Position numbers and translations under genes: made by a program
Origin: Escherichia phage JM17
DNA length: 64,000 nt
Direction: 5' to 3' (one strand)
Sequence record: PP400779
In this document: in pieces, positions 1 through 64,000 of the stretch
How the letters are laid out: every line of letters starts with the position of its first letter
Position numbering within the stretch: position 1 is the first letter of the stretch
The notes under the pieces: generated by a model
The model's input: only the letters and a program-made list of their open reading frames with translations
Told to the model about the DNA's origin: nothing
Database searches by the model: none

Positions 1-452
1 TTCAACAGGAGTTAAGTTCAATCGTTCGTAGAAATTGGACGTCTTCTGTTCCTGAGACAATGTATCGTGGAATCTCTAAGAAAACTATGGCCACACTTGA
101 TGATAAAGGCATTGGTAGTATTATTAAATTTGACAGAGTAATGAGCTTCAGCCCAGTGTTCGGTGTAGCACGTAACTTTGCTTCGTATAATTTTTACGGA
201 ACATTTAATATGTTCTGCATCAAAGATGCACCATTTGCTTTCAACTTCCGTGAACATATGCTTAACATGATTCTGGCTGCGCCATCTTGTGAGTTCAATG
301 GAGCTTTCCCTGAAGCGACAAGACGGTCTAATGCCAGACTTATATCCGACGAATGTGAATTTATGCTCCCTATAGGGACTACACTGCGTGTAGATTCTAT
401 TATTCAAGATGGACGGTATACAATCTGGAATCTGTCTATTCTCGGTTACTGA
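1..452 (+). CDS. ModA/ModB-like ADP-ribosyltransferase, 5' partial (reading frame is open to the window start)
   Basis: Frame stays open upstream of the ATG at 60 back to position 3; Arg, S-x-S and E-x-E (ECE) motifs typical of R-S-E ADP-ribosyltransferases; sits where T4 has modA, beyond srd and dda. Confidence 0.5.
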   Translation, partial: QQELSSIVRRNWTSSVPETMYRGISKKTMATLDDKGIGSIIKFDRVMSFSPVFGVARNFASYNFYGTFNMFCIKDAPFAFNFREHMLNMILAAPSCEFNGAFPEATRRSNARLISDECEFMLPIGTTLRVDSIIQDGRYTIWNLSILGY

Positions 453-526
453 CTGAATTGGAATAACCGGATGGAACTCAGAACCATTATAACACATAAA
501 AAATTAAAGCATTTTACGAAAAAAGA

Positions 527-555
527 GTGTACACTACCTGAGGGCATGTTATTAT
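527..555 (+). promoter_or_regulatory. T4-type early promoter candidate (GTGTAC -35, TATTAT -10)
   Basis: -35/-10 pair with 17-bp spacer about 50 bp upstream of the 606 ORF. Confidence 0.35.
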
Positions 556-605
556 AAGCTTATCAGCTAAATGACCTTAACGTCCGTAAGACAGAGGAAA
601 ATATT

Positions 606-1343
606 ATGTTATCAAATAACAAAATCAATCGTCGTCTTGACCACACCAGAGCTTCTGCGAAGAGACGCTCTAAGGATTTTAACTTAGACTTTAATTACCT
701 TAAAAACATTCTTGATCAAAAGGTCTGCGCTTACTCAGGTGAATCTTTTAATAACTCTGTTGAAGGTGAGAAATTATCCTTAGAACGTTTTAATAATGAT
801 ATAGGCTACATTAAAGGTAATGTTATCCCAGTTAAGAAAAAATATAACACGGCTCGTTCTGATTTAACATTAGAAGAACTTATTGAGAAACGTGATGCCA
901 TTGCAAGACGTATCGCTAATCCTTCTGCCCGTAAAGTAGAGAAACTTAATCTCGACGAGAAGAAATGGGCCCAAATTAAAAAGGTTTATGGTACTATTTT
1001 AAAAATCCGAGCAAAACGTGAAAATCGTGTTAAGCATATGGCGAACATGATGAAAAATCAACCTTTATCTAACGAATCTAAACTTAGAATTGTTGCTTTG
1101 AAAGCACGCATTAATGGCTCACATCAAGCAGAAGGCCATGAACTTACTAAACTCAACGTTCTTCTTAAAGGCTCTGACTGGAAAACTAAAACTAAATTAA
1201 CTGACGCTGAATCGCTTTTCGATACATATGATAAAGTTATCCAAGGTCTGCAACGTTTTGAAAAGATTAGTTTCATTGGTAAATTAAAATTGAAACGTGG
1301 CTTACCACTTAGCGCATCATTATTCCAACTGATTAAAGGTTAA
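606..1343 (+). CDS. Srd-like protein (245 aa), assigned by position
   Basis: ORF between the modA-like gene and dda.1/dda as in T4; size close to T4 Srd. Confidence 0.4.
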   Translation: MLSNNKINRRLDHTRASAKRRSKDFNLDFNYLKNILDQKVCAYSGESFNNSVEGEKLSLERFNNDIGYIKGNVIPVKKKYNTARSDLTLEELIEKRDAIARRIANPSARKVEKLNLDEKKWAQIKKVYGTILKIRAKRENRVKHMANMMKNQPLSNESKLRIVALKARINGSHQAEGHELTKLNVLLKGSDWKTKTKLTDAESLFDTYDKVIQGLQRFEKISFIGKLKLKRGLPLSASLFQLIKG

Positions 1344-1345
1344 TT

Positions 1346-1657
1346 ATGGTTTATGTATATGCAATAGTTTATCGAGATATGGAAGGATTTACTGTCCCGG
1401 TTCCACTTGATGAGCATCGTCCTGCAGTATTTTTTAGAAAGGATATTGCAGATAAAGTTTTCGATACTTTGAAAACACAGTATAAAACAGATTTAAAAAT
1501 GGGAGTTCTAAGAATGGTCGAAACTCCGCGTAAGTTCTGGTTTAATAAGCTTGAAATGAAACACGTTAAACTAGATGCGGAGACGCAAAGATTGTATCAA
1601 CGAATCCTGGACACAGGCCGTATTGTTAGTATTCCAATTGCAGGGACTTTACGATGA
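1346..1657 (+). CDS. hypothetical protein (dda.1 position)
   Basis: 103-aa ORF whose stop overlaps the dda start. Confidence 0.5.
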   Translation: MVYVYAIVYRDMEGFTVPVPLDEHRPAVFFRKDIADKVFDTLKTQYKTDLKMGVLRMVETPRKFWFNKLEMKHVKLDAETQRLYQRILDTGRIVSIPIAGTLR

Positions 1658-2967
1658 CATTTGATGATTTGACTGAAGGCCAGAAAAACGCCTTCAACGT
1701 TGTTATGAACGCTATTAAAGAAAAGAAACATCACGTAACTATTAATGGGCCTGCTGGTACAGGTAAAACAACCCTTACTAGATTCATCGTTGAAGCCCTT
1801 ATTTCTTCCGGAGAATCAGGTATTATTTTAGCAGCCCCTACACATGCTGCTAAAAAGGTTCTAAGCAAACTTGCTGGTCAAGAAGCATCGACTATTCATA
1901 GCATTCTTAAAATCAACCCAACTACATACGAAGAAAATGTATTGTTTGAACAGAAAAAGGTTCCCGACTTAGCCTTGTGTCGTGTACTGTTATTTGATGA
2001 AGCGTCAATGTGCGACCGTTCTCTGTTTAAAATAATGTTAGCTAGTATCCCTAAATGGTGCACAGTAATTGGAATCGGCGACCGATGCCAGATTCGTCCG
2101 GTAGACCCAGGCGAATCAACTGCGTATCTAAGTCCTTTCTTCACTCACAAAGACTTCGTGCAATGCAACCTTACAGAAGTTAAACGTAGCAATGCACCAA
2201 TTATTGATGTTGCGACTGACATTCGTAATGGCAAATGGATTTACGATAAAGTAGTTGACGGGCATGGTGTTCATGGATATACAGACCTTAAATCGTATAT
2301 GACGAACTATTTTAACGTCGTTAAAACTCCTGAAGACCTTTTTGAAAATCGAATGATGGCATTCACAAATAAGTCGGTGGACAAGTTAAATTCAATTATT
2401 CGCCGAAAACTTCTTGAAACAGAAAAACCATTTATTAAAGACGAAGTCATTGTTCTACAAGAGCCATTTACTAAGACATATAAGCTAGATGGTAAAAATA
2501 TGACCGAAATGCTTTTCAATAACGGGCAATTCGTTCGTATTCGAGATGCTGTAGAAACGTCTACATTCGTTAAAGCACGTGGTGTTTCAGGCGAATATAT
2601 GATACGATACTGGAATCTTACAGTAGAAACATATGGGGATGATGAAGAATACATCCGCGAAGATATAAAGGTTATTTCTTCTGAAGAAGAGCTTTATAAA
2701 TTCAATTTGTTTTTGGCTAAGACCGCAGAAACATACAAATTTTGGAATAAAGGTGGTAAAGCTCCGTGGAGCGAATTCTGGGATGCTAAACGTATGTTCA
2801 CTAAGGTGAAGGCACTACCGGTATCAACCTTCCATAAGGCCCAGGGTATGTCTGTTGACACGGCCTTTGTTTATACACCGTGTATCCATTATGCTGATTC
2901 AGAATTAGCTAAACAGTTATTGTATGTCGGCACGACTCGTGGTCGGTTTGACGTCCATTTTATTTGA
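1654..2967 (+). CDS. dda: Dda DNA helicase (SF1B)
   Basis: 437 aa; N-terminus MTFDDLTEGQKNAF and Walker A GPAGTGKTT match T4 Dda almost residue for residue. Confidence 0.95.
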   Translation: MTFDDLTEGQKNAFNVVMNAIKEKKHHVTINGPAGTGKTTLTRFIVEALISSGESGIILAAPTHAAKKVLSKLAGQEASTIHSILKINPTTYEENVLFEQKKVPDLALCRVLLFDEASMCDRSLFKIMLASIPKWCTVIGIGDRCQIRPVDPGESTAYLSPFFTHKDFVQCNLTEVKRSNAPIIDVATDIRNGKWIYDKVVDGHGVHGYTDLKSYMTNYFNVVKTPEDLFENRMMAFTNKSVDKLNSIIRRKLLETEKPFIKDEVIVLQEPFTKTYKLDGKNMTEMLFNNGQFVRIRDAVETSTFVKARGVSGEYMIRYWNLTVETYGDDEEYIREDIKVISSEEELYKFNLFLAKTAETYKFWNKGGKAPWSEFWDAKRMFTKVKALPVSTFHKAQGMSVDTAFVYTPCIHYADSELAKQLLYVGTTRGRFDVHFI

Positions 2968-2976
2968 GAGAAAATT

Positions 2977-3654
2977 ATGAGCACTGATGTTATTATAGAT
3001 TTTGAAACATTCGGCAATACATCAAAAGCGGCTGTTATTGACCTTGCGGTTATTGCATATAATTCCGACCCTGAAGTTGTTGAATCATTTGAAGAACTTG
3101 TTCAACGAGGTAAGCGAATTAAATTTAATTTAGCTTCTCAGAAAGGGAAGCGAGTTTTCGCTAAATCCACTATGAAATGGTGGAAAGAACAATCGGCTGA
3201 AGCGCGTAAAAACCTGGCTCCGTCTGAAGACGATGTCACTACGCTTGAAGGCATTAAAATCTTTTTAGATTATTGTCGAGCTAATAAAGTTGACCAATGG
3301 AAATCACAGATGTGGTGCCGTGGTATGAGCTTTGACTTCCCGATCTTGGTCGATTTGATTCGTGACCTCTATCGTGATGAAGGTGTTCTTGAACCAGATA
3401 TTGATACTGATAAATTAGAACCTGTTAAATTCTGGGCTCAACGTGATATTCGTACGGCAATCGAAGCTTACTCGTTGACACGAGGATTAAGTATGTGTCC
3501 ATTACCGATGGGTACGCTAAAAGGATTCGTTGCCCATGATAGTATTCATGATTGTGCTAAAGATATTTTGATGTTAAAATATGCTCAGCGTTATGCGCTT
3601 GGCCTTGAAGATGTCCCTGAGAATCCTGACCCGTTAAGTGTAAAACAGCGATAA
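2977..3654 (+). CDS. dexA: exonuclease A (DexA)
   Basis: 225 aa; N-terminus MSTDVIIDFETFGN and synteny next to dda. Confidence 0.88.
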   Translation: MSTDVIIDFETFGNTSKAAVIDLAVIAYNSDPEVVESFEELVQRGKRIKFNLASQKGKRVFAKSTMKWWKEQSAEARKNLAPSEDDVTTLEGIKIFLDYCRANKVDQWKSQMWCRGMSFDFPILVDLIRDLYRDEGVLEPDIDTDKLEPVKFWAQRDIRTAIEAYSLTRGLSMCPLPMGTLKGFVAHDSIHDCAKDILMLKYAQRYALGLEDVPENPDPLSVKQR

Positions 3655-3659
3655 AACCA

Positions 3660-3689
3660 GTTTACAACCAAGGATGGTTGGAGTATAAT
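3660..3689 (+). promoter_or_regulatory. T4-type early promoter (GTTTAC -35, TATAAT -10)
   Basis: gtttac at 3660-3665 and tataat at 3684-3689; the ATG at 3678 lies inside the promoter, so the downstream gene probably starts at 3720. Confidence 0.5.
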
Positions 3690-3719
3690 GAATCTATCTT
3701 AAACAAAGAGAGAAAAAAT

Positions 3720-4184
3720 ATGATTAATATTGGTGAAATTAAACGTGTATCGACAGCGTCTCGTTCTAAAGCTGCAGGAAAGCTGGTTGAAGTAGTAGGA
3801 CTTCGTACTAATGGCATGGGCCGTATTAAAGAAGTTAAAGTTCGAATCATTCCTAGTTCTGGAAAAACTGAAACTCAGTTCGCCTATGTAAGTCCTAAAT
3901 TCTTGGAAACTCGTGTACGTGTCCAATTTGCTTCAAGCGATATCGTTGAGCCTACTACACAGTTCAAATGGGCCCTTTGCAAAGGCGTTGAATTTATAAC
4001 CGATAAAGAATTTGATTACATCGACGAATACGGTTATCCAAGCAAAACTGATACTATGTGCGGCTTCATCAGCGACCAATGGGTTGAAGATGGTAAAAAG
4101 CTATACAATATTGTATTCTTAGGTGACTTCCGAGTTGTTGAAGAATCTGAAATCACTCGCTATGTGTCTCCTCGTAAAGCTTAA
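3720..4184 (+). CDS. hypothetical protein, tandem paralog A (dexA.1/dexA.2 position)
   Basis: ORF after the promoter; shares ASRSK.AGKLVEV, FKW.LC and GFISD.WVEDG.KLYNIVF blocks with the next ORF. Confidence 0.6.
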   Translation: MINIGEIKRVSTASRSKAAGKLVEVVGLRTNGMGRIKEVKVRIIPSSGKTETQFAYVSPKFLETRVRVQFASSDIVEPTTQFKWALCKGVEFITDKEFDYIDEYGYPSKTDTMCGFISDQWVEDGKKLYNIVFLGDFRVVEESEITRYVSPRKA

Positions 4185-4193
4185 GGAATTATT

Positions 4194-4613
4194 ATGAATA
4201 TTGCAAATCTCTCTATTGGTGATTATGTACACGTATCGGATGCTTCTCGCTCTAAAGTTGCTGGGAAGTTGGTTGAAGTTCTTTCTGTGAGTGATCCGGT
4301 TTTTGGACGTAACGAAGTTAAAGTTCGTGACTCCGATGGTAACATTGGTTACGTTAAAAGCCAATTCATTGAACCAGAAGAAAAAGCGTTCAAATGGGGA
4401 CTATGCAGATCAGTTTCTGTTGAAAAAGACCATGAATTCACTATTGCTGCGGCAACTGATGGAACACCGTGGAAAACTAAGCAAATCGCCGGATTTATTA
4501 GCGACCGTTGGGTAGAAGATGGTGTTAAGCTTTATAACATCGTTTTCGCTGGTCAGTTCATGGTAGTTCCTGAATTCCAAATTAAAAAATATAGCCCAGC
4601 TGCTTTCGCATAA
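4194..4613 (+). CDS. hypothetical protein, tandem paralog B
   Basis: 139-aa ORF, clear paralog of the 3720-4184 product. Confidence 0.6.
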   Translation: MNIANLSIGDYVHVSDASRSKVAGKLVEVLSVSDPVFGRNEVKVRDSDGNIGYVKSQFIEPEEKAFKWGLCRSVSVEKDHEFTIAAATDGTPWKTKQIAGFISDRWVEDGVKLYNIVFAGQFMVVPEFQIKKYSPAAFA

Positions 4614-4617
4614 AATT

Positions 4618-4646
4618 GTTTACTTCTCCTCTGGTTTTGATATTAT
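4618..4646 (+). promoter_or_regulatory. T4-type early promoter (GTTTAC -35, TATTAT -10)
   Basis: gtttac at 4618-4623, tattat at 4641-4646; flanked by an 11-bp perfect inverted repeat (4626-4636 / 4656-4666) whose downstream arm covers the GAGGAG ribosome-binding site. Confidence 0.5.
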
Positions 4647-4672
4647 AACCATATCAACCAGAGGAGAATAAT

Positions 4673-5197
4673 ATGTTAGTTTACCGCGTAGAACGTAGTT
4701 TTTGTACTCAACGTGAATCATTACCAGGAATTGCTATCGAAGACGGTAAAGCCGTCAGAATTTGGGAAACCTCTTGGAATAAAGAACCTCGCTCGCCATA
4801 CGGTTGGTCGGGCACCGACAACTCTGAAGAAACATGGGAGTTCCTTGATAAGCATGGAATACTCTCAGGTAACTTCTACCATCACGGCGACAACTATAAT
4901 GTCCCTAATCGTCCTACAGTAAATGAAGACAAACTCCTTGAACAAAATATCTTAAGATACTATAGAATTGAGCACGCATTTGAATTGAGTGAAGATTGGG
5001 CTCAAGGGTTCTATTTTGGATTTGAAAGTGTTGACGCGGTTTATGCATGGTTTGATGACCAGGTGGATGTTGAACTCTTGAAAGCTAAAGGATACTACAT
5101 CGCGGTCTATGAAGCACCTGATTTCATCCTCGGAAGTTGTCAATTAATGTTTAGACGTTCATTGGCAGAACAAGTTGATTTTATTTTGCTAAAATGA
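4673..5197 (+). CDS. hypothetical protein (motB position by synteny)
   Basis: 174-aa ORF with ribosome-binding site; position matches T4 motB but the sequence could not be verified from memory. Confidence 0.45.
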   Translation: MLVYRVERSFCTQRESLPGIAIEDGKAVRIWETSWNKEPRSPYGWSGTDNSEETWEFLDKHGILSGNFYHHGDNYNVPNRPTVNEDKLLEQNILRYYRIEHAFELSEDWAQGFYFGFESVDAVYAWFDDQVDVELLKAKGYYIAVYEAPDFILGSCQLMFRRSLAEQVDFILLK

Positions 5198-5226
5198 TGT
5201 ACAACAACTATGGTCTATGATACTAT
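5198..5226 (+). promoter_or_regulatory. early promoter candidate (TGTACA -35, TACTAT -10)
   Basis: 17-bp spacer; places the transcription start downstream of the ATG at 5210, favouring the 5255 start. Confidence 0.35.
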
Positions 5227-5254
5227 AGATCTATCAAAACAAGAGGAGAATATT

Positions 5255-5482
5255 ATGAAACGTCAAATCATTAAAAACGTAACTACTGATTCAAACATCG
5301 ATGAGTTTGAAGATGTTCTGTTTAATCCTGATTTAGTTGTTGTACAGAAAAACTGGACCGAATTTTTATGCTACACCGAAGTGGTTTACGTTTACGAAAA
5401 ACTCGGCGATGAAATGCCTATCTATGGTATCTTCCGTGAAATCACTGAAAATGGTACAACTTATTGGAAGGAAACTTACTAA
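5255..5482 (+). CDS. hypothetical protein (75 aa)
   Basis: ATG at 5255 preceded by GGAGAA; in-frame part of the 5210-5482 track ORF. Confidence 0.45.
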
Positions 5483-5892
5483 TGGCTAATAAATTCCGCG
5501 TTAACTCATGGTACCAATTTATAGATAAACGTGCCCAAGAAGAGTTTATTAAAGACCACACTGATAATGGGATTTATGCACGACGTCTTGGCATGGAACC
5601 ATTTAAAGTATTAGATGTTGACCATCTTGGACGTCCTACTAAAATTGTGACATCTGCTGGCACGGTTGGATATGCATCAGGCGGTGATATCCTTGATGAA
5701 AACTTTATCTGGCTTTCCACGAATGAAGCAGAGTTCTTTGACGAAGTTGAAAATCCGTATCAAGCGTCCGAAGAGCAAGATTCTGGTGAACTTGATGAAT
5801 TGTCTGAATTTCCGGCGATGACGATTACTATCGAAAATAACGACCAGGCATGGTCTTTGTATCAAATGTTGAAAGCACATTTTAAGGAATAA
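5482..5892 (+). CDS. hypothetical protein (136 aa; goF position by synteny)
   Basis: ATG overlaps the upstream stop (TAATG coupling); acidic C-terminal region. Confidence 0.5.
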
Positions 5893-5894
5893 TA

Positions 5895-6074
5895 ATGCCG
5901 TTATACGACTATAAATGCCAATCTGAAGATTGTGGACATGAATATGAAAAAATTAAAAGGATTTCTGAACGAGAAAACGATGTTTGCCCTGAATGTCATC
6001 GTCTGTCTACTCGTCGGGTTTCTGCTCCTAAACATGTGAACGGTGGTTTTTACGACTTACTTAAGAAGGGTTAA
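5895..6074 (+). CDS. small zinc-ribbon protein, FmdB-like (59 aa)
   Basis: Not in the ORF track (below 60 aa); translation MPLYDYKCQSEDCGHEYEKI...VCPECH has two Cys pairs in an FmdB-like arrangement; tightly packed between neighbours. Confidence 0.5.
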   Translation: MPLYDYKCQSEDCGHEYEKIKRISERENDVCPECHRLSTRRVSAPKHVNGGFYDLLKKG

Positions 6075-6076
6075 TT

Positions 6077-6502
6077 ATGGCTTTTAAAGGTTTTGAAGTT
6101 GGTAAGAAATATCGTATTATCAAAGGACAGGAAGATAATTTCTTGAGAATTCTTAATACGACTGGTAAACGTCTTAATACTAATCTGCATACTACTTTAT
6201 TGTCCAAAGATTTTATTGTGGAAGAGATGATTGGTTACGGTGTTTCGGTTATTGCTGTAGAAGCCGTAGGCGATTATGGCCGAACTATTCATAGTATGCA
6301 AGGTGATATTCTGCTTTATGGTGCAGAATTTAAATTCTTTGAAGAAGTTCCGGAACCAGATACAGCTGTCGATTTCAAAAAAGGCTCTATAGAATTTGTT
6401 GATGGTTCGGTGATCGTATCAGGCGATGTGGTCATTACAGTTAAAAGTGAACAAGGGCGTTTGGCTGCAATCGATACACTTCAGAAAATTAAATTTAAAT
6501 AA
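6077..6502 (+). CDS. hypothetical protein (141 aa)
   Basis: ORF followed directly by a terminator hairpin. Confidence 0.55.
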   Translation: MAFKGFEVGKKYRIIKGQEDNFLRILNTTGKRLNTNLHTTLLSKDFIVEEMIGYGVSVIAVEAVGDYGRTIHSMQGDILLYGAEFKFFEEVPEPDTAVDFKKGSIEFVDGSVIVSGDVVITVKSEQGRLAAIDTLQKIKFK

Positions 6503-6519
6503 GGGCTTCGGCCCTTTTT
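6503..6519 (+). terminator. intrinsic terminator (GGGC-UUCG-GCCC hairpin plus T5)
   Basis: gggcttcggccc followed by ttttt. Confidence 0.55.
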
Positions 6520-6543
6520 GCTTTAGATTTCGGATGATAGAAT
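6517..6543 (+). promoter_or_regulatory. candidate MotA-dependent middle promoter for gene 39
   Basis: MotA-box-like tttgcttta, 12-bp gap, then tagaat, about 25 bp upstream of the gene 39 start. Confidence 0.4.
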
Positions 6544-6565
6544 ACCTTCATAACGAGGAGACAAC

Positions 6566-8383
6566 ATGATTAAAAATGAAATTAAGGTATTGACAGATGT
6601 AGAACATATTAAGAAACGTAGTGGTATGTATATTGGTTCTTCGGCTAAAGAAGCACATGAGCGTTTTTTGTTTGGTAAATATCAACAAGTTGAATATGTT
6701 CCTGGTCTGGTTAAATTAATCGATGAGATTATTGACAACTCGGTTGATGAAGCTATTCGTACATCATTTAAGTTTGCAAATAAAATTGATGTGCAAATTA
6801 AAAATAATCAAGTTTCGGTGGAAGATAACGGACGCGGTATTCCTCAAGGTTTAGTTACTGACCAAACAGGTGAACAAATTCCTGGTCCTGTAGCGGCCTG
6901 GACTATTCCAAAGGCTGGTGGTAACTTTGGTGATGATTCTGAACGCAAGACTGGTGGTATGAACGGCGTCGGGAGTAGTTTAACTAATATCTTCTCTACG
7001 TTGTTTACAGGCATCACGTCAGATGGCGAAAACGAAATCACTGTTAACTGTTCAAACGGAATGGAAAACAAATCATGGTCTTCTAAGAAATCTAAAGGTA
7101 AAGGCACTAAAGTAATCTTCACTCCTGATTTCTCTTCATTTGAAGAGCATAATTTATCTCAAATTTATTTAGATATTACTTTAGACCGACTTCAAACATT
7201 GGCAGTCGTTTATCCTGATATCAAGTTCACATTTAATGGTAAAAAGGTTGATGGTAATTTTAAACGATTTGCTAAACAATTTGGTGAAGATAACATCATT
7301 CAAGAAAATGATAAAGTCTCTATAGCATTCACAACATCACCAGATGGCTTCCGTCATTTAACTTATGTGAATAACATCCATACTAAAAATGGTGGTCATC
7401 ATGTTGAATGCGTAATGGATGATATCTGCGAACATCTTTTGCCGGGTATTAAAAAGAAATATAAGGGTATTGAAGTCACTAAAGCTCGTGTTAAAGAATG
7501 CCTCACAATGTTGATGTTTATTAGAGACATGAGCAACATGCGTTTTGATTCTCAGACTAAAGAACGTTTAACGTCAACGTATGGTGATATTCGTAATCAT
7601 ATCCAATTAGATGCTAAGAAAATTGCTCAGGCACTTCTTAAAAACGAAGCCTTGATTATGCCTATTGTTGAAGCAGCATTAGCTCGTAAATTGGCAGCAG
7701 AAAAGGCTGCAGAAACTAAAGCAGCTAAAAAGGCAACTAAAGCTAAGGTTCATAAGCATATTAAAGCTAACCAATGTGGTAAAGATGCAGATACGACATT
7801 GTTTTTAACAGAAGGTGATTCGGCAATTGGTTATCTCATTGATGTTCGTGACCGTGAACTACACGGCGGATTCCCATTACGTGGTAAGGTGATGAATAGC
7901 TGGGGTATGTCATATGCTGATATGATGAAGAACAAAGAGCTCTTTGATATCTGTGCTATCACAGGTCTTATTCTTGGTGAAAAGGCAGAGAATACGAACT
8001 ATCGTAATATTGCAATTATGACCGATGCCGATCACGACGGTCTTGGAAGTATTTATCCTGCTTTGCTTGCTTTCTTTAGTAATTGGCCCGAATTGTTTGA
8101 ACAAGGACGTATTCGCTTTGTTAAAACACCTGTAATTATTGCACAAATTGGCAAAACTCAAAAATGGTTTTATACTGTAGCTGAGTATGAAGAAGTTAAA
8201 GATACACTGCCTAAGCATAGTATTCGATACATCAAGGGATTGGGCTCACTTCAGCGGGATGAATATAAAGAAATGATTCAAAACCCTGTGTACGACGTAG
8301 TTAAACTTCCTGAAAATTGGAAAGAACTCTTTGAAATGTTGTTGGGTGATGATTCAGAACTTCGTAAAGAATGGATGTCCTAA
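6566..8383 (+). CDS. 39: DNA topoisomerase II large subunit, unsplit gene 39 form (605 aa)
   Basis: N-terminus MIKNEIKVLTDVEHIKKRSGMYIGS and DNGRGIP ATPase motif match T4 gp39; the single ORF runs through the region that T4 encodes separately as gene 60. Confidence 0.92.
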   Translation: MIKNEIKVLTDVEHIKKRSGMYIGSSAKEAHERFLFGKYQQVEYVPGLVKLIDEIIDNSVDEAIRTSFKFANKIDVQIKNNQVSVEDNGRGIPQGLVTDQTGEQIPGPVAAWTIPKAGGNFGDDSERKTGGMNGVGSSLTNIFSTLFTGITSDGENEITVNCSNGMENKSWSSKKSKGKGTKVIFTPDFSSFEEHNLSQIYLDITLDRLQTLAVVYPDIKFTFNGKKVDGNFKRFAKQFGEDNIIQENDKVSIAFTTSPDGFRHLTYVNNIHTKNGGHHVECVMDDICEHLLPGIKKKYKGIEVTKARVKECLTMLMFIRDMSNMRFDSQTKERLTSTYGDIRNHIQLDAKKIAQALLKNEALIMPIVEAALARKLAAEKAAETKAAKKATKAKVHKHIKANQCGKDADTTLFLTEGDSAIGYLIDVRDRELHGGFPLRGKVMNSWGMSYADMMKNKELFDICAITGLILGEKAENTNYRNIAIMTDADHDGLGSIYPALLAFFSNWPELFEQGRIRFVKTPVIIAQIGKTQKWFYTVAEYEEVKDTLPKHSIRYIKGLGSLQRDEYKEMIQNPVYDVVKLPENWKELFEMLLGDDSELRKEWMS

Positions 8384-8406
8384 GCTCCTTCGGGAGCTTC
8401 ATTTTA
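8383..8406 (+). terminator. intrinsic terminator (UUCG hairpin plus T-run)
   Basis: gctccttcgggagc followed by ttcatttt just after the gene 39 stop. Confidence 0.5.
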
Positions 8407-8425
8407 ATTTTAATAAGGCTTAATT

Positions 8426-9526
8426 ATGAAAGTTATGTTTATCCCATCTCGCGCAGTCCCATTTAACCCAGAACGTGTACAAGGTGGTCTTGAAGCAGTA
8501 CATTTAAATGTGTTGAAATATCTTGTGTCCATCGGTGCTGATATTGATTATATCGGCTTTGATAATGACACGTTTGGTGACTGGAAGGTTAATCATCATC
8601 CTGTTGGTCATCTGACTAAATTCAGTCTAGGTATGAGTTATACTATGGCTCGTAAGATTGTTGAACTAGCCGGCATTAATGAGTACGATTTCGTTGTTAC
8701 AATGGAACCGACCAAACTAACCGTTCAGGCAATTAAAGACGCAGGTCTCTCTAAAGTTCATAAGAATTTTATGGCAACACCATTTGAACCAGTATCTCGT
8801 GGCATTGTTCAAATTTGGGACCAGACTATTCAAATTCGTAAGAATGGTGGTAAGAGTTATGCTCCTACTAAAGCCTTCCGTGAATTTGAACGCAAATATT
8901 GTTATATGACTTCAGGTCTGACTGACAAAATTGATTATGATTATTGGCGAGCAAATCCGTTGTTTGAAGCCGAAGATTATCCGGTTATTTGTTTGAATGA
9001 GAAACCTGAAGTTCTTCCGGCGACGGATCTGATTATTAGTGCACAACGTTATGACACTAAAATGCGTCGTACTGATGTTGCTCTTGAAGCGATTAAAGCA
9101 CTAGGCGAAAATGGTGTAGGATACTGTCCTAGTAAATGGGCACCACCGGCTAAGTATCCTGTTATTATTGATGCTCCACACAGTGAAATCATGGAACGTC
9201 TTAAAACAGCTAAAGCACTTATCAATACGTGTCCTGACACGGGTACGGTAGAGAATAGTTCTATTGAAGCCATCTCTAAAGGTGTCCCTGTGATTCAGTT
9301 AGTTTTTAAGGATTATCCGCACGCGACATTCGAATATGACCCAGATACTGTGCGTGTAGAAATTGATTCCTCTACTCCTAAGAAAGAAGTAGTTGCGCTT
9401 TACACAAAAGCTGTATTAGAATTCACTGACACATACGAAGCTCGAGTTAAACGTGCTGAAGCAGTATGGAAGAAGTATAATCGAGATGCAGTTGTTGCGA
9501 TGTGGGATAAAATCTTCACAGCGTAA
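8426..9526 (+). CDS. putative GT-B-fold glycosyltransferase (366 aa)
   Basis: C-terminal GTVENSSIEAISKGVPVI resembles the GT4-family E-x7-E sugar-donor motif; lies between gene 39 and rIIA. Confidence 0.5.
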   Translation: MKVMFIPSRAVPFNPERVQGGLEAVHLNVLKYLVSIGADIDYIGFDNDTFGDWKVNHHPVGHLTKFSLGMSYTMARKIVELAGINEYDFVVTMEPTKLTVQAIKDAGLSKVHKNFMATPFEPVSRGIVQIWDQTIQIRKNGGKSYAPTKAFREFERKYCYMTSGLTDKIDYDYWRANPLFEAEDYPVICLNEKPEVLPATDLIISAQRYDTKMRRTDVALEAIKALGENGVGYCPSKWAPPAKYPVIIDAPHSEIMERLKTAKALINTCPDTGTVENSSIEAISKGVPVIQLVFKDYPHATFEYDPDTVRVEIDSSTPKKEVVALYTKAVLEFTDTYEARVKRAEAVWKKYNRDAVVAMWDKIFTA

Positions 9527-9542
9527 ATCCTGAATAGCCTGA

Positions 9543-9592
9543 GGCACTATTACACATAAGATGATAGATTATATGGTCTTTAGTAATAGTGC
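9543..9592. repeat. 11-bp perfect inverted repeat with 28-nt spacer
   Basis: ggcactattac (9543-9553) and gtaatagtgcc (9582-9592), in the intergenic region before the 9619 ORF. Confidence 0.6.
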
Positions 9593-9618
9593 CCTAGGAA
9601 TCTACTGAAGAGAATATT

Positions 9619-9819
9619 ATGAGAACATATAACGTGGACTTGGAACTTTTTGATAAAGCAGTGCTCCGGGAATTCCGGCTTATCCAAAGATTTTTTGATA
9701 TCGAGTCAGCAGAGTCCTTTAAAGAACGCTTTAAAGAAATTCGATATAAAATACAAACCGATACAGCTACTAAAGAAGAACTTCTCGAAGTGGCAGAAAT
9801 TTTTAAACGTAACTTGTGA
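9619..9819 (+). CDS. hypothetical protein (66 aa; rIIA.1 position)
   Basis: ORF with ribosome-binding site immediately upstream of rIIA. Confidence 0.45.
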   Translation: MRTYNVDLELFDKAVLREFRLIQRFFDIESAESFKERFKEIRYKIQTDTATKEELLEVAEIFKRNL

Positions 9820-9831
9820 TGAGAGAAAAAT

Positions 9832-12045
9832 ATGATTATTGAAACGGCTAAAGAAACGATTATTGGTTCTGGTGGTAAAAGCACAGCATTTACTATTCAA
9901 GGCAATAGCAAAGTTTATAAGATTTTGTCTAATGACCTTTATACAAACAAAGAATTGGCTTGTGTACGTGAATTAATCACAAACTGTATCGATGGACAAA
10001 TTCTTAATGGTTGCACTGATAAGTTTATTGTTCAGGCTCCAGGTCGTTTAGACCCACGTTTTGTAGTTCGAGACTTTGGTCCTGGTATGAGTGATTTCAC
10101 CATTCGAGGTAATGACGAAGAGCCAGGAATCTATAACTCATATTTTGCTTCAACTAAAACATCGAGTAACGATTTCATTGGTGGATTCGGACTCGGTTCT
10201 AAAGCTCCACTAGCATATACCGATACGTTTAACCTTACGTCTTATCACAACGGTGAAGTTCGTGGTTACGTAATCTACCAAGATGACACGGGTCCACAAA
10301 TTAAGCCAACCTTTGTAGATAAGATGGGCCCCGATGACCGTACGGGTGTAGAAGTAGTTGTACCGGTTAACCCAGAAGATTTTGAAAAGTTCGCATCTGA
10401 AATTGCATATGTTATGCGTCCTCTAGGTGATATTGCAGAAGTTCGTGGTGTTAAAGATATTAAATACTTCCCTGAATTTGACGATGTATATTTGGCCAAG
10501 GAAGCTCCATGGGGTGAACGCGGTAATATCATGGCTGTTTACGGTGGTATTGTATATCCAATCGGAAGTGTTATTAAAGAACAAACATGGATGATGACGC
10601 GATGCACTACAGCTTATATTAAATTCCCTATGGGTGAACTAGATGTAGCCCCGTCTCGTGAAGCATTGTCATTTGATAAACGTACAGTAGCAAATATCCA
10701 TAAACGTGTTGCAGAAATCGATGCTAAATTGTTCGCTGAAGATTCTAAGAAATGGATTGATTGTAAATACCCACGTCATGTGTTCCGTGAAATTGATTCT
10801 CTTGGCTATACCGCTCGTAAATACATGGAAAAGGCCGGGTCTAATATTGAATCACTGAAATACTCTAAAGAACAACTAACTTATTCCGAGTTGTACAAAC
10901 GTTTTAAAATGGGGCCTGAGTGGTGTAATCTTGGCGTCGTATACGATATCGTTGAATCCCCTCGTCTTCGTCGTATTCGTGAAAGTGGTAGCTCATCAAC
11001 AACCATTTCAATTAATAGCCTGATTGGCATTAACATTAAAAACGTTGAAATTGTTATTGACGACGTTAAGGGACGCGTTCCATTAATGCGAGCTCTTAAT
11101 TCAATTGAAATGTCTAAAGACGAGGTTAAATTAACCGGTAAAGTTCCACGCGGTTTTGGTAAAAGCGTACTATTCGTTGACCCTACAGACGAAGATGCAA
11201 TGAAACTTCTGGAACGCCTTAAAGTTATCTTTGATGGCGACAACATTAACATGTACAAGACTTCAGAGCTTTTACAAATCGTTAAGCCATGGATTGAAGT
11301 CAAGACTCGTTCTAATGGGCCTCGCCCTAAATCACCGAGTGCCCATCGTTTCTTCAAGAACGAAAACGATGTTTGGGTATCGGAAGATCTCTTTATTCCG
11401 GCAAGTGAAGCAGATGAAATCCAAGGTTATGCTATAGTTCGTAATCGTTCTAATGCTGAATGTCTTGACTCAGATAAAGGTTGGTTGAACTATGACTCCA
11501 ATTTCTTGACCCGTATTGCTGATTTGTCAGGTATTAAAGAGTTCACTGTAGTCCGTCCACAGATTGCTAAGAAAGTTCGTAAACTTGGTGAAGTAGAATG
11601 CTTGTTCGAAAAATCAATTAATGACTATATTACGCTAATTGATAAAGTGGATTATGATGAGTATGTATCACCAAGTCGTAGAGCACAGCCTTATTTGAAT
11701 CATATTACTCGTAATGAAGAGCTTAACTTCCTTAGTAAGTATTTTAGCTCTAAGAACAAAGAAATCAGTAAAGATTTTGCAAAACTTTCAACAGTAAATA
11801 ATCGTTGGGGATGGAATCGATTCGCAGGTGCTGATAACAGAGACCTGAACACGAAGTTAGAATTGTGTGCTAAAATTTTCGATAAGCTTAAAGATAATGC
11901 TTACGATAATGATGATAAAATGGTTATTGAATTCGAAACCAATTATCATATTGTGTCAGAATACATGGGACGACGTGGTACTCTTTCCAAAGAACAGGTC
12001 GCTCAAATCGTTAAATTCATGAAGGCCGTGGAAGCGGCCAAATAA
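9832..12045 (+). CDS. rIIA: rIIA protein
   Basis: 737 aa, N-terminus MIIETAKETIIG; size and adjacency to rIIB match T4 rIIA. Confidence 0.9.
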   Translation: MIIETAKETIIGSGGKSTAFTIQGNSKVYKILSNDLYTNKELACVRELITNCIDGQILNGCTDKFIVQAPGRLDPRFVVRDFGPGMSDFTIRGNDEEPGIYNSYFASTKTSSNDFIGGFGLGSKAPLAYTDTFNLTSYHNGEVRGYVIYQDDTGPQIKPTFVDKMGPDDRTGVEVVVPVNPEDFEKFASEIAYVMRPLGDIAEVRGVKDIKYFPEFDDVYLAKEAPWGERGNIMAVYGGIVYPIGSVIKEQTWMMTRCTTAYIKFPMGELDVAPSREALSFDKRTVANIHKRVAEIDAKLFAEDSKKWIDCKYPRHVFREIDSLGYTARKYMEKAGSNIESLKYSKEQLTYSELYKRFKMGPEWCNLGVVYDIVESPRLRRIRESGSSSTTISINSLIGINIKNVEIVIDDVKGRVPLMRALNSIEMSKDEVKLTGKVPRGFGKSVLFVDPTDEDAMKLLERLKVIFDGDNINMYKTSELLQIVKPWIEVKTRSNGPRPKSPSAHRFFKNENDVWVSEDLFIPASEADEIQGYAIVRNRSNAECLDSDKGWLNYDSNFLTRIADLSGIKEFTVVRPQIAKKVRKLGEVECLFEKSINDYITLIDKVDYDEYVSPSRRAQPYLNHITRNEELNFLSKYFSSKNKEISKDFAKLSTVNNRWGWNRFAGADNRDLNTKLELCAKIFDKLKDNAYDNDDKMVIEFETNYHIVSEYMGRRGTLSKEQVAQIVKFMKAVEAAK

Positions 12046-12054
12046 GGAAACATT

Positions 12055-12990
12055 ATGTACAATATCAAATGCTTGTCCCAAGAAGAACAGTTAGAAGCTT
12101 ACGGCCTGGTTGAATCAGGCAAATGGACTCGTAAAGAAATTGCCGATTACTTCGACATTTCAACAGATACTCTTCGTAAGATTGTTAAGAATTTTAAAGC
12201 AGAAGAGAAAGCAGCTGAATTTGAAGATGAAGAACAGGTTCCAGAAAATGATGAACCTATTATCGGCGGACATCGTCCTGAAATCGTATGGAACGCGTCA
12301 TCTAAATTTATTTCAATTATTGAAGGACGCGTAGCATACAATGCGACTCCATCAAGTCATGCAAATTTTGAAGAAATTAAAGCTAATCTGGTCGCAGGAA
12401 ACCTTAGTAAAGCTGTCGAACTTATTAACATCAAGAAAGCTATTACTAAGTTTGTTGATGGTAATGTTACTATTGAAGGTGGTAGTTTATTTTATCAAGG
12501 TATAGAGATTCGTTCAGGGCTGGTTAACCGTATTATTGATTCTATGGAAAAAGGTGAAGACTTTAAATTCTATCTGCCATTCCTTGAAAACCTGTTAGAA
12601 AACCCAAGTGAAAAAGCTGTACAACGTTTATTCGACTTCTTGGTTGCAAACGATATTGAAATCACTGAAGATGGTCATTTCTATGCGTGGAAAGTAGTTC
12701 GTAAGGACTATTTAGACTGCTATAGTGGTACATTTGATAACTCGCCTGGTAAAGTTGTTTCAATGCCTCGTACTCGTGTTAACGATGATGATACTCAAAC
12801 CTGCTCCCGTGGTCTACATGTTTGTGCTAAATCATATATTCGTTACTTTGGTTCAAGCTCAGATAAAGTTGTTAAAGTTAAAGTTCATCCACGTGATGTT
12901 GTATCTATCCCAGTTGACTATGGCGATGCTAAGATGCGTACTTGTCGTTACGAAGTAATTTCAGACGTTACTGAATTATTTGCAGAATAA
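12055..12990 (+). CDS. rIIB: rIIB protein
   Basis: 311 aa, N-terminus MYNIKCLSQEEQ as in T4 rIIB. Confidence 0.9.
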   Translation: MYNIKCLSQEEQLEAYGLVESGKWTRKEIADYFDISTDTLRKIVKNFKAEEKAAEFEDEEQVPENDEPIIGGHRPEIVWNASSKFISIIEGRVAYNATPSSHANFEEIKANLVAGNLSKAVELINIKKAITKFVDGNVTIEGGSLFYQGIEIRSGLVNRIIDSMEKGEDFKFYLPFLENLLENPSEKAVQRLFDFLVANDIEITEDGHFYAWKVVRKDYLDCYSGTFDNSPGKVVSMPRTRVNDDDTQTCSRGLHVCAKSYIRYFGSSSDKVVKVKVHPRDVVSIPVDYGDAKMRTCRYEVISDVTELFAE

Positions 12991-12995
12991 TAATT

Positions 12996-13017
12996 GGGGA
13001 CTTCGGTCCCCTTTTTT
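12996..13017 (+). terminator. intrinsic terminator (GGGGAC-UUCG-GUCCCC plus T6)
   Basis: ggggacttcggtcccc followed by tttttt after rIIB. Confidence 0.65.
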
Positions 13018-13031
13018 CTTTAGGGGTAATT

Positions 13032-13319
13032 ATGATTCATCCATTTGACGTATCAGAATCCAAAATTGCTAATCTTCGTGGTCATCATAAGTGTAAATCA
13101 GTTTATTGCGCTAAATTGGTAAAACATCCTGGTGATGCACACTACGGCTGGTTAGAATGCGACGAAGTTGTTATTGAAATCCCACCGGTAGATGCAGAAT
13201 ATCTTGAAGAAGGTGACCGCATTTATTTTGGCGAACTACACATCAGAGGTATCTATGGTAAAGACGAACTTGGGGCTGTTGAGGCTGAAGAGTCTTCCGA
13301 CATTTATCCTGTCGAATGA
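13032..13319 (+). CDS. hypothetical protein (95 aa)
   Basis: ORF with ribosome-binding site after the rIIB terminator. Confidence 0.5.
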   Translation: MIHPFDVSESKIANLRGHHKCKSVYCAKLVKHPGDAHYGWLECDEVVIEIPPVDAEYLEEGDRIYFGELHIRGIYGKDELGAVEAEESSDIYPVE

Positions 13320-13335
13320 GTTTTTGACTAGCGAA

Positions 13336-13812
13336 ATGAAGGTTAAGATCGCTGATACTGCTCGGTACTCGTTGAAACAAGATCCAGGTCAAATAAAAGA
13401 AGACGTTGTTCGACGTTGTAAGGTTGCAGTCTTTGCAGAGTATGTAGTAGCAAATTGGCTAGACGGATATGTTAATAAAGGTAATGAAGACGTAGAAGAC
13501 CCGTACACGTATGCATGGGACGTTTTAGCTCATCCTAAGTACTGTGGTCTACGCGTAGAAGTAAAGACCCATCAGATGGATTCGAAATGGATTTCGGTTA
13601 CCACAGGATACAGTGGTGATTATCCGGGTGGCAACGGAATCAACATAGGGCCCTTCCTTAATCATCGAGTCGCTGACTGTATTATTATATTGAATGTCAA
13701 AGAAACCTCACCTGACGTCTTCTCTTATTCTATAAAGTTCGTGGGAGACCATGAAGACCTAAAGAAAATCGTCCGCAAGAGCAACTACAACGGGTGGTAT
13801 CTTCATCTTTAA
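13336..13812 (+). CDS. hypothetical protein (158 aa; denB position by synteny)
   Basis: ATG at 13336 in the frame of the 13192-13812 track ORF; the longer start would overlap the upstream ORF by about 130 bp. Confidence 0.4.
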   Translation: MKVKIADTARYSLKQDPGQIKEDVVRRCKVAVFAEYVVANWLDGYVNKGNEDVEDPYTYAWDVLAHPKYCGLRVEVKTHQMDSKWISVTTGYSGDYPGGNGINIGPFLNHRVADCIIILNVKETSPDVFSYSIKFVGDHEDLKKIVRKSNYNGWYLHL

Positions 13813-13824
13813 TTTCATAAAAGT

Positions 13825-13854
13825 GTTTACAACTAAGTAGGACTATGATATAGT
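13825..13854 (+). promoter_or_regulatory. T4-type early promoter (GTTTAC -35, TATAGT -10)
   Basis: 18-bp spacer; -10 flanked by 8-bp inverted repeat taggacta / tagtccta. Confidence 0.5.
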
Positions 13855-13880
13855 AGTCCTATCTAAAAGAGGATAACATC

Positions 13881-14144
13881 ATGAAATTTAAATTTTTCTA
13901 CGCAAAACATAAAGTAACAGGCGAATTTGTTTCAATGTACAACACCGCAGATGACGAAGGGATGATTTATACCCATTTGGGACTATCTCATTGGGACTCA
14001 GACGTGCCTTATATGTCATCTGAAGCCGAAATAACTCGTTTAGTTAATGGACATATGAACGACCATTTTGGTGTTATTCTTTCTAAAGACCTTAAAGAGG
14101 TTATCAACAAAGGATATATGGAACTCGCGGAAGTTGAGATATGA
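13881..14144 (+). CDS. hypothetical protein (87 aa)
   Basis: ORF with ribosome-binding site downstream of the promoter. Confidence 0.45.
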   Translation: MKFKFFYAKHKVTGEFVSMYNTADDEGMIYTHLGLSHWDSDVPYMSSEAEITRLVNGHMNDHFGVILSKDLKEVINKGYMELAEVEI

Positions 14145-14227
14145 GCTCTAAAATGTGGATAGGAATATGGTTGCTTAGTATCCCAATGATTTGTATAATA
14201 TTTTCAATTGTGATGAGGTACTTATGA
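14141..14227 (+). CDS. possible small hydrophobic peptide (28 aa)
   Basis: ATGA overlap with the upstream stop; translation MSSKMWIGIWLLSIPMICIIFSIVMRYL. Confidence 0.2.
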   Translation: MSSKMWIGIWLLSIPMICIIFSIVMRYL

Positions 14228-14334
14228 AAAATGCACTTCTTATTGTACTAAGAACAATTTGTGATGCGTGGTTTTACATCGCATGTTCGTTCACTGGAAC
14301 ATGGTTGGCTTTAACATATTTTAATGTAATTTAA
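14224..14334 (+). CDS. possible small hydrophobic peptide (36 aa)
   Basis: Overlapping start; translation MKNALLIVLRTICDAWFYIACSFTGTWLALTYFNVI. Confidence 0.2.
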   Translation: MKNALLIVLRTICDAWFYIACSFTGTWLALTYFNVI

Positions 14335-14336
14335 TT

Positions 14337-14366
14337 GTTTACATCACGGTAGGATTATGGTATAGT
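14337..14366 (+). promoter_or_regulatory. T4-type early promoter (GTTTAC -35, TATAGT -10)
   Basis: 18-bp spacer; near-duplicate of the 13825 promoter. Confidence 0.5.
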
Positions 14367-14394
14367 AGTCCTACTGAAACATGAGGAACACAAA

Positions 14395-14595
14395 ATGGCT
14401 AAGCTTTTTAAAGATGTTGAAATTGGTGAAAAATTTGTTCTGAATAACGGTCAGCAGCTTATTCGTGTAGCTTCTATCGCCGGACAAACTCATAACTGTA
14501 TCGCCCCAACGTGTTGGACTCGATTCTTTATTGAAGATGACACTGAATGTTTAACTGTTGAAGAGCTTTTTGAACGTTCTGATATGGCCGAATAA
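14395..14595 (+). CDS. hypothetical protein (66 aa)
   Basis: ORF with ribosome-binding site downstream of the promoter. Confidence 0.45.
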   Translation: MAKLFKDVEIGEKFVLNNGQQLIRVASIAGQTHNCIAPTCWTRFFIEDDTECLTVEELFERSDMAE

Positions 14596-14597
14596 AA

Positions 14598-14628
14598 TTG
14601 TACAAACTCTTGAGAGCAGAGTATAATG
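14598..14628 (+). promoter_or_regulatory. early promoter (TTGTACA -35, TATAAT -10)
   Basis: -10 flanked by inverted repeat gagagca / tgctctc; upstream of ndd. Confidence 0.45.
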
Positions 14629-14671
14629 CTCTCATGGATTACAAAAACATTAATCAATTGAGGAAATTAGC

Positions 14672-15118
14672 ATGTCCAAATATTTAACTCGTAAAGACCT
14701 TCTGGCAGTTGGCGGTGAAGTTGTTGCAGTAGTTCGTAATGGCGAATACGGTTCTGAAGTTTCTAAAGAGTTTCGTTCTCGTGAAGGTTTTTACTTCTTC
14801 GTTAAAGGTTCATCTGATTGGCGACAAGTAGCAGCACGATTCTTTGTAGGACGTCAACGTTCTAAACAAGGGTTGGATGCAATTCTTTCTCACATTCGTC
14901 AAGGCCGTTCACAACTAGCCCGTACCATGGGCACTAACAATATTGAATATGATGTAATCTTTGTTGCAGCTAAGAACATGAAACCACTGACCACTGGTTA
15001 TGGTAAAGGTCAATTGGCTCTGGCATTCACTCGCAACCATACATCAGAATATCAAACACTCACTGAAATGAACCGTCTTCTGGCAGATAATTTCAAATTC
15101 ATTCTGCAGAGTTACTAA
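14672..15118 (+). CDS. ndd: nucleoid disruption protein Ndd
   Basis: 148 aa; [10 protein letters not shown]...[13 protein letters not shown]...[13 protein letters not shown]...LADNFKF blocks match T4 Ndd. Confidence 0.9.
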
Positions 15119-15125
15119 TTTATAC

Positions 15126-15157
15126 AGGCCTATTAAGTTGGGCCTTTAATTTATTTT
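15126..15157 (+). terminator. possible terminator (GC stem plus T-rich tail)
   Basis: aggcc...ggcct hairpin followed by ttaatttattttt after ndd. Confidence 0.3.
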
Positions 15158-15170
15158 TGAGGTAATTAAA

Positions 15171-15317
15171 ATGGTAGCATGGATTATTGCATTGCTGTGT
15201 TGGTCGTTTTTATTCGTTAACACTTTAGTTACAGGCGAAACAACAGTATTTCAACAGGCCGTATCACAAGGTACCTTAGCGGTCTTAGCTCTTCTTAACG
15301 TGTTAAAAGGCGAGTAA
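15171..15317 (+). CDS. small hydrophobic protein (48 aa)
   Basis: Ribosome-binding site GAGG; translation MVAWIIALLCWSFLFVNTLV... is one predicted membrane helix; between ndd and gene 52, where T4 has ac. Confidence 0.3.
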   Translation: MVAWIIALLCWSFLFVNTLVTGETTVFQQAVSQGTLAVLALLNVLKGE

Positions 15318-15457
15318 TGATTAAGAAAATCTTAGCAGGAGCCTTCGGGCTCTTGTTGTTGCTTACGGTTCTGTACTACGGTGTGATGTTTGGACTAATC
15401 CAAGTAGTGCTTTTCATTTCAGATGTTATAATGGTTATTAGTTCATTAATATGGTGA
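15317..15457 (+). CDS. small hydrophobic protein (46 aa)
   Basis: ATG overlaps the upstream stop; translation MIKKILAGAFGLLLLLTVLYYGVMFGL... Confidence 0.3.
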   Translation: MIKKILAGAFGLLLLLTVLYYGVMFGLIQVVLFISDVIMVISSLIW

Positions 15458-15461
15458 AAAT

Positions 15462-16787
15462 ATGCAATTGAATTCTCGTAATCTAAAAAGTATTATTGAT
15501 AACGAAGCCTTAGCATATGCGATGTACACCGTTGAAAACCGTGCAATCCCAAACATGATTGATGGATTTAAGCCGGTTCAACGTTTTGTGGTTCATCGTG
15601 CGTTAGATTTGGCTCGTGGTAATAAAGAAAAATTTCATAAACTTGCGTCAATTGCAGGCGGTGTTGCAGATTTAGGTTATCACCATGGTGAATCTTCTGC
15701 ACAAGATGCAGGTGCATTGATGGCTAACACATGGAACAACAACTATCCACTGTTAGATGGCCAAGGCAACTTTGGTTCTCGAACAGTCCAAAAAGCTGCA
15801 GCATCTCGTTATATTTTTGCTCGTGTAAGTAAAAATTTCTATAACGTATATAAAGATACTGAATATGCTCCAGCTCATGAAGATAAAGAACACATTCCAC
15901 CAAAATTCTATCTTCCTATTATTCCGACAGTTCTTTTGAATGGTGTCTCTGGTATTGCAACCGGTTACGCAACAAATATTCTGCCTCATAGTTTTAAATC
16001 AGTCAAAAAGGCTGTATTACAAGCTCTTCAAGGTAAAAATGTCACTAAGCCAAAAGTTGAATTCCCGGAATTCCGTGGTGAAGTACATGAAGTTGATGGG
16101 CGTTATGAGATCCACGGAACATATAAGTTCACATCTCGCACTCAAATGCAGATAACTGAAATCCCATATAAATTCGACCGTGAAACGTATGTGAGTAAGG
16201 TTCTTGACCCGTTGGAAGACAAAGGTCTAATCTCATGGGAAGATGATTGTGGTGAACACGGCTTTGGGTTTAAGGTGAAGTTCCGTAAAGAGTACTCGCT
16301 TCCTGATGATGAAGAGCTACGTCATGAAAAAATCATGAAAGATTTTAGTCTCATCGAACGTCGTTCACAAAACATCACAGTGATTAATGAAAAGGGTAAA
16401 TTAGCTGTCTACGATAACGTAGTGGACTTAATCAAAGATTTTGTTGAAGTCCGTAAGACTTACGTTCAGAAACGTATTGACAACAAAATCCTTGAATCTG
16501 AAAAAGCATTTAAACTGGCTTTTGCTAAGGCACACTTCATCAAAAAAGTTATCAACGGTGAAATTGTGATTCAGGGCAAGACTCGTAAAGCTTTGACTGA
16601 AGAGCTAGCACAAATCGAAATGTATAAAGAACATGTCGATAAACTGGTAGGTCTTAACATCTTCCATATCACTTCCGATGAAGCACGTAAACTAGCAGAA
16701 GAAGCTAAAGCTAAGAAAGAAGAAAATGAGTATTGGAAGTCTACTGATGTTGTGACAGAGTACACTAAAGACTTGGAGGCACTTTGA
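15462..16787 (+). CDS. 52: DNA topoisomerase II medium subunit (gp52)
   Basis: 441 aa; N-terminus MQLNSRNLKSIIDNEALAYAMYTVENRAIPNMIDGFKPVQRF near-identical to T4 gp52. Confidence 0.95.
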   Translation: MQLNSRNLKSIIDNEALAYAMYTVENRAIPNMIDGFKPVQRFVVHRALDLARGNKEKFHKLASIAGGVADLGYHHGESSAQDAGALMANTWNNNYPLLDGQGNFGSRTVQKAAASRYIFARVSKNFYNVYKDTEYAPAHEDKEHIPPKFYLPIIPTVLLNGVSGIATGYATNILPHSFKSVKKAVLQALQGKNVTKPKVEFPEFRGEVHEVDGRYEIHGTYKFTSRTQMQITEIPYKFDRETYVSKVLDPLEDKGLISWEDDCGEHGFGFKVKFRKEYSLPDDEELRHEKIMKDFSLIERRSQNITVINEKGKLAVYDNVVDLIKDFVEVRKTYVQKRIDNKILESEKAFKLAFAKAHFIKKVINGEIVIQGKTRKALTEELAQIEMYKEHVDKLVGLNIFHITSDEARKLAEEAKAKKEENEYWKSTDVVTEYTKDLEAL

Positions 16788-16863
16788 GTGCCCTAGCCTT
16801 AGGATTTCTCAGTGCAATAGCTGCACTAGTGATTTGGCTGTATTGGTTGGACAAACATGATTA

Positions 16864-16883
16864 GGGAGCTTCGGCTCCTTTTT
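16864..16883 (+). terminator. intrinsic terminator (GGAGC-UUCG-GCUCC plus T5)
   Basis: ggagcttcggctcc followed by ttttt. Confidence 0.6.
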
Positions 16884-16904
16884 GTGCATTTTTCTCACAA
16901 AACA

Positions 16905-16934
16905 GTTTACACGTGCTTCAAACATGATATTATA
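16905..16934 (+). promoter_or_regulatory. T4-type early promoter (GTTTAC -35, TATTAT -10) for motA
   Basis: 17-bp spacer; spacer also contains tgcttca. Confidence 0.5.
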
Positions 16935-16972
16935 AACCTATCAAAACAAAACAACCGAATTGGAGAAATAAA

Positions 16973-17605
16973 ATGTCTAAAGTTACTTACATCATCAAAG
17001 CTTCTGAAAACGCTCTGAATGAAAAAACTGCTGCAATAATGGTTTATATCATTAAGAACAACTTCACCACTGTTGCCAATGTCCGTGAAGCTCTGGAAGC
17101 AGAATACAGTGCATCAGTTGTTAACTCTAACATTGGTGTATTGATTAAGAAAGGTTTAGTCGAAAAATCTGGTGATGGACTTATAGCAACAGGCGAAGCA
17201 ATGGATATTATCCAAAAAGCTGCAGACCTCTTTGCCCAAGAAAATGCTCCAGAACTTCTTCAGAAACGTAACACCAGAAAAGCACGTGGAGTTACTCCTG
17301 AAATGCATGAATTAGCAAACTTTGTTTTTGAAAATATTAAAGATAAAGTTGAAGTTAAAGAAATTGGTGAAAACCGTAGTAACTTAGAAGTTCGATTTGC
17401 AAAACGAGTTCTAGGTATTCGTCAGATCGAAATTCGTCGAGATGGCGCTCTTAGAATCTTTGCATACAACATGTCAGAAACTGAATCAAAGCTGTTTACT
17501 TCTCTTGAAAATGATGTTAAGATTAAAATCGGTGGTAAATATACTTACATTGACTTCCCTAATGTGTCCAAAGAAATCATTACCCTTGTAACTAATGTAC
17601 TGTGA
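16973..17605 (+). CDS. motA: middle-transcription activator MotA
   Basis: 210 aa; N-terminus MSKVTYIIKAS and NSNIGVLIKKGLVEKSGDGLI match T4 MotA. Confidence 0.92.
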   Translation: MSKVTYIIKASENALNEKTAAIMVYIIKNNFTTVANVREALEAEYSASVVNSNIGVLIKKGLVEKSGDGLIATGEAMDIIQKAADLFAQENAPELLQKRNTRKARGVTPEMHELANFVFENIKDKVEVKEIGENRSNLEVRFAKRVLGIRQIEIRRDGALRIFAYNMSETESKLFTSLENDVKIKIGGKYTYIDFPNVSKEIITLVTNVL

Positions 17606-17615
17606 GGAATACATA

Positions 17616-17960
17616 ATGAATAAGCTGAATATTATTAACGAACTTCGTAAATGTGCAGAACCTACTCAGGAAGGATGGGATATTTGGTACCATGGAGCTT
17701 ATCTTGGAACTATCGTTAAAGTTAGAGCTGGGTTATATTTAATTATTCGCGAAAATTCTGAATTCCATAATGGAGTAGCTCCTGGTGGTATACGTAAAAA
17801 CTTTATGGCAGCGATCAGTTCATTTGTTGATGCAGCTTACGAAATCTATAAAGAAGATTATAAAGAATATCAGCAGTCACAACCGGTTATTCGTTCAATT
17901 GGTGTTAACAAAGCTCAGCAGAAAACTTTGTGGCAACGTATTAAAGGATGGTTTAAATGA
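17616..17960 (+). CDS. hypothetical protein (114 aa)
   Basis: ATG at 17616 with ribosome-binding site GAGGAA, just after the motA stop. Confidence 0.5.
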
Positions 17961-18418
17961 AAACTTTTAAAGAACGTTTAGCTCTGTTAGATAAAGCTTT
18001 GTCGCGTGAGACTCCGGAAAGTCTGGCTGCTAAATTAGCTTCTTACGGTGGTGAATATACAGAACAAAATGTTTTAGATGAAGTTCCTGAAATCTGTTGG
18101 CAGACTCTGTATTGGGATGAAAACCAAAAGTATCAACGACGAATTGTCTGCGCAGCCAACCGTTTTAAATTAAAAGATGGACGAACTCTTATTATTCCAG
18201 GTGCTCGTCATTATTCTAAAGATATGGCAGAAGTTTTAGATGTAGTTAAACCTCAATTAGTTACTCAACAAGTTTGTGATGATGACCAAGGGTTTATTGA
18301 CCAATATAGTAATTATTGGACACGTGAAGAAGCAATGATTATTGCAACTTACGCTGGACAAGTACGTATTGAACGTGGTGGTAATGAAAAAGAACTTTAC
18401 TCTGAGGACCTTTACTAA
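17957..18418 (+). CDS. hypothetical protein (153 aa)
   Basis: ORF translationally coupled to both neighbours. Confidence 0.55.
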
Positions 18419-18699
18419 TGAATCTTAAACAACTCCAGATTGATGCTATTGAATCACGTATCCAAGATATCAAACGCCTTAATCATATGATGGAAGAAAA
18501 CTATGGTATGTATGCTAATCAGCCTGGTTGGGATGCTTTAGACCATCCTTATTTGGTTAATTTATGTAAAGGTGATACGTTAGCAATTATTCGTGATGGG
18601 TTAAAACCTTTCTTGCGTGACATGTATATTAAAATGAACGAAGAAATTATTAGCTCGTTGCAATATCAATTAAGGAAATTAGATGATGAGAATAATTGA
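18418..18699 (+). CDS. hypothetical protein (93 aa)
   Basis: ORF with overlapping stop/start. Confidence 0.5.
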   Translation: MNLKQLQIDAIESRIQDIKRLNHMMEENYGMYANQPGWDALDHPYLVNLCKGDTLAIIRDGLKPFLRDMYIKMNEEIISSLQYQLRKLDDENN

Positions 18700-18901
18700 T
18701 TCTAAAGCAGATTATTTTAATTCTGTTAATGATAAGAATAAAGCTTTAATTCGCCACTTTATTACTGAGATGGGATATACCGACTCTAAAGATTTGAAAG
18801 AGCACATTGTCGAATGTTCTGTGGCTAAAAAGTTTTCTTTCACAGACAAATGTTTAAACGAGGTTATAAATCATTATGAACAATCTTGTAGCAAAACATG
18901 A
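18683..18901 (+). CDS. hypothetical protein (72 aa)
   Basis: ORF in an operon-like arrangement. Confidence 0.4.
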   Translation: MMRIIDSKADYFNSVNDKNKALIRHFITEMGYTDSKDLKEHIVECSVAKKFSFTDKCLNEVINHYEQSCSKT

Positions 18902-19284
18902 TTTCAATAAGGCTTCCGTCCATAAGGACAAGAAGAAATCAGAACTTCAATCTAAACGTAAACAAAAACATAAGGGTAAAGACTATGCTTACTAAAATCA
19001 AAGAAAATCCTGCCACTGAACTTGTTATTCGATGTGAAGAACTTGCAGAGCTTTATCAGGTTAACCGAGAAGTGTGTCGTAGTGTTATCATAGATATGGC
19101 AGACGAAGTATGTTCTCGTATTCCTTTTAGTGTCGATTTCAATCATATGAAGCCTGGTGAAATCACCATCGTCTTTGGTTCTGACTATACTGAAGAACGG
19201 GCTCTTAATGTCCTAGAATATGAAATGTCATTCTTTGACATACAGGACTACATTGATAGTTATAAGGAACAATATGAGTCATAA
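18898..19284 (+). CDS. hypothetical protein (up to 128 aa; start uncertain)
   Basis: ORF; an internal ATG near 18984 with ribosome-binding site is an alternative start. Confidence 0.45.
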   Translation: MISIRLPSIRTRRNQNFNLNVNKNIRVKTMLTKIKENPATELVIRCEELAELYQVNREVCRSVIIDMADEVCSRIPFSVDFNHMKPGEITIVFGSDYTEERALNVLEYEMSFFDIQDYIDSYKEQYES

Positions 19285-19435
19285 TCTTCAGAACGTAGTA
19301 GAGGCCGAACGTGAGCGTGAGGCTTTAATCTATAATGAACTATTGGCCTCGTTCTTAGCCTTACACTCGTACGAACAGGAAGACTACATTGATTACGTTA
19401 AAAGCGTAGAAAAAGCCGTTTACAATCAACACTGA
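19274..19435 (+). CDS. possible small protein (53 aa)
   Basis: ATG overlapping the upstream stop; acidic. Confidence 0.3.
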   Translation: MSHNLQNVVEAEREREALIYNELLASFLALHSYEQEDYIDYVKSVEKAVYNQH

Positions 19436-19481
19436 TAATGGTACTATACTCCTATCAATTAAGTGGAATGAATAAAACGTT

Positions 19482-19754
19482 ATGAATAAAGACATTGAAA
19501 TCGTACGTGAAATTATTACTATTGCTTCTATTTTGATTAAATTCTCGAGGGAAGATATTGTTGAAGACAGAGCAAGTTTCATCGGATTCTTGAATGAGAT
19601 TGGAATTAAAAAAGATGGTCGGCAGCTAAATCAGAATTCGTTCAGAAAACTAATTACAAATTTAACTGCCGAAGAAAAGAAAACACTGATTAGTGAATTC
19701 AATGAAGGTTTTGAAAATATTTATCGTCATTTAGCGATGTATTCTAACAACTAA
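19482..19754 (+). CDS. asiA: anti-sigma70 factor AsiA
   Basis: 90 aa; MNKDIEIVREIITIASILIKFSREDIV near-identical to T4 AsiA. Confidence 0.93.
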   Translation: MNKDIEIVREIITIASILIKFSREDIVEDRASFIGFLNEIGIKKDGRQLNQNSFRKLITNLTAEEKKTLISEFNEGFENIYRHLAMYSNN

Positions 19755-20414
19755 TTATTTAGCCCTTCCTAGTATTCGGATCGCTTGGTTGCATATAGCC
19801 GCTAAGCGATCTTCCTCAAGTATATTATTCCCCTTATACCAATACATCGTCACAGTTCCAGCATAGATGTTATCCAAATTAAAATATGGACAACTATACA
19901 TATAAGAAAGTTCGGCAGTCTTAGATTTTGTAGGCAAAAATGCAAATTCTGTTTTAGATGAGAAATGACGGCCACTTAAATGAATTATATATTCATTAGC
20001 CGTTTTATCCACTGGGAATCCGCCAAGGGACTTTTCAGAAATTGTGCTAGGTAGTTTGCCTTCATAAGCTATAAGGTCGACAAAATAATTTAAGTTTTTA
20101 GGTCTGAAAGAATACACAGCACTAAAATCTGCACCAGATGAGATATGAACTATTTGCAGTTGTTCTAGAGCCGCAGATTCAAAACGTAAAGCTCGTTCTT
20201 TTTGGATTATTTCAGTATAAGTATCATACTTAGCTCTTACATAATAATCCAGCAAAATACTTCCTTTGTACCATATTAGTGCCATTAGGAACAAAAGAAT
20301 AATTACCGCTACTCGGGACATTAAAACCTTTCCAGTAGCGTTATCTTTGAAAATACGATCTAGCAACCCAAATAGAATATCACTAGGCGAAAATGATACT
20401 TTTGGTGTTGCCAT
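19755..20414 (-). CDS. t: holin T
   Basis: 219 aa; VSFSPSDILFG...RIFKDNATGKVL...YSFRPKNLNYFVD match T4 holin. Confidence 0.93.
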   Translation of the reverse strand: MATPKVSFSPSDILFGLLDRIFKDNATGKVLMSRVAVIILLFLMALIWYKGSILLDYYVRAKYDTYTEIIQKERALRFESAALEQLQIVHISSGADFSAVYSFRPKNLNYFVDLIAYEGKLPSTISEKSLGGFPVDKTANEYIIHLSGRHFSSKTEFAFLPTKSKTAELSYMYSCPYFNLDNIYAGTVTMYWYKGNNILEEDRLAAICNQAIRILGRAK

Positions 20415-20423
20415 AATACCTCC

Positions 20424-20975
20424 TTACTTAAAGATATTTATAATCGCTTTGATAATAGATTTGTTTTCAAGGTCAGGGAATTTAGGGAATTCGCCGCCAA
20501 GATGTTCATGTTTTTCTAAAAGGGCAAAGAATTTTTTGAGCTCTTTAAATTTTCGTTTTTCTTCTCTATTAGCAACCTCTGCGTCAATAAGAGAACTTAA
20601 AACACTGAATAATTTATAGAGTTCATGAATTTTCTTATCACGTTGAACTACGCGTTTATATGCTTCATCTTCCTTCCACCCGTCGTCGGTCCAAATGTCA
20701 AATTCACCAGGTTCTTCTGTAGTAACATTTTGAAGAGCACCTGGAGTGTCAATAACAATTTTTTGCTTATCATAAGTCCATACTGTTTTTCCACGATGGT
20801 CTTCAACATATACCCATTCTTTTTCGCGTTCATCAAATACAACAGCATAGCCTTCTTTAGGGTCTAAAGGTTTTTTAGATGTCGAGTGAGCCGGAAGACC
20901 GAGGCCTTTAACCGGTTTGTAATTTTCTTCTTTGTAAAATTCTTTAGTGTCAAAATAATAATGATATATTTTCAT
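20424..20975 (-). CDS. 38: gp38, T4-type tail fibre assembly protein
   Basis: 183 aa; N-terminus MKIYHYYFDTKEFYKEENYKPVKGLGLPAHST matches T4 gp38. Confidence 0.92.
   Translation of the reverse strand: MKIYHYYFDTKEFYKEENYKPVKGLGLPAHSTSKKPLDPKEGYAVVFDEREKEWVYVEDHRGKTVWTYDKQKIVIDTPGALQNVTTEEPGEFDIWTDDGWKEDEAYKRVVQRDKKIHELYKLFSVLSSLIDAEVANREEKRKFKELKKFFALLEKHEHLGGEFPKFPDLENKSIIKAIINIFK
20435..20442 (-). promoter_or_regulatory. late promoter TATAAATA for t
   Basis: tataaata on the - strand about 20 nt upstream of the t start, inside the 3' end of gene 38. Confidence 0.45.
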
Positions 20976-21002
20976 ATTTAGAAGGGGCCGAAGCCCCTCT
21001 CC

Positions 21003-24000
21003 TTATGCTAAACGAACGATATAGTTAAAAGCAATGTTTTTAACCGTGTTTTCTGTATTACCTGTACTATTTACAGTGATAGTATGACCATGCGAGCCAA
21101 TTGCTACCGAGTGAGTATGAGCACCAATACCTACAGTATGTGTATGGGCACCAATACCTACAGTATGCGCGTGGTTACCCGTAGAGCTAGTAGTACCAGA
21201 CCAAGAGTGTGTATGGTTACCTTCTGTAGATGACTTTGCAATATATTGGCTTGAACCAGGCACGACACCGTTGCTTAGGCCAAAACCAACAACCTGGTTT
21301 CCACTAATTAGAGTAGACCCATTAGGAAATATCCCTGTTGGTTGATTATTAGGACCCCTTGGACCGGTTTGTGAGTGCTGGTGGTTACCTGCTGCACCAG
21401 TAGTACCGCTTACTGTATGGTTATGGTTACCTGTTGTATTGCTAGTCTTCGTACCATAATCAAAGCTTGAAGAGGTTTTAGTACCATAATCAAAACTTGA
21501 TGTGTTTTTAGTACCCAAATCTGTGCTTGATGCACTTGCACTATGGCTATGTGACTTAACACCATCTGCTTCTGTACTTAATACAGCACGCCCAGATGGT
21601 TTACCCTTGATAGTTTGACCACGCATATCCGGAATAGTACCAGTAGGATATGCAACAGCCAATTTTGGGTATGCAGACTTATCAAAAGTCTGTCCTTCCA
21701 TAATAGCGTAACCTTCAGGAGGTGTATCAGTAGGCCAAGGAATCGGAGCACCAATTGGGTAACTCGACACAATATCTGTCTTAAGGTTATTTATTGTGGT
21801 ATTCAAGTTAGCAAAATTACCAGTGCCGCCAGTGATGTTACCATCAGTACCGAATTGAGCATTACCAACTTTTAATGGTTTTGAAAAAAGAACATCGTCG
21901 GTTCTAAATGCAACCCCATGACCTAATGCATTACTATATAAGTTAAGTTCATCTGAACTACCACTCCCATTACCAACGAACCATTTAACCGTATTAGCTT
22001 TTTTACCCTGAATATAAACAGGGTTGGTCGATGAAACCGAGTTAATAATAAGCGCGGCGTTATTAGCGTTAATTGTGATAGCTTGCCCTGATGTTGTTCT
22101 ACTAGTTTCTACTTTAAATCTTCCACCGCCGATATCAACATCATGATCCATGGAAACTTTACCATCACTTAATGTAATATAGAACGGACGTAAATTAGAA
22201 ATACCACCTGATTCACCAGCATTCTGTGGAGTTGGAATAATATAAAGCTTATCTTCAGAACGACGGAAAATAGCCCCGTATTCAGCATTCCAAATTCTTA
22301 ATGCATCAGCTGTTCCGCCGATTTTAACTTGCCCGGTAATAGAAGAACCACCTTGGACAAACAAACCGTTAGACATAGTAACATTGCCACCAAAAGAACC
22401 TGTACCGGAGGCACTTATATTACCAAGGCCTATGATATGGCCTGTTTCGACAGTTCCGTTAAATTTAAAGTTAACCGGACCTACTGTTTCACCAGAAGCC
22501 GGGTTGGTACGTTGAGCATAAAAATAATAACCATGCCCGTCAGCTAATTCAAAAACTGTTTCACGAGTACGATCGCCAGATGCGTTAAATGAATTACCCC
22601 ACGCTTTAATAGATACATAACTTTTATTCTGACCTGCGCGAGTACCACCAGCCCACAGTATAGTTTTAGTGCCATCTGTTGTTGTAGGAGCGTCAAGTTG
22701 AATACCGTCGGGTCTAGCACCAGTAAGAACTAATCCATTATCAAATTTAATTCTTTGTATTGAAGATACTGTTCCGTCGGCATAAAACTGTACATTATTA
22801 GAACCAGTTACCAGTTTCAAAATACCCGGGTTAACTTCCATACCTTCTTGTGTATTAATGTTGGTTTGGCCTTTACCGCGGAAATAGTGGGACATTTTCC
22901 CGCCTGAGTTATAGCCAATATGCGTCTGGCCGTCTCCAGCAGTGTTTTCATCAGCTTGTGTTTGAACCGATAAAAACGCGGCGTTGGTTCCAGGCATAAT
23001 CCATGTTGTACCTTGGTCCTCGGAACGACCAAAAATCGCTTTACGGGTACTACGGAAACTATAAGGAGTAATAGATGCGACAGAATTCCCTGAACCAACT
23101 AAATCATAAACACCGGTTTTTTTGTATGATAGCCCCGTCCCGTTATCGCCTAGAGCTAAATAAACACCGAATCCTAAAGCGGCACCATTACCATAGTCGC
23201 TTGACGGGTATCCTGCAGTCACGGTCCCGATGGCTATGCTATTGCGGACGATCATTCGGCCGTCATTACGAATACCATATAATTTAAATGATGGTGTATT
23301 ACCAGTCCACCAAGAAACTTCATCAGCCTGGTCTGTTTGTGCAGTAACAATTTCATGATACATTGTACCACCGGATTTAGCTCGCACTTTACGAAGATAG
23401 TTTACACCATTCGTTTCACCGGTTCCAGGATAAACATAGTTAACCAAAGATTGTGAATCATATTGTCCAAATGATTTAGAATCATGATTAATTAAATTAA
23501 CACTAATAGTTGGTGTACTAATAGAAGTTAAAGCAGTTAATTTGCGTGCCTGGAAGATACCGCCATCAGTAGAAATGAAATGAAATTCTGAATTTTGAGC
23601 TTCCGCAGCGGTTCCTTGACGAACACGCATTGTAATTACGCCTTCATTTTCAGACTGCGGGTTTGAATATAAAACGCCACGTTCTGAGCCATTTGTATTT
23701 TCAAACCAAAGATGGGCCTTTGCAGTATCATTTATTGCTCTTGTATAAAATGAACCGGATGTTGATCTGAATACTGTAGCAGAAACAATATTACTTGCCG
23801 TAATAGTACCACTTGTAGAAAAATTTCCAAAGTTGTTTATTGGTCCATTGACGCGTAAAGTTCCATCAATAGTTACATTTCCATCAATTTGACCGCCTTT
23901 AGCAATACCTAGATCAATGATATTTCCTGTATCATCTTTAGTAAAAATTGTTCTATCTTTTAAGTTTATAGCCAATTCACCTTCGGCTAATACTGAAGCA

Positions 24001-24059
24001 GCAGGACGTGCACCTGCGGTTTTGCTTCTTTTAAATTGTATTTGTTTTAAAGTAGCCAT
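21003..24059 (-). CDS. 37: gp37, long tail fibre distal subunit
   Basis: 1018 aa; N-terminus [52 protein letters not shown] matches T4 gp37; C-terminal His-x-His repeats. Confidence 0.92.
21451..21540. repeat. three tandem ~30-bp repeats inside the gene 37 distal region
   Basis: gtaccataatcaaa(g/a)cttga... recurs three times, encoding (S/T)SFDYGTKTS-like decapeptides. Confidence 0.45.
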
Positions 24060-24067
24060 AAGTCCTC

Positions 24068-24733
24068 TTAATAATAGCCGAAATCTTGAACAGAATCCTT
24101 AATTACGATTTGGTCGAAACGAGGAACGTGATTAGCCTCAGACGCCGGATTCTGTGAGAAAAAGTTTGGTGCTGTTAAAGTACCAGTCATGGTATCGCCT
24201 TTACGCAATACACGGGAATTTGCGTTATCCGTAACAATATTTATTCGTCCATCAACATAGTCCTTTCTAGTAAGGTCATTCGCTGCTATAGGAGCAGACA
24301 TATCGCTTCTTACTTGTCCTGAAGCAGATACAACGCCTTTTGTATTAATATCACCATTACGTGTATTGATTACTACAGTTCTACCCGCTGTTCCTTGTGA
24401 TGATTTAAAACCAATACCATACCATGAAACAATATCAATATTTGCTGTAACAAAAGTAGCTGCATCACCATTACCTGGATAAATACCAGATTGATTTGTA
24501 TTGTTTATAGCATATGGTATTTGAACACCGCCGTTAAATGTTACCTTTGATGCATAAGTACCACCATTAGCTTTAGAAACGAAATCGTTATCAGCAGCTT
24601 GTGGTTTATTATATTCTGAATAGAGTTTAAACGTTTTATACAGGACGTCATCACCTGCTGGCATTAAAGGGAAATTACCTTGATGCCATATAACAGCACC
24701 GCCAGTTGTACTACCAGCTTTTAAATCGGCCAT
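24068..24733 (-). CDS. 36: gp36, long tail fibre distal connector
   Basis: 221 aa; position between 35 and 37. Confidence 0.85.
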
Positions 24734-24757
24734 AGTTGTCTCCTTATATGTATACCA

Positions 24758-24765
24758 TATTTATA
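24758..24765 (-). promoter_or_regulatory. late promoter TATAAATA for gene 36
   Basis: tataaata on the - strand about 25 nt upstream of the gene 36 start. Confidence 0.5.
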
Positions 24766-24790
24766 CAAAAATGGGAGACCGAAGTCTCCC
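24766..24790 (-). terminator. intrinsic terminator on the - strand
   Basis: - strand reads gggagacttcggtctccc then attttt, just after the gene 35 stop. Confidence 0.5.
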
Positions 24791-24795
24791 TAAAT

Positions 24796-25923
24796 TTATT
24801 CTGATGCTTCTTTAAATTCTTGTCCAAATACCTTACCAGTATCAGTTGAAGATTGAGTAGGTAGTGTCATTATGTCTGGAGTATTTAAAGATTCTGAAAC
24901 ATAATTTACACGAATACCATTTATACCAAACTCAGCAGGTTTTGAAACGCTTCCATTACATGATACTTCAGTGAATATAACGTTTCTTAATCCGCCTTGC
25001 CCGACTGGGGCCGTACGATAACAATAAATCGTGAACCCGTCAGCACCGGCAGGAATTTCTATGTAGTCTTCATATATCTTCCATTCACCTGCAGCCCCAT
25101 CAAAGTTTGTATCCTTAAATGAAATAGGTGAAGTAGAAGGAGATTTAAAGAAACGAATAGAAAGTCGTGTCGTCCCTTGTGCTAACAAATCGGCATCGGC
25201 CATTAGTTGGAATTTCATATAAAGGAAATCTCCAGGCTTCAATTTATACCCAGCGAGAGGTGTAATAACGGACGTTGTAGGCATCCTTTTAATTTCATTA
25301 TTAGTACCTCCAACAACAGATAAAAATGTGTCTGTCGATTCGTACGTACGACTAGGGAAGCCGGTAGCACCAATATCATCGATCGTGTCGTACACAACAT
25401 CAAGTGGTGTACTATAGTCGGTTGAAGTTTTCTTATTACTATACTTAATATGTTCTAGTGCTATAGCATTCTTACCAGAAATATAAAATGCCGAATAAGA
25501 AATGTCCACTATATTTAAAACTTGTTGAGCTAATGGAATAGAAGAACTTCCGGCTTTATTAAACCATGCAAGAACTTCTGGCGGAAAGTTTGTTTTAGCG
25601 TTAGTAACAAGAGCAAATATAAAATTTGAAGCATATGTGTCCATGAAAGTAACAAATGCACTTGACGTGGCGTCGTTTTCAGTAGAGAAATTATATGTCT
25701 TAGATTCAACTACTGCACCCGTTGTAGGATTTATTACACGAACGTTTAATCCAACGGAAAAAACCTGGGACCCAAGTGGATTATCCTGGAACTTAATATA
25801 AGCAGGAGATGTTGATAGCGGGCAAGAGCCCGCTATGCTTAATTTAAATCGTACTGAATTGCTTTCCGATAAAAATGGCGTTTGGACGTATCCTTGTCCA
25901 AACTTAGCCATAAATTTTTCCAT
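24796..25923 (-). CDS. 35: gp35, long tail fibre hinge
   Basis: 375 aa; synteny between 34 and 36. Confidence 0.85.
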   Translation of the reverse strand: MEKFMAKFGQGYVQTPFLSESNSVRFKLSIAGSCPLSTSPAYIKFQDNPLGSQVFSVGLNVRVINPTTGAVVESKTYNFSTENDATSSAFVTFMDTYASNFIFALVTNAKTNFPPEVLAWFNKAGSSSIPLAQQVLNIVDISYSAFYISGKNAIALEHIKYSNKKTSTDYSTPLDVVYDTIDDIGATGFPSRTYESTDTFLSVVGGTNNEIKRMPTTSVITPLAGYKLKPGDFLYMKFQLMADADLLAQGTTRLSIRFFKSPSTSPISFKDTNFDGAAGEWKIYEDYIEIPAGADGFTIYCYRTAPVGQGGLRNVIFTEVSCNGSVSKPAEFGINGIRVNYVSESLNTPDIMTLPTQSSTDTGKVFGQEFKEASE

Positions 25924-25931
25924 AATACCTC

Positions 25932-28900
25932 TTATTCAATCCACTCGAATTTAACAGATTTATTCACAGGGTCTGGAATAATGCGGACATTACCAATCCT
26001 TAAGAAATCCCTTATTGTCAAGTTTCCGATTGTTGCATTATCAGAAGGTAAAGCACCAATATCAGATGGCTGAGGAGGGTTACCCCCATCAAATACTTGA
26101 ACAAAACTTGACCAAGAATTTTTAGTTTTCTGCCATGTACGAGTCCAACGGGTTGTACGTGCTTCTGGAGTTGTTGGATAAGTAATCCAATCTTGGTAAA
26201 GTGAATCAAGTGTGTTACCAAACTGAGTCAATGTACCAGGAGATTTAACTTCTTCGCCACGTTCTAAGTATGGAAGCCCAGTCACTTCATTAGTTTTTTC
26301 AACCATTTTAAAATAACCTGGGAACTGGTTATAAGTGGCTGAATCGTTAATATCAATTGACCAGAATCCTACATTATCAGATGTTGGCGCACGGGTATAT
26401 AAATCGGATGTTTTAGTACCCTGAGAACGAATTCTCGAGTTAACAGTCAAACCGCCAGAATTTATAGTAGCACCATTGGCAATGATTAAGCCTTCACCAA
26501 TTGTAATCTGACCGGATTGGTTATTAATTGATAATGGACGTAATCCATTAAATCCACCGGTCTGATCACCTGATGCAGTAAGCATAAAATATGTGCTGCC
26601 TCCATCATTGCGAATAAAGAATCCGTAATCACCACTAATTGCTCTGAAAGCATTTGCAGACTTGCTAATGAATTCGCCATTGGCTGTAACTGAACGACCA
26701 AATGTTGCAACGCCATTCGCATTTAACGTGCCTGAAGCGTTAACATTTATTGGCATCACAGTACCATTGATACTAAACGTTATATTCCCGGCTTTATTAC
26801 GTTGAGAATAAAAGTGATTAGATGTTTCATCGCCAACTTCAAATACAGTAGAACGTGTTGTATCTGAACCATCACCAAATTCATTTCCACAAACTCTGAT
26901 AGTCATCGTCTGTGCCGGGTTAGTTCCAGTTTGAGGTCCTTTCTCAAAAATCAGACGAGTTGCCGTTCCAGTATTAGAAATAGTTAATGTACTATTTGCC
27001 GAAACTGAACCACCAAACGTAGCAGTACTAGTTGATACAAGAGGGGCACTCAGATTCGTTTGTTGGGTTAAGGTTAGTGAACCATTAACCGTCTGTGCAA
27101 TGTCCCTACGAATGAACTGAGATGAATCTAGGCCATCTAATAAATTTGCGTCAGCAGCTTTTGCTTTTAATGGCAAATAGTTAGCAAGTACACGGTTTAA
27201 TTCATATGGAGAAATAGCATAACTATTTTTTTCATATGATTCTAAAGGTTGTGTTGAACCAACTGTATCATTACCAACGAATGTAATTGAACCAGATGAA
27301 GTTTTAACAAAACCTCTTATTGCAGTAGTAGCAGCCCATGTCGGTTCATTCTGGACAATCCATTTTAAATTCTTAGGAGATACAGCAGTATTAGCAGAAG
27401 TTCCTGTTACAGTTTCAGCCTGAGTAGCAACCTTAATTACGCCTTCAGACGTTTCAGTGGACTTAGTCCCTAAAAGCTTTTTAGGAGTAATAAGAACATC
27501 ATCTAAAGTTCCTGCATTAGATTCTGCTTGGGTCGCTACACGAAGTGTACCACGTTGTGTTTCATTTGCTTTAGAAATATCAAGAGTATAATGGTTCCAC
27601 AAGGTTCCTTCTTCAATAAGTCCGGAATCAGAATTAACACTGGTACGGTCAGAAGAATCAAAATGAGTTTTAATTTTCAGTGGAGTTGAGATACGAGTAT
27701 CGTCAGTTCCAGTATCAAATTCAACTTGCGTAGCAAGTTCGGCTATGCCGGATAATCCTTCCGTAGCTTTCCTATCATTTAACGTCTTAGGCGTTACTGC
27801 ACGTGTATAATCAGTCCCAGCATTAGTTTCTGTTTGCGTAGCAATTTCAATTAAACCAATACGTCCATCAGTAGAAGTTTTCTTATGTAGTGTTTCAGGA
27901 GTTACTACAGCGTGAGAATAACCTGCTTGTGATTGACCAGCAATTACTTCACTATCAACAGCTAAAATTACTGCACCTTGTTGAGCATAAGTTGCTTTAT
28001 ATTGGTCAAGGGCTTTAGGAGAAATAGTTAAATTATTTACGGTTTTATTATAAACGTTAGTGCCTGCAGCACCACGAGTTTCAGCAGGAGTAGCAGAAGT
28101 AGTTGATACATATTTAACTATACCTGATAGTGTTTCAGAACCCTGACGTGCCTGCAATTTCTTAGGTGTAATAATCGTTGTGTCATCAAGACCAGCATCG
28201 GTTTCGGCCTGAGTAGCAATTTCTGCAAGACCGCGACGAGTTTCAGTTGCTGTACGCTCATTTAGTTTTTTAGGCGTAACAATAGTATCGTCCACAAATG
28301 ATGCTGTGGAATTCTGGTTAACTTGTGCTGTTGTAGCAATTTTAGCGATACCACGTCGAGCTTCAGTTGCTGTACGATTTGCCAACGTTTCAGGAGTAAT
28401 AGCCACTTCTTTAGCTGGAGTATTCTCTAAATCAACATTTGCTTGCGCTTGAGTAGCAAGAGCAATAACACCTAAACGAGCTCGTGTAGCATCAGTTCCA
28501 GCATCAACACGTTCTACAGTTGGGACGTTTTGTTGAACAACCCAATAACGTGTACCAGCAACGGTGTCTTCGATATACGCTAATTCTAATACAGGAACAT
28601 ATGAAGTAGTGCCATTGAATTCTAGTTCAGTAACAGAGACCCATTGAGCATCAGGTGGATATTCAGAACGTTTAGGGAACTGAAGCAATGCAACAGAAGA
28701 AGCAATTGTATCACCTTCGGCAGCTTTAATTTTTACTGTTTGGCCTTTACGCATGTAGTTCATTGAAATTTTAACAGTGTCACCACTCAAAATTCCGGAA
28801 GGCAGCGTAAGATTAATAGTTCCGGCTGTACCGTTATTTGTGCCAAAAATAAGAACTTCTTCATTTGGTCGAATATTTGAATCCGCACGGATAATACGAA

Positions 28901-29807
28901 GACGCGATTTCTGGTCGCCTTCCCATATACGCCATAAACTATTTGCAGCATCAAAAACAAAAAACGCGTCAGAGTCATTTCTGCCTTCGGCAATATGAGT
29001 CCCGACTTCACCAATAGACGTTGTATCATCAAATGTTTTAACAATTGTATGATACAGTGGGTTTAATCTATCTAAATCGACTAGGCTGATTATATCACCA
29101 TTGTTAGCATTACGTGGAAGTGTAATGTTGATTGGTGCTGCACTAGTAAAACGACGAACGATAAAATCATTTGCTTGTGCTTGATATGGTGACGCAGGTG
29201 TAACAGTGATTGATTCTTTACCATAATCGGTAATATACATCTGCCACAAACGATTACTAAACACAAACAATAGTTGTGAACGCGGACGCGTCATTAAAAC
29301 CGTACGAACTTGTTCACCTCTAAAGTTTAAAATACTCTGTACAGACGCGTTAATCTGTACTTTAACTGTCCCGGTTCTTCCACCAATATCAGCCAAAACA
29401 ACAGTATCGCCATCAACCGGCGTATTCGGCAACGTGAAAACCATATCATTGCCGGCACCAGTGTTAACCGAAATCGATTCACCTGAAGAAAGTTGATAAG
29501 TCCCAGAAGCGACAGTTATCCATTGCGCGTCGGTACGAACTGCACGCCATTGTAAAAGGTTAAATGCCCCGGAAGGAGACACGATATCATTTATTGCTTG
29601 ATATAAACGGTTGTCATAAAGAACAACAAATCCTTTGTTATATCCACGTGTAGAATCATATACTTGAACGGTGTTTTCTTGTACCAGGAAGTCAACGTTT
29701 ACGCCATCAGTACCTACTGTACGGTCGGCTAATGCTACGTTAACAATCTTGTCGCCACCGGCGTCCAGACCGTCTTCGGCTCTGAACTTACGTTTGATGT
29801 CGGCCAT
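25932..29807 (-). CDS. 34: gp34, long tail fibre proximal subunit
   Basis: 1291 aa, N-terminus MADIKRKFRAEDGLDAGGDKIVNVALADRT; size and position match T4 gp34. Confidence 0.92.
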   Translation of the reverse strand: MADIKRKFRAEDGLDAGGDKIVNVALADRTVGTDGVNVDFLVQENTVQVYDSTRGYNKGFVVLYDNRLYQAINDIVSPSGAFNLLQWRAVRTDAQWITVASGTYQLSSGESISVNTGAGNDMVFTLPNTPVDGDTVVLADIGGRTGTVKVQINASVQSILNFRGEQVRTVLMTRPRSQLLFVFSNRLWQMYITDYGKESITVTPASPYQAQANDFIVRRFTSAAPINITLPRNANNGDIISLVDLDRLNPLYHTIVKTFDDTTSIGEVGTHIAEGRNDSDAFFVFDAANSLWRIWEGDQKSRLRIIRADSNIRPNEEVLIFGTNNGTAGTINLTLPSGILSGDTVKISMNYMRKGQTVKIKAAEGDTIASSVALLQFPKRSEYPPDAQWVSVTELEFNGTTSYVPVLELAYIEDTVAGTRYWVVQQNVPTVERVDAGTDATRARLGVIALATQAQANVDLENTPAKEVAITPETLANRTATEARRGIAKIATTAQVNQNSTASFVDDTIVTPKKLNERTATETRRGLAEIATQAETDAGLDDTTIITPKKLQARQGSETLSGIVKYVSTTSATPAETRGAAGTNVYNKTVNNLTISPKALDQYKATYAQQGAVILAVDSEVIAGQSQAGYSHAVVTPETLHKKTSTDGRIGLIEIATQTETNAGTDYTRAVTPKTLNDRKATEGLSGIAELATQVEFDTGTDDTRISTPLKIKTHFDSSDRTSVNSDSGLIEEGTLWNHYTLDISKANETQRGTLRVATQAESNAGTLDDVLITPKKLLGTKSTETSEGVIKVATQAETVTGTSANTAVSPKNLKWIVQNEPTWAATTAIRGFVKTSSGSITFVGNDTVGSTQPLESYEKNSYAISPYELNRVLANYLPLKAKAADANLLDGLDSSQFIRRDIAQTVNGSLTLTQQTNLSAPLVSTSTATFGGSVSANSTLTISNTGTATRLIFEKGPQTGTNPAQTMTIRVCGNEFGDGSDTTRSTVFEVGDETSNHFYSQRNKAGNITFSINGTVMPINVNASGTLNANGVATFGRSVTANGEFISKSANAFRAISGDYGFFIRNDGGSTYFMLTASGDQTGGFNGLRPLSINNQSGQITIGEGLIIANGATINSGGLTVNSRIRSQGTKTSDLYTRAPTSDNVGFWSIDINDSATYNQFPGYFKMVEKTNEVTGLPYLERGEEVKSPGTLTQFGNTLDSLYQDWITYPTTPEARTTRWTRTWQKTKNSWSSFVQVFDGGNPPQPSDIGALPSDNATIGNLTIRDFLRIGNVRIIPDPVNKSVKFEWIE

Positions 29808-29837
29808 TCGTTTTTCCTTTATTGTTTCAATAATACT

Positions 29838-29845
29838 TATTTATA
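29838..29845 (-). promoter_or_regulatory. late promoter TATAAATA for gene 34
   Basis: tataaata on the - strand about 30 nt upstream of the gene 34 start. Confidence 0.5.
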
Positions 29846-29848
29846 CCA

Positions 29849-29878
29849 GTTTACGCTTTCAAATGAGTGTGTTACTAT
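29849..29878 (+). promoter_or_regulatory. T4-type early promoter (GTTTAC -35, TACTAT -10) for rnh
   Basis: 18-bp spacer; divergent from the gene 34 late promoter. Confidence 0.5.
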
Positions 29879-29910
29879 AGACAAGTTGACTAACTGAACA
29901 AGAGGTTCAT

Positions 29911-30828
29911 ATGGATTTAGAAATGATGTTGGATGAAGATTACAAAGAAGGTATTGCACTTGCTGACTTTAGTAACATTGCATTGGCAGCCGCATTAAAC
30001 AACTTTGAAGACGGCGATAAAATTACCGTTCCGATGGTTCGCCATGTAATCTTGAATTCAATTCGTAAAAACGTAGTGATGTTCCGTAAGCAAGGCTATA
30101 CAAAATTTGTATTGTGTATGGATAATGCTACTTCGGGTTATTGGCGTCGTGACTTTGCTTACTATTACAAGAAAAATCGTAAAACCGATCGTGAAGCTTC
30201 AAAGTGGGATTGGGAAGGATATTTTACTGCACTCCATCAAGTTGTTGATGAGATTAAGAAATACATGCCATACGTTGTAATGGATATTGACAAGTATGAA
30301 GCGGATGACCATATCGGTGTATTAACTAAATATTTGTCATTAGCTGGACATAAAGTATGTATTGTTGCATCGGATGGCGACTTTACACAATTACACAAAT
30401 ATCCTAACGTTAAACAGTGGTCGCCACCACAGAAAAAATGGGTTAAAATTAAGAATGGTTCTGCTGAAATTGATTGCATGACTAAAATTCTTAAAGGTGA
30501 CCGTAAGGATGGTGTTGCATCTGTTCGAGTTCGTGGCGACTTCTGGTTTACCAGAGTTGATGGTGAACGAACTCCGAGTATGAAAACATCGATTATTGAA
30601 GCAATTGCCAACGACCGTTCTCAAGCTGAAGTATTATTAAGTGCAGAAGAATATAAACGGTATCAAGAAAATTTGGTTCTCATTGATTTTGATTATATCC
30701 CTGATAATATTGCTTCAACCATTATAGAGTATTATAACTCATATAAACAACAACCTAAAGGCAAGATTTATTCATACTTTGTAAAATCTGGTCTTTCTAA
30801 ATTATCAAGTGTAATTAATGAATTCTGA
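29911..30828 (+). CDS. rnh: RNase H (5'-3' exonuclease)
   Basis: 305 aa; N-terminus MDLEMMLDEDYKEGI and YWRRDFAYYYKKNR match T4 RNase H. Confidence 0.93.
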   Translation: MDLEMMLDEDYKEGIALADFSNIALAAALNNFEDGDKITVPMVRHVILNSIRKNVVMFRKQGYTKFVLCMDNATSGYWRRDFAYYYKKNRKTDREASKWDWEGYFTALHQVVDEIKKYMPYVVMDIDKYEADDHIGVLTKYLSLAGHKVCIVASDGDFTQLHKYPNVKQWSPPQKKWVKIKNGSAEIDCMTKILKGDRKDGVASVRVRGDFWFTRVDGERTPSMKTSIIEAIANDRSQAEVLLSAEEYKRYQENLVLIDFDYIPDNIASTIIEYYNSYKQQPKGKIYSYFVKSGLSKLSSVINEF

Positions 30829-30835
30829 GGTAAAC

Positions 30836-31105
30836 ATGGCTAAGAAAGAAGCAGTTGAATTTAATCAAGATGTGCACGGTGAAGAACTGGCTAAACTAGT
30901 CAAGGAAGCTTCCGATAACAAACTTAAAATTTCTGGTTATAATGAACTGATTAAAGACATTCGTACTCGTGCTAAAGAAGAGCTTGGTGTCGATGGAAAA
31001 ATGTTTAATCGTTTGTTAGCTCTTTATCATAAAGACGCTCGTGATCAATTTGAAGCTGAAAACGAAGAGGTAGTCGAGCTTTATGACACAGTTTTCACTA
31101 AGTGA
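30836..31105 (+). CDS. dsbA: double-stranded DNA-binding protein DsbA
   Basis: 89 aa from the ATG at 30836 with ribosome-binding site; between rnh and gene 33. Confidence 0.75.
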   Translation: MAKKEAVEFNQDVHGEELAKLVKEASDNKLKISGYNELIKDIRTRAKEELGVDGKMFNRLLALYHKDARDQFEAENEEVVELYDTVFTK

Positions 31106-31421
31106 TATTAAACCGGTTGATGAGGCCGATTTATCTGAACAAGAATTAGCAGTAAAACACGATAAAGATGATATCGCTAAATTGCTTGACCGACAAGAAA
31201 ACGGATTCATTATCGAATCCATGGTTGAACAATTTGGTATGTCTTATTTAGAAGCAACAACTGCTTTCTTGGAAGAAAATTCTATTCCAGAAACACAATT
31301 TGCTAAATTTATTCCTACAGGAATTGTTGAAAAAATTACAAGCGAAGCAATTGACGAAAACATGCTTCGCCCATCAGTTGCTCGTGGTGAAAAAACTAAT
31401 ACGTTAGATTTCTTATTATGA
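31083..31421 (+). CDS. 33: gp33, late transcription co-activator
   Basis: 112 aa, acidic; T4 size and synteny. Confidence 0.8.
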   Translation: MTQFSLSDIKPVDEADLSEQELAVKHDKDDIAKLLDRQENGFIIESMVEQFGMSYLEATTAFLEENSIPETQFAKFIPTGIVEKITSEAIDENMLRPSVARGEKTNTLDFLL

Positions 31422-32071
31422 TTAAAATACGCATGCCTCCTGATGGAGAACGTTATATTAACGGAAAATCGGTATACAAACTATACTTGATGTGCAAACA
31501 ACATTTTAATGGTCGGTATGACGTAATCAAATATAACTGGTGCATGCGTGTTTCGGATAATGCGTATCAAAAACGCCGAGATAAATATTTCTTTGAAAAA
31601 CTAGCAGAGAAATATAAATTGAAGGAACTCACCTTGATATTCATAAGCAACTTAGTTGCTAACCAAGACGCATGGATTGGTGAGATATCAGACGCTGATG
31701 CATTAGTTTTCTATAGGGAATATATTGGACGTCTCAAACAAGCCAAGGAGACGTTTGCTGAAGACGTACGTAACATCTACTATTTCAGTAAGAAAGTTGA
31801 AGTTAGTGCGCTTCAAGAGATATTTGATTATAATAACAACGTTCAGTCGAGCTACATATTTAAATTGCTACAAAGCAATATAATTTCATTTGAAACTTTC
31901 TTATTGTTGGACTCGTTTTTGAATATTATAGATAAGCACGACGAACTCACTGATAACTTAGTCTGGCAAAATTATTCTACCAAATTAAAGGCATATCGAA
32001 AAATACTTCAAATCGATGGAAATGTTGCTAAGAAATTGTTCATAGAAACAATCAAATCATGTAAGTATTAA
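31418..32071 (+). CDS. 59: gp59, helicase loader
   Basis: 217 aa; N-terminus MIKIRMPPDGERYINGKSVYKLYLM and NWCMRVSD match T4 gp59. Confidence 0.93.
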   Translation: MIKIRMPPDGERYINGKSVYKLYLMCKQHFNGRYDVIKYNWCMRVSDNAYQKRRDKYFFEKLAEKYKLKELTLIFISNLVANQDAWIGEISDADALVFYREYIGRLKQAKETFAEDVRNIYYFSKKVEVSALQEIFDYNNNVQSSYIFKLLQSNIISFETFLLLDSFLNIIDKHDELTDNLVWQNYSTKLKAYRKILQIDGNVAKKLFIETIKSCKY

Positions 32072-32072
32072 G

Positions 32073-32097
32073 CTTTATTTCTTGTGTGTTAAAATTA
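32073..32097 (+). promoter_or_regulatory. possible middle promoter for gene 32
   Basis: MotA-box-like agcttta, 12-bp gap, then taaaat. Confidence 0.3.
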
Positions 32098-32100
32098 CTT

Positions 32101-32108
32101 TATAAATA
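32101..32108 (+). promoter_or_regulatory. late promoter TATAAATA for gene 32
   Basis: Exact tataaata 82 nt upstream of the gene 32 ATG. Confidence 0.45.
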
Positions 32109-32118
32109 AATCATACCA

Positions 32119-32180
32119 GCTACGAGGTATAAGTGTCGTAGCAACCAACTGTAAATAAATTAAATAATCTAAATAAAAGG
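32119..32180 (+). promoter_or_regulatory. gene 32 translational operator (hairpin plus unstructured A/U-rich leader)
   Basis: Hairpin gctacga...tcgtagc (32119-32142) followed by repeated UAAAUA elements up to the ribosome-binding site, as in the T4 gp32 autoregulatory leader. Confidence 0.5.
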
Positions 32181-32189
32181 TAATAATCC

Positions 32190-33092
32190 ATGTTTAAACG
32201 TAAATCTACTGCTGACCTCGCTGCTCAAATGGCTAAACTGAATGGTAACAAAGGTTTCTCTTCAGAAGATAAAGGCGAATGGAAGCTGAAGCTAGATGCA
32301 TCCGGTAATGGTCAAGCGGTAATTCGTTTCCTGCCGGCAAAAACAGATGACGCACTTCCGTTTACAATTCTTGTTAACCACGGGTTCAAGAAAAATGGTA
32401 AATGGTATATTGAAACCTGTTCATCTACACACGGCGATTATGACTCTTGTCCTGTATGTCAGTACATTAGTAAAAATGACCTGTACAATACAAACAAAAC
32501 CGAATATTCTCAACTGAAACGTAAAACTTCTTATTGGGCTAATATCCTGGTTGTTAAAGACCCACAAGCTCCAGATAATGAAGGTAAAGTATTCAAATAT
32601 CGTTTCGGTAAAAAGATTTGGGACAAAATCAATGCAATGATTGCAGTCGATACTGAAATGGGTGAAACTCCTGTTGATGTAACTTGCCCATGGGAAGGTG
32701 CTAACTTTGTGCTGAAAGTTAAACAGGTTTCTGGTTTCAGTAACTACGATGAATCTAAATTCCTGAATCAATCTGCGATTCCAAACATTGATGATGAATC
32801 TTTCCAGAAAGAATTGTTCGAACAAATGGTTGACCTTTCTGAAATGACTTCTAAAGATAAGTTCAAATCGTTTGAAGAATTGAATACTAAATTTAATCAA
32901 GTTCTTGGTACTGCCGCTCTTGGTGGTGCAGCAGCCGCAGCAGCTTCTGTTGCAGATAAAGTTGCTTCTGACCTTGACGATTTTGATAAAGACATGGAAG
33001 CCTTTAGTTCAGCAAAAACTGAAGATGACTTCATGAGCTCTACCTCATCCTCTGATGATGGCGACCTCGATGACCTGTTAGCTGGTCTATAA
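32190..33092 (+). CDS. 32: gp32, single-stranded DNA-binding protein
   Basis: 300 aa; N-terminus [36 protein letters not shown] near-identical to T4 gp32. Confidence 0.95.
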
Positions 33093-33098
33093 TAAATT

Positions 33099-33120
33099 GG
33101 GAGACTTCGGTCTCCCTTTT
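33099..33120 (+). terminator. intrinsic terminator (GGGAGAC-UUCG-GUCUCCC plus T4)
   Basis: gggagacttcggtctccc followed by tttt after gene 32. Confidence 0.65.
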
Positions 33121-33147
33121 GAGTATCTGTAAATTGCCGAAAAAGTT

Positions 33148-33176
33148 GTTTACTTCTTCCCTGGACGTGTTAGTAT
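33148..33176 (+). promoter_or_regulatory. T4-type early promoter (GTTTAC -35, TAGTAT -10)
   Basis: 17-bp spacer. Confidence 0.5.
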
Positions 33177-33205
33177 AGACCTATCAACAACATGAGGAAA
33201 TCAAA

Positions 33206-33598
33206 ATGGAAATCGGAAAATCTTATATCATTAACCCTTTATTTAAAGATGACTTTGTTCAAGAAGCACCACACAATAACGCTAAGATGTTAAAATTGAT
33301 TGAACTCCACGGGCCTAGTTTTGTTGTAAACGGAATGGAACCTGATTATGATAACGATACGTCAAACGTAGTAAGTGTAACTATGGAAGACGGTACTGTA
33401 TGTTCTGCCGGTGGTGAAATTGAAACTTATTTTGAGATTTATCATGATGAGTTCAAATACTTTACTGAGGTAGATTTAGTAAAGCCTCAACCTACTAACG
33501 AAGGTATAACTTTAGGTGTAACAAAAATCCATTGTATCGTAGATGAAACCAACGTCGACGAAATCATCAAACTTTTGCAAAAAACTTTTAAAAAGTAG
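33206..33598 (+). CDS. hypothetical protein (130 aa)
   Basis: ORF with ribosome-binding site downstream of the promoter. Confidence 0.55.
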   Translation: MEIGKSYIINPLFKDDFVQEAPHNNAKMLKLIELHGPSFVVNGMEPDYDNDTSNVVSVTMEDGTVCSAGGEIETYFEIYHDEFKYFTEVDLVKPQPTNEGITLGVTKIHCIVDETNVDEIIKLLQKTFKK

Positions 33599-33627
33599 TG
33601 TACAATCAGATAGGGTTATGTTATAGT
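33598..33627 (+). promoter_or_regulatory. early promoter (GTGTAC -35, TATAGT -10)
   Basis: 18-bp spacer; -10 flanked by inverted repeat gataggg / ccctatc. Confidence 0.45.
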
Positions 33628-33662
33628 AGCCCTATCAAATCAAAAGTGAAGCGGAGAATAAA

Positions 33663-33911
33663 ATGCGATTGCAACGCCAGAGCATCAAAGATTCTGAAGT
33701 TAGAGGTAAATGGTACTTCAACATCGTTGGTAAAGACGCTGAACTCCTTGAACAAGCTGAAGAAGCTTTACGTGAAATGGGTTGGAACGAAGAATGTGAT
33801 GGATGTCCACTCTACGAAGATGGTGAAAGTGCAGGATTCTGGATTCACCACTCTGATGTTGAATCGTTTAAAGCTGATTGGAAAGTTGTTAAGAAAAATC
33901 TGAGGAAATAA
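33663..33911 (+). CDS. hypothetical protein (82 aa)
   Basis: ORF with ribosome-binding site GGAGAA; preferred over the overlapping 33598-33903 frame, whose start lies inside the promoter. Confidence 0.5.
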   Translation: MRLQRQSIKDSEVRGKWYFNIVGKDAELLEQAEEALREMGWNEECDGCPLYEDGESAGFWIHHSDVESFKADWKVVKKNLRK

Positions 33912-33913
33912 AA

Positions 33914-34501
33914 ATGCTTAAATTAGTATTCGCATGTGCTCCGTCTAAAACAGTCGATGATAAACTGGAATATGCTTTTGGATTAGGTGATGGACTACCA
34001 TGGAAGCATATCAAACAAGATATGAGTAACTTTGTTGCTCGCACTAAAAACACTGTAATGGTTATGGGTGCTAAGACATTTGCATCATTACCTCGTCTAC
34101 TCCCAGATCGTACTCATGTGGTTGTCACTGATATGGCCAGAAAACTGCCTAGGACTAAAACTGATGAACTTGCACGGTTCTATATCACACAAGCAGAATT
34201 TATTACCTTGGTAATGGGTGGTGAAATTAACCTGTTTAGCCCTGCAACTGACGTACCGTTTAAACTTTCTACTGAACATATTGATGTATCTGTTATTGGT
34301 GGTCCTGCTCTACTTAAACAAGCACTGCCTTATGCCGATGAAATCGTGATGACTAAAATCATTAAGAAATGTCGTGTTAATTCCGATGTTCAACTTGATA
34401 AAGATTTCGTCCAAGATATTATGCTTCAACGTTCTATGGTAGAATCTCATTACTACAGAATCGATGAACTCACCGAAATTACTGAGAGCGTATATAAATG
34501 A
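33914..34501 (+). CDS. frd: dihydrofolate reductase
   Basis: 195 aa; N-terminus MLKLVFACAPSKTVDDKLEYAFGLGDGLPW and VSVIGGPALL match T4 Frd. Confidence 0.92.
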   Translation: MLKLVFACAPSKTVDDKLEYAFGLGDGLPWKHIKQDMSNFVARTKNTVMVMGAKTFASLPRLLPDRTHVVVTDMARKLPRTKTDELARFYITQAEFITLVMGGEINLFSPATDVPFKLSTEHIDVSVIGGPALLKQALPYADEIVMTKIIKKCRVNSDVQLDKDFVQDIMLQRSMVESHYYRIDELTEITESVYK

Positions 34502-35046
34502 AACAATACCAATACCTGATTAAAGATATCTTAGAAAATGGCTACGAGACAGACGACCGTACAGGTACCGGCACTATTGCCCTGTTCGGAACTAAATTAC
34601 GTTGGGACCTTACTAAAGGATTTCCTGCAGTAACAACTAAGAAATTAGCATGGAAAGCTTGTATTGCCGAGTTACTGTGGTTCATGTCTGGTTCTACCAA
34701 TGTTAATGATTTGCGTATTCGTACTCATGGTAGTCTTATTCAAGGTAAAACTATTTGGGACGACAACTATGAAAATCAGGCAAAAGACCTTGGATATCAT
34801 AGCGGCGAACTTGGTCCTATTTATGGTAAGCAATGGCGTGATTTTGGTGGTGTAGACCAATTAGTTGAAACAATCGACCGTATTAAAAAATTACCAACTG
34901 ATCGTCGTCAAATTGTTTCTGCCTGGAATCCAGCTGAAATAAATCAAATGGCTCTTCCTCCTTGTCATATGTTCTATCAGTTCAATGTGCGTAATGGTCA
35001 TCTTGATTTACAATGGTATCAACGCAGTGTAGATGTTTTCTTGGGT
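34498..35046 (+). CDS. td: thymidylate synthase, exon 1
   Basis: Matches T4 TS residues 1-183, ending ...QRSVDVFLG; the in-frame stop directly after GGT is the first intron triplet. Confidence 0.93.
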
Positions 35047-36063
35047 TAATTTAGGCCTGGGTATAAGGTGACTTATACTTGTAATCTATCTAAACGGGGA
35101 ACCTCTCTAGTAGACAATCCCGTGCTAAATTGTAGGACTACCCTTTAATAAATACTTCTATATTTTAAAGAGGTGTTTATGAAAAGCGGAATTTATCAGA
35201 TTAAAAACACTTTAAATGGTAAAGTGTATGTTGGAAGTGCTAAAGATTTTGAGAAAAGATGGAAGAGACATTTTAAAGACCTTGAAAATGGTGTTCACTC
35301 TTCTATAAAATTTCAAAGGTCTTTTAATAAACATGGTAATGTTTTTGAATGCTCTATACTGGAAGAAATTCCATATGAGAAAGATTTGATTATTGAACGA
35401 GAAAATTTTTGGATTAACGAGTTAAATTCTAAAATTAATGGATATAATATTGCTGATGCGTCCTTTGGCGACACATTTTCAAATCACCCATTAAAGGAAG
35501 AAATTGCTAAGAAACGAGCTGAAACGGTTAAAGCTAAGATGCTTAAGCTTGGTCCTGATGGTCGAAAAGCCGTTTATGGTAAACCCGGAAGTGAAAACGG
35601 ACGATGGAATCCAGAAAACCACAAGTTTTGTAAATGTGGTGTTCGCATACCAACTTCAGCCAACACTTGTAGAAAGTGTCGAAAACGTTCAGGTGAAAAT
35701 AATCCATTCTTTAATCATAAACATTCAGAAAAAACTAAAACTAAACTATCAGAAAAGATGAAAGGTAAAAAGCCATCTAACATCAAAAAGATTTCATGTG
35801 ATGGTATTATTTTTGAATGTGCAGCTGATGCGGCCAGACATTTTGAAATTTCATCTGGATTAGTTACTTACCGTGTAAAATCTGATAAGTGGAATTGGTT
35901 CTACATAAATGCCTAACGACTATCCCTTTAGGGAGTAGGGTCAAGTGACTCGAAACGATAGACAACTTGCTTTAACAAGTTGGAGATATAGTCTGCTCTG
36001 CATGGTGACATGCAGCTGGATATAATTCCGGGATAAGATTAACGACCTTATCTGAACATAATG
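35047..36063 (+). mobile_element. td group I self-splicing intron (1017 bp)
   Basis: 5' end taattt...ggcctgggtataaggtgacttatac and 3' end ...ctgaacataatg match the T4 td intron; the TS frame resumes at 36064. Confidence 0.9.
35179..35916 (+). CDS. intron-encoded GIY-YIG homing endonuclease I-TevI
   Basis: 245 aa from the ATG at 35179; MKSGIYQIKNTLNGKVYVGSAKDFEKRWKRHF matches T4 I-TevI. Confidence 0.93.
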   Translation: MKSGIYQIKNTLNGKVYVGSAKDFEKRWKRHFKDLENGVHSSIKFQRSFNKHGNVFECSILEEIPYEKDLIIERENFWINELNSKINGYNIADASFGDTFSNHPLKEEIAKKRAETVKAKMLKLGPDGRKAVYGKPGSENGRWNPENHKFCKCGVRIPTSANTCRKCRKRSGENNPFFNHKHSEKTKTKLSEKMKGKKPSNIKKISCDGIIFECAADAARHFEISSGLVTYRVKSDKWNWFYINA

Positions 36064-36375
36064 CTACCGTTCAACATTGCCTCGTACGCTGCCTTGACGC
36101 ATATTGTAGCGAAGATGTGTAACCTTATCCCAGGTGATTTAGTGTTCTCAGGTGGCAATACGCATATCTACAGCAATCATGTAGAACAATGCAAAGAAGT
36201 TCTTCGTCGTGAACCTAAAGAGTTATGTTCTCTTGAAATTAATTGGCCTAGTAATTTTGAGAATTGGCCTACAAAAATCCAAATGGACTGGGTTACTGGA
36301 ACAATGACACATTCTGATTTCGTTCTTAAAAATTACGAATCACATCCAGCTATCAAAGCTAAAATGGCGGTATAA
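36064..36375 (+). CDS. td: thymidylate synthase, exon 2
   Basis: Begins LPFNIASYA...; exon 1 plus exon 2 gives 286 aa, as in T4 TS. Confidence 0.93.
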   Translation, partial: LPFNIASYAALTHIVAKMCNLIPGDLVFSGGNTHIYSNHVEQCKEVLRREPKELCSLEINWPSNFENWPTKIQMDWVTGTMTHSDFVLKNYESHPAIKAKMAV

Positions 36376-36376
36376 A

Positions 36377-36631
36377 ATGATTTTACGTTTTATTAATTCA
36401 TATGGCACCACAATTTTTGAAATGAAAAATCCTACCGAACTGGATATCCCTTCACCGAATAGTGAAATCACAGTTAAAGGTGAACGATTCATTTGTTATT
36501 CACATGAACGAATTTATGAATATCGTGAATTTTGTGGTGGTTACGGTATGGAAAAAGAACCATTGGTTTATTTCGATATTACGGTCTTGACACCTAAAGA
36601 ATACGAAGAAATTATTGCTGAGGATAATTAA
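36377..36631 (+). CDS. hypothetical protein (84 aa)
   Basis: ORF starting 2 nt after the td stop. Confidence 0.45.
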   Translation: MILRFINSYGTTIFEMKNPTELDIPSPNSEITVKGERFICYSHERIYEYREFCGGYGMEKEPLVYFDITVLTPKEYEEIIAEDN

Positions 36632-36655
36632 CGCTTCAGTTTAAAAGTGTATAAT
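36630..36655 (+). promoter_or_regulatory. candidate MotA-dependent middle promoter for nrdA
   Basis: MotA-box-like aacgcttca, 11-bp gap, then tataat. Confidence 0.35.
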
Positions 36656-36718
36656 AAATTAACGGGATAAATACTATCCCGTTTGGAGTAATGTCTATCA
36701 ACCTATACTGAGGAATAT

Positions 36719-38143
36719 ATGCAAGTAACTAAGAGCAGTGGTGTATCCCAAAATTTTGATGCACAGAAAATTATTCAAGTCTTAACTTGGCAATGTGAAG
36801 GAACACAAATTGATCCATATGAATTGTACGAAGAAATTAAGACCCATCTTGTCGACGGGATGAGCACCAAAGATATCCAGAAGATTTGTATTAAAGTTGC
36901 AGCTAACTCGATTTCTGTCGAAGAACCTGATTATCAGTATGTCGCCGCCAAAGGGCTAATGTTTGCACTTCGTAAAGATGTATATGGGCAGTTTGAACCG
37001 CCTGCTTTTATCGACCATATTTCTTACTGTGTTAATGAAGGCAAATATGACCCTGAGCTGTTGTCTCAATATTCAGCAGAAGAAATCATTTATCTCGATT
37101 CACAGATTAAACATGAACGAGACTTTGACCTGACTTACGCTGGTGCTATGCAGCTTAAAGAAAAATATCTAGTTAAAGATAAAACAACTGGGAAGATTTA
37201 TGAAACTCCACAGTTTGCTATCATGGCTATTGGCATGGCCTTACATCAAGACGAAACTCATGACCGTTTGAAACATATTATTCGTTTTTATGACGCCGTT
37301 TCTACTCATCAAGTTTCATTGCCTACTCCAATTATGGCAGGTGCTCGTACTCCAACTCGCCAGTTCTCTAGTTGTGTAGTTATTGAAGCCGGTGATTCGT
37401 TAAAATCTATTAACAAAACTTCAGCATCAATTATTGAATATATTTCTAAACGAGCTGGTATTGGTATCAACGTTGGTATGCTTCGTGCAGAAGGTTCTAA
37501 GATCGGTATGGGTGAAGTTCGACATACGGGTGTTATTCCATTCTGGAAACATTTCCAAACTGCAGTAAAATCTTGTTCTCAAGGTGGTATTCGTGGTGGT
37601 GCTGCTACAGCGTATTATCCGATGTGGCACTTAGAAGTAGAGAACCTATTAGTTCTGAAAAATAACAAAGGCGTGGATGAAAACCGTATTCGACATATGG
37701 ACTACGGAATTCAGATTAATGACCTTATGATGGAACGCCTTGGTAAAAATGATTATATTACTTTATTTAGCCCTCACGAAATGTCAGGCGAACTATACTA
37801 CTCGTTCTTTGAAGATCAAGATAAATTCCGTGAGCTTTATGAGAAAGCTGAAAAAGACCCAACAATCAGAAAGAAAAGAATCAAAGCACTAGAACTCTTT
37901 GAATTGTTCATGACTGAACGTTCTGGCACCGCTCGAATTTATCCGCAATTCGTTGATAACACGAACAACTACACTCCATTTATTCGTGAAAAAGCTCCAA
38001 TTCGTCAGAGTAACTTATGTTGTGAAATCGCTATTCCAACTAATGATGTGAATGGGCAACAAACCCGTTTAATCAAAATTAAGAAGTCGGATGTAGCTAA
38101 GTTTTATGAAGCTAATCCTGGCGGTATAATTCAAAGCAAATAA
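36719..38143 (+). CDS. nrdA: ribonucleotide reductase alpha subunit, N-terminal fragment (NrdA-a)
   Basis: 474 aa; class Ia NrdA through the active-site loop SNLCCEIAIPTNDVN, then a 28-aa non-homologous tail and a stop. Confidence 0.9.
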   Translation: MQVTKSSGVSQNFDAQKIIQVLTWQCEGTQIDPYELYEEIKTHLVDGMSTKDIQKICIKVAANSISVEEPDYQYVAAKGLMFALRKDVYGQFEPPAFIDHISYCVNEGKYDPELLSQYSAEEIIYLDSQIKHERDFDLTYAGAMQLKEKYLVKDKTTGKIYETPQFAIMAIGMALHQDETHDRLKHIIRFYDAVSTHQVSLPTPIMAGARTPTRQFSSCVVIEAGDSLKSINKTSASIIEYISKRAGIGINVGMLRAEGSKIGMGEVRHTGVIPFWKHFQTAVKSCSQGGIRGGAATAYYPMWHLEVENLLVLKNNKGVDENRIRHMDYGIQINDLMMERLGKNDYITLFSPHEMSGELYYSFFEDQDKFRELYEKAEKDPTIRKKRIKALELFELFMTERSGTARIYPQFVDNTNNYTPFIREKAPIRQSNLCCEIAIPTNDVNGQQTRLIKIKKSDVAKFYEANPGGIIQSK

Positions 38144-38188
38144 AGTACACAGACCGTTAATAAATAATCCATAACAAGAGGAAAAGTT

Positions 38189-38899
38189 ATGGATTATTCT
38201 AAAATTTACAATAACCTTATTTCTAAAGCTAAGAACAGAAAATTAGATTGCTATACCGAATCACACCATATTATACCTCTGTGTATTGGTGGTTCTGATA
38301 CAAAGGAAAACCTGGTAGATTTGACACCAGAAGAGCATTACATAGCTCATCAATTATTAGTAAAGATATATCCAGATAATCATAAATTGATATTTGCCGC
38401 TAATATGATGTGTGTTTATTCTGAAGATAATATTGAACGAAAGAACACCAATAAACGCCATGGGTGGCTTAGAAGAAAATTGGCTATTTCTGTATCTGAA
38501 AATAATAAAGGCAAACCAGCTTGGAACAAAGGTATTCCTATGTCTCCAGAAGTTAAATCTCGACTTCAAACATCTTGGGTGTTTACATTTCCGGATGGTC
38601 ATGAGGAAATTCATCGAGGTCTTAACGAATTTTGTAAAGAGCATAATTTAAATCCATCTGCAATGTCAGCCGTTTGTAAAGGTAAACGGGCGCATCACAA
38701 AGGATTTAAGTGTAAGAAATTGGATAAGATTTCGGAGCTTGATAATTTAGTTTTCGTCAGTAAACCTCATCCAAAGGGATTAAAACCCCATAACTTAATT
38801 GCTGTAAAAATAAACGGTATAGAATATCAATCAATACAACGAGCATCTAAAGCTTTAGGAATTACTAGAAAAAAGGTAGAAGAATTAAATGAATATTGA
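38189..38899 (+). CDS. HNH homing endonuclease (Mob-like) inserted within nrdA
   Basis: 236 aa; HNH motif ESHHIIPLCIGGSDTKENLVDLTPEEH; own ribosome-binding site; its end overlaps the start of the NrdA-b ORF. Confidence 0.85.
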   Translation: MDYSKIYNNLISKAKNRKLDCYTESHHIIPLCIGGSDTKENLVDLTPEEHYIAHQLLVKIYPDNHKLIFAANMMCVYSEDNIERKNTNKRHGWLRRKLAISVSENNKGKPAWNKGIPMSPEVKSRLQTSWVFTFPDGHEEIHRGLNEFCKEHNLNPSAMSAVCKGKRAHHKGFKCKKLDKISELDNLVFVSKPHPKGLKPHNLIAVKINGIEYQSIQRASKALGITRKKVEELNEY

Positions 38900-39878
38900 T
38901 TATGAATTTGTAGATGAATTTTACGAAGATGATGAGTATACTACAATAAAAGTTATTGAAAACAAGGGAGAAGTGGGGCTTTGTACTCTCTCTGCTTTTG
39001 TATTAGATAAATTTGATTGGCAAGACCAAGATAAAATTAATGAACTTGCTGAAGTACAAGTACGTGCACTTGATAACCTGTTAGACTATCAAGATTATCC
39101 GGTTCCAGAAGCTTTAAAAGCCAAAAAGCGTCGTAATCTTGGTGTTGGTGTTACGAACTATGCTGCATGGTTAGCTTCTAACTTCGCTTCATATGAAGAC
39201 GCTAACGATTTGACTCATGAATTGTTTGAGAGATTGCAATATGGCCTTATCAAAGCTTCAATCAAACTCGCCAAAGAAAAAGGATGTTGCGAGTATTATT
39301 CAGACACTAAATGGTCTAGAGGCGAATTACCTATCGACTGGTACAATAAAAAGATTGACCAAATCGCAGCCCCGAACTACGTATGTGATTGGGAAGAACT
39401 TCGAGCTGAACTCAAAGAACATGGAATTCGTAACTCAACGTTGTCTGCACTCATGCCTTGTGAGTCAAGCAGTCAAGTATCAAACTCTACAAACGGGATT
39501 GAACCGCCGCGTGGTCCAGTGAGTATTAAAGAATCTAAAGAAGGCAACTTCCGTCAGGTTGTTCCTAATATAGAACATAACATGGGTCTTTACGACTACG
39601 CGTGGAAACTTGCTAAGAAAGGTAATAAACCTTATTTGACCCAAGTTGCTATCATGTTGAAATGGGTGTGCCAATCTGCTTCTGCTAATACTTACTATGA
39701 CCCTGCAGTATTTGAGAAAGGTAAAGTGCCAATGTCAGTAATGCTTGACGATCTGCTTTACTTCTGGTACTTTGGCGGAAAAAACCTCTACTATCATAAC
39801 ACTCGTGATGGGTCAGGTACAGATGACTATGAATTAGAAACACCTAAAGCTGAAGATTGTTCTGCTTGTAAGCTTTAA
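38889..39878 (+). CDS. nrdA: ribonucleotide reductase alpha subunit, C-terminal fragment (NrdA-b)
   Basis: 329 aa; about 27-aa novel N-terminus, then GEVGLCTLSAFVLDKF... continuing NrdA homology to a C-terminal CxxC tail. Confidence 0.9.
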   Translation: MNIDYEFVDEFYEDDEYTTIKVIENKGEVGLCTLSAFVLDKFDWQDQDKINELAEVQVRALDNLLDYQDYPVPEALKAKKRRNLGVGVTNYAAWLASNFASYEDANDLTHELFERLQYGLIKASIKLAKEKGCCEYYSDTKWSRGELPIDWYNKKIDQIAAPNYVCDWEELRAELKEHGIRNSTLSALMPCESSSQVSNSTNGIEPPRGPVSIKESKEGNFRQVVPNIEHNMGLYDYAWKLAKKGNKPYLTQVAIMLKWVCQSASANTYYDPAVFEKGKVPMSVMLDDLLYFWYFGGKNLYYHNTRDGSGTDDYELETPKAEDCSACKL

Positions 39879-39933
39879 GACTTTTGATTATAATTTACTC
39901 ATGGATGAGTTAATAACTAAGTGAGAAAATATA

Positions 39934-40609
39934 ATGAGTACAGTTTTTAACACACAACAAGTCGATGTTTTGAATGAACCAATGTTCTTTGGTTCTGGTC
40001 TTGGCCTAGCACGTTATGATATTCAGCGACATAAAGTTTTTGAAGAACTTATTGAAAAGCAATTGTCGTTTTTCTGGCGCCCAGAAGAGGTAAACTTGAT
40101 GTTGGACTCTGCGCAGTTCAATAAGCTTCCTCAGTTCCAACAGGACATCTTTACAAACAATCTTAAGTATCAATCATTATTAGATTCTATCCAAGGCAGG
40201 GCCCCATCTGCGGTACTTATGGCACTGATTTCCGACCCTTCATTAGATACGTGGGTTGCAACATGGACATTCAGTGAAACTATTCACTCTCGTTCGTACA
40301 CTCATATTATGCGAAATCTTTATACCGATCCATCCAAAGTATTTGATGAGATTGTATTAGACGAAGCAATCATGAAACGAGCTGAATCAATAGGTAAATA
40401 TTACGATGATGTTCTGGTTAAAACTCGTTATTGGGAAAACGCTAAAGAATTTGTAGAACAAGCTAAAGAATCTCCTGATGCCGACCTTCGTTTAAACCGA
40501 GCTATTAAACAAGAGACCGAAGCTAAACGAGACCTAATGAAATCTCTTTATCTTTGTTTGCATGTCATCAATGCATTGGAAGCTATTCGTTTTTATGTAT
40601 CTTTTGCGT
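39934..40609 (+). CDS. nrdB: ribonucleotide reductase beta subunit, exon 1
   Basis: NrdB N-terminal homology to ...LEAIRFYVSFA; exon boundary inferred (exon ends at a U, followed by a stop in the intron). Confidence 0.88.
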
Positions 40610-41705
40610 AAAATGCGCCTTTAAACGGTAACGTTTATCGAAAACTCCTTTAATTGCTGGAAAGTCCTTTATAGGAAAACTAGCAGCCAAGGTTTTGCTT
40701 GCACCTTTAATTAGTATATTATAAAATAAATATGATTATACTTTTAAGAGGATGCACAATTGAATTATAGAAAAATTTGGATAGATGCTAACGGACCTAT
40801 ACCTAAAGATTCTGATGGAAGAACATACGAAATCCATCATAAAGACGGTAACCGTGAAAATAATGATTTAGATAATTTGATGTGCCTTTCTATACAGGAA
40901 CATTATGATATACATTTAGCTCAAAAAGATTACCAGGCTTGTCATGCTATAAAGCTTAGAATGAAATATTCTCCTGAAGAAATTTCTGAATTAGCTTCTA
41001 AAGCCGCAAAATCTAGAGAAATCCAGATTTTTAATATCCCTGAAGTACGAGCTAAAAATATTGCCTCTATTAAATCTAAGATAGAAAATGGTACATTTCA
41101 TCTTTTAGACGGTGAAATACAGCGTAAATCTAATTTAAATAGAGTTGCATTAGGTATACATAATTTTCAACAAGCTGAGCATATTGCAAAAGTTAAAGAA
41201 CGCAATATTGCAGCTATAAAAGAAGGTACTCATGTATTTTGCGGTGGTAAAATGCAGTCAGAAACTCAATCAAAACGGGTAAATGACGGTTCACATCATT
41301 TCTTGTCAGAAGACCATAAGAAAAGAACATCAGCAAAAACATTAGAAATGGTTAAGAACGGAACCCATCCTGCACAAAAAGAAATCACATGTGATTTCTG
41401 CGGTCACATTGGTAAAGGTCCTGGATTTTATCTAAAACATAATGACAGATGTAAATTAAATCCAAATAGAATTCAATTGAATTGTCCATATTGTGATAAG
41501 AAAGATTTATCACCATCAACATATAAACGATGGCACGGCGACAATTGCAAAGCAAGGTTCAACGACTAGTCTTCGGACGTAGGGTCAAGCGACTCGAAAT
41601 GGGGAGAATCCCTCTGGGATTGTGATATAGTCTGGTCTGCATAGTAATATGTAGCAGTTCATAAGAGAACGGGTTGAGAATTAGCGAGCTCAATCGAACA
41701 TAACG
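40610..41705 (+). mobile_element. nrdB group I intron (about 1.1 kb; boundaries inferred)
   Basis: NrdB homology is interrupted for about 1.1 kb; 3' end ...cgaacataacg parallels the td intron 3' end; contains the I-TevIII ORF. Confidence 0.8.
40760..41569 (+). CDS. intron-encoded homing endonuclease I-TevIII, full length
   Basis: 269 aa; N-terminal HNH-type motif (YEIHHKDGNRENNDLDNL) plus C-terminal Cys-rich zinc-finger region; the track start at 40760 is a TTG codon. Confidence 0.8.
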   Translation: MNYRKIWIDANGPIPKDSDGRTYEIHHKDGNRENNDLDNLMCLSIQEHYDIHLAQKDYQACHAIKLRMKYSPEEISELASKAAKSREIQIFNIPEVRAKNIASIKSKIENGTFHLLDGEIQRKSNLNRVALGIHNFQQAEHIAKVKERNIAAIKEGTHVFCGGKMQSETQSKRVNDGSHHFLSEDHKKRTSAKTLEMVKNGTHPAQKEITCDFCGHIGKGPGFYLKHNDRCKLNPNRIQLNCPYCDKKDLSPSTYKRWHGDNCKARFND

Positions 41706-42208
41706 GTACCTTTAACTTCCATAAGAACATGGAAATTATGGAAGGTAATGCAAAGATTATGAAGTTCATTGCTCGTGACGAACAACTCCATCTCAAGGGT
41801 ACTCAGTACATTATCCGTCAACTTCAATCTGGTACTGATGGCGATGAGTGGGTTCAAATTGCTAAAGAATGTGAACAAGAAGCAGTTGACATTTTTATGG
41901 AAGTAAATCGTCAAGAGAAGGAATGGGCTGCACACCTCTTTAAAGACGGTACATGTCCAGGTATCAATACGCAGAGTATGTGTGCTTTTGTTGATTACTT
42001 GACTGTGTCTCGTATGAAACAGTGTGGTTTGCCATGCCCAATCACTGATGCTCCGACCAAGCATCCGTATCCTTGGATTCGTGAATATCTTAACTCTGAT
42101 TTAGTTCAAGCAGCTCCTCAGGAAGTTGAAATCAGTTCTTATCTTGTTGCACAAATTGATAATGATGTGGACCAAAATGTAATCAATTCATACAAAAAAT
42201 ATTTCTAA
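41706..42208 (+). CDS. nrdB: ribonucleotide reductase beta subunit, exon 2
   Basis: Resumes ...MEGNAKIMKFIARDEQLHLKGTQ... to the NrdB C-terminus; exon 1 plus exon 2 gives about 392 aa. Confidence 0.85.
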
Positions 42209-42212
42209 GGAC

Positions 42213-42234
42213 GGGACTTCGGTCCCACTTTATT
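42213..42234 (+). terminator. UUCG hairpin, possible weak terminator
   Basis: gggacttcggtccc followed by actttatt. Confidence 0.4.
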
Positions 42235-42645
42235 ATGAAAGATATTGCCGCCGAATATTCCTTTATTAAATATATAGAATTGGAGCTATTAGAAGATGCA
42301 ACAATTAAAACAGTTGATGTCCCTAATAAGAAAAATGTCATATACGCTATTGCTATAGATGACGAACTTGTGTATATTGGTAAAACCAAGAATTTAAAGA
42401 AACGCATTAACTATTATCGAACAGCCATAAATCGAAAAGACCAGACTTCAGATTCAAGAAAATCACTTATGATTTTGGATGCCTTAATGCAAGGCAAAAA
42501 GGTTGAATTCTGGGCCCGCCAATGTTTTGACCTTTCAGTCACCAACGAACTTGGTTCAATGACCATCGCAACAATGGACCTTGAAGAACCACTTTTTATC
42601 AAAAAGTTCAACCCGCCTTGGAATATCCAACATAAGAAAAAGTAG
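42235..42645 (+). CDS. denA: endonuclease II (DenA)
   Basis: 136 aa; VIYAIAIDDELVYIGKTKNLKKRINYYRTAINRKD and C-terminal FNPPWNIQHKKK match T4 DenA. Confidence 0.88.
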   Translation: MKDIAAEYSFIKYIELELLEDATIKTVDVPNKKNVIYAIAIDDELVYIGKTKNLKKRINYYRTAINRKDQTSDSRKSLMILDALMQGKKVEFWARQCFDLSVTNELGSMTIATMDLEEPLFIKKFNPPWNIQHKKK

Positions 42646-42674
42646 TTTACATACCACAAGGATTGTGGTACAAT
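42645..42674 (+). promoter_or_regulatory. T4-type early promoter (GTTTAC -35, TACAAT -10)
   Basis: 18-bp spacer containing inverted repeat accacaa / ttgtggt. Confidence 0.5.
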
Positions 42675-42691
42675 TTAAAAAAACTAACTGA

Positions 42692-43825
<1,134 letters not shown>

Positions 43826-43827
43826 CG

Positions 43828-43857
43828 GTTTACAAACACCAAGGATGGTGATACTAT
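43828..43857 (+). promoter_or_regulatory. T4-type early promoter (GTTTAC -35, TACTAT -10)
   Basis: 18-bp spacer; overlaps the upstream ATG at 43845, so the downstream gene probably starts at 43887. Confidence 0.5.
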
Positions 43858-43886
43858 GGGTTTATCAACAACACGAGGAGAAAATT

Positions 43887-44387
43887 ATGAATATGCAATT
43901 GATTACTAACGATATGGTTGTAAACGCTTTTGGAGACACAACTGACGGAATCCGGGTCTTTAAGAAAGGACGTCCAGTTGGTTATCTTACTGACCTACGT
44001 GTTACACTGGCCAAAAATCTTAAAAAGAAAGTAAAACAAAAAGAGTATTCCACCCGATACGCTGAAGAGAAACGCGAAGCGATGCCGGAAGCAGTTAATG
44101 CCATGGTAGAATTTCTTCAAAACAATTTGACTAAATATGACGCTAATGTGTTCATTAATATTAGTCAACCAAACGTACATATCGCAGGTATAAAATTCTA
44201 CATTATTTGCGACCCTCTTACTGACAAATTCAACCGCCTCGGAATTTCAAGTCCGTATCATACAGCAGAAGAGTTGTGTGTATTGTTTGAATCGTACAAA
44301 ATCCAGTGTGATGGTTTGAAAACCGTTCTTATCAATGGATTATCCCGAGATGAAATCATTGAGATTATTAAAACATGCTTAAAGTAA
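43887..44387 (+). CDS. Alc-like protein (166 aa), assigned by position and size
   Basis: ATG at 43887 with ribosome-binding site GAGGAG; located between gene 63 and the spanins, as T4 alc. Confidence 0.45.
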   Translation: MNMQLITNDMVVNAFGDTTDGIRVFKKGRPVGYLTDLRVTLAKNLKKKVKQKEYSTRYAEEKREAMPEAVNAMVEFLQNNLTKYDANVFINISQPNVHIAGIKFYIICDPLTDKFNRLGISSPYHTAEELCVLFESYKIQCDGLKTVLINGLSRDEIIEIIKTCLK

Positions 44388-44731
44388 ATCCGATTTACGC
44401 TATAGTAGCAGCTTTTGCTCTAGTTTCTACGGTAACAATAGTGGTCTTAAACAACAAAGTTGATTCGTTGAATACTGAATTAGCTTCTGTCAAAGAGGCT
44501 GCTAAAAACAATGCTAAAGTATTAGACGACTTCAAGGTTCAATATCAGTCAATCGAAGAAATGACTTATAAGAACCGTGTTTTAGTTGACCAACTTAAGG
44601 CCGAAAATGAAAAGCTCCGTAAGGATTCGAAGAAGAAGAACGTGGTGGCAAGTAAACCAGGATTGGTCGAAAAACAAATCAACAAGTCCTTTGATTCCTT
44701 TGCAGAAGACCTCAGGAAGCTCTCAGAATGA
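44375..44731 (+). CDS. i-spanin (inner-membrane spanin, PseT.3-like)
   Basis: 118 aa; N-terminal membrane helix then a charged coiled-coil region; followed by an overlapping lipoprotein ORF. Confidence 0.6.
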   Translation: MLKVNPIYAIVAAFALVSTVTIVVLNNKVDSLNTELASVKEAAKNNAKVLDDFKVQYQSIEEMTYKNRVLVDQLKAENEKLRKDSKKKNVVASKPGLVEKQINKSFDSFAEDLRKLSE

Positions 44732-45018
44732 TTAAATTAACCGCAGTTGTATTATCTATTGGCATTTTGGCTGGATGTGCCCAGGATGTGCTCTTAAGCC
44801 CTAAAGAAACTTTACATCCGCCATGGCCTGAATCTATTGTTGAATATAACCAGAAATGGCAAGTAAAGGTTATTGATGGTAATCCATGGGTTGGAATGCC
44901 GTTTGAAGACTCTCAAGAATTTCGTATCTGGTTAAACGACGTAAAAAGATATGTACATGACCAGAAGACTATGTTATGTTATTATCGTAGTGGTTTAAAA
45001 GAGGAAAAATGTCAATGA
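44728..45018 (+). CDS. o-spanin (outer-membrane lipoprotein spanin, PseT.2-like)
   Basis: 96 aa; signal peptide with lipobox LAGC; start overlaps the i-spanin stop. Confidence 0.65.
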   Translation: MIKLTAVVLSIGILAGCAQDVLLSPKETLHPPWPESIVEYNQKWQVKVIDGNPWVGMPFEDSQEFRIWLNDVKRYVHDQKTMLCYYRSGLKEEKCQ

Positions 45019-45233
45019 CTAAAGAACAGCATGAATACATTAAAGGGCTTATCTATGAATCTGAAATGGCGGCTATGATTTATGGGCGCCAGATTCAACG
45101 ATTAGAATCTTTGCCTCCGACTAATGACCGCTTATTAGTTCAGTCTCGTGCTAATCTGAAAAATGAATATCAGAACAAGTGGGCAGTTGCGACTAAAGCT
45201 CTTCATGAGTATATTGAATCTTTAGTAAAATAG
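45009..45233 (+). CDS. hypothetical protein (74 aa)
   Basis: ORF overlapping the o-spanin stop. Confidence 0.5.
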   Translation: MSMTKEQHEYIKGLIYESEMAAMIYGRQIQRLESLPPTNDRLLVQSRANLKNEYQNKWAVATKALHEYIESLVK

Positions 45234-45262
45234 TTTACAAACTCTTGGGAGCAGAGTATAAT
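45233..45262 (+). promoter_or_regulatory. T4-type early promoter (GTTTAC -35, TATAAT -10)
   Basis: 18-bp spacer; near-duplicate of the 14598 promoter. Confidence 0.5.
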
Positions 45263-45290
45263 GCTCCTATGGATAATTGAGGAAATCTAA

Positions 45291-45589
45291 ATGAAAACAT
45301 TACTAGAGAATTACATCAAACGGTCTGATGAGTATATTGATATCTGCCGTGGAATGTCACTTGTCAATTATGACAAAGATGCAGCAAAGGCACTAGATGA
45401 AGCAGGTAAAGCTCTTCGTAAAGCTGCTAAAGAAAAAGGGTTGGATTTGCAACAACTCAAAAGTCATATGATTAAATTTATTTCTTCAAACGTTAGAAGT
45501 ACGTCAATTAATAAAAACGTTGCTGAAATTAATAAAGACCGGCGCGAGCATAACATTCGTATTCTTGAAACTTTCTTAGGAATAAAATA

Positions 45590-45590
<1 letters not shown>
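45291..45590 (+). CDS. hypothetical protein (99 aa)
   Basis: ORF downstream of the promoter. Confidence 0.5.
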
Positions 45591-46677
<1,087 letters not shown>

Positions 46678-46848
46678 TGAAATGATTATATGAAGTGATT
46701 GAGGCCATCGAACATCATAAAGAATATTTGTTTGTAGCCTGGCCTTTAGTAAATGGACAGTTCGGTATTGATGTGATGGACTATGAGCGTGAAGAACGTT
46801 TGGACGGCGGTATATTTGATAACGTCGACCAGGCAATTGAATGGTTAA

Positions 46849-47073
46849 ATGAAAACTATGTACGATAAACATCATGAAATCGAAGATGAAGCATACAAAA
46901 TGCTTCGTAAACTAGTGGGACTTAATATGAGTCCTACATTAATCAACAAACTCGCAGGAATTCGTAATGATCTGAATACTCGTTACAAAGGTGAATATCA
47001 TGTAGAGTTTGTTCCTGTAGGTGAACCGACCGAGCGATTTGTTGTTCGAGTTAAAGTAAATACTGTACACTGA
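46849..47073 (+). CDS. hypothetical protein (74 aa)
   Basis: ORF; a small GTG-initiated ORF at about 46695-46868 may precede it. Confidence 0.4.
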   Translation: MKTMYDKHHEIEDEAYKMLRKLVGLNMSPTLINKLAGIRNDLNTRYKGEYHVEFVPVGEPTERFVVRVKVNTVH

Positions 47074-47080
47074 GGTAATT

Positions 47081-47356
47081 ATGTTCCCAACTTATTCTGA
47101 AATTGTAAAGGTAGTCTTCAGTCAGATTATTGCTAATAATATGTTTGAAGTGCTTGATAATGCAGCCGAACTTAGAGTTCATGCTCAACTAACTCATGTA
47201 CTCAATGCTTTGCTCCCAGACCAAGTAGATTCTATTGCTATTACTCTTCTCCCTGGGTCTGCACACGTCATAGTGGTATTTGATCTTGACGGCGATTTAG
47301 TTATCCAATGTGATATCAATTTCGGTACACAAAAAATTGAATGCAAAGCAATTTAA
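47081..47356 (+). CDS. hypothetical protein (91 aa)
   Basis: ORF with ribosome-binding site. Confidence 0.45.
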   Translation: MFPTYSEIVKVVFSQIIANNMFEVLDNAAELRVHAQLTHVLNALLPDQVDSIAITLLPGSAHVIVVFDLDGDLVIQCDINFGTQKIECKAI

Positions 47357-47358
47357 TG

Positions 47359-47388
47359 GTTTACAACATGGTGGAGTTGTGATACTAT
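47359..47388 (+). promoter_or_regulatory. T4-type early promoter (GTTTAC -35, TACTAT -10)
   Basis: 18-bp spacer. Confidence 0.5.
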
Positions 47389-47416
47389 AACTCTACCAAC
47401 AAATGAGGAAATAGAA

Positions 47417-47653
47417 ATGCTAAGTGAAAACCCAATTACAGTACACGAATTTCAGATTAAAGTAAAAGAATTTGCTCAAGCACTCATCAATAAAGTGTCT
47501 GAACGTTTCCAAGATGCAACATTACGAGTTATTCAAGAATCTCCACGTTCTTTTCTCATAATCGTTAATCCTAAAGATGGTGACCAAATTACTAATCTTA
47601 AATTAGGCAGTGATGGTCTTGTTGAAGCAACTCGAGTATATGGAACACTATAA
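47417..47653 (+). CDS. hypothetical protein (78 aa)
   Basis: ORF downstream of the promoter. Confidence 0.45.
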   Translation: MLSENPITVHEFQIKVKEFAQALINKVSERFQDATLRVIQESPRSFLIIVNPKDGDQITNLKLGSDGLVEATRVYGTL

Positions 47654-47773
47654 TGAGAGCTATCTCATTACTATCGAGAATGGTCATAAATCTGAGCACT
47701 ACCAACTTAGCCTGTCTAATCCGGTTAAAGGTATTGTTGAATCAGAATCTGTTTATATCTCCTAAGGATTGTT

Positions 47774-48766
47774 ATGTTACCTGTCGTCGGAAAACTTATT
47801 TCTCCAAAAGAACTGGCTGAGATTATTCCTTTGTCGGAAGCTTACGCATCACAAGTGGCTTCTCATCGCGAACAAGTTAATTCGATTATGAACGGTGAAG
47901 ACCCACGCAAACTTATTGTTGTAGGTCCTTGTTCAATTCATGACCCTATTGCTGCTGTTGAATACGGCAAACGTTTGGCTGAACTTCAAACTCGTCTTCC
48001 TAATGTTCTGTTAGTGATGCGCGTTTATTTTGAAAAGCCTCGAACCACCGTAGGTTGGAAAGGTCTTGTAAATGATCCATATCTTGACGGAAGTTTTGAT
48101 ATGAACCACGGTCTTATAGTTGCACGAACATTGTGTCGTAAACTTCTACGTATGGGACTTCCATTAGCAACTGAAGTATTAGACCCATTCACGATTAAGT
48201 ATCTTTCTGGTATTTTCTCATGGGTTGCTATTGGCGCCCGTACGACTGAAAGCCAGACACATCGTGAAATTGCTTCAGGTCTACCGATGTGCGTAGGCTT
48301 CAAGAACGCAACCAATGGTTCTATTAAAGTAGCTACAGACGCGATGTATAGTGCCGCCTGGCCTCATCGGTATATGGGTATGGACGTCGATGGTACTGTA
48401 GGCATTGTTGAAGCTGAAGGTAATCATAATACGCATATCGTATTGCGTGGCGGGACCAACGGCCCGAACTATCATTCTTCTGATATTCAAGAAGCTTCTA
48501 ACAAAGCAAGGGCAGTAGGTCTGAATCATTATGTAATGGTTGACTGTAGCCATGCAAACGCTGATGGGCATTATAGCAATCAAATTGGTATTGGTAAAAA
48601 TTTAGCAGCTAATGATTTGGTCAAAGGAATTATGATAGAATCATTTCTACATGAAGGAAATCAAAAAATTTCTGATAATATGTCCTATGGCGTTTCCGTT
48701 ACCGATGCGTGCATCAGTTGGGAACAAACTAAAGAGCTGTTAACTTATATTAATAAGGTTCAATAA
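47774..48766 (+). CDS. 3-deoxy-7-phosphoheptulonate (DAHP) synthase, class I (AroG/AroF/AroH-like)
   Basis: 330 aa; VVGPCSIHDP, RVYFEKPRTTVGWKGLVNDP, AIGARTTESQ.HRE.ASGL, DCSHAN and TDACI blocks match E. coli AroG; stop overlaps the cd start. Confidence 0.85.
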   Translation: MLPVVGKLISPKELAEIIPLSEAYASQVASHREQVNSIMNGEDPRKLIVVGPCSIHDPIAAVEYGKRLAELQTRLPNVLLVMRVYFEKPRTTVGWKGLVNDPYLDGSFDMNHGLIVARTLCRKLLRMGLPLATEVLDPFTIKYLSGIFSWVAIGARTTESQTHREIASGLPMCVGFKNATNGSIKVATDAMYSAAWPHRYMGMDVDGTVGIVEAEGNHNTHIVLRGGTNGPNYHSSDIQEASNKARAVGLNHYVMVDCSHANADGHYSNQIGIGKNLAANDLVKGIMIESFLHEGNQKISDNMSYGVSVTDACISWEQTKELLTYINKVQ

Positions 48767-49347
48767 TGAAAGCTAGCACATACCTTCAGATTGCATATCT
48801 GATTTCTCAAGAATCAAAATGTTGTTCATGGAAAGTTGGTGCCGTCATTGAAAAAGATGGACGCATTATCTCTACTGGATATAATGGTTCACCCGCAGGT
48901 GGCGTTAACTGTTGCGAACATGCATCCGAAAATGGTTGGTTGAAGAATAAACCAAGCCCGGTCATCGTTGCTGGGCATAAAGAAGGCACTACGGCATTTG
49001 GACGGGTGGATAATTTTGTTTTGGCTAAAGAACATCGGGCCGCTCATAGTGCATGGTCTGCTAATAACGAAATCCATGCTGAATTGAATGCCATTTTGTT
49101 TGCTGCTCGTAAAGGTAATTCTATTGAAGGTGCTACGTTGTATACGACACTTTCTCCATGTCCTGATTGCACTAAAGCTATTACACAGTCAGGTATTAAA
49201 AAGGTTGTATATGCAGAATTATATGACCGATCTCCTGAAAATTGGGCAGACATTCTTAAACAAGCTGGTATTGAAGTAATTCAGTACTCTCGTAATAATC
49301 TTCGTTCTCTGAATTGGGAACAAATCCGAAACTTTTGTGGTGAATAA
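48766..49347 (+). CDS. cd: dCMP deaminase
   Basis: 193 aa; zinc-binding HAELNAI and PCPDC motifs; matches T4 Cd in size and position. Confidence 0.9.
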   Translation: MKASTYLQIAYLISQESKCCSWKVGAVIEKDGRIISTGYNGSPAGGVNCCEHASENGWLKNKPSPVIVAGHKEGTTAFGRVDNFVLAKEHRAAHSAWSANNEIHAELNAILFAARKGNSIEGATLYTTLSPCPDCTKAITQSGIKKVVYAELYDRSPENWADILKQAGIEVIQYSRNNLRSLNWEQIRNFCGE

Positions 49348-49348
49348 T

Positions 49349-49645
49349 ATGATTTTAACTGAACAAGAAACTATGGTTCTTCGTGAACGTATTAAAACTA
49401 TTCTGTCTGTAGGCGTTCATTGTGTTGTATTTGAAAAGGCTAACGGTGATGTTCGTACGATGTTTGCCTCGCGCGATGAACTTGAAGTCAAATATGAAAA
49501 TAGTAACCCATCAACAGAAGTTCGTTCTGAACCTCGTGAATCAGTTCGAGCATTCGACACCAAGTTAGGCCAGTGGCGTTCTTTCCGCCTTGATAAAGTA
49601 ATTTCGGTTGATGGTACTCCGGTAGAACGTTTGCTTCTTATGTAA
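49349..49645 (+). CDS. hypothetical protein (98 aa)
   Basis: ATG directly after the cd stop; the track ORF uses a GTG at 49337. Confidence 0.45.
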   Translation: MILTEQETMVLRERIKTILSVGVHCVVFEKANGDVRTMFASRDELEVKYENSNPSTEVRSEPRESVRAFDTKLGQWRSFRLDKVISVDGTPVERLLLM

Positions 49646-49702
49646 TATGCTTTACGAATAGTATGGTATTATTAATCTATCGTCAAACAACAAGGAAATA
49701 AG

Positions 49703-50035
49703 ATGTCTGAAGTACAACTCCCAATTCGTGCTGTTGGTGAATATGTCATTCTGGTTTCTGAACCCGCTCAAGCAGGTGATGAAGAAGTTACCGAATCAGG
49801 ACTTGTGATTGGTAAACGTGTTCAAGGTGAAGTTCCTGAACTATGTGTAGTTCATTCTGTAGGTCCTGATGTTCCTGAAGGTTTTGTTGAAGTCGGTGAT
49901 TTGACTCCACTACCAGTTGGACAAATTCGAAATGTTCCACATCCATTTGTGGCTTTGGGTCTTAAACAACCTAAAGAAATTAAACAGAAATTCGTAACAT
50001 GCCACTATAAAGCTATTCCGTGTCTTTATAAGTGA
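49703..50035 (+). CDS. 31: gp31 co-chaperonin (GroES-like)
   Basis: 110 aa; [34 protein letters not shown] near-identical to T4 gp31. Confidence 0.93.
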
Positions 50036-50043
50036 TATAAATA
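50036..50043 (+). promoter_or_regulatory. late promoter TATAAATA upstream of rIII
   Basis: Exact tataaata immediately after the gene 31 stop. Confidence 0.45.
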
Positions 50044-50159
50044 ACTATATGAAGAGAACACTCTTCTAAGCGGTAGCCTACAACTGAGAGACTTGTCGAA
50101 AGAAGGTGAAATTCAGACGAACGTGGCTACTAAATATTATCTCGAATTGAGAATTTAAA

Positions 50160-50408
50160 ATGATTAAACAATTACAACACGCTCTTGAACTGCAACGAAA
50201 CGCATGGAATAACGGTCACGAAAACTACGGCGCGTCAATTGATGTTGAAGCCGAAGCACTGGAAATCCTGCGTTATTTCAAACATCTGAACCCGGTACAG
50301 GCAGCTTTGGCCTCTGAACTGGAAGCAAAAGATGAACTGAAATATGCTAAGCCTTTGGCTTCTGCAGCTCGTAAAGCAGTACGTCATTTTGTTATTACCC
50401 TTAAATAA
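50160..50408 (+). CDS. rIII: rIII lysis-inhibition accessory protein
   Basis: 82 aa; MIKQLQHALELQRNAWNNGHENYGASIDVEAEALEILRYFKHLNP matches T4 RIII. Confidence 0.9.
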   Translation: MIKQLQHALELQRNAWNNGHENYGASIDVEAEALEILRYFKHLNPVQAALASELEAKDELKYAKPLASAARKAVRHFVITLK

Positions 50409-50702
50409 GTTTTAGGTGATTCGCTACCTTAGTGCGGCTAGAAAATCGAGGAGCCGTCGAACTGTCTGATTAATGATTTGCGAATCATTATAGTTTTAAG
50501 ACCCCGGCAGTTTTACGGTGTACCTCTTGAATGTATTTTATACTATCACGCGTCAGAAAAAGGTTATCTGTCTAAGTCGTGGTTGGTATGATGACGGGTT
50601 TATGGTTATCCTGTCGTTAAATATCCAAAACCTATGTTCCCCTTGAGGGCTTGCGCAGGCAATGTCAATAAGTCCTGCATTTTCATTTAAAGAGAATTTA
50701 TA

Positions 50703-50882
50703 ATGGCAAAACAAGCTAAAGCAAAGAAAGCAGTTGAAAAGAAAGTTGATGGTACCTCTAAACGCGCTGGATACAAGCGTGGGTCGAACTCTCGTATTAA
50801 TCAAACAGTTGAGAAGATCATGCGCAGAGCACGTGCAGTTCTTCGAGATGATGCTTCTCGTTTTGGAAAGGTTGTTGCATAA
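50703..50882 (+). CDS. possible small basic protein (59 aa)
   Basis: Not in the ORF track; MAKQAKAKKAVEKKVDGTSKRAGYKRGSNSRIN..., Lys/Arg-rich; followed by a strong terminator. Confidence 0.35.
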   Translation: MAKQAKAKKAVEKKVDGTSKRAGYKRGSNSRINQTVEKIMRRARAVLRDDASRFGKVVA

Positions 50883-50887
50883 TTTTA

Positions 50888-50909
50888 GGGAGACTTCGGT
50901 CTCCCTTTT
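50888..50909 (+). terminator. intrinsic terminator (GGGAGAC-UUCG-GUCUCCC plus T4)
   Basis: Same hairpin sequence as the gene 32 terminator, followed by ttttg. Confidence 0.65.
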
Positions 50910-50941
50910 GTGCGTTTAGGGCAGAAAAAGTTTAAAAAGAT

Positions 50942-50970
50942 GTTTACTCTCCTGTAGGATGTGTTACTAT
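50942..50970 (+). promoter_or_regulatory. T4-type early promoter (GTTTAC -35, TACTAT -10)
   Basis: 17-bp spacer. Confidence 0.5.
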
Positions 50971-51012
50971 AGACTTGTACCATCTAATCAATAAAACAAC
51001 CTGGAGAACAAA

Positions 51013-51381
51013 ATGAAAATCAATCTGAACTCATACATCAAATGTAAAGACCACGATGGTTATAAAGCTATCGAAATTAAAGAATTCCAGTGGATGTTAT
51101 ACAAAGAGCAATTTGAGTTCGTAGGTTGTATGACCCCTGAAGGTCCTTCTGATGATTTCTCTTGGAAAATTGTGTTAGCAAACTTTTTCACAGGTGACAC
51201 ATACGAATTAAAAACTATTATTACCGGTAAAATTCGTTCAGAAACATATGTTGACGAAGAAACTGGTTACTCTGAAGATGTTACATGGTATCAAAATGGA
51301 CGCATTACAGCAGATAACCTGATAGAAAAAATGAAAGCCAAAGGTGTTTTAAATTTAGACAATTGGATTAAAGTTGCATAA
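51013..51381 (+). CDS. hypothetical protein (122 aa; gene 30.x region)
   Basis: ORF with ribosome-binding site after the promoter. Confidence 0.5.
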   Translation: MKINLNSYIKCKDHDGYKAIEIKEFQWMLYKEQFEFVGCMTPEGPSDDFSWKIVLANFFTGDTYELKTIITGKIRSETYVDEETGYSEDVTWYQNGRITADNLIEKMKAKGVLNLDNWIKVA

Positions 51382-51385
51382 AACA

Positions 51386-51414
51386 GTTTACTTTGGTACA
51401 GGTTATGTTATTAT
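51386..51414 (+). promoter_or_regulatory. T4-type early promoter (GTTTAC -35, TATTAT -10)
   Basis: 17-bp spacer; -10 flanked by inverted repeat acaggt / acctgt. Confidence 0.5.
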
Positions 51415-51455
51415 AGACCTGTATCAACAAACAACTTAAACATCTGGAGAATAAA

Positions 51456-51821
51456 ATGAACTACACCAACTTCGAACGTAAATATGTTTCTAACGGTATT
51501 GCTGGTTCTTCTGAAGTTATTTGCTTATGGAAACACGAAAACGGTACAGTTTGTGAAATCGAACAGTGCATGACTCCTAATTACGTTTATATGCGATTTG
51601 AAAATGGTATCACGGTTTCAATCACGATGGAAGGTTCAAATTTTAAAATTGCATTAGATGATGATTTCCGTCAGCGTGATTTAGGTACTCATCCTTGCTG
51701 GAATGGTGTTAATCGTAAACTTCTGGTTAAAACTTGGATTCGTCATATCCTGAGTAACCGAGCTAAACCTGAACATCTCGAAGCAATCTTTGATGTAGTT
51801 CTTAACGAATTTGATATCTAA
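51456..51821 (+). CDS. hypothetical protein (121 aa)
   Basis: ORF with ribosome-binding site after the promoter. Confidence 0.5.
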   Translation: MNYTNFERKYVSNGIAGSSEVICLWKHENGTVCEIEQCMTPNYVYMRFENGITVSITMEGSNFKIALDDDFRQRDLGTHPCWNGVNRKLLVKTWIRHILSNRAKPEHLEAIFDVVLNEFDI

Positions 51822-51827
51822 ATTAAT

Positions 51828-51843
51828 TGGGAGCTTCGGCTCC
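51828..51843 (+). terminator. UUCG hairpin without T-run (attenuator or stability element)
   Basis: gggagcttcggctccc followed by actgagg. Confidence 0.3.
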
Positions 51844-51856
51844 CACTGAGGAAATT

Positions 51857-52471
51857 ATGTTTAAAGTTAATACTTTTTATAAAATGAATTTTAAAAATGG
51901 GGATATTACTCCACGCCTTAAAAACATGTTCTCATATGACCTTATTGAGCCTTTTGAAGTTTTAGAAGTTACTGATGCTGGCTCAGTTTGTGAAATTAGA
52001 ACTTCTGAAGGTAAAATTTATCAGGCCGGTGTTGGTAAATTCAGTAATTGTTTTACTTTAATATTCTCGACCGATTTAGATGAGCATTTTATTGAATGTC
52101 CTAACCCTAAGGTCTATGAAGTTCCACATCAAGAAACTAAGAAAAATGGACCGCACGAATATACGAAGGTTGAAACTCCTCACGGCGTGATGTGGCGACA
52201 TAACTCTCCTTTTGGAAGTAAAGGAACATTTGCTCAACTGGCTAAGCCCTACGACGATGAAAAATATGTAGTAGTCCTTTTATCTGAACAGGGTACTCAA
52301 GACCGTGGATGCCAGCGTTCCGGTTTATTGAGTGAACTCGAAGCTCATAACCTAGCACGTGAATTCGTTGAGAAAAATCCTGGTTCTGAAGCTCTAGTCA
52401 TGAAAGCAATTACTCAATATATCACTGCTCAACCTGTTGTTCATCCGGTAGAAATTAATTTCATTAAGTAG
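51857..52471 (+). CDS. hypothetical protein (204 aa)
   Basis: ATG at 51857 with ribosome-binding site GAGGAA after the hairpin; the track start at 51827 lies inside the hairpin. Confidence 0.5.
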   Translation: MFKVNTFYKMNFKNGDITPRLKNMFSYDLIEPFEVLEVTDAGSVCEIRTSEGKIYQAGVGKFSNCFTLIFSTDLDEHFIECPNPKVYEVPHQETKKNGPHEYTKVETPHGVMWRHNSPFGSKGTFAQLAKPYDDEKYVVVLLSEQGTQDRGCQRSGLLSELEAHNLAREFVEKNPGSEALVMKAITQYITAQPVVHPVEINFIK

Positions 52472-52501
52472 TGTACATCCAAGGACGGATTAGAGTATAA
52501 T
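52471..52501 (+). promoter_or_regulatory. early promoter (GTGTAC -35, TATAAT -10)
   Basis: 19-bp spacer. Confidence 0.4.
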
Positions 52502-52525
52502 GATTTCTTTAGTAAGTGGAAAAAT

Positions 52526-52723
52526 ATGAAATTTTTAATAGCACAAACAGTCCAATTAAAAGGTGTTGGAATCCCTGGGATGATTTTTAAAGTTCTCAAC
52601 GAATTTAAAACTGCCGCTGGAATTATCAATGAAGCGTATGCTGTTCAATGGGTTGATGGGACTTCTGACATACGTATGGGTAAAGAGTTATCTCCTATTA
52701 AAGGGTTGAAACATGTTGAATAA
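52526..52723 (+). CDS. hypothetical protein (65 aa)
   Basis: ORF downstream of the promoter. Confidence 0.4.
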   Translation: MKFLIAQTVQLKGVGIPGMIFKVLNEFKTAAGIINEAYAVQWVDGTSDIRMGKELSPIKGLKHVE

Positions 52724-52931
52724 ATTAATCCAGAAATTGTTTGGTACGGAAATGATTGAAGTTACTTATCGTGTAACCGACGTTTTTCCATATTACGCGG
52801 AAAACCGTTTAGAACCATACGTTACGTCAATTAAAATGCCTAAAAATGACAGAAATTTATCTATCGAAGACCGTATACCTGGATACGGACATTGGGCTGA
52901 TGTTGAAATTATAAGTGTTAAAGATGTCTGA
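52713..52931 (+). CDS. hypothetical protein (72 aa)
   Basis: Overlapping coupled ORF. Confidence 0.4.
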   Translation: MLNKLIQKLFGTEMIEVTYRVTDVFPYYAENRLEPYVTSIKMPKNDRNLSIEDRIPGYGHWADVEIISVKDV

Positions 52932-53382
52932 ATTAGAAATAAGAAGTAATTTCAAATGGCCGTCATGTGCATTAAGTAACTTTGCTCAATGGCCTTTTGT
53001 TATGGATGGTATTCAATTCGGAGGTCTTGAAGGATTTCTCCAAGGATGTAAGGTGAAAAATGTTGAACAACAAAGACGTATATTTGGGTTGTCTGGATTG
53101 GCTGCACAACAAGCTGGAAGGTCTTACGCAAGAGCTCAGGACCGTGGGACTCTCTTCTGGTTAGGAGTTCCATTTTCAAGATACTCCGAAGCGTGGAAAG
53201 AATTATACACAAATGCATATTTTGAAGCCGCGATCCAAAACAAGGGGTTTCGTGATGCCTTACAAGCCTCTAAAGGAAAAATTTTGAAGCACAGCATGGC
53301 CAGCCACCTAACAAAAGATGATACAATACTAACTGAAGATGAATTTATTGACGTGTTAAACCTATTAAGAGACTCTTTATGA
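52924..53382 (+). CDS. NADAR (YbiA-like) domain protein
   Basis: LSNFAQWPFVMDGIQFGGLEGFLQGCKV parallels the YbiA/NADAR core FSNFAAWP..DG......E.YFQ..K; ATG at 52924 (GTG at 52915 also possible). Confidence 0.55.
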   Translation: MSELEIRSNFKWPSCALSNFAQWPFVMDGIQFGGLEGFLQGCKVKNVEQQRRIFGLSGLAAQQAGRSYARAQDRGTLFWLGVPFSRYSEAWKELYTNAYFEAAIQNKGFRDALQASKGKILKHSMASHLTKDDTILTEDEFIDVLNLLRDSL

Positions 53383-54143
53383 AGCCTACTATTTTGACTG
53401 ATATTGATGGTGTATGTTTAAGCTGGCAATCTGGACTTCCTTATTTTGCCCAAAAATATAACCTTCCATTAGAACATATTTTAAAAATGATTCAGGACGA
53501 AAAATTTATTTCTCCTGGTAAACTGTTCAATACCGACGATAACCTTGGTAAACAATTAATAGAAAAATATAATAGCTCTGATTTTATTCGTTACTTAGCG
53601 CCTTATTCTGATGCTCTTCGAGTTATCAATAAACTAAAAGAAGACTATAATTTTGTAGCCGTGACGGCGCTAGGTGATTCAATTGATGCTCGATTGAATA
53701 GACAATTTAATTTGAATGCTTTGTTCCCAGGCGCTTTCTCTGAAGTAATGATGTGTGGTCATGATTCTTCAAAGGAACAATTATTCGAACTAGCTAAAAC
53801 AAAATATAACGTAATTTGTTACGTTGACGATTTAGCTCATCATTGTGACCATGCGGCAGAAATTCTTAATGTACCGATTTATTGGTTGGCTCGTGGTGAA
53901 CGTGATGCCATTCCTCGTACTGCACAACGTGTACACACGTGGGATGATATTGAATCTCGTTTGGTTCCACCTGAGCATAATTCAGATTCAGATCGTGAAG
54001 ACCTTTTAAAACGATTGGCGGATTTGCTTAAAGAATCTGGTGCAACAAGTCCAGGTGCATGGCCTAATCAAATTGGTGGCCCCTCGACAACACGTACTCC
54101 ATATACCTGGCGAACCACAGGACCAACTGATATGCAGCCGTAG
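53379..54143 (+). CDS. HAD-superfamily hydrolase-like protein
   Basis: 254 aa; N-terminal motif I ILTDIDGV (D-x-D-x-V); coupled to the NADAR ORF. Confidence 0.4.
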   Translation: MKPTILTDIDGVCLSWQSGLPYFAQKYNLPLEHILKMIQDEKFISPGKLFNTDDNLGKQLIEKYNSSDFIRYLAPYSDALRVINKLKEDYNFVAVTALGDSIDARLNRQFNLNALFPGAFSEVMMCGHDSSKEQLFELAKTKYNVICYVDDLAHHCDHAAEILNVPIYWLARGERDAIPRTAQRVHTWDDIESRLVPPEHNSDSDREDLLKRLADLLKESGATSPGAWPNQIGGPSTTRTPYTWRTTGPTDMQP

Positions 54144-54212
54144 TGGACGATTCAAAACTTTCCTTTAGATTCGTCTAAATGGACTTGGTCTATAAATTGT
54201 TAAGGGTTAATT

Positions 54213-54482
54213 ATGTTTGTAGTTCATGATATTACAGATGGCAAAAATACCACACGTGACTACGGTCACGTTAACATGTTCTTTCGAGACTGGCCATTGT
54301 TTCGTTCAGTAAAAGACGCAGAAATATTTAAAGAGTGTGTTGAACAAGGGTTCATCTACATTTCAGAATACTATGTTGAAGGACTCGGTAAATGGATTAC
54401 CACTTATCAGAAAACGCTGAAATCGCTTCTAGATGAAGTGGCTTATAATAGAACCGTAACCAAAATCGAGGATATCAAATGA
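54213..54482 (+). CDS. hypothetical protein (89 aa)
   Basis: ORF whose stop overlaps the ligase start. Confidence 0.45.
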   Translation: MFVVHDITDGKNTTRDYGHVNMFFRDWPLFRSVKDAEIFKECVEQGFIYISEYYVEGLGKWITTYQKTLKSLLDEVAYNRTVTKIEDIK

Positions 54483-55972
54483 TTTTAGATATTTTAAACC
54501 AAATAGCTGCGATCGGTTCTACTAAAACAAAACAAGAAATCCTTAAGAAAAATAAGGACAACAAATTACTTGAACGTGTGTATCGTTTAACATATGCACG
54601 TGGTATCCAGTATTATATTAAGAAATGGCCAGGACCGGGTGAAAGGTCTCAAGCGTATGGACTTCTTGAATTAGATGACATGTTGGATTTTATTGAGTTC
54701 ACATTAGCCACTCGTAAACTCACCGGTAATGCTGCAATTAAAGAGCTCATGGGTTATATCGCTGACGGTAAACCTGATGATGTAGAAGTCCTTCGTCGTG
54801 TAATGATGCGCGACCTTGAAGTAGGTGCTTCAGTGTCTATCGCGAATAAGGTGTGGCCTGGACTTATTCAATTGCAACCACAGATGTTAGCATCTGCGTA
54901 TGACGAGAAATTGATTACTAAAAATATTAAATGGCCTGCATTTGCCCAATTAAAAGCAGATGGTGCTCGTTGTTTCGCTGAAGTTCGCGATGATGGTGTT
55001 CAATTCTTTTCTCGTGCCGGTAACGAATACCACGGTCTTACTCTATTAGCGGATGAACTGATGGAAATGACTAAAGAAGCTCGTGAAAGACACCCTAATG
55101 GGGTTTTAATCGACGGCGAATTAGTTTATCATTCATTTGATATTAAAAAGGCTGTGAGCTCAGGAAATGACCTGTCGTTCTTATTTGGGGATGATGAAGA
55201 ATCCGAAGAAGTACAAGTTGCAGACCGTAGCACTTCAAATGGTTTAGCAAATAAATCTCTTCAAGGGACTATTTCTCCTAAAGAAGCTGAAGGTATGGTT
55301 CTTCAAGCCTGGGACTATGTTCCTTTAGATGAAGTCTATTCTGATGGCAAAATTAAAGGTCAGAAATACGATGTTCGTTTTGCTGCTCTTGAAAATATGG
55401 CTGAAGGCTTTAAACGAATTGAGCCAATTGAAAATCAGTTAGTTCGTAATCTTGACGAAGCTAAAGTGGTTTATAAAAAATATGTTGACCAAGGTCTTGA
55501 AGGTATTATCCTTAAAAACCGTGATTCATATTGGGAAAACAAACGTTCTAAGAACCTAATTAAATTTAAAGAAGTTATTGATATCGCTTTAGAAGTTGTA
55601 GGATACTATGAACACTCTAAAGACCCTAACAAATTAGGTGGTGTCGAACTCGTATCACGTTGTCGTCGTATTACAACCGATTGTGGTTCAGGGTTTAAAG
55701 ATACAACTCATAAAACAGTTGATGGTGTAAAGGTTCTTATTCCTTTAGATGAGCGACATGATTTGGACCGTGAACGATTAATGACCGAAGCTCGTGAAGG
55801 TAAATTGATTGGACGTATTGCTGATTGCGAATGCAATGGTTGGGTTCATTCTAAAGGACGTGAAGGCACTGTAGGTATTTTCCTCCCAATTATTAAAGGG
55901 TTCCGTTTTGATAAAACAGAAGCGGATTCGTTTGAAGACGTATTTGGACCGTGGTCCCAGACAGGTTTATAA
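54479..55972 (+). CDS. 30: ATP-dependent DNA ligase (gp30)
   Basis: 497 aa; MILDILNQIAAIGSTKTKQEILKKNKDN and the adenylation lysine motif in AQLKADGARCF match T4 DNA ligase. Confidence 0.93.
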   Translation: MILDILNQIAAIGSTKTKQEILKKNKDNKLLERVYRLTYARGIQYYIKKWPGPGERSQAYGLLELDDMLDFIEFTLATRKLTGNAAIKELMGYIADGKPDDVEVLRRVMMRDLEVGASVSIANKVWPGLIQLQPQMLASAYDEKLITKNIKWPAFAQLKADGARCFAEVRDDGVQFFSRAGNEYHGLTLLADELMEMTKEARERHPNGVLIDGELVYHSFDIKKAVSSGNDLSFLFGDDEESEEVQVADRSTSNGLANKSLQGTISPKEAEGMVLQAWDYVPLDEVYSDGKIKGQKYDVRFAALENMAEGFKRIEPIENQLVRNLDEAKVVYKKYVDQGLEGIILKNRDSYWENKRSKNLIKFKEVIDIALEVVGYYEHSKDPNKLGGVELVSRCRRITTDCGSGFKDTTHKTVDGVKVLIPLDERHDLDRERLMTEAREGKLIGRIADCECNGWVHSKGREGTVGIFLPIIKGFRFDKTEADSFEDVFGPWSQTGL

Positions 55973-56160
55973 TGAAAGCTTATTTAGAAACAGTTATTGT
56001 AGCTAAGAAGGATGGTGGAAACATCTCCACCTCTTGCTCTCAGATTATATTAGATTTTCCTAATAACGATTCCTATCATATTTTTATGGACAATTTCGAT
56101 AAGTACGAAAAAGGCTCTAATTTTGAAGTTTATCGTACTTTGCTTCCGATTGTGGATTAA
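55972..56160 (+). CDS. hypothetical protein (62 aa)
   Basis: ATG overlaps the ligase stop. Confidence 0.4.
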   Translation: MKAYLETVIVAKKDGGNISTSCSQIILDFPNNDSYHIFMDNFDKYEKGSNFEVYRTLLPIVD

Positions 56161-56180
56161 GAGCCTTCGGGCTCTTTTTG
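56161..56180 (+). terminator. intrinsic terminator (GAGCC-UUCG-GGCUC plus T5)
   Basis: gagccttcgggctc followed by ttttt. Confidence 0.6.
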
Positions 56181-56181
56181 G

Positions 56182-56195
56182 CATAAATATAAATT
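56182..56195 (+). promoter_or_regulatory. possible late promoter (one mismatch to TATAAATA) for alt
   Basis: cataaatataaatt about 25 nt upstream of the alt start. Confidence 0.3.
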
Positions 56196-56215
56196 ATTAC
56201 TAAAAGGAAAACACT

Positions 56216-58303
56216 ATGTCTGAACAATTAAATGAAGTGTTTGAATCTGAAGGCAGTCTTCCTGTCGTCAATTTGAACCCTAAAGCTAAAGTTCCACAAG
56301 TCTGGAAAATTGGTGATATCGATACAAATATTGTAGTTCGTTTATTCTCTTACCTTTCCGAAGGCGACGCTGTAAAACAAGTTAAACTTGGCGACAAATA
56401 CGCCCATGTTGTTATTATGAGTCTGTCTGAAAAGGGTAATCTAGCTGAATTGAAAAATGGCCTTGGTCCTGCTCCTATTGATGCAATCAACACTATTTTC
56501 AATACAGTATATGAACAGGTTAAAGCTCTTCGTATGGATGCAGTTCTGTTCCGATTCCCTACCAAGAAATTGAAAGGACGTGGACAACAGCTTCAAACTC
56601 TTCTTGCTCGTTTAGTTTCTACTAAAACCGGTGGTCGTTTTAAAGTATTGTCGGCAATGTATCAATTCACAGGTAAACACACCTATGTGATGATGGTTCG
56701 TAAAAATGCCAACATTGAAGATATTAAAGGCATCCCTAACATTAACACAGAGTTGTACACGAAAGTAGATTCTGATGTTGGCGAAGTTTATGTGAGTAAA
56801 AAGACCGGCGAAACGGTCACCAAAGAAACGGCTATCGCAGGTTCTATTGCTGCTGTAGAAGAAAAACGTAAAGATAAACCTGTTATTGCTCGTACTAAAA
56901 TTTCTCGTCGTGCTATTGCAGCAAGTCAATCTTTAGAAGCTGACCGCCAAGAAGGTGAGTTATTCCAGAAATACGAAAATTCTGCTAAAGAAGTTAGTGG
57001 CCCGGCTACAGCCGAATTACTTCCTGAAGCATATGAAATCGTACTAGCCCAAGCATCATCCACAGCAAAAGGCACTTTAGTTGCTGATATCGAAAATAAG
57101 ATTTATAATCGTATTGATGAATCCTTTAGATTTGCCGATGAAGTTTCTTATGGTAGTGTTATTAAGCCAACTTTAGAAAAGTTTGCTAAGAAAATTAAAA
57201 CCGAAAAAACAACATCTGTTAAAGCATTAGCTGCTTTTGTTGAAGCTGCAAATGAAATTGCAGACTCTATTAGAGACGAATGGTTTGAAGATTTTAGACG
57301 AGATAATTTCCAACTGGCAGACGACGTTTTAGCTGAAGTATCTGAAAAAACTTGGAAACAACGTAAATCAGCGTTCTTGTCTAATGTGATGTATACTTAT
57401 GCACGAGAATCGGCTAGAGGCACCTTTAATATAACAATGAATCGGGACCCTAAACAATACTCTGTTGCTGAAAAACGAGCTATTCGTGAATATGCCTCTT
57501 CTGCGTATACCGATATCAACAATATGTTGTTAGGTCGTTATAAACCAGATTTTTACGATGTTGCAGATGAAGATGAAGTTAAACGCGCTATTGATGGTCT
57601 TGATTCGGCGTTTTTAAATGGAGATCGTTTACCTGAAGGACTAACGTTATATAGAGCTCAGTCTATCAGAATGCCTATTTACGAAGCAATGGTTAAAAAT
57701 AAGGTATTCTACTTCAGAAACTATGTTTCCACTTCACTAGCTCCTATTATTTTCGGCGGGTTTAAAGAGAACGTTGCCCTTGGACTTGCTCCTGAAGAAG
57801 TTCGCAAAGAGCTTAACATTGACAATAATGACGAAGGTGTTACTATTTCTCCTAGCCTGGTGCGTACCGCTATGCATGCGCCAGAACAAATTCGTGTTAA
57901 TGTTGGATGGGCTATTGATGGCGCCCATAAAGTTAACGTGATTTATCCGGGACAGTTGAGTAATCACCCTAATGAGCAAGAAATTATTTTGCCTAGAGGC
58001 ATTCTCTTGCAGATAAATAAAATTACAGATGCGTCATCTGACACTGGTGCAGGTTTAGAATCCAACCTTAAATTTATTCAAGCTGAAGTCATGTCCTCGG
58101 ACCAGTTGGACGAAGCTGTCATTTACGATGGTGATGTTCTCATGGAAACAGGCGAGGTAGTTGCTATGACGGGTGAAATCGAATCAGATGAGCCGGTATC
58201 TTTTGCCTCATTTGTAGAAAAAACTAGTGCACCTAAAGGTTTGAAATTGTTAGCATCTTTAATGGATTTAGAATCAGTTCCGTTTAAATTTGTCCAAGGA
58301 TAG
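56216..58303 (+). CDS. alt: Alt ADP-ribosyltransferase (head-packaged)
   Basis: 695 aa; C-terminal LYRAQSIRM...VFYFRNYVSTSL and final KFVQG match T4 Alt. Confidence 0.9.
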   Translation: MSEQLNEVFESEGSLPVVNLNPKAKVPQVWKIGDIDTNIVVRLFSYLSEGDAVKQVKLGDKYAHVVIMSLSEKGNLAELKNGLGPAPIDAINTIFNTVYEQVKALRMDAVLFRFPTKKLKGRGQQLQTLLARLVSTKTGGRFKVLSAMYQFTGKHTYVMMVRKNANIEDIKGIPNINTELYTKVDSDVGEVYVSKKTGETVTKETAIAGSIAAVEEKRKDKPVIARTKISRRAIAASQSLEADRQEGELFQKYENSAKEVSGPATAELLPEAYEIVLAQASSTAKGTLVADIENKIYNRIDESFRFADEVSYGSVIKPTLEKFAKKIKTEKTTSVKALAAFVEAANEIADSIRDEWFEDFRRDNFQLADDVLAEVSEKTWKQRKSAFLSNVMYTYARESARGTFNITMNRDPKQYSVAEKRAIREYASSAYTDINNMLLGRYKPDFYDVADEDEVKRAIDGLDSAFLNGDRLPEGLTLYRAQSIRMPIYEAMVKNKVFYFRNYVSTSLAPIIFGGFKENVALGLAPEEVRKELNIDNNDEGVTISPSLVRTAMHAPEQIRVNVGWAIDGAHKVNVIYPGQLSNHPNEQEIILPRGILLQINKITDASSDTGAGLESNLKFIQAEVMSSDQLDEAVIYDGDVLMETGEVVAMTGEIESDEPVSFASFVEKTSAPKGLKLLASLMDLESVPFKFVQG

Positions 58304-58332
58304 TTTACAAACACATGGATGTGTGATACTAT
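58303..58332 (+). promoter_or_regulatory. T4-type early promoter (GTTTAC -35, TACTAT -10)
   Basis: 18-bp spacer. Confidence 0.5.
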
Positions 58333-58361
58333 TATCCCATCAACAACATGAGGAAAACGTT

Positions 58362-58655
58362 ATGAAATCTATGCTTCGCTTTAATGGTCAAGAACTAGTA
58401 GTTGAAGATGCTATCCCAGCGGATGATGTTTTTAACGAAGCTGTGATTGACGAATTGAATCGAGTATTCCCAGGTGCATTCCATATTGCTATGGAACCTC
58501 TTAAAAACTTTCGTGACCCTGAGCACACTGATCAAATTTTTATCGGTGTAGTGACAGGTCATTTAGAAACAGAGGTACCAATGGTCGTATTAGTTAAATA
58601 CTCTAAAGATGATACTCCATTCCGAGCACCAGCATTCCTTTCATTCCGTAAATAA
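58362..58655 (+). CDS. hypothetical protein (98 aa)
   Basis: ATG at 58362 with ribosome-binding site GAGGAA after the promoter. Confidence 0.45.
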   Translation: MKSMLRFNGQELVVEDAIPADDVFNEAVIDELNRVFPGAFHIAMEPLKNFRDPEHTDQIFIGVVTGHLETEVPMVVLVKYSKDDTPFRAPAFLSFRK

Positions 58656-58664
58656 ACCCCTAAA

Positions 58665-58688
58665 GGGAGACGTTGTCTCCCTTTTTTC
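58665..58688 (+). terminator. intrinsic terminator (GGGAGAC...GUCUCCC plus T6)
   Basis: gggagacgttgtctccc followed by tttttt. Confidence 0.6.
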
Positions 58689-59651
58689 TTATAGTCCTAA
58701 AACTCTTGACGCAGAATTCACCACACCTGTCAATGTGTTTATATTAGACACGCCACCAGCAGTCCCACCTAATCTAGAAAGTCTTGATACTGCACTTCCT
58801 AGTCCAGAATCATTCTGATTATTTCCAAACATTCCTGAAACACTACTAATAAGTCCTGATTCCAGCCATTCTAAAGCAGCCTGTCTATTTACAGCACCTG
58901 ATTGCATAACGCGATAAGCAAATGTTACATCAAAAACTGTTATCTGATTATCACCATCATACGTTAACTCAGGAGAAGAGACACTAACAGGAATACATCC
59001 AGTGAACATGACAGCGGTATGTGGTAAACCATTTCGTGCATGTAAATTAACCTGAATATCTGCTTCGACGTCTTGTGGTAAAGCACGAAGACCTGTTACA
59101 GGGTCTTGGACCGAGTTTACCCAGTCTTGCATTGCTCTAAAGTTAGATGCTTCAGAATCCATTCTAAAGCTTATTACTAACGGGTCCATTTCACGACCGG
59201 TAATTCGGATGTTCGGGGAGTTATAGTTGAAATCTGTTTCATACGATAATCGGTTCTCAGGCATTTTTACAGAATAAATCATTAAACCTGTATTATTATA
59301 TGCCATATTGAAGAAGTCTATCAGATAAGCTCCTACTGTGAACTCACCTAACAAGCTTTGTACCGTACGTTGACTCATTGCTCCAATCAGATATTTACTT
59401 ACACCTGATTTTCGAATTAATTTCTGTGTTCCTGCTGTAATCAGGGTTGTTACGCCCTGATTGATATCACCTTGAGTCAATCCTAGCCAATCTGAATCCA
59501 ACCCTAAGTTATTATAAGCAAAACTACCAATTGACGAAATTAGTGAAGACGATTTGGTCGATGGCGTAGTAGCAAATACACAACTAAACATATTGTTTCG
59601 TTGGAAATCTGCATTTATAGCTTGGTTATTAAATTCTTCTAAAGAGTACAT
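58689..59651 (-). CDS. 54: gp54, baseplate tail-tube initiator
   Basis: 320 aa; N-terminus MYSLEEFNNQAINADFQRNNMFSCVF matches T4 gp54. Confidence 0.9.
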   Translation of the reverse strand: MYSLEEFNNQAINADFQRNNMFSCVFATTPSTKSSSLISSIGSFAYNNLGLDSDWLGLTQGDINQGVTTLITAGTQKLIRKSGVSKYLIGAMSQRTVQSLLGEFTVGAYLIDFFNMAYNNTGLMIYSVKMPENRLSYETDFNYNSPNIRITGREMDPLVISFRMDSEASNFRAMQDWVNSVQDPVTGLRALPQDVEADIQVNLHARNGLPHTAVMFTGCIPVSVSSPELTYDGDNQITVFDVTFAYRVMQSGAVNRQAALEWLESGLISSVSGMFGNNQNDSGLGSAVSRLSRLGGTAGGVSNINTLTGVVNSASRVLGL

Positions 59652-60760
59652 TAGAAAGTCCCCGCATAAAGTGAAGAACGGTTTAATGTAATAATTTCTC
59701 GCATTGTTATCTCTAACGTAAATGTTGACGGTAAGTTAGGAGCAACAGCAAGACCATTAAATTGTCCGTTTGGAGTTTTATCAAAACGTACGCTTTGAAT
59801 TTGGCATGGACCAAATACGTCAGTTAATCCATCAAATTTAGACGTATAACCAAAGTTTTTAACCATCCAAATTGTAGGGTTGCTTACAACTAATACATTT
59901 GTTAATGACGCAGTAATCTTTTCAAACAATGTCTTATTTTTTACTGCATCGTCTGGTGTCATAGGCTCAATAAACGTTGAACGGTACCATTCGTCTAAAT
60001 AACTTTTAATCTCTTGGGCGTACTGTGATTTACCGGTCTCACCATATGAGAAATAGTTAAAATACTGGTAAATGTTTATAATAGCCATAAGGTCTTCAGT
60101 TGAACGCGGAGTTAAATCCCATGTAAAGACTTTAGTACGGTTCTCAGCACCGCCGTACATACTACGAGAAGTCGTATAAATCTGTTCGTTATTATCAGCC
60201 ATAAGCCCTTGAGTAATAGAATCTAATGCACCAAAAACTGCAGTAGAAGCAATGTTACTTAAAACACCCGTAGCAGTACCTCCACCTTTAGTAATAAGGC
60301 TATCACCGATATCATTAAAACGATGTGAAGTTGTATCAACGTCAGATTTGGAACGTGGCAAAAGTATATTAGCAACAGGAGTTTTGTTTATAGTAGACTT
60401 ATTAGCTCCGGCAGGAAGCAATCCGTTTGAGAATTTAGTCACCGCATCTTTCACATTATCAGTTAAATCTGATATGATACCATTAGATGAAGTCCCGGCA
60501 TACGCCGGACGTAAATTCCTGAGGGATCCTGAATCGCGTGCAGACATATTGTACGCGGTAAATAATAATCCATTCTTATAAAGGTCTGTTACCTGGAAGT
60601 CTCCTGTGGAGTCATTTCCGGCTGCTCTTCCTGTAGGAAATTGAGCAACATAAGTTTTAGTAGTTGTTTCGGTTTTAGTGCTTTGCCCAGCACTTTCTGA
60701 GACTGGGATTGCTTTATTTAAATCCTTTGCATCTACTACTATTTCTTTTACACTAATCAT
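59651..60760 (-). CDS. 48: gp48, baseplate tail-tube cap
   Basis: 369 aa; T4 size and synteny. Confidence 0.88.
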   Translation of the reverse strand: MISVKEIVVDAKDLNKAIPVSESAGQSTKTETTTKTYVAQFPTGRAAGNDSTGDFQVTDLYKNGLLFTAYNMSARDSGSLRNLRPAYAGTSSNGIISDLTDNVKDAVTKFSNGLLPAGANKSTINKTPVANILLPRSKSDVDTTSHRFNDIGDSLITKGGGTATGVLSNIASTAVFGALDSITQGLMADNNEQIYTTSRSMYGGAENRTKVFTWDLTPRSTEDLMAIINIYQYFNYFSYGETGKSQYAQEIKSYLDEWYRSTFIEPMTPDDAVKNKTLFEKITASLTNVLVVSNPTIWMVKNFGYTSKFDGLTDVFGPCQIQSVRFDKTPNGQFNGLAVAPNLPSTFTLEITMREIITLNRSSLYAGTF

Positions 60761-60768
60761 AATAATCC

Positions 60769-62541
60769 TTAATTAACACCGGTGGCATGGAAAATTCCAG
60801 GAGCCGTTGTACTTGTTACAGGGGTCATATTCTGGACTACGGTATTCTTTTTGACGACATTATTTGTGTTACTAATCGCCGCTACCGGTTGCTGTTGTTT
60901 AGATTCAGAAGCACGTCCTTTCTCTATTGACTGAACTTGTTTTGCTTCCGGAGATTTAGACGAAGATTCAGGCTTAACTGTTGTCTGAGCCTTTTTGGCT
61001 TCAGCCATTTTATTATTTAGCTTTTCAAATCTAGCATCTAATTCCTTTTTAACAACAGGAGTTTTATTAAGTTCAGGGTCTTTAATAAGTTTACTTAAAT
61101 CAGCATAAGACTTCTCGACGTTTTTAGCATTTTCCGGATTAGTCATATCGATTTTATCGATATAATCCTCAAATCTAACCAGTGCCGCACGAGTTTCATT
61201 AGCTTTTATATACGCCTCTTTACGCTCCTCTTCAGGTAACTCTTTTAATTTTGCTGATTCCGCAGCACGCTCATCGCTTGTACTAAACTCTTCTTTATTA
61301 TCATTACCACGAACCCAGTTAGTAACGAATGTTTTGCCGCGTTGTAACATATCAAGACCTTTAGAAACGGTTCCTAATTCCCCATCGTCACGTTTCATTT
61401 GATATTTAGCGACTTTCTCTTGGTCTTCTTTCTTTAATTTGTTCCCAGTAGTTTCTTGGAATCCTTCTAAAGCACGTCCTTCTATTTCGTCCGCGGTATC
61501 GCCAAAACCTATAGCACGCAATATAGACGCAGAGAGTTTAGCCATTCCTAATTGAATTAGTTCACCTAAGTTCATTAATGCTGTTCCTACACCTTTGACA
61601 ATAGCAACGGTTAAACCACCCCAGTCTCCAGCTTCCCACAATTGTTTTATAGAGTCAATAGAAGTGAATATATCACTTAAGAATTTACCCCACTCTTTAG
61701 CTTCATCGGAGAATTTAGTAAAGTTTTCATCAAATAAATCCCAGGCAGAAGTGAACTTGTCTGTCCAATATTTGAAATGGACTATCAATAAATCAATACC
61801 GATAACAATACCAAGAATAAGTGCGGCCATTTTTGCTGCTTCAATAGCAGCCGTTATAGTGTATTTGAAAAGCATTCCAGCAATTCTGTCTGAAATTGAT
61901 ATTGATTTATTAAACCCGGTTTGAACTGTTTTGGTGAGCATTGCAATTTTATCGCTCAATTTAAAGCTAATTCCGCCTTTAGAATCGGAAGTAGAATTAG
62001 CACTTTCTTTAACCGGTGTTGGGAAGAAATCTTCGTCTGGCTTATTATCAATCTTTTCAGGTGTAGGGAATGCTTTAAACAACTCATCAGAAGTTTCATT
62101 CTCAACCACTTTAACAGGTATTGCGTTCTCAATTACTTCAAGAGAGGTGCCTCCTGTATTTTGAATAGCGGTAGATGTTTGTAATTTTTGCTCTAATAAT
62201 GTAGCTAATCGGTCTAACTTAGAGCTTATTGCACTAGAAACTTCGTTTATACTTTTAGTGACTTCAGTTTGTTTTTCAATAACTTCTGCGATAAGCTCTG
62301 TGCCTTCAGCAGTATTATCTGTCGAATTCTTTAAGTCTCCAATTGATTCAATAATTCCATTGCCTTTATCTTCTACACTTTGTGATGTGAGTTCAGACGC
62401 GGCTTGGACATCGTCTAGTTTTGATGAAATGTTATTCAATGCTTCTAATGAATCGGTAGCTGCTGTTGCAGCTACTTTTTGTGGTTTATTATCGGCAATG
62501 ACCTTATTTCTACGCATGGATTTCATTTCTTCAGGTTTCAT
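60769..62541 (-). CDS. 29: gp29, tape measure / baseplate hub subunit
   Basis: 590 aa, same length as T4 gp29; synteny 28-29-48. Confidence 0.88.
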   Translation of the reverse strand: MKPEEMKSMRRNKVIADNKPQKVAATAATDSLEALNNISSKLDDVQAASELTSQSVEDKGNGIIESIGDLKNSTDNTAEGTELIAEVIEKQTEVTKSINEVSSAISSKLDRLATLLEQKLQTSTAIQNTGGTSLEVIENAIPVKVVENETSDELFKAFPTPEKIDNKPDEDFFPTPVKESANSTSDSKGGISFKLSDKIAMLTKTVQTGFNKSISISDRIAGMLFKYTITAAIEAAKMAALILGIVIGIDLLIVHFKYWTDKFTSAWDLFDENFTKFSDEAKEWGKFLSDIFTSIDSIKQLWEAGDWGGLTVAIVKGVGTALMNLGELIQLGMAKLSASILRAIGFGDTADEIEGRALEGFQETTGNKLKKEDQEKVAKYQMKRDDGELGTVSKGLDMLQRGKTFVTNWVRGNDNKEEFSTSDERAAESAKLKELPEEERKEAYIKANETRAALVRFEDYIDKIDMTNPENAKNVEKSYADLSKLIKDPELNKTPVVKKELDARFEKLNNKMAEAKKAQTTVKPESSSKSPEAKQVQSIEKGRASESKQQQPVAAISNTNNVVKKNTVVQNMTPVTSTTAPGIFHATGVN

Positions 62542-63071
62542 TCAAGCAATCCAATAATTTCTGCTATACCCTTAATAGGGCCATTAGGGCCTGGAATAGC
62601 AATAGTTGTCGAAAGGTCTTCTGCCCATTTGATTACAAAAGCAGGCATCTCAAGGAAAGAAATTTCTTTCTCTTCGTCATTAACTTTTATTAAGCAATTT
62701 GATAGCATTTCACTGATTGTAGCGAATTGTTCAAATTTGCCTGGAGGTCTAAAATAAAAAGTATTGCCTTGGAATTGGAATTCTGTTCGTTGGCATACAT
62801 AGACGTCATCTAGTTTATAAGTGAATCCGTCTTTTTCAACTTCAGACTTAAGTTTGTTATTAAATTCCAATATGTGTAGACATGCAAAATCAAAATCTGC
62901 GGGACTCATATTTTTACAAATAGAATCAGCTAAGATTTTCATGTTTTCATCAGGGCCTTTAACGTCCTTTAAAAGATTATAATGTTTGAGCCCTAATTTA
63001 GGAATCATTACCTTTTTATTAGACTGTGGTAGAATTATTTTCTTTAGAGGTAGAATCAGATTTAAGTTCAT
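62538..63071 (-). CDS. 28: gp28, baseplate hub distal subunit
   Basis: 177 aa; T4 size and synteny. Confidence 0.85.
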
Positions 63072-64000
63072 TTTTAACCTTAACTGGGTTAACAGGTTCT
63101 AACACCATTGAGTTGGTAAACATGTACAGATGAGTTTGTGAGTTGTTATTTGATAACTCATGAATAACTTCATCTACGTAAAATTCGGATTTGAATTGGT
63201 TCTTTTGGTCAACAAATATAATTTTAGTAGCAGGCGTTATGTTAAAATTGCCTGTAGTAGTGCATTTAGCATATCCGTCATATTGAGCCATTGTCTGAAG
63301 ACGACTTGCTTCTTCAAATCCATTACGATAGGTCATTTCGGAATATCCACCGGATCTTGACACAACAATAGCATTATCACCATCACCTGTAACAATAACC
63401 GGAATAGATGTATCTAAAAATGAATGGGCGAATATTGTGGCGTTTTTAATAGGGTCTCTTGTAAATTGATTAGCTTTAGTCATCCAGGTGAAATCCCATA
63501 CTAATGGATACTCAAGCTCTTGAATATACTGACCTACGGTATTTGGCTCGCCTACAACCATCTTAATGCCTTCCTGACCAATAAGAGTATCGTAGTCAAT
63601 CATGTTTACGCCTAAAATATCTTGCCATACGAATACGAACTTATCACTCGCTGTAGCAAGTCCTAATTCTCTGACATATGCCAAATAATCATCAAATGTG
63701 CTTGTCCAAGGGATATCAGGAACATAAGCATTAATAGTGTTTATTGGCGGAGTAATTAACGCACGGTCTTTGTATATGACACCTAACATTTCACGTATAG
63801 ATTCGCCTGCGTCCGGGAAGAATGGTCGCCCAAATTTAAGGTTCTCTATAGAATGTATTGTTCCAAGCTCAATTGCAATAATATTGTCACCTTTTGAGTC
63901 CACAGACACAGAATAATGTTTGCATCCATAAATTCGAGTTCTAACTTGGAGAGGTGTGTTTGAATTTGAAACAGAGATTTGAACTATCTGTCTACCGTCC
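63019..64000 (-). CDS. 27: gp27, baseplate hub subunit, 5' partial (N-terminus lies beyond the window)
   Basis: The - strand frame is open from the stop at 63019 to the window edge; the track start at 63909 is an internal GTG; T4 gp27 is about 391 aa. Confidence 0.8.

Follow-up and report, generated by a model that had tools for sequence, protein, structure and literature searches.

Shortly upstream of the DNA ligase gene of Escherichia phage JM17, a NADAR-like reading frame runs into a HAD-like one, and the locus raises the question whether the two genes form one counter-defence system against DarT-type toxins. An earlier note had proposed such a role for the NADAR-like frame and had described it as coupled to its HAD-like neighbor. 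We analyzed a stretch of 64,000 nucleotides from sequence record PP400779, here called the window. It belongs to a Mosigvirus (T4-like) genome, and Escherichia phage FL18 is 99.9% identical. Both reading frames are genuine and lie on the + strand (52924-53382 and 53379-54143). In tblastn searches the 30.3 protein was matched in 1510 and the gp30.2 core in 1439 phage records, and the frames are therefore not a product of chance. The pair indeed lies between rIII and the ligase gene, in the following order:

About 50159-50407: rIII, by correspondence with phage mogra
52713..52931, + strand: gene 30.4 homologue, directly upstream of adfN (phrog_2042 at 2.4e-35; annotated in T4 and mogra)
52924..53382, + strand: adfN, orthologue of T4 gene 30.3; 152 aa, full length, NADAR-superfamily DNA ADP-ribosylglycohydrolase by its T4 orthologue
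53379..53382, + strand: four shared letters, ATGA, in which adfN stops and 30.2 starts, read from the sequence
53379..54143, + strand: orthologue of T4 gene 30.2; 254 aa, HAD superfamily, C1-capped, NT5C-like putative nucleotidase
54213-54482, + strand: gene 30.1 (DUF3045), downstream of 30.2, by Pfam match
54479-55972, + strand: gene 30, ATP-dependent DNA ligase (PF01068), downstream of 30.2
56216-58303: alt (PF03496, 2.8e-28)

Very probably, this locus combines an intact adfN with an independent, NT5C-like HAD phosphatase, gp30.2, and the overlap of the two genes is a matter of conserved gene order. The ATG at 52924 is the start annotated in T4 (MSELEIR...), and it overlaps the stop of gene 30.4 (TGA 52929-52931); the mechanically longest reading frame begins at a GTG at 52915. 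T4 and the window agree in the order 30.4, 30.3, 30.2 and in the overlaps between these genes. The ATGA overlap is consistent with translational coupling of adfN and 30.2. A scan of positions 50000-56400 revealed no excess of promoter-like sites (21 versus 19.7 in shuffled sequence) or of terminator-like sites (4 versus 4.2). T4 ORF 30.3', an internal frame in an alternative register, was considered as part of the system and rejected, having 34 codons here versus 75 in T4.

The 30.3 protein of the window is 96% identical to its T4 counterpart NP_049816 (146 of 152 residues, equal length) and matches the Pfam family PF08010 (Phage_30_3) over positions 1-138 of the 138 profile positions (2.1e-69; 232.1 bits, cut-off 36). 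Published work names T4 gp30.3 AdfN and describes it as a DNA ADP-ribosylglycohydrolase of the NADAR superfamily, both necessary and sufficient for overcoming the toxin-antitoxin defence DarTG1 (Nat Commun 2025, PMC11825919; Toxins 2024, PMC11125620). Hence, the idea of a NADAR protein acting against DarT is right, and it is not new but largely already known. In published in vitro assays AdfN alone strips ADP-ribose from DNA, and the resistance that it confers depends on catalysis; in the T4 protein, E36A and K43A abolish the anti-DarTG1 rescue. The YbiA/NADAR core pattern that had been noticed at 52924 is present in full (S18-N19-F20-A21-x-W23-P24 ... D28-G29 ... E36-x-F38-x-Q40-x-x-K43) and is mostly invariant among 55 homologues. 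The positions of interest are:

53029..53052, + strand: codons of the catalytic residues E36 (53029-53031, GAA) and K43 (53050-53052, AAG), invariant in 55 homologues
53290..53292, + strand: codon of H123 (CAC), the histidine of the phage clade in the last strand, invariant in 55 homologues
53334..53382, + strand: intact 3' end of adfN with the C-terminal helix (residues 138-152), from alignments with T4 and RB69

A profile search against NADAR families, which had been proposed as a check, gave a divided answer. The window protein alone found nothing in Pfam NADAR (PF08719) at E≤0.1 and is filed in its own family, PF08010, but 21 of the 55 homologues did match PF08719 (best 1.5e-7). Moreover, the 30.3 family profile matched E. 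coli YbiA (2b3w; E 0.005) over the catalytic stretch, where the SNF...E.F.Q..K segments of the two align. A direct sequence search of the PDB with AdfN returned no match. YbiA and DarG1, the BC4488-type NADAR antitoxin associated with DarT1, belong to the same superfamily as AdfN, and according to the cited papers all three hydrolyze the N-glycosidic bond of ADP-ribose linked to guanine. They differ at a position in the last strand, which holds His in the phage clade, Asp in DarG1 and Glu in YbiA; this histidine, where other NADARs have Glu or Asp, is the signature of the gp30.3 clade (PMC11125620). The clade groups nearest to the DarT1-associated NADARs, lacks the N-terminal extension of DarG1 and represents an orphan NADAR with no linked toxin.

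Window and T4 AdfN are separated by six substitutions (K11R, E89P, I120V, M125I, H129G and D139A; window residue, position, T4 residue), none of which falls on a catalytic position, and E36, K43 and H123 are common to both. While T4 is a Tequatrovirus, the window phage is a Mosigvirus like RB69, the type species of that genus, in which adfN is frameshifted. Truncation of the RB69 protein has been linked to DarTG1 sensitivity. The T insertion that causes this truncating frameshift is missing from the window gene, as alignments to T4 and RB69 showed at both the DNA and the protein level. Judged by its sequence, the window adfN would thus be of the intact, active type, with an activity like that of T4 AdfN. 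Its product, a single-domain NADAR enzyme, is expected to hydrolyze the N-glycosidic bond between ADP-ribose and guanine in DNA; in this way it would reverse the modification that host DarT1 places on replicating phage DNA and would permit growth on hosts carrying DarTG1. We can confidently annotate an intact counter-defence gene against DarTG1 in this genome. Unlike its relative RB69, the phage is predicted to be DarTG1 resistant, which bears on host-range prediction for therapeutic T4-like phages.

It had also been suggested that the phage both writes and possibly erases ADP-ribosylation, as two ADP-ribosyltransferase genes, alt and a modA-like gene, accompany adfN. All three are present. 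The modA-like gene is real, a call that rests on how phage moha, 98.4% identical, is annotated, but it is cut by the window start, and no more than its 3' end, up to position 452, falls inside. The suggestion conflates different substrates, however. By annotation, Alt and ModA ADP-ribosylate RNA polymerase, and hence protein, whereas AdfN acts on ADP-ribose that DarT1, a toxin of the host, has attached to guanine in DNA.

We then turn to the second gene. The DIDGV stretch that had pointed to a HAD hydrolase is motif I of a complete HAD set, and the fold was confirmed. All four motifs are found in gp30.2, D8 and D10 being invariant in 100 homologues:

53400..53414, + strand: motif I, D8-I-D10-G-V (residues 8-12), with the nucleophile Asp and the Asp+2 acid/base
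53664-53666, + strand: motif II, T96, kept in at least 90% of 100 homologues
53772-53774, + strand: motif III, K132, invariant in 100 homologues
53826-53831, + strand: motif IV, D150-D151, kept in at least 90% of 100 homologues

A single-sequence AlphaFold model was unusable (pLDDT 41.7), and we used an AF2 model built on the 100-sequence alignment, which reached a pLDDT of 87.5 with a core mostly above 90. The protein has a Rossmann-like core and a C1-type cap after motif I; this cap, helical and about 80 residues long, lies between motifs I and II and contains many invariant residues. Foldseek with this model gave 113 PDB matches at E≤1e-3, with cdN/mdN among those of lowest rmsd, and many viral structural neighbors are annotated as 5'-nucleotidase. 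Against Pfam HAD_2 the protein scored 16.3 bits (E 0.011), under the cut-off of 23.8, so that the HAD assignment is carried by fold and motifs.

Within the superfamily, gp30.2 most closely recalls the NT5C nucleotidases (cdN/mdN; PF06941; 2jao, 2i7d, 1mh9, 3bwv). Both have the HAD core, a DxDGV motif I, a helical C1 cap and an aromatic residue eight positions past the nucleophile; the invariant W16 of gp30.2 aligns here with the Phe of mouse cdN (2jao). The same mouse protein was the only match in a sequence search of the PDB, and a marginal one (E 0.08-0.1). Identity to NT5C proteins is only 15-19%, and unlike these gp30.2 has an extra C-terminal tail of 55-80 residues, which varies between lineages and is modeled with low confidence. 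The window protein did not match PF06941 at E≤0.1, and 5 of 36 close homologues did so weakly (best 0.0029). Among 139 distant relatives, NT5C was the commonest specific Pfam family (40 relatives, best 4.2e-10), with a single one (P0280) over the cut-off (36.4 bits against 24.8). These results describe gp30.2 as like or related to NT5C, not as a filed member. NCBIfam offered no informative family for gp30.2, and the longer proteins of its family (430-660 aa) carried no informative extra Pfam domains. Literature searches on 'gp30.2', T4 gene numbers and phage deoxyribonucleotidase returned no relevant paper, no function for gp30.2 and no experimental data on any of its homologues. We propose that gp30.2 is a HAD phosphatase that depends on Mg2+ and bears a helical C1 cap. 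Its substrates are most likely small molecules, namely (deoxy)nucleoside monophosphates as in the NT5C family, a substrate class that we infer, and the enzyme would act independently of AdfN.

This independence has to be reconciled with the tight linkage of the two genes. The overlap with the HAD gene is real here but is not conserved across T4-like phages, and adjacency of 30.3 and 30.2 is lineage-specific. Seen from the 30.2 side, 30.3 abuts 30.2 or lies within about 1.2 kb of it in 36 of 73 loci (49%), and these include distant Acinetobacter, Karamvirus-like and jumbo T4-like phages. Counted from 30.3, the genes abut in about 14 of 80 loci; counted from 30.2, they do so in 19 of 73. In about half of the loci the 5 kb around 30.2 do not contain 30.3. 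Klebsiella Jiaodavirus phages have gene 30.3 elsewhere, and about 59 kb separate it from 30.2 in Klebsiella phage AShe-2020a. One locus (L046) shows a third arrangement, in which a distant HAD gene lies two genes upstream of 30.3. The best-conserved neighbors of 30.2 are genes 30.1 and 30 (54213..55972), with the ligase gene at most 5 kb downstream in 68 of 73 loci (93%). Fusions of NADAR and HAD domains were absent among 82 gp30.3 homologues, all of 254 aa or less. Genome-level co-occurrence was rejected as evidence of coupling; it is uninformative because each of the two genes is common among the records of T4-like phages and they reach similar numbers in each host genus.

Could the two genes nevertheless form a functional module? 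In two published studies T4 AdfN failed to relieve the toxicity of DarT1 in E. coli cells that were not infected, and one of these studies posits a T-even potentiating factor. AdfN may thus not act wholly alone, since rescue by the T4 protein fails outside T-even infection. If gp30.2 were this factor, or the second step of an ADP-ribose/NAD-linked counter-defence pathway, this would account for the contrast between the activity of T4 AdfN in vitro and its failure in such cells. The HAD enzyme might stabilize or localize AdfN; alternatively, it might act on a phosphorylated precursor or product, for example an NAD precursor or a compound from the breakdown of ADP-ribose. Either way, this would make DNA de-ADP-ribosylation effective in vivo. 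The overlap and co-orientation of the genes speak for such a module, as do their proximity in roughly half of the loci, distant phages included, and the arrangement in L046. Ectopic AdfN is fully effective in RB69, which has its own intact 30.2, and the variable C-terminal tails contain short aromatic motifs that could bind partners. The cited AdfN papers report no test of 30.2, which leaves room for the idea. On the other hand, in the other half of the loci 30.3 is not found within 5 kb of 30.2, a fusion is not seen, and the association of 30.2 with the ligase gene is far closer than that with 30.3. No obvious chemistry joins a phosphomonoesterase to N-glycoside hydrolysis, and more than 100 other T-even genes of no assigned function are equal candidates. 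We regard a role of gp30.2 as potentiating factor or second pathway step as quite improbable.

The constancy of the ligase gene downstream of 30.2 would fit a different partnership, in which gp30.2 is a nucleic-acid end-healing 3'-phosphatase working with the adjacent ATP-dependent ligase gp30, in the way that T4 polynucleotide kinase, through its HAD phosphatase domain, works with RNA ligase. Like the HAD domain of this kinase/3'-phosphatase (PseT), gp30.2 is a phage HAD phosphatase with a DxDGT/V motif and a ligase gene nearby; one distant relative matches Pfam HAD_PNKP, and PNKP-like phage proteins are among its viral structural neighbors. However, gp30.2 has no kinase domain and carries the large conserved cap with its many invariant residues. 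HAD C1 caps enclose small substrates, while PNKP-type phosphatases, which act on polynucleotides, have no cap. The similarity to Pnk is confined to the 127-residue Rossmann-like core, NT5C matches outnumber PNKP by 40 to 1, and a conserved order in core regions of T4-like genomes need not mean shared function. We give an end-healing role little probability. Highly unlikely, in our view, is a reading in which soluble compounds, and not ADP-ribosylated DNA, are the main substrates of the 30.3 protein. These could be free immune signals derived from ADP-ribose, or N-glycosides of the riboflavin pathway like those of E. coli YbiA, and the HAD enzyme might dephosphorylate the same small molecules. 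A comparative-genomics survey of 2022 predicted low-molecular-weight ADP-ribose derivatives as the main targets of phage NADARs, the family profile does match YbiA, and one source annotates a gp30.2 homologue (P0039) as 'FMN phosphatase YigB'. This label is an automatic annotation of one homologue without NCBIfam support, though, and the gp30.3 clade has His for the YbiA-type Glu and sides with the DarT1-associated NADARs. Later experiments with T4 AdfN demonstrated removal of ADP-ribose from DNA and a resistance to DarTG1 that runs through its catalysis.

With an intact adfN and an independent phosphatase as the preferred reading, the tight overlap would reflect a gene order kept in the 30.x-ligase-alt cluster and not a demonstrated two-enzyme pathway. 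Potential novelty lies in gene 30.2, a nucleotidase-like HAD gene that is catalytically intact by its motifs, recurs across the phage records matched above and clusters with the genes for AdfN, DNA ligase and the Alt ADP-ribosyltransferase. The two published studies leave unexplained why AdfN has its full effect only during T-even infection, and gp30.2 is a low-probability candidate for the answer.

The core of gp30.2 comprises about residues 1-200, followed by the variable tail, and the tail is cut short in the window:

54141..54143, + strand: amber stop (TAG), TGG (Trp255) in the closest relatives, from alignment with phage mogra

This stop removes the final 20 residues of the tail, which is longer in RB69 and mogra. 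The annotation of phage FL18 contains an identical 30.2 gene of 765 nt.

The 2 kb at 52500-54500 share 99.9% identity with Escherichia phage FL18 and 99.7% with phage mogra, and on this sequence comparison the window phage is T4-like and belongs to the genus Mosigvirus, as FL18 and mogra are classified. The T4 gene order is kept from rIII to alt, and the positions and motifs that the earlier note had given for a NADAR-like and a HAD-like ORF, here 30.3 (adfN) and 30.2, proved correct:

about 50159-50407, rIII
between rIII and 30.8, 30.9
51013-51381, 30.8
51456-51821, 30.7
51827-52471 (+), lineage-specific 214-aa gene
52526-52723, 30.5
52713-52931, 30.4
52924-53382 (+), 30.3
53379-54143 (+), 30.2
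54213-54482, 30.1
54479-55972, 30 (DNA ligase)
between 30 and alt, alt.1
56216-58303, alt

Gene 30.3 starts, as annotated in T4, with the ATG at 52924, which overlaps the stop codon of 30.4. Both genes are widely conserved: tblastn matches number 1510 phage records for 30.3 and 1439 for the core of 30.2. The 214-aa ORF (204 aa in the mogra annotation; phrog_17531) stands where T4 carries the 95-aa gene 30.6; it had no Pfam match, and its N-terminal part shows weak similarity to phrog_622 and phrog_8920. The counterpart of T4 30.3', internal to 30.3 in an alternative frame (53060-53164, +), is shortened to 34 codons, compared with 75 aa in T4; 30.3' is therefore not conserved here and is probably not a real gene.

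The window gp30.3 (AdfN), 152 aa long, aligns to T4 gp30.3 without gaps at 96% identity and scores 232 bits against the Pfam family Phage_30_3 (PF08010). It retains E36, K43 and H123, which are invariant in 55 homologues. Although the protein alone gave no match to the NADAR family PF08719 in the Pfam search (E<=0.1), 21 of the 55 homologues match it (best 1.5e-7), and the family profile finds E. coli YbiA (2b3w) across the catalytic segment (E 0.005). By these comparisons gp30.3 is linked to NADAR at the family level. The proposal of an anti-DarT NADAR protein was right, the 96%-identical orthologue having been characterised and its function being already known from published experiments. Phage NADARs have been named 'gp30.3 proteins', set apart by a last-strand histidine, and the T4 enzyme cleaves guanosine-linked but not thymidine-linked ADP-ribose off DNA (Toxins 2024, PMC11125620). 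Phage crosses mapped DarTG1 resistance to 30.3, renamed adfN, which was necessary and sufficient, and rescue was abolished by E36A and by K43A (Nat Commun 2025, PMC11825919; preprint 10.1101/2024.07.11.602962). The DarTG1 sensitivity of RB69 was traced to insertion of a single T in its adfN, which costs the protein its last 15 residues (PMC11825919). Comparison with RB69 revealed that this insertion is absent from the window adfN, which therefore encodes the C-terminal helix. AdfN alone strips ADP-ribose from DNA in vitro, yet T4 AdfN does not rescue uninfected E. coli from DarT1 toxicity (PMC11825919, PMC11125620). In non-T-even phages its rescue is only partial, and unmodified T4-GT7 is still resistant (PMC11825919).

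An N-terminal extension may be present in some members of the gp30.3 family or in some constructs. The PHROG 652 profile has 296 positions, of which the window protein aligns only to 126-272, and the T4 NADAR construct is described as 'gp30.3; residues 1-208' (PMC11125620, Methods 4.2), compared with 152 aa annotated (NC_000866).

It had also been suggested that the phage both writes and erases ADP-ribosylation. The two ADP-ribosyltransferase genes are indeed present: alt is confirmed by its PF03496 match, and modA lies at 1-452 (+), 5'-truncated by the window start, which leaves roughly its last 150 codons. The next gene is srd, at 606-1343; the ORF listed at 60-452 had no Pfam match. The substrates, however, differ. 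Alt and ModA are annotated in the records as RNA polymerase ADP-ribosyltransferases, hence their target is protein, whereas AdfN is specific for guanine-linked ADP-ribose put on DNA by the host toxin (PMC11125620, PMC11825919). We conclude that AdfN, the eraser, opposes the writer of the host and not those of the phage itself.

The remaining interest lies in the HAD enzyme gp30.2 and its possible relation to AdfN; our literature search found no paper on gp30.2 function. The window protein (254 aa) shares 69% identity with T4 gp30.2 over its whole length, rising to about 85% across the first 200 residues. The HAD reading was borne out by four motifs conserved in 100 homologues (D8xD10 and K132 invariant; T96, D150 and D151 kept in at least 90%) and by a confident AlphaFold model built from their alignment (pLDDT 87.5, core mostly >90). 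Between motifs I and II, W16, S18, L20, F43, Y64, N65, S67, L73 and D78 are invariant, and F50 and Y72 are kept in at least 90%. The sole PDB sequence match was mouse cdN, a 5'(3')-deoxyribonucleotidase of the NT5C family (E about 0.1), in which a Phe eight residues past the nucleophile aligns with W16. The lowest-rmsd structural matches of the model include cdN, mdN and 3bwv, and 5'-nucleotidase is a frequent annotation among viral structural neighbours. An exhaustive profile search gave 1018 cluster representatives at E<=1e-3; among 139 of the more distant of these NT5C was the commonest specific Pfam family (40/139, best 4.2e-10), and one passed its curated cut-off. Since the window protein itself passed no curated HAD or NT5C threshold in Pfam, we call it NT5C-like rather than a family member. 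Sequence and model point to a putative HAD phosphatase with intact catalytic motifs. In Klebsiella phage Roth17 the homologue (locus L082, 3300-4337) carries the annotation '5' nucleotidase' (345 aa) and starts ~200 nt upstream of the segment that matches the window protein, an N-terminal extension by annotation only, and the adjoining ligase is labelled 'PNKP adenylyltransferase domain protein'.

The coupling of the two ORFs holds in the window, where the 30.3 stop and 30.2 start share ATGA (4-nt overlap), but is only partial across T4-like phages. Among 80 IMG/VR loci surveyed from the 30.3 side, 30.2 abuts 30.3 in about 14, every one of them Tequatrovirus/Mosigvirus-like; six have it 0.7-1.2 kb downstream and one has it upstream, in distant form; in the remaining loci it is absent within 5 kb. 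In that one locus (L046, 3736-5456, from a divergent 166-kb T4-like genome) a distant 190-aa HAD (LLTDIDGCVLNW...) stands two genes ahead of the 30.3 homologue; the T4 order is reversed, and the pair has a third layout. The converse survey, starting from 30.2, covered 73 loci whose flanks measure at least 3 kb: 30.3 lies upstream within about 1.2 kb in 36 (19 abutting, 17 at 89-1216 nt), and the other 37 have no 30.3 within 5 kb. DNA ligase follows within 5 kb downstream in 68 of the 73 and alt in 55. Klebsiella Jiaodavirus phages keep 30.2 in a 30.2-30.1-ligase-alt block and 30.3 in a separate early-gene block; in Klebsiella phage AShe-2020a some 59 kb separates the two. None of 82 gp30.3 homologues is a NADAR-HAD fusion.

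The most economical reading is that AdfN and gp30.2 are two independent enzymes, adjacent through conserved gene order. That gp30.2 is instead the T-even potentiating factor posited for AdfN would fit RB69, in which ectopic AdfN works fully and 30.2 is intact; the partial synteny and the lack of an obvious chemical link between the two proteins, however, make this very improbable. A rival reading, in which gp30.2 is a DNA-end 3'-phosphatase in the service of the adjoining ligase, draws on the strong synteny with that gene, but is disfavoured by the large conserved cap, as such caps normally enclose small substrates in the HAD classification.

The C-terminal 55 residues of gp30.2 differ between lineages, and residues 227-241 have pLDDT <50. 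In the window 30.2 ends in an amber TAG (54141-54143) where mogra has TGG (Trp255); RB69, mogra and a 274-aa homologue cluster (P0001, 238 member sequences) carry ~20 extra residues (WWTIQNFPLDSSKWTW(T/S)INC). Since the FL18 gene (765 nt) is shortened to the same length, this last stretch appears dispensable, at least in these two isolates. The tails (window 53979-54143; homologues P0001-P0099) fall into several lineage-specific types, each with a short aromatic/hydrophobic motif close to its end: GTGIEYLxxQPT (T4/Klebsiella types), LRAYY, DYxLLNKVTAND and WTWSINC (Mosigvirus). Judged from sequence, these might be partner-binding linear motifs; IEYLY is loosely similar to LDFLF, the motif by which T4 gp43 binds the clamp.
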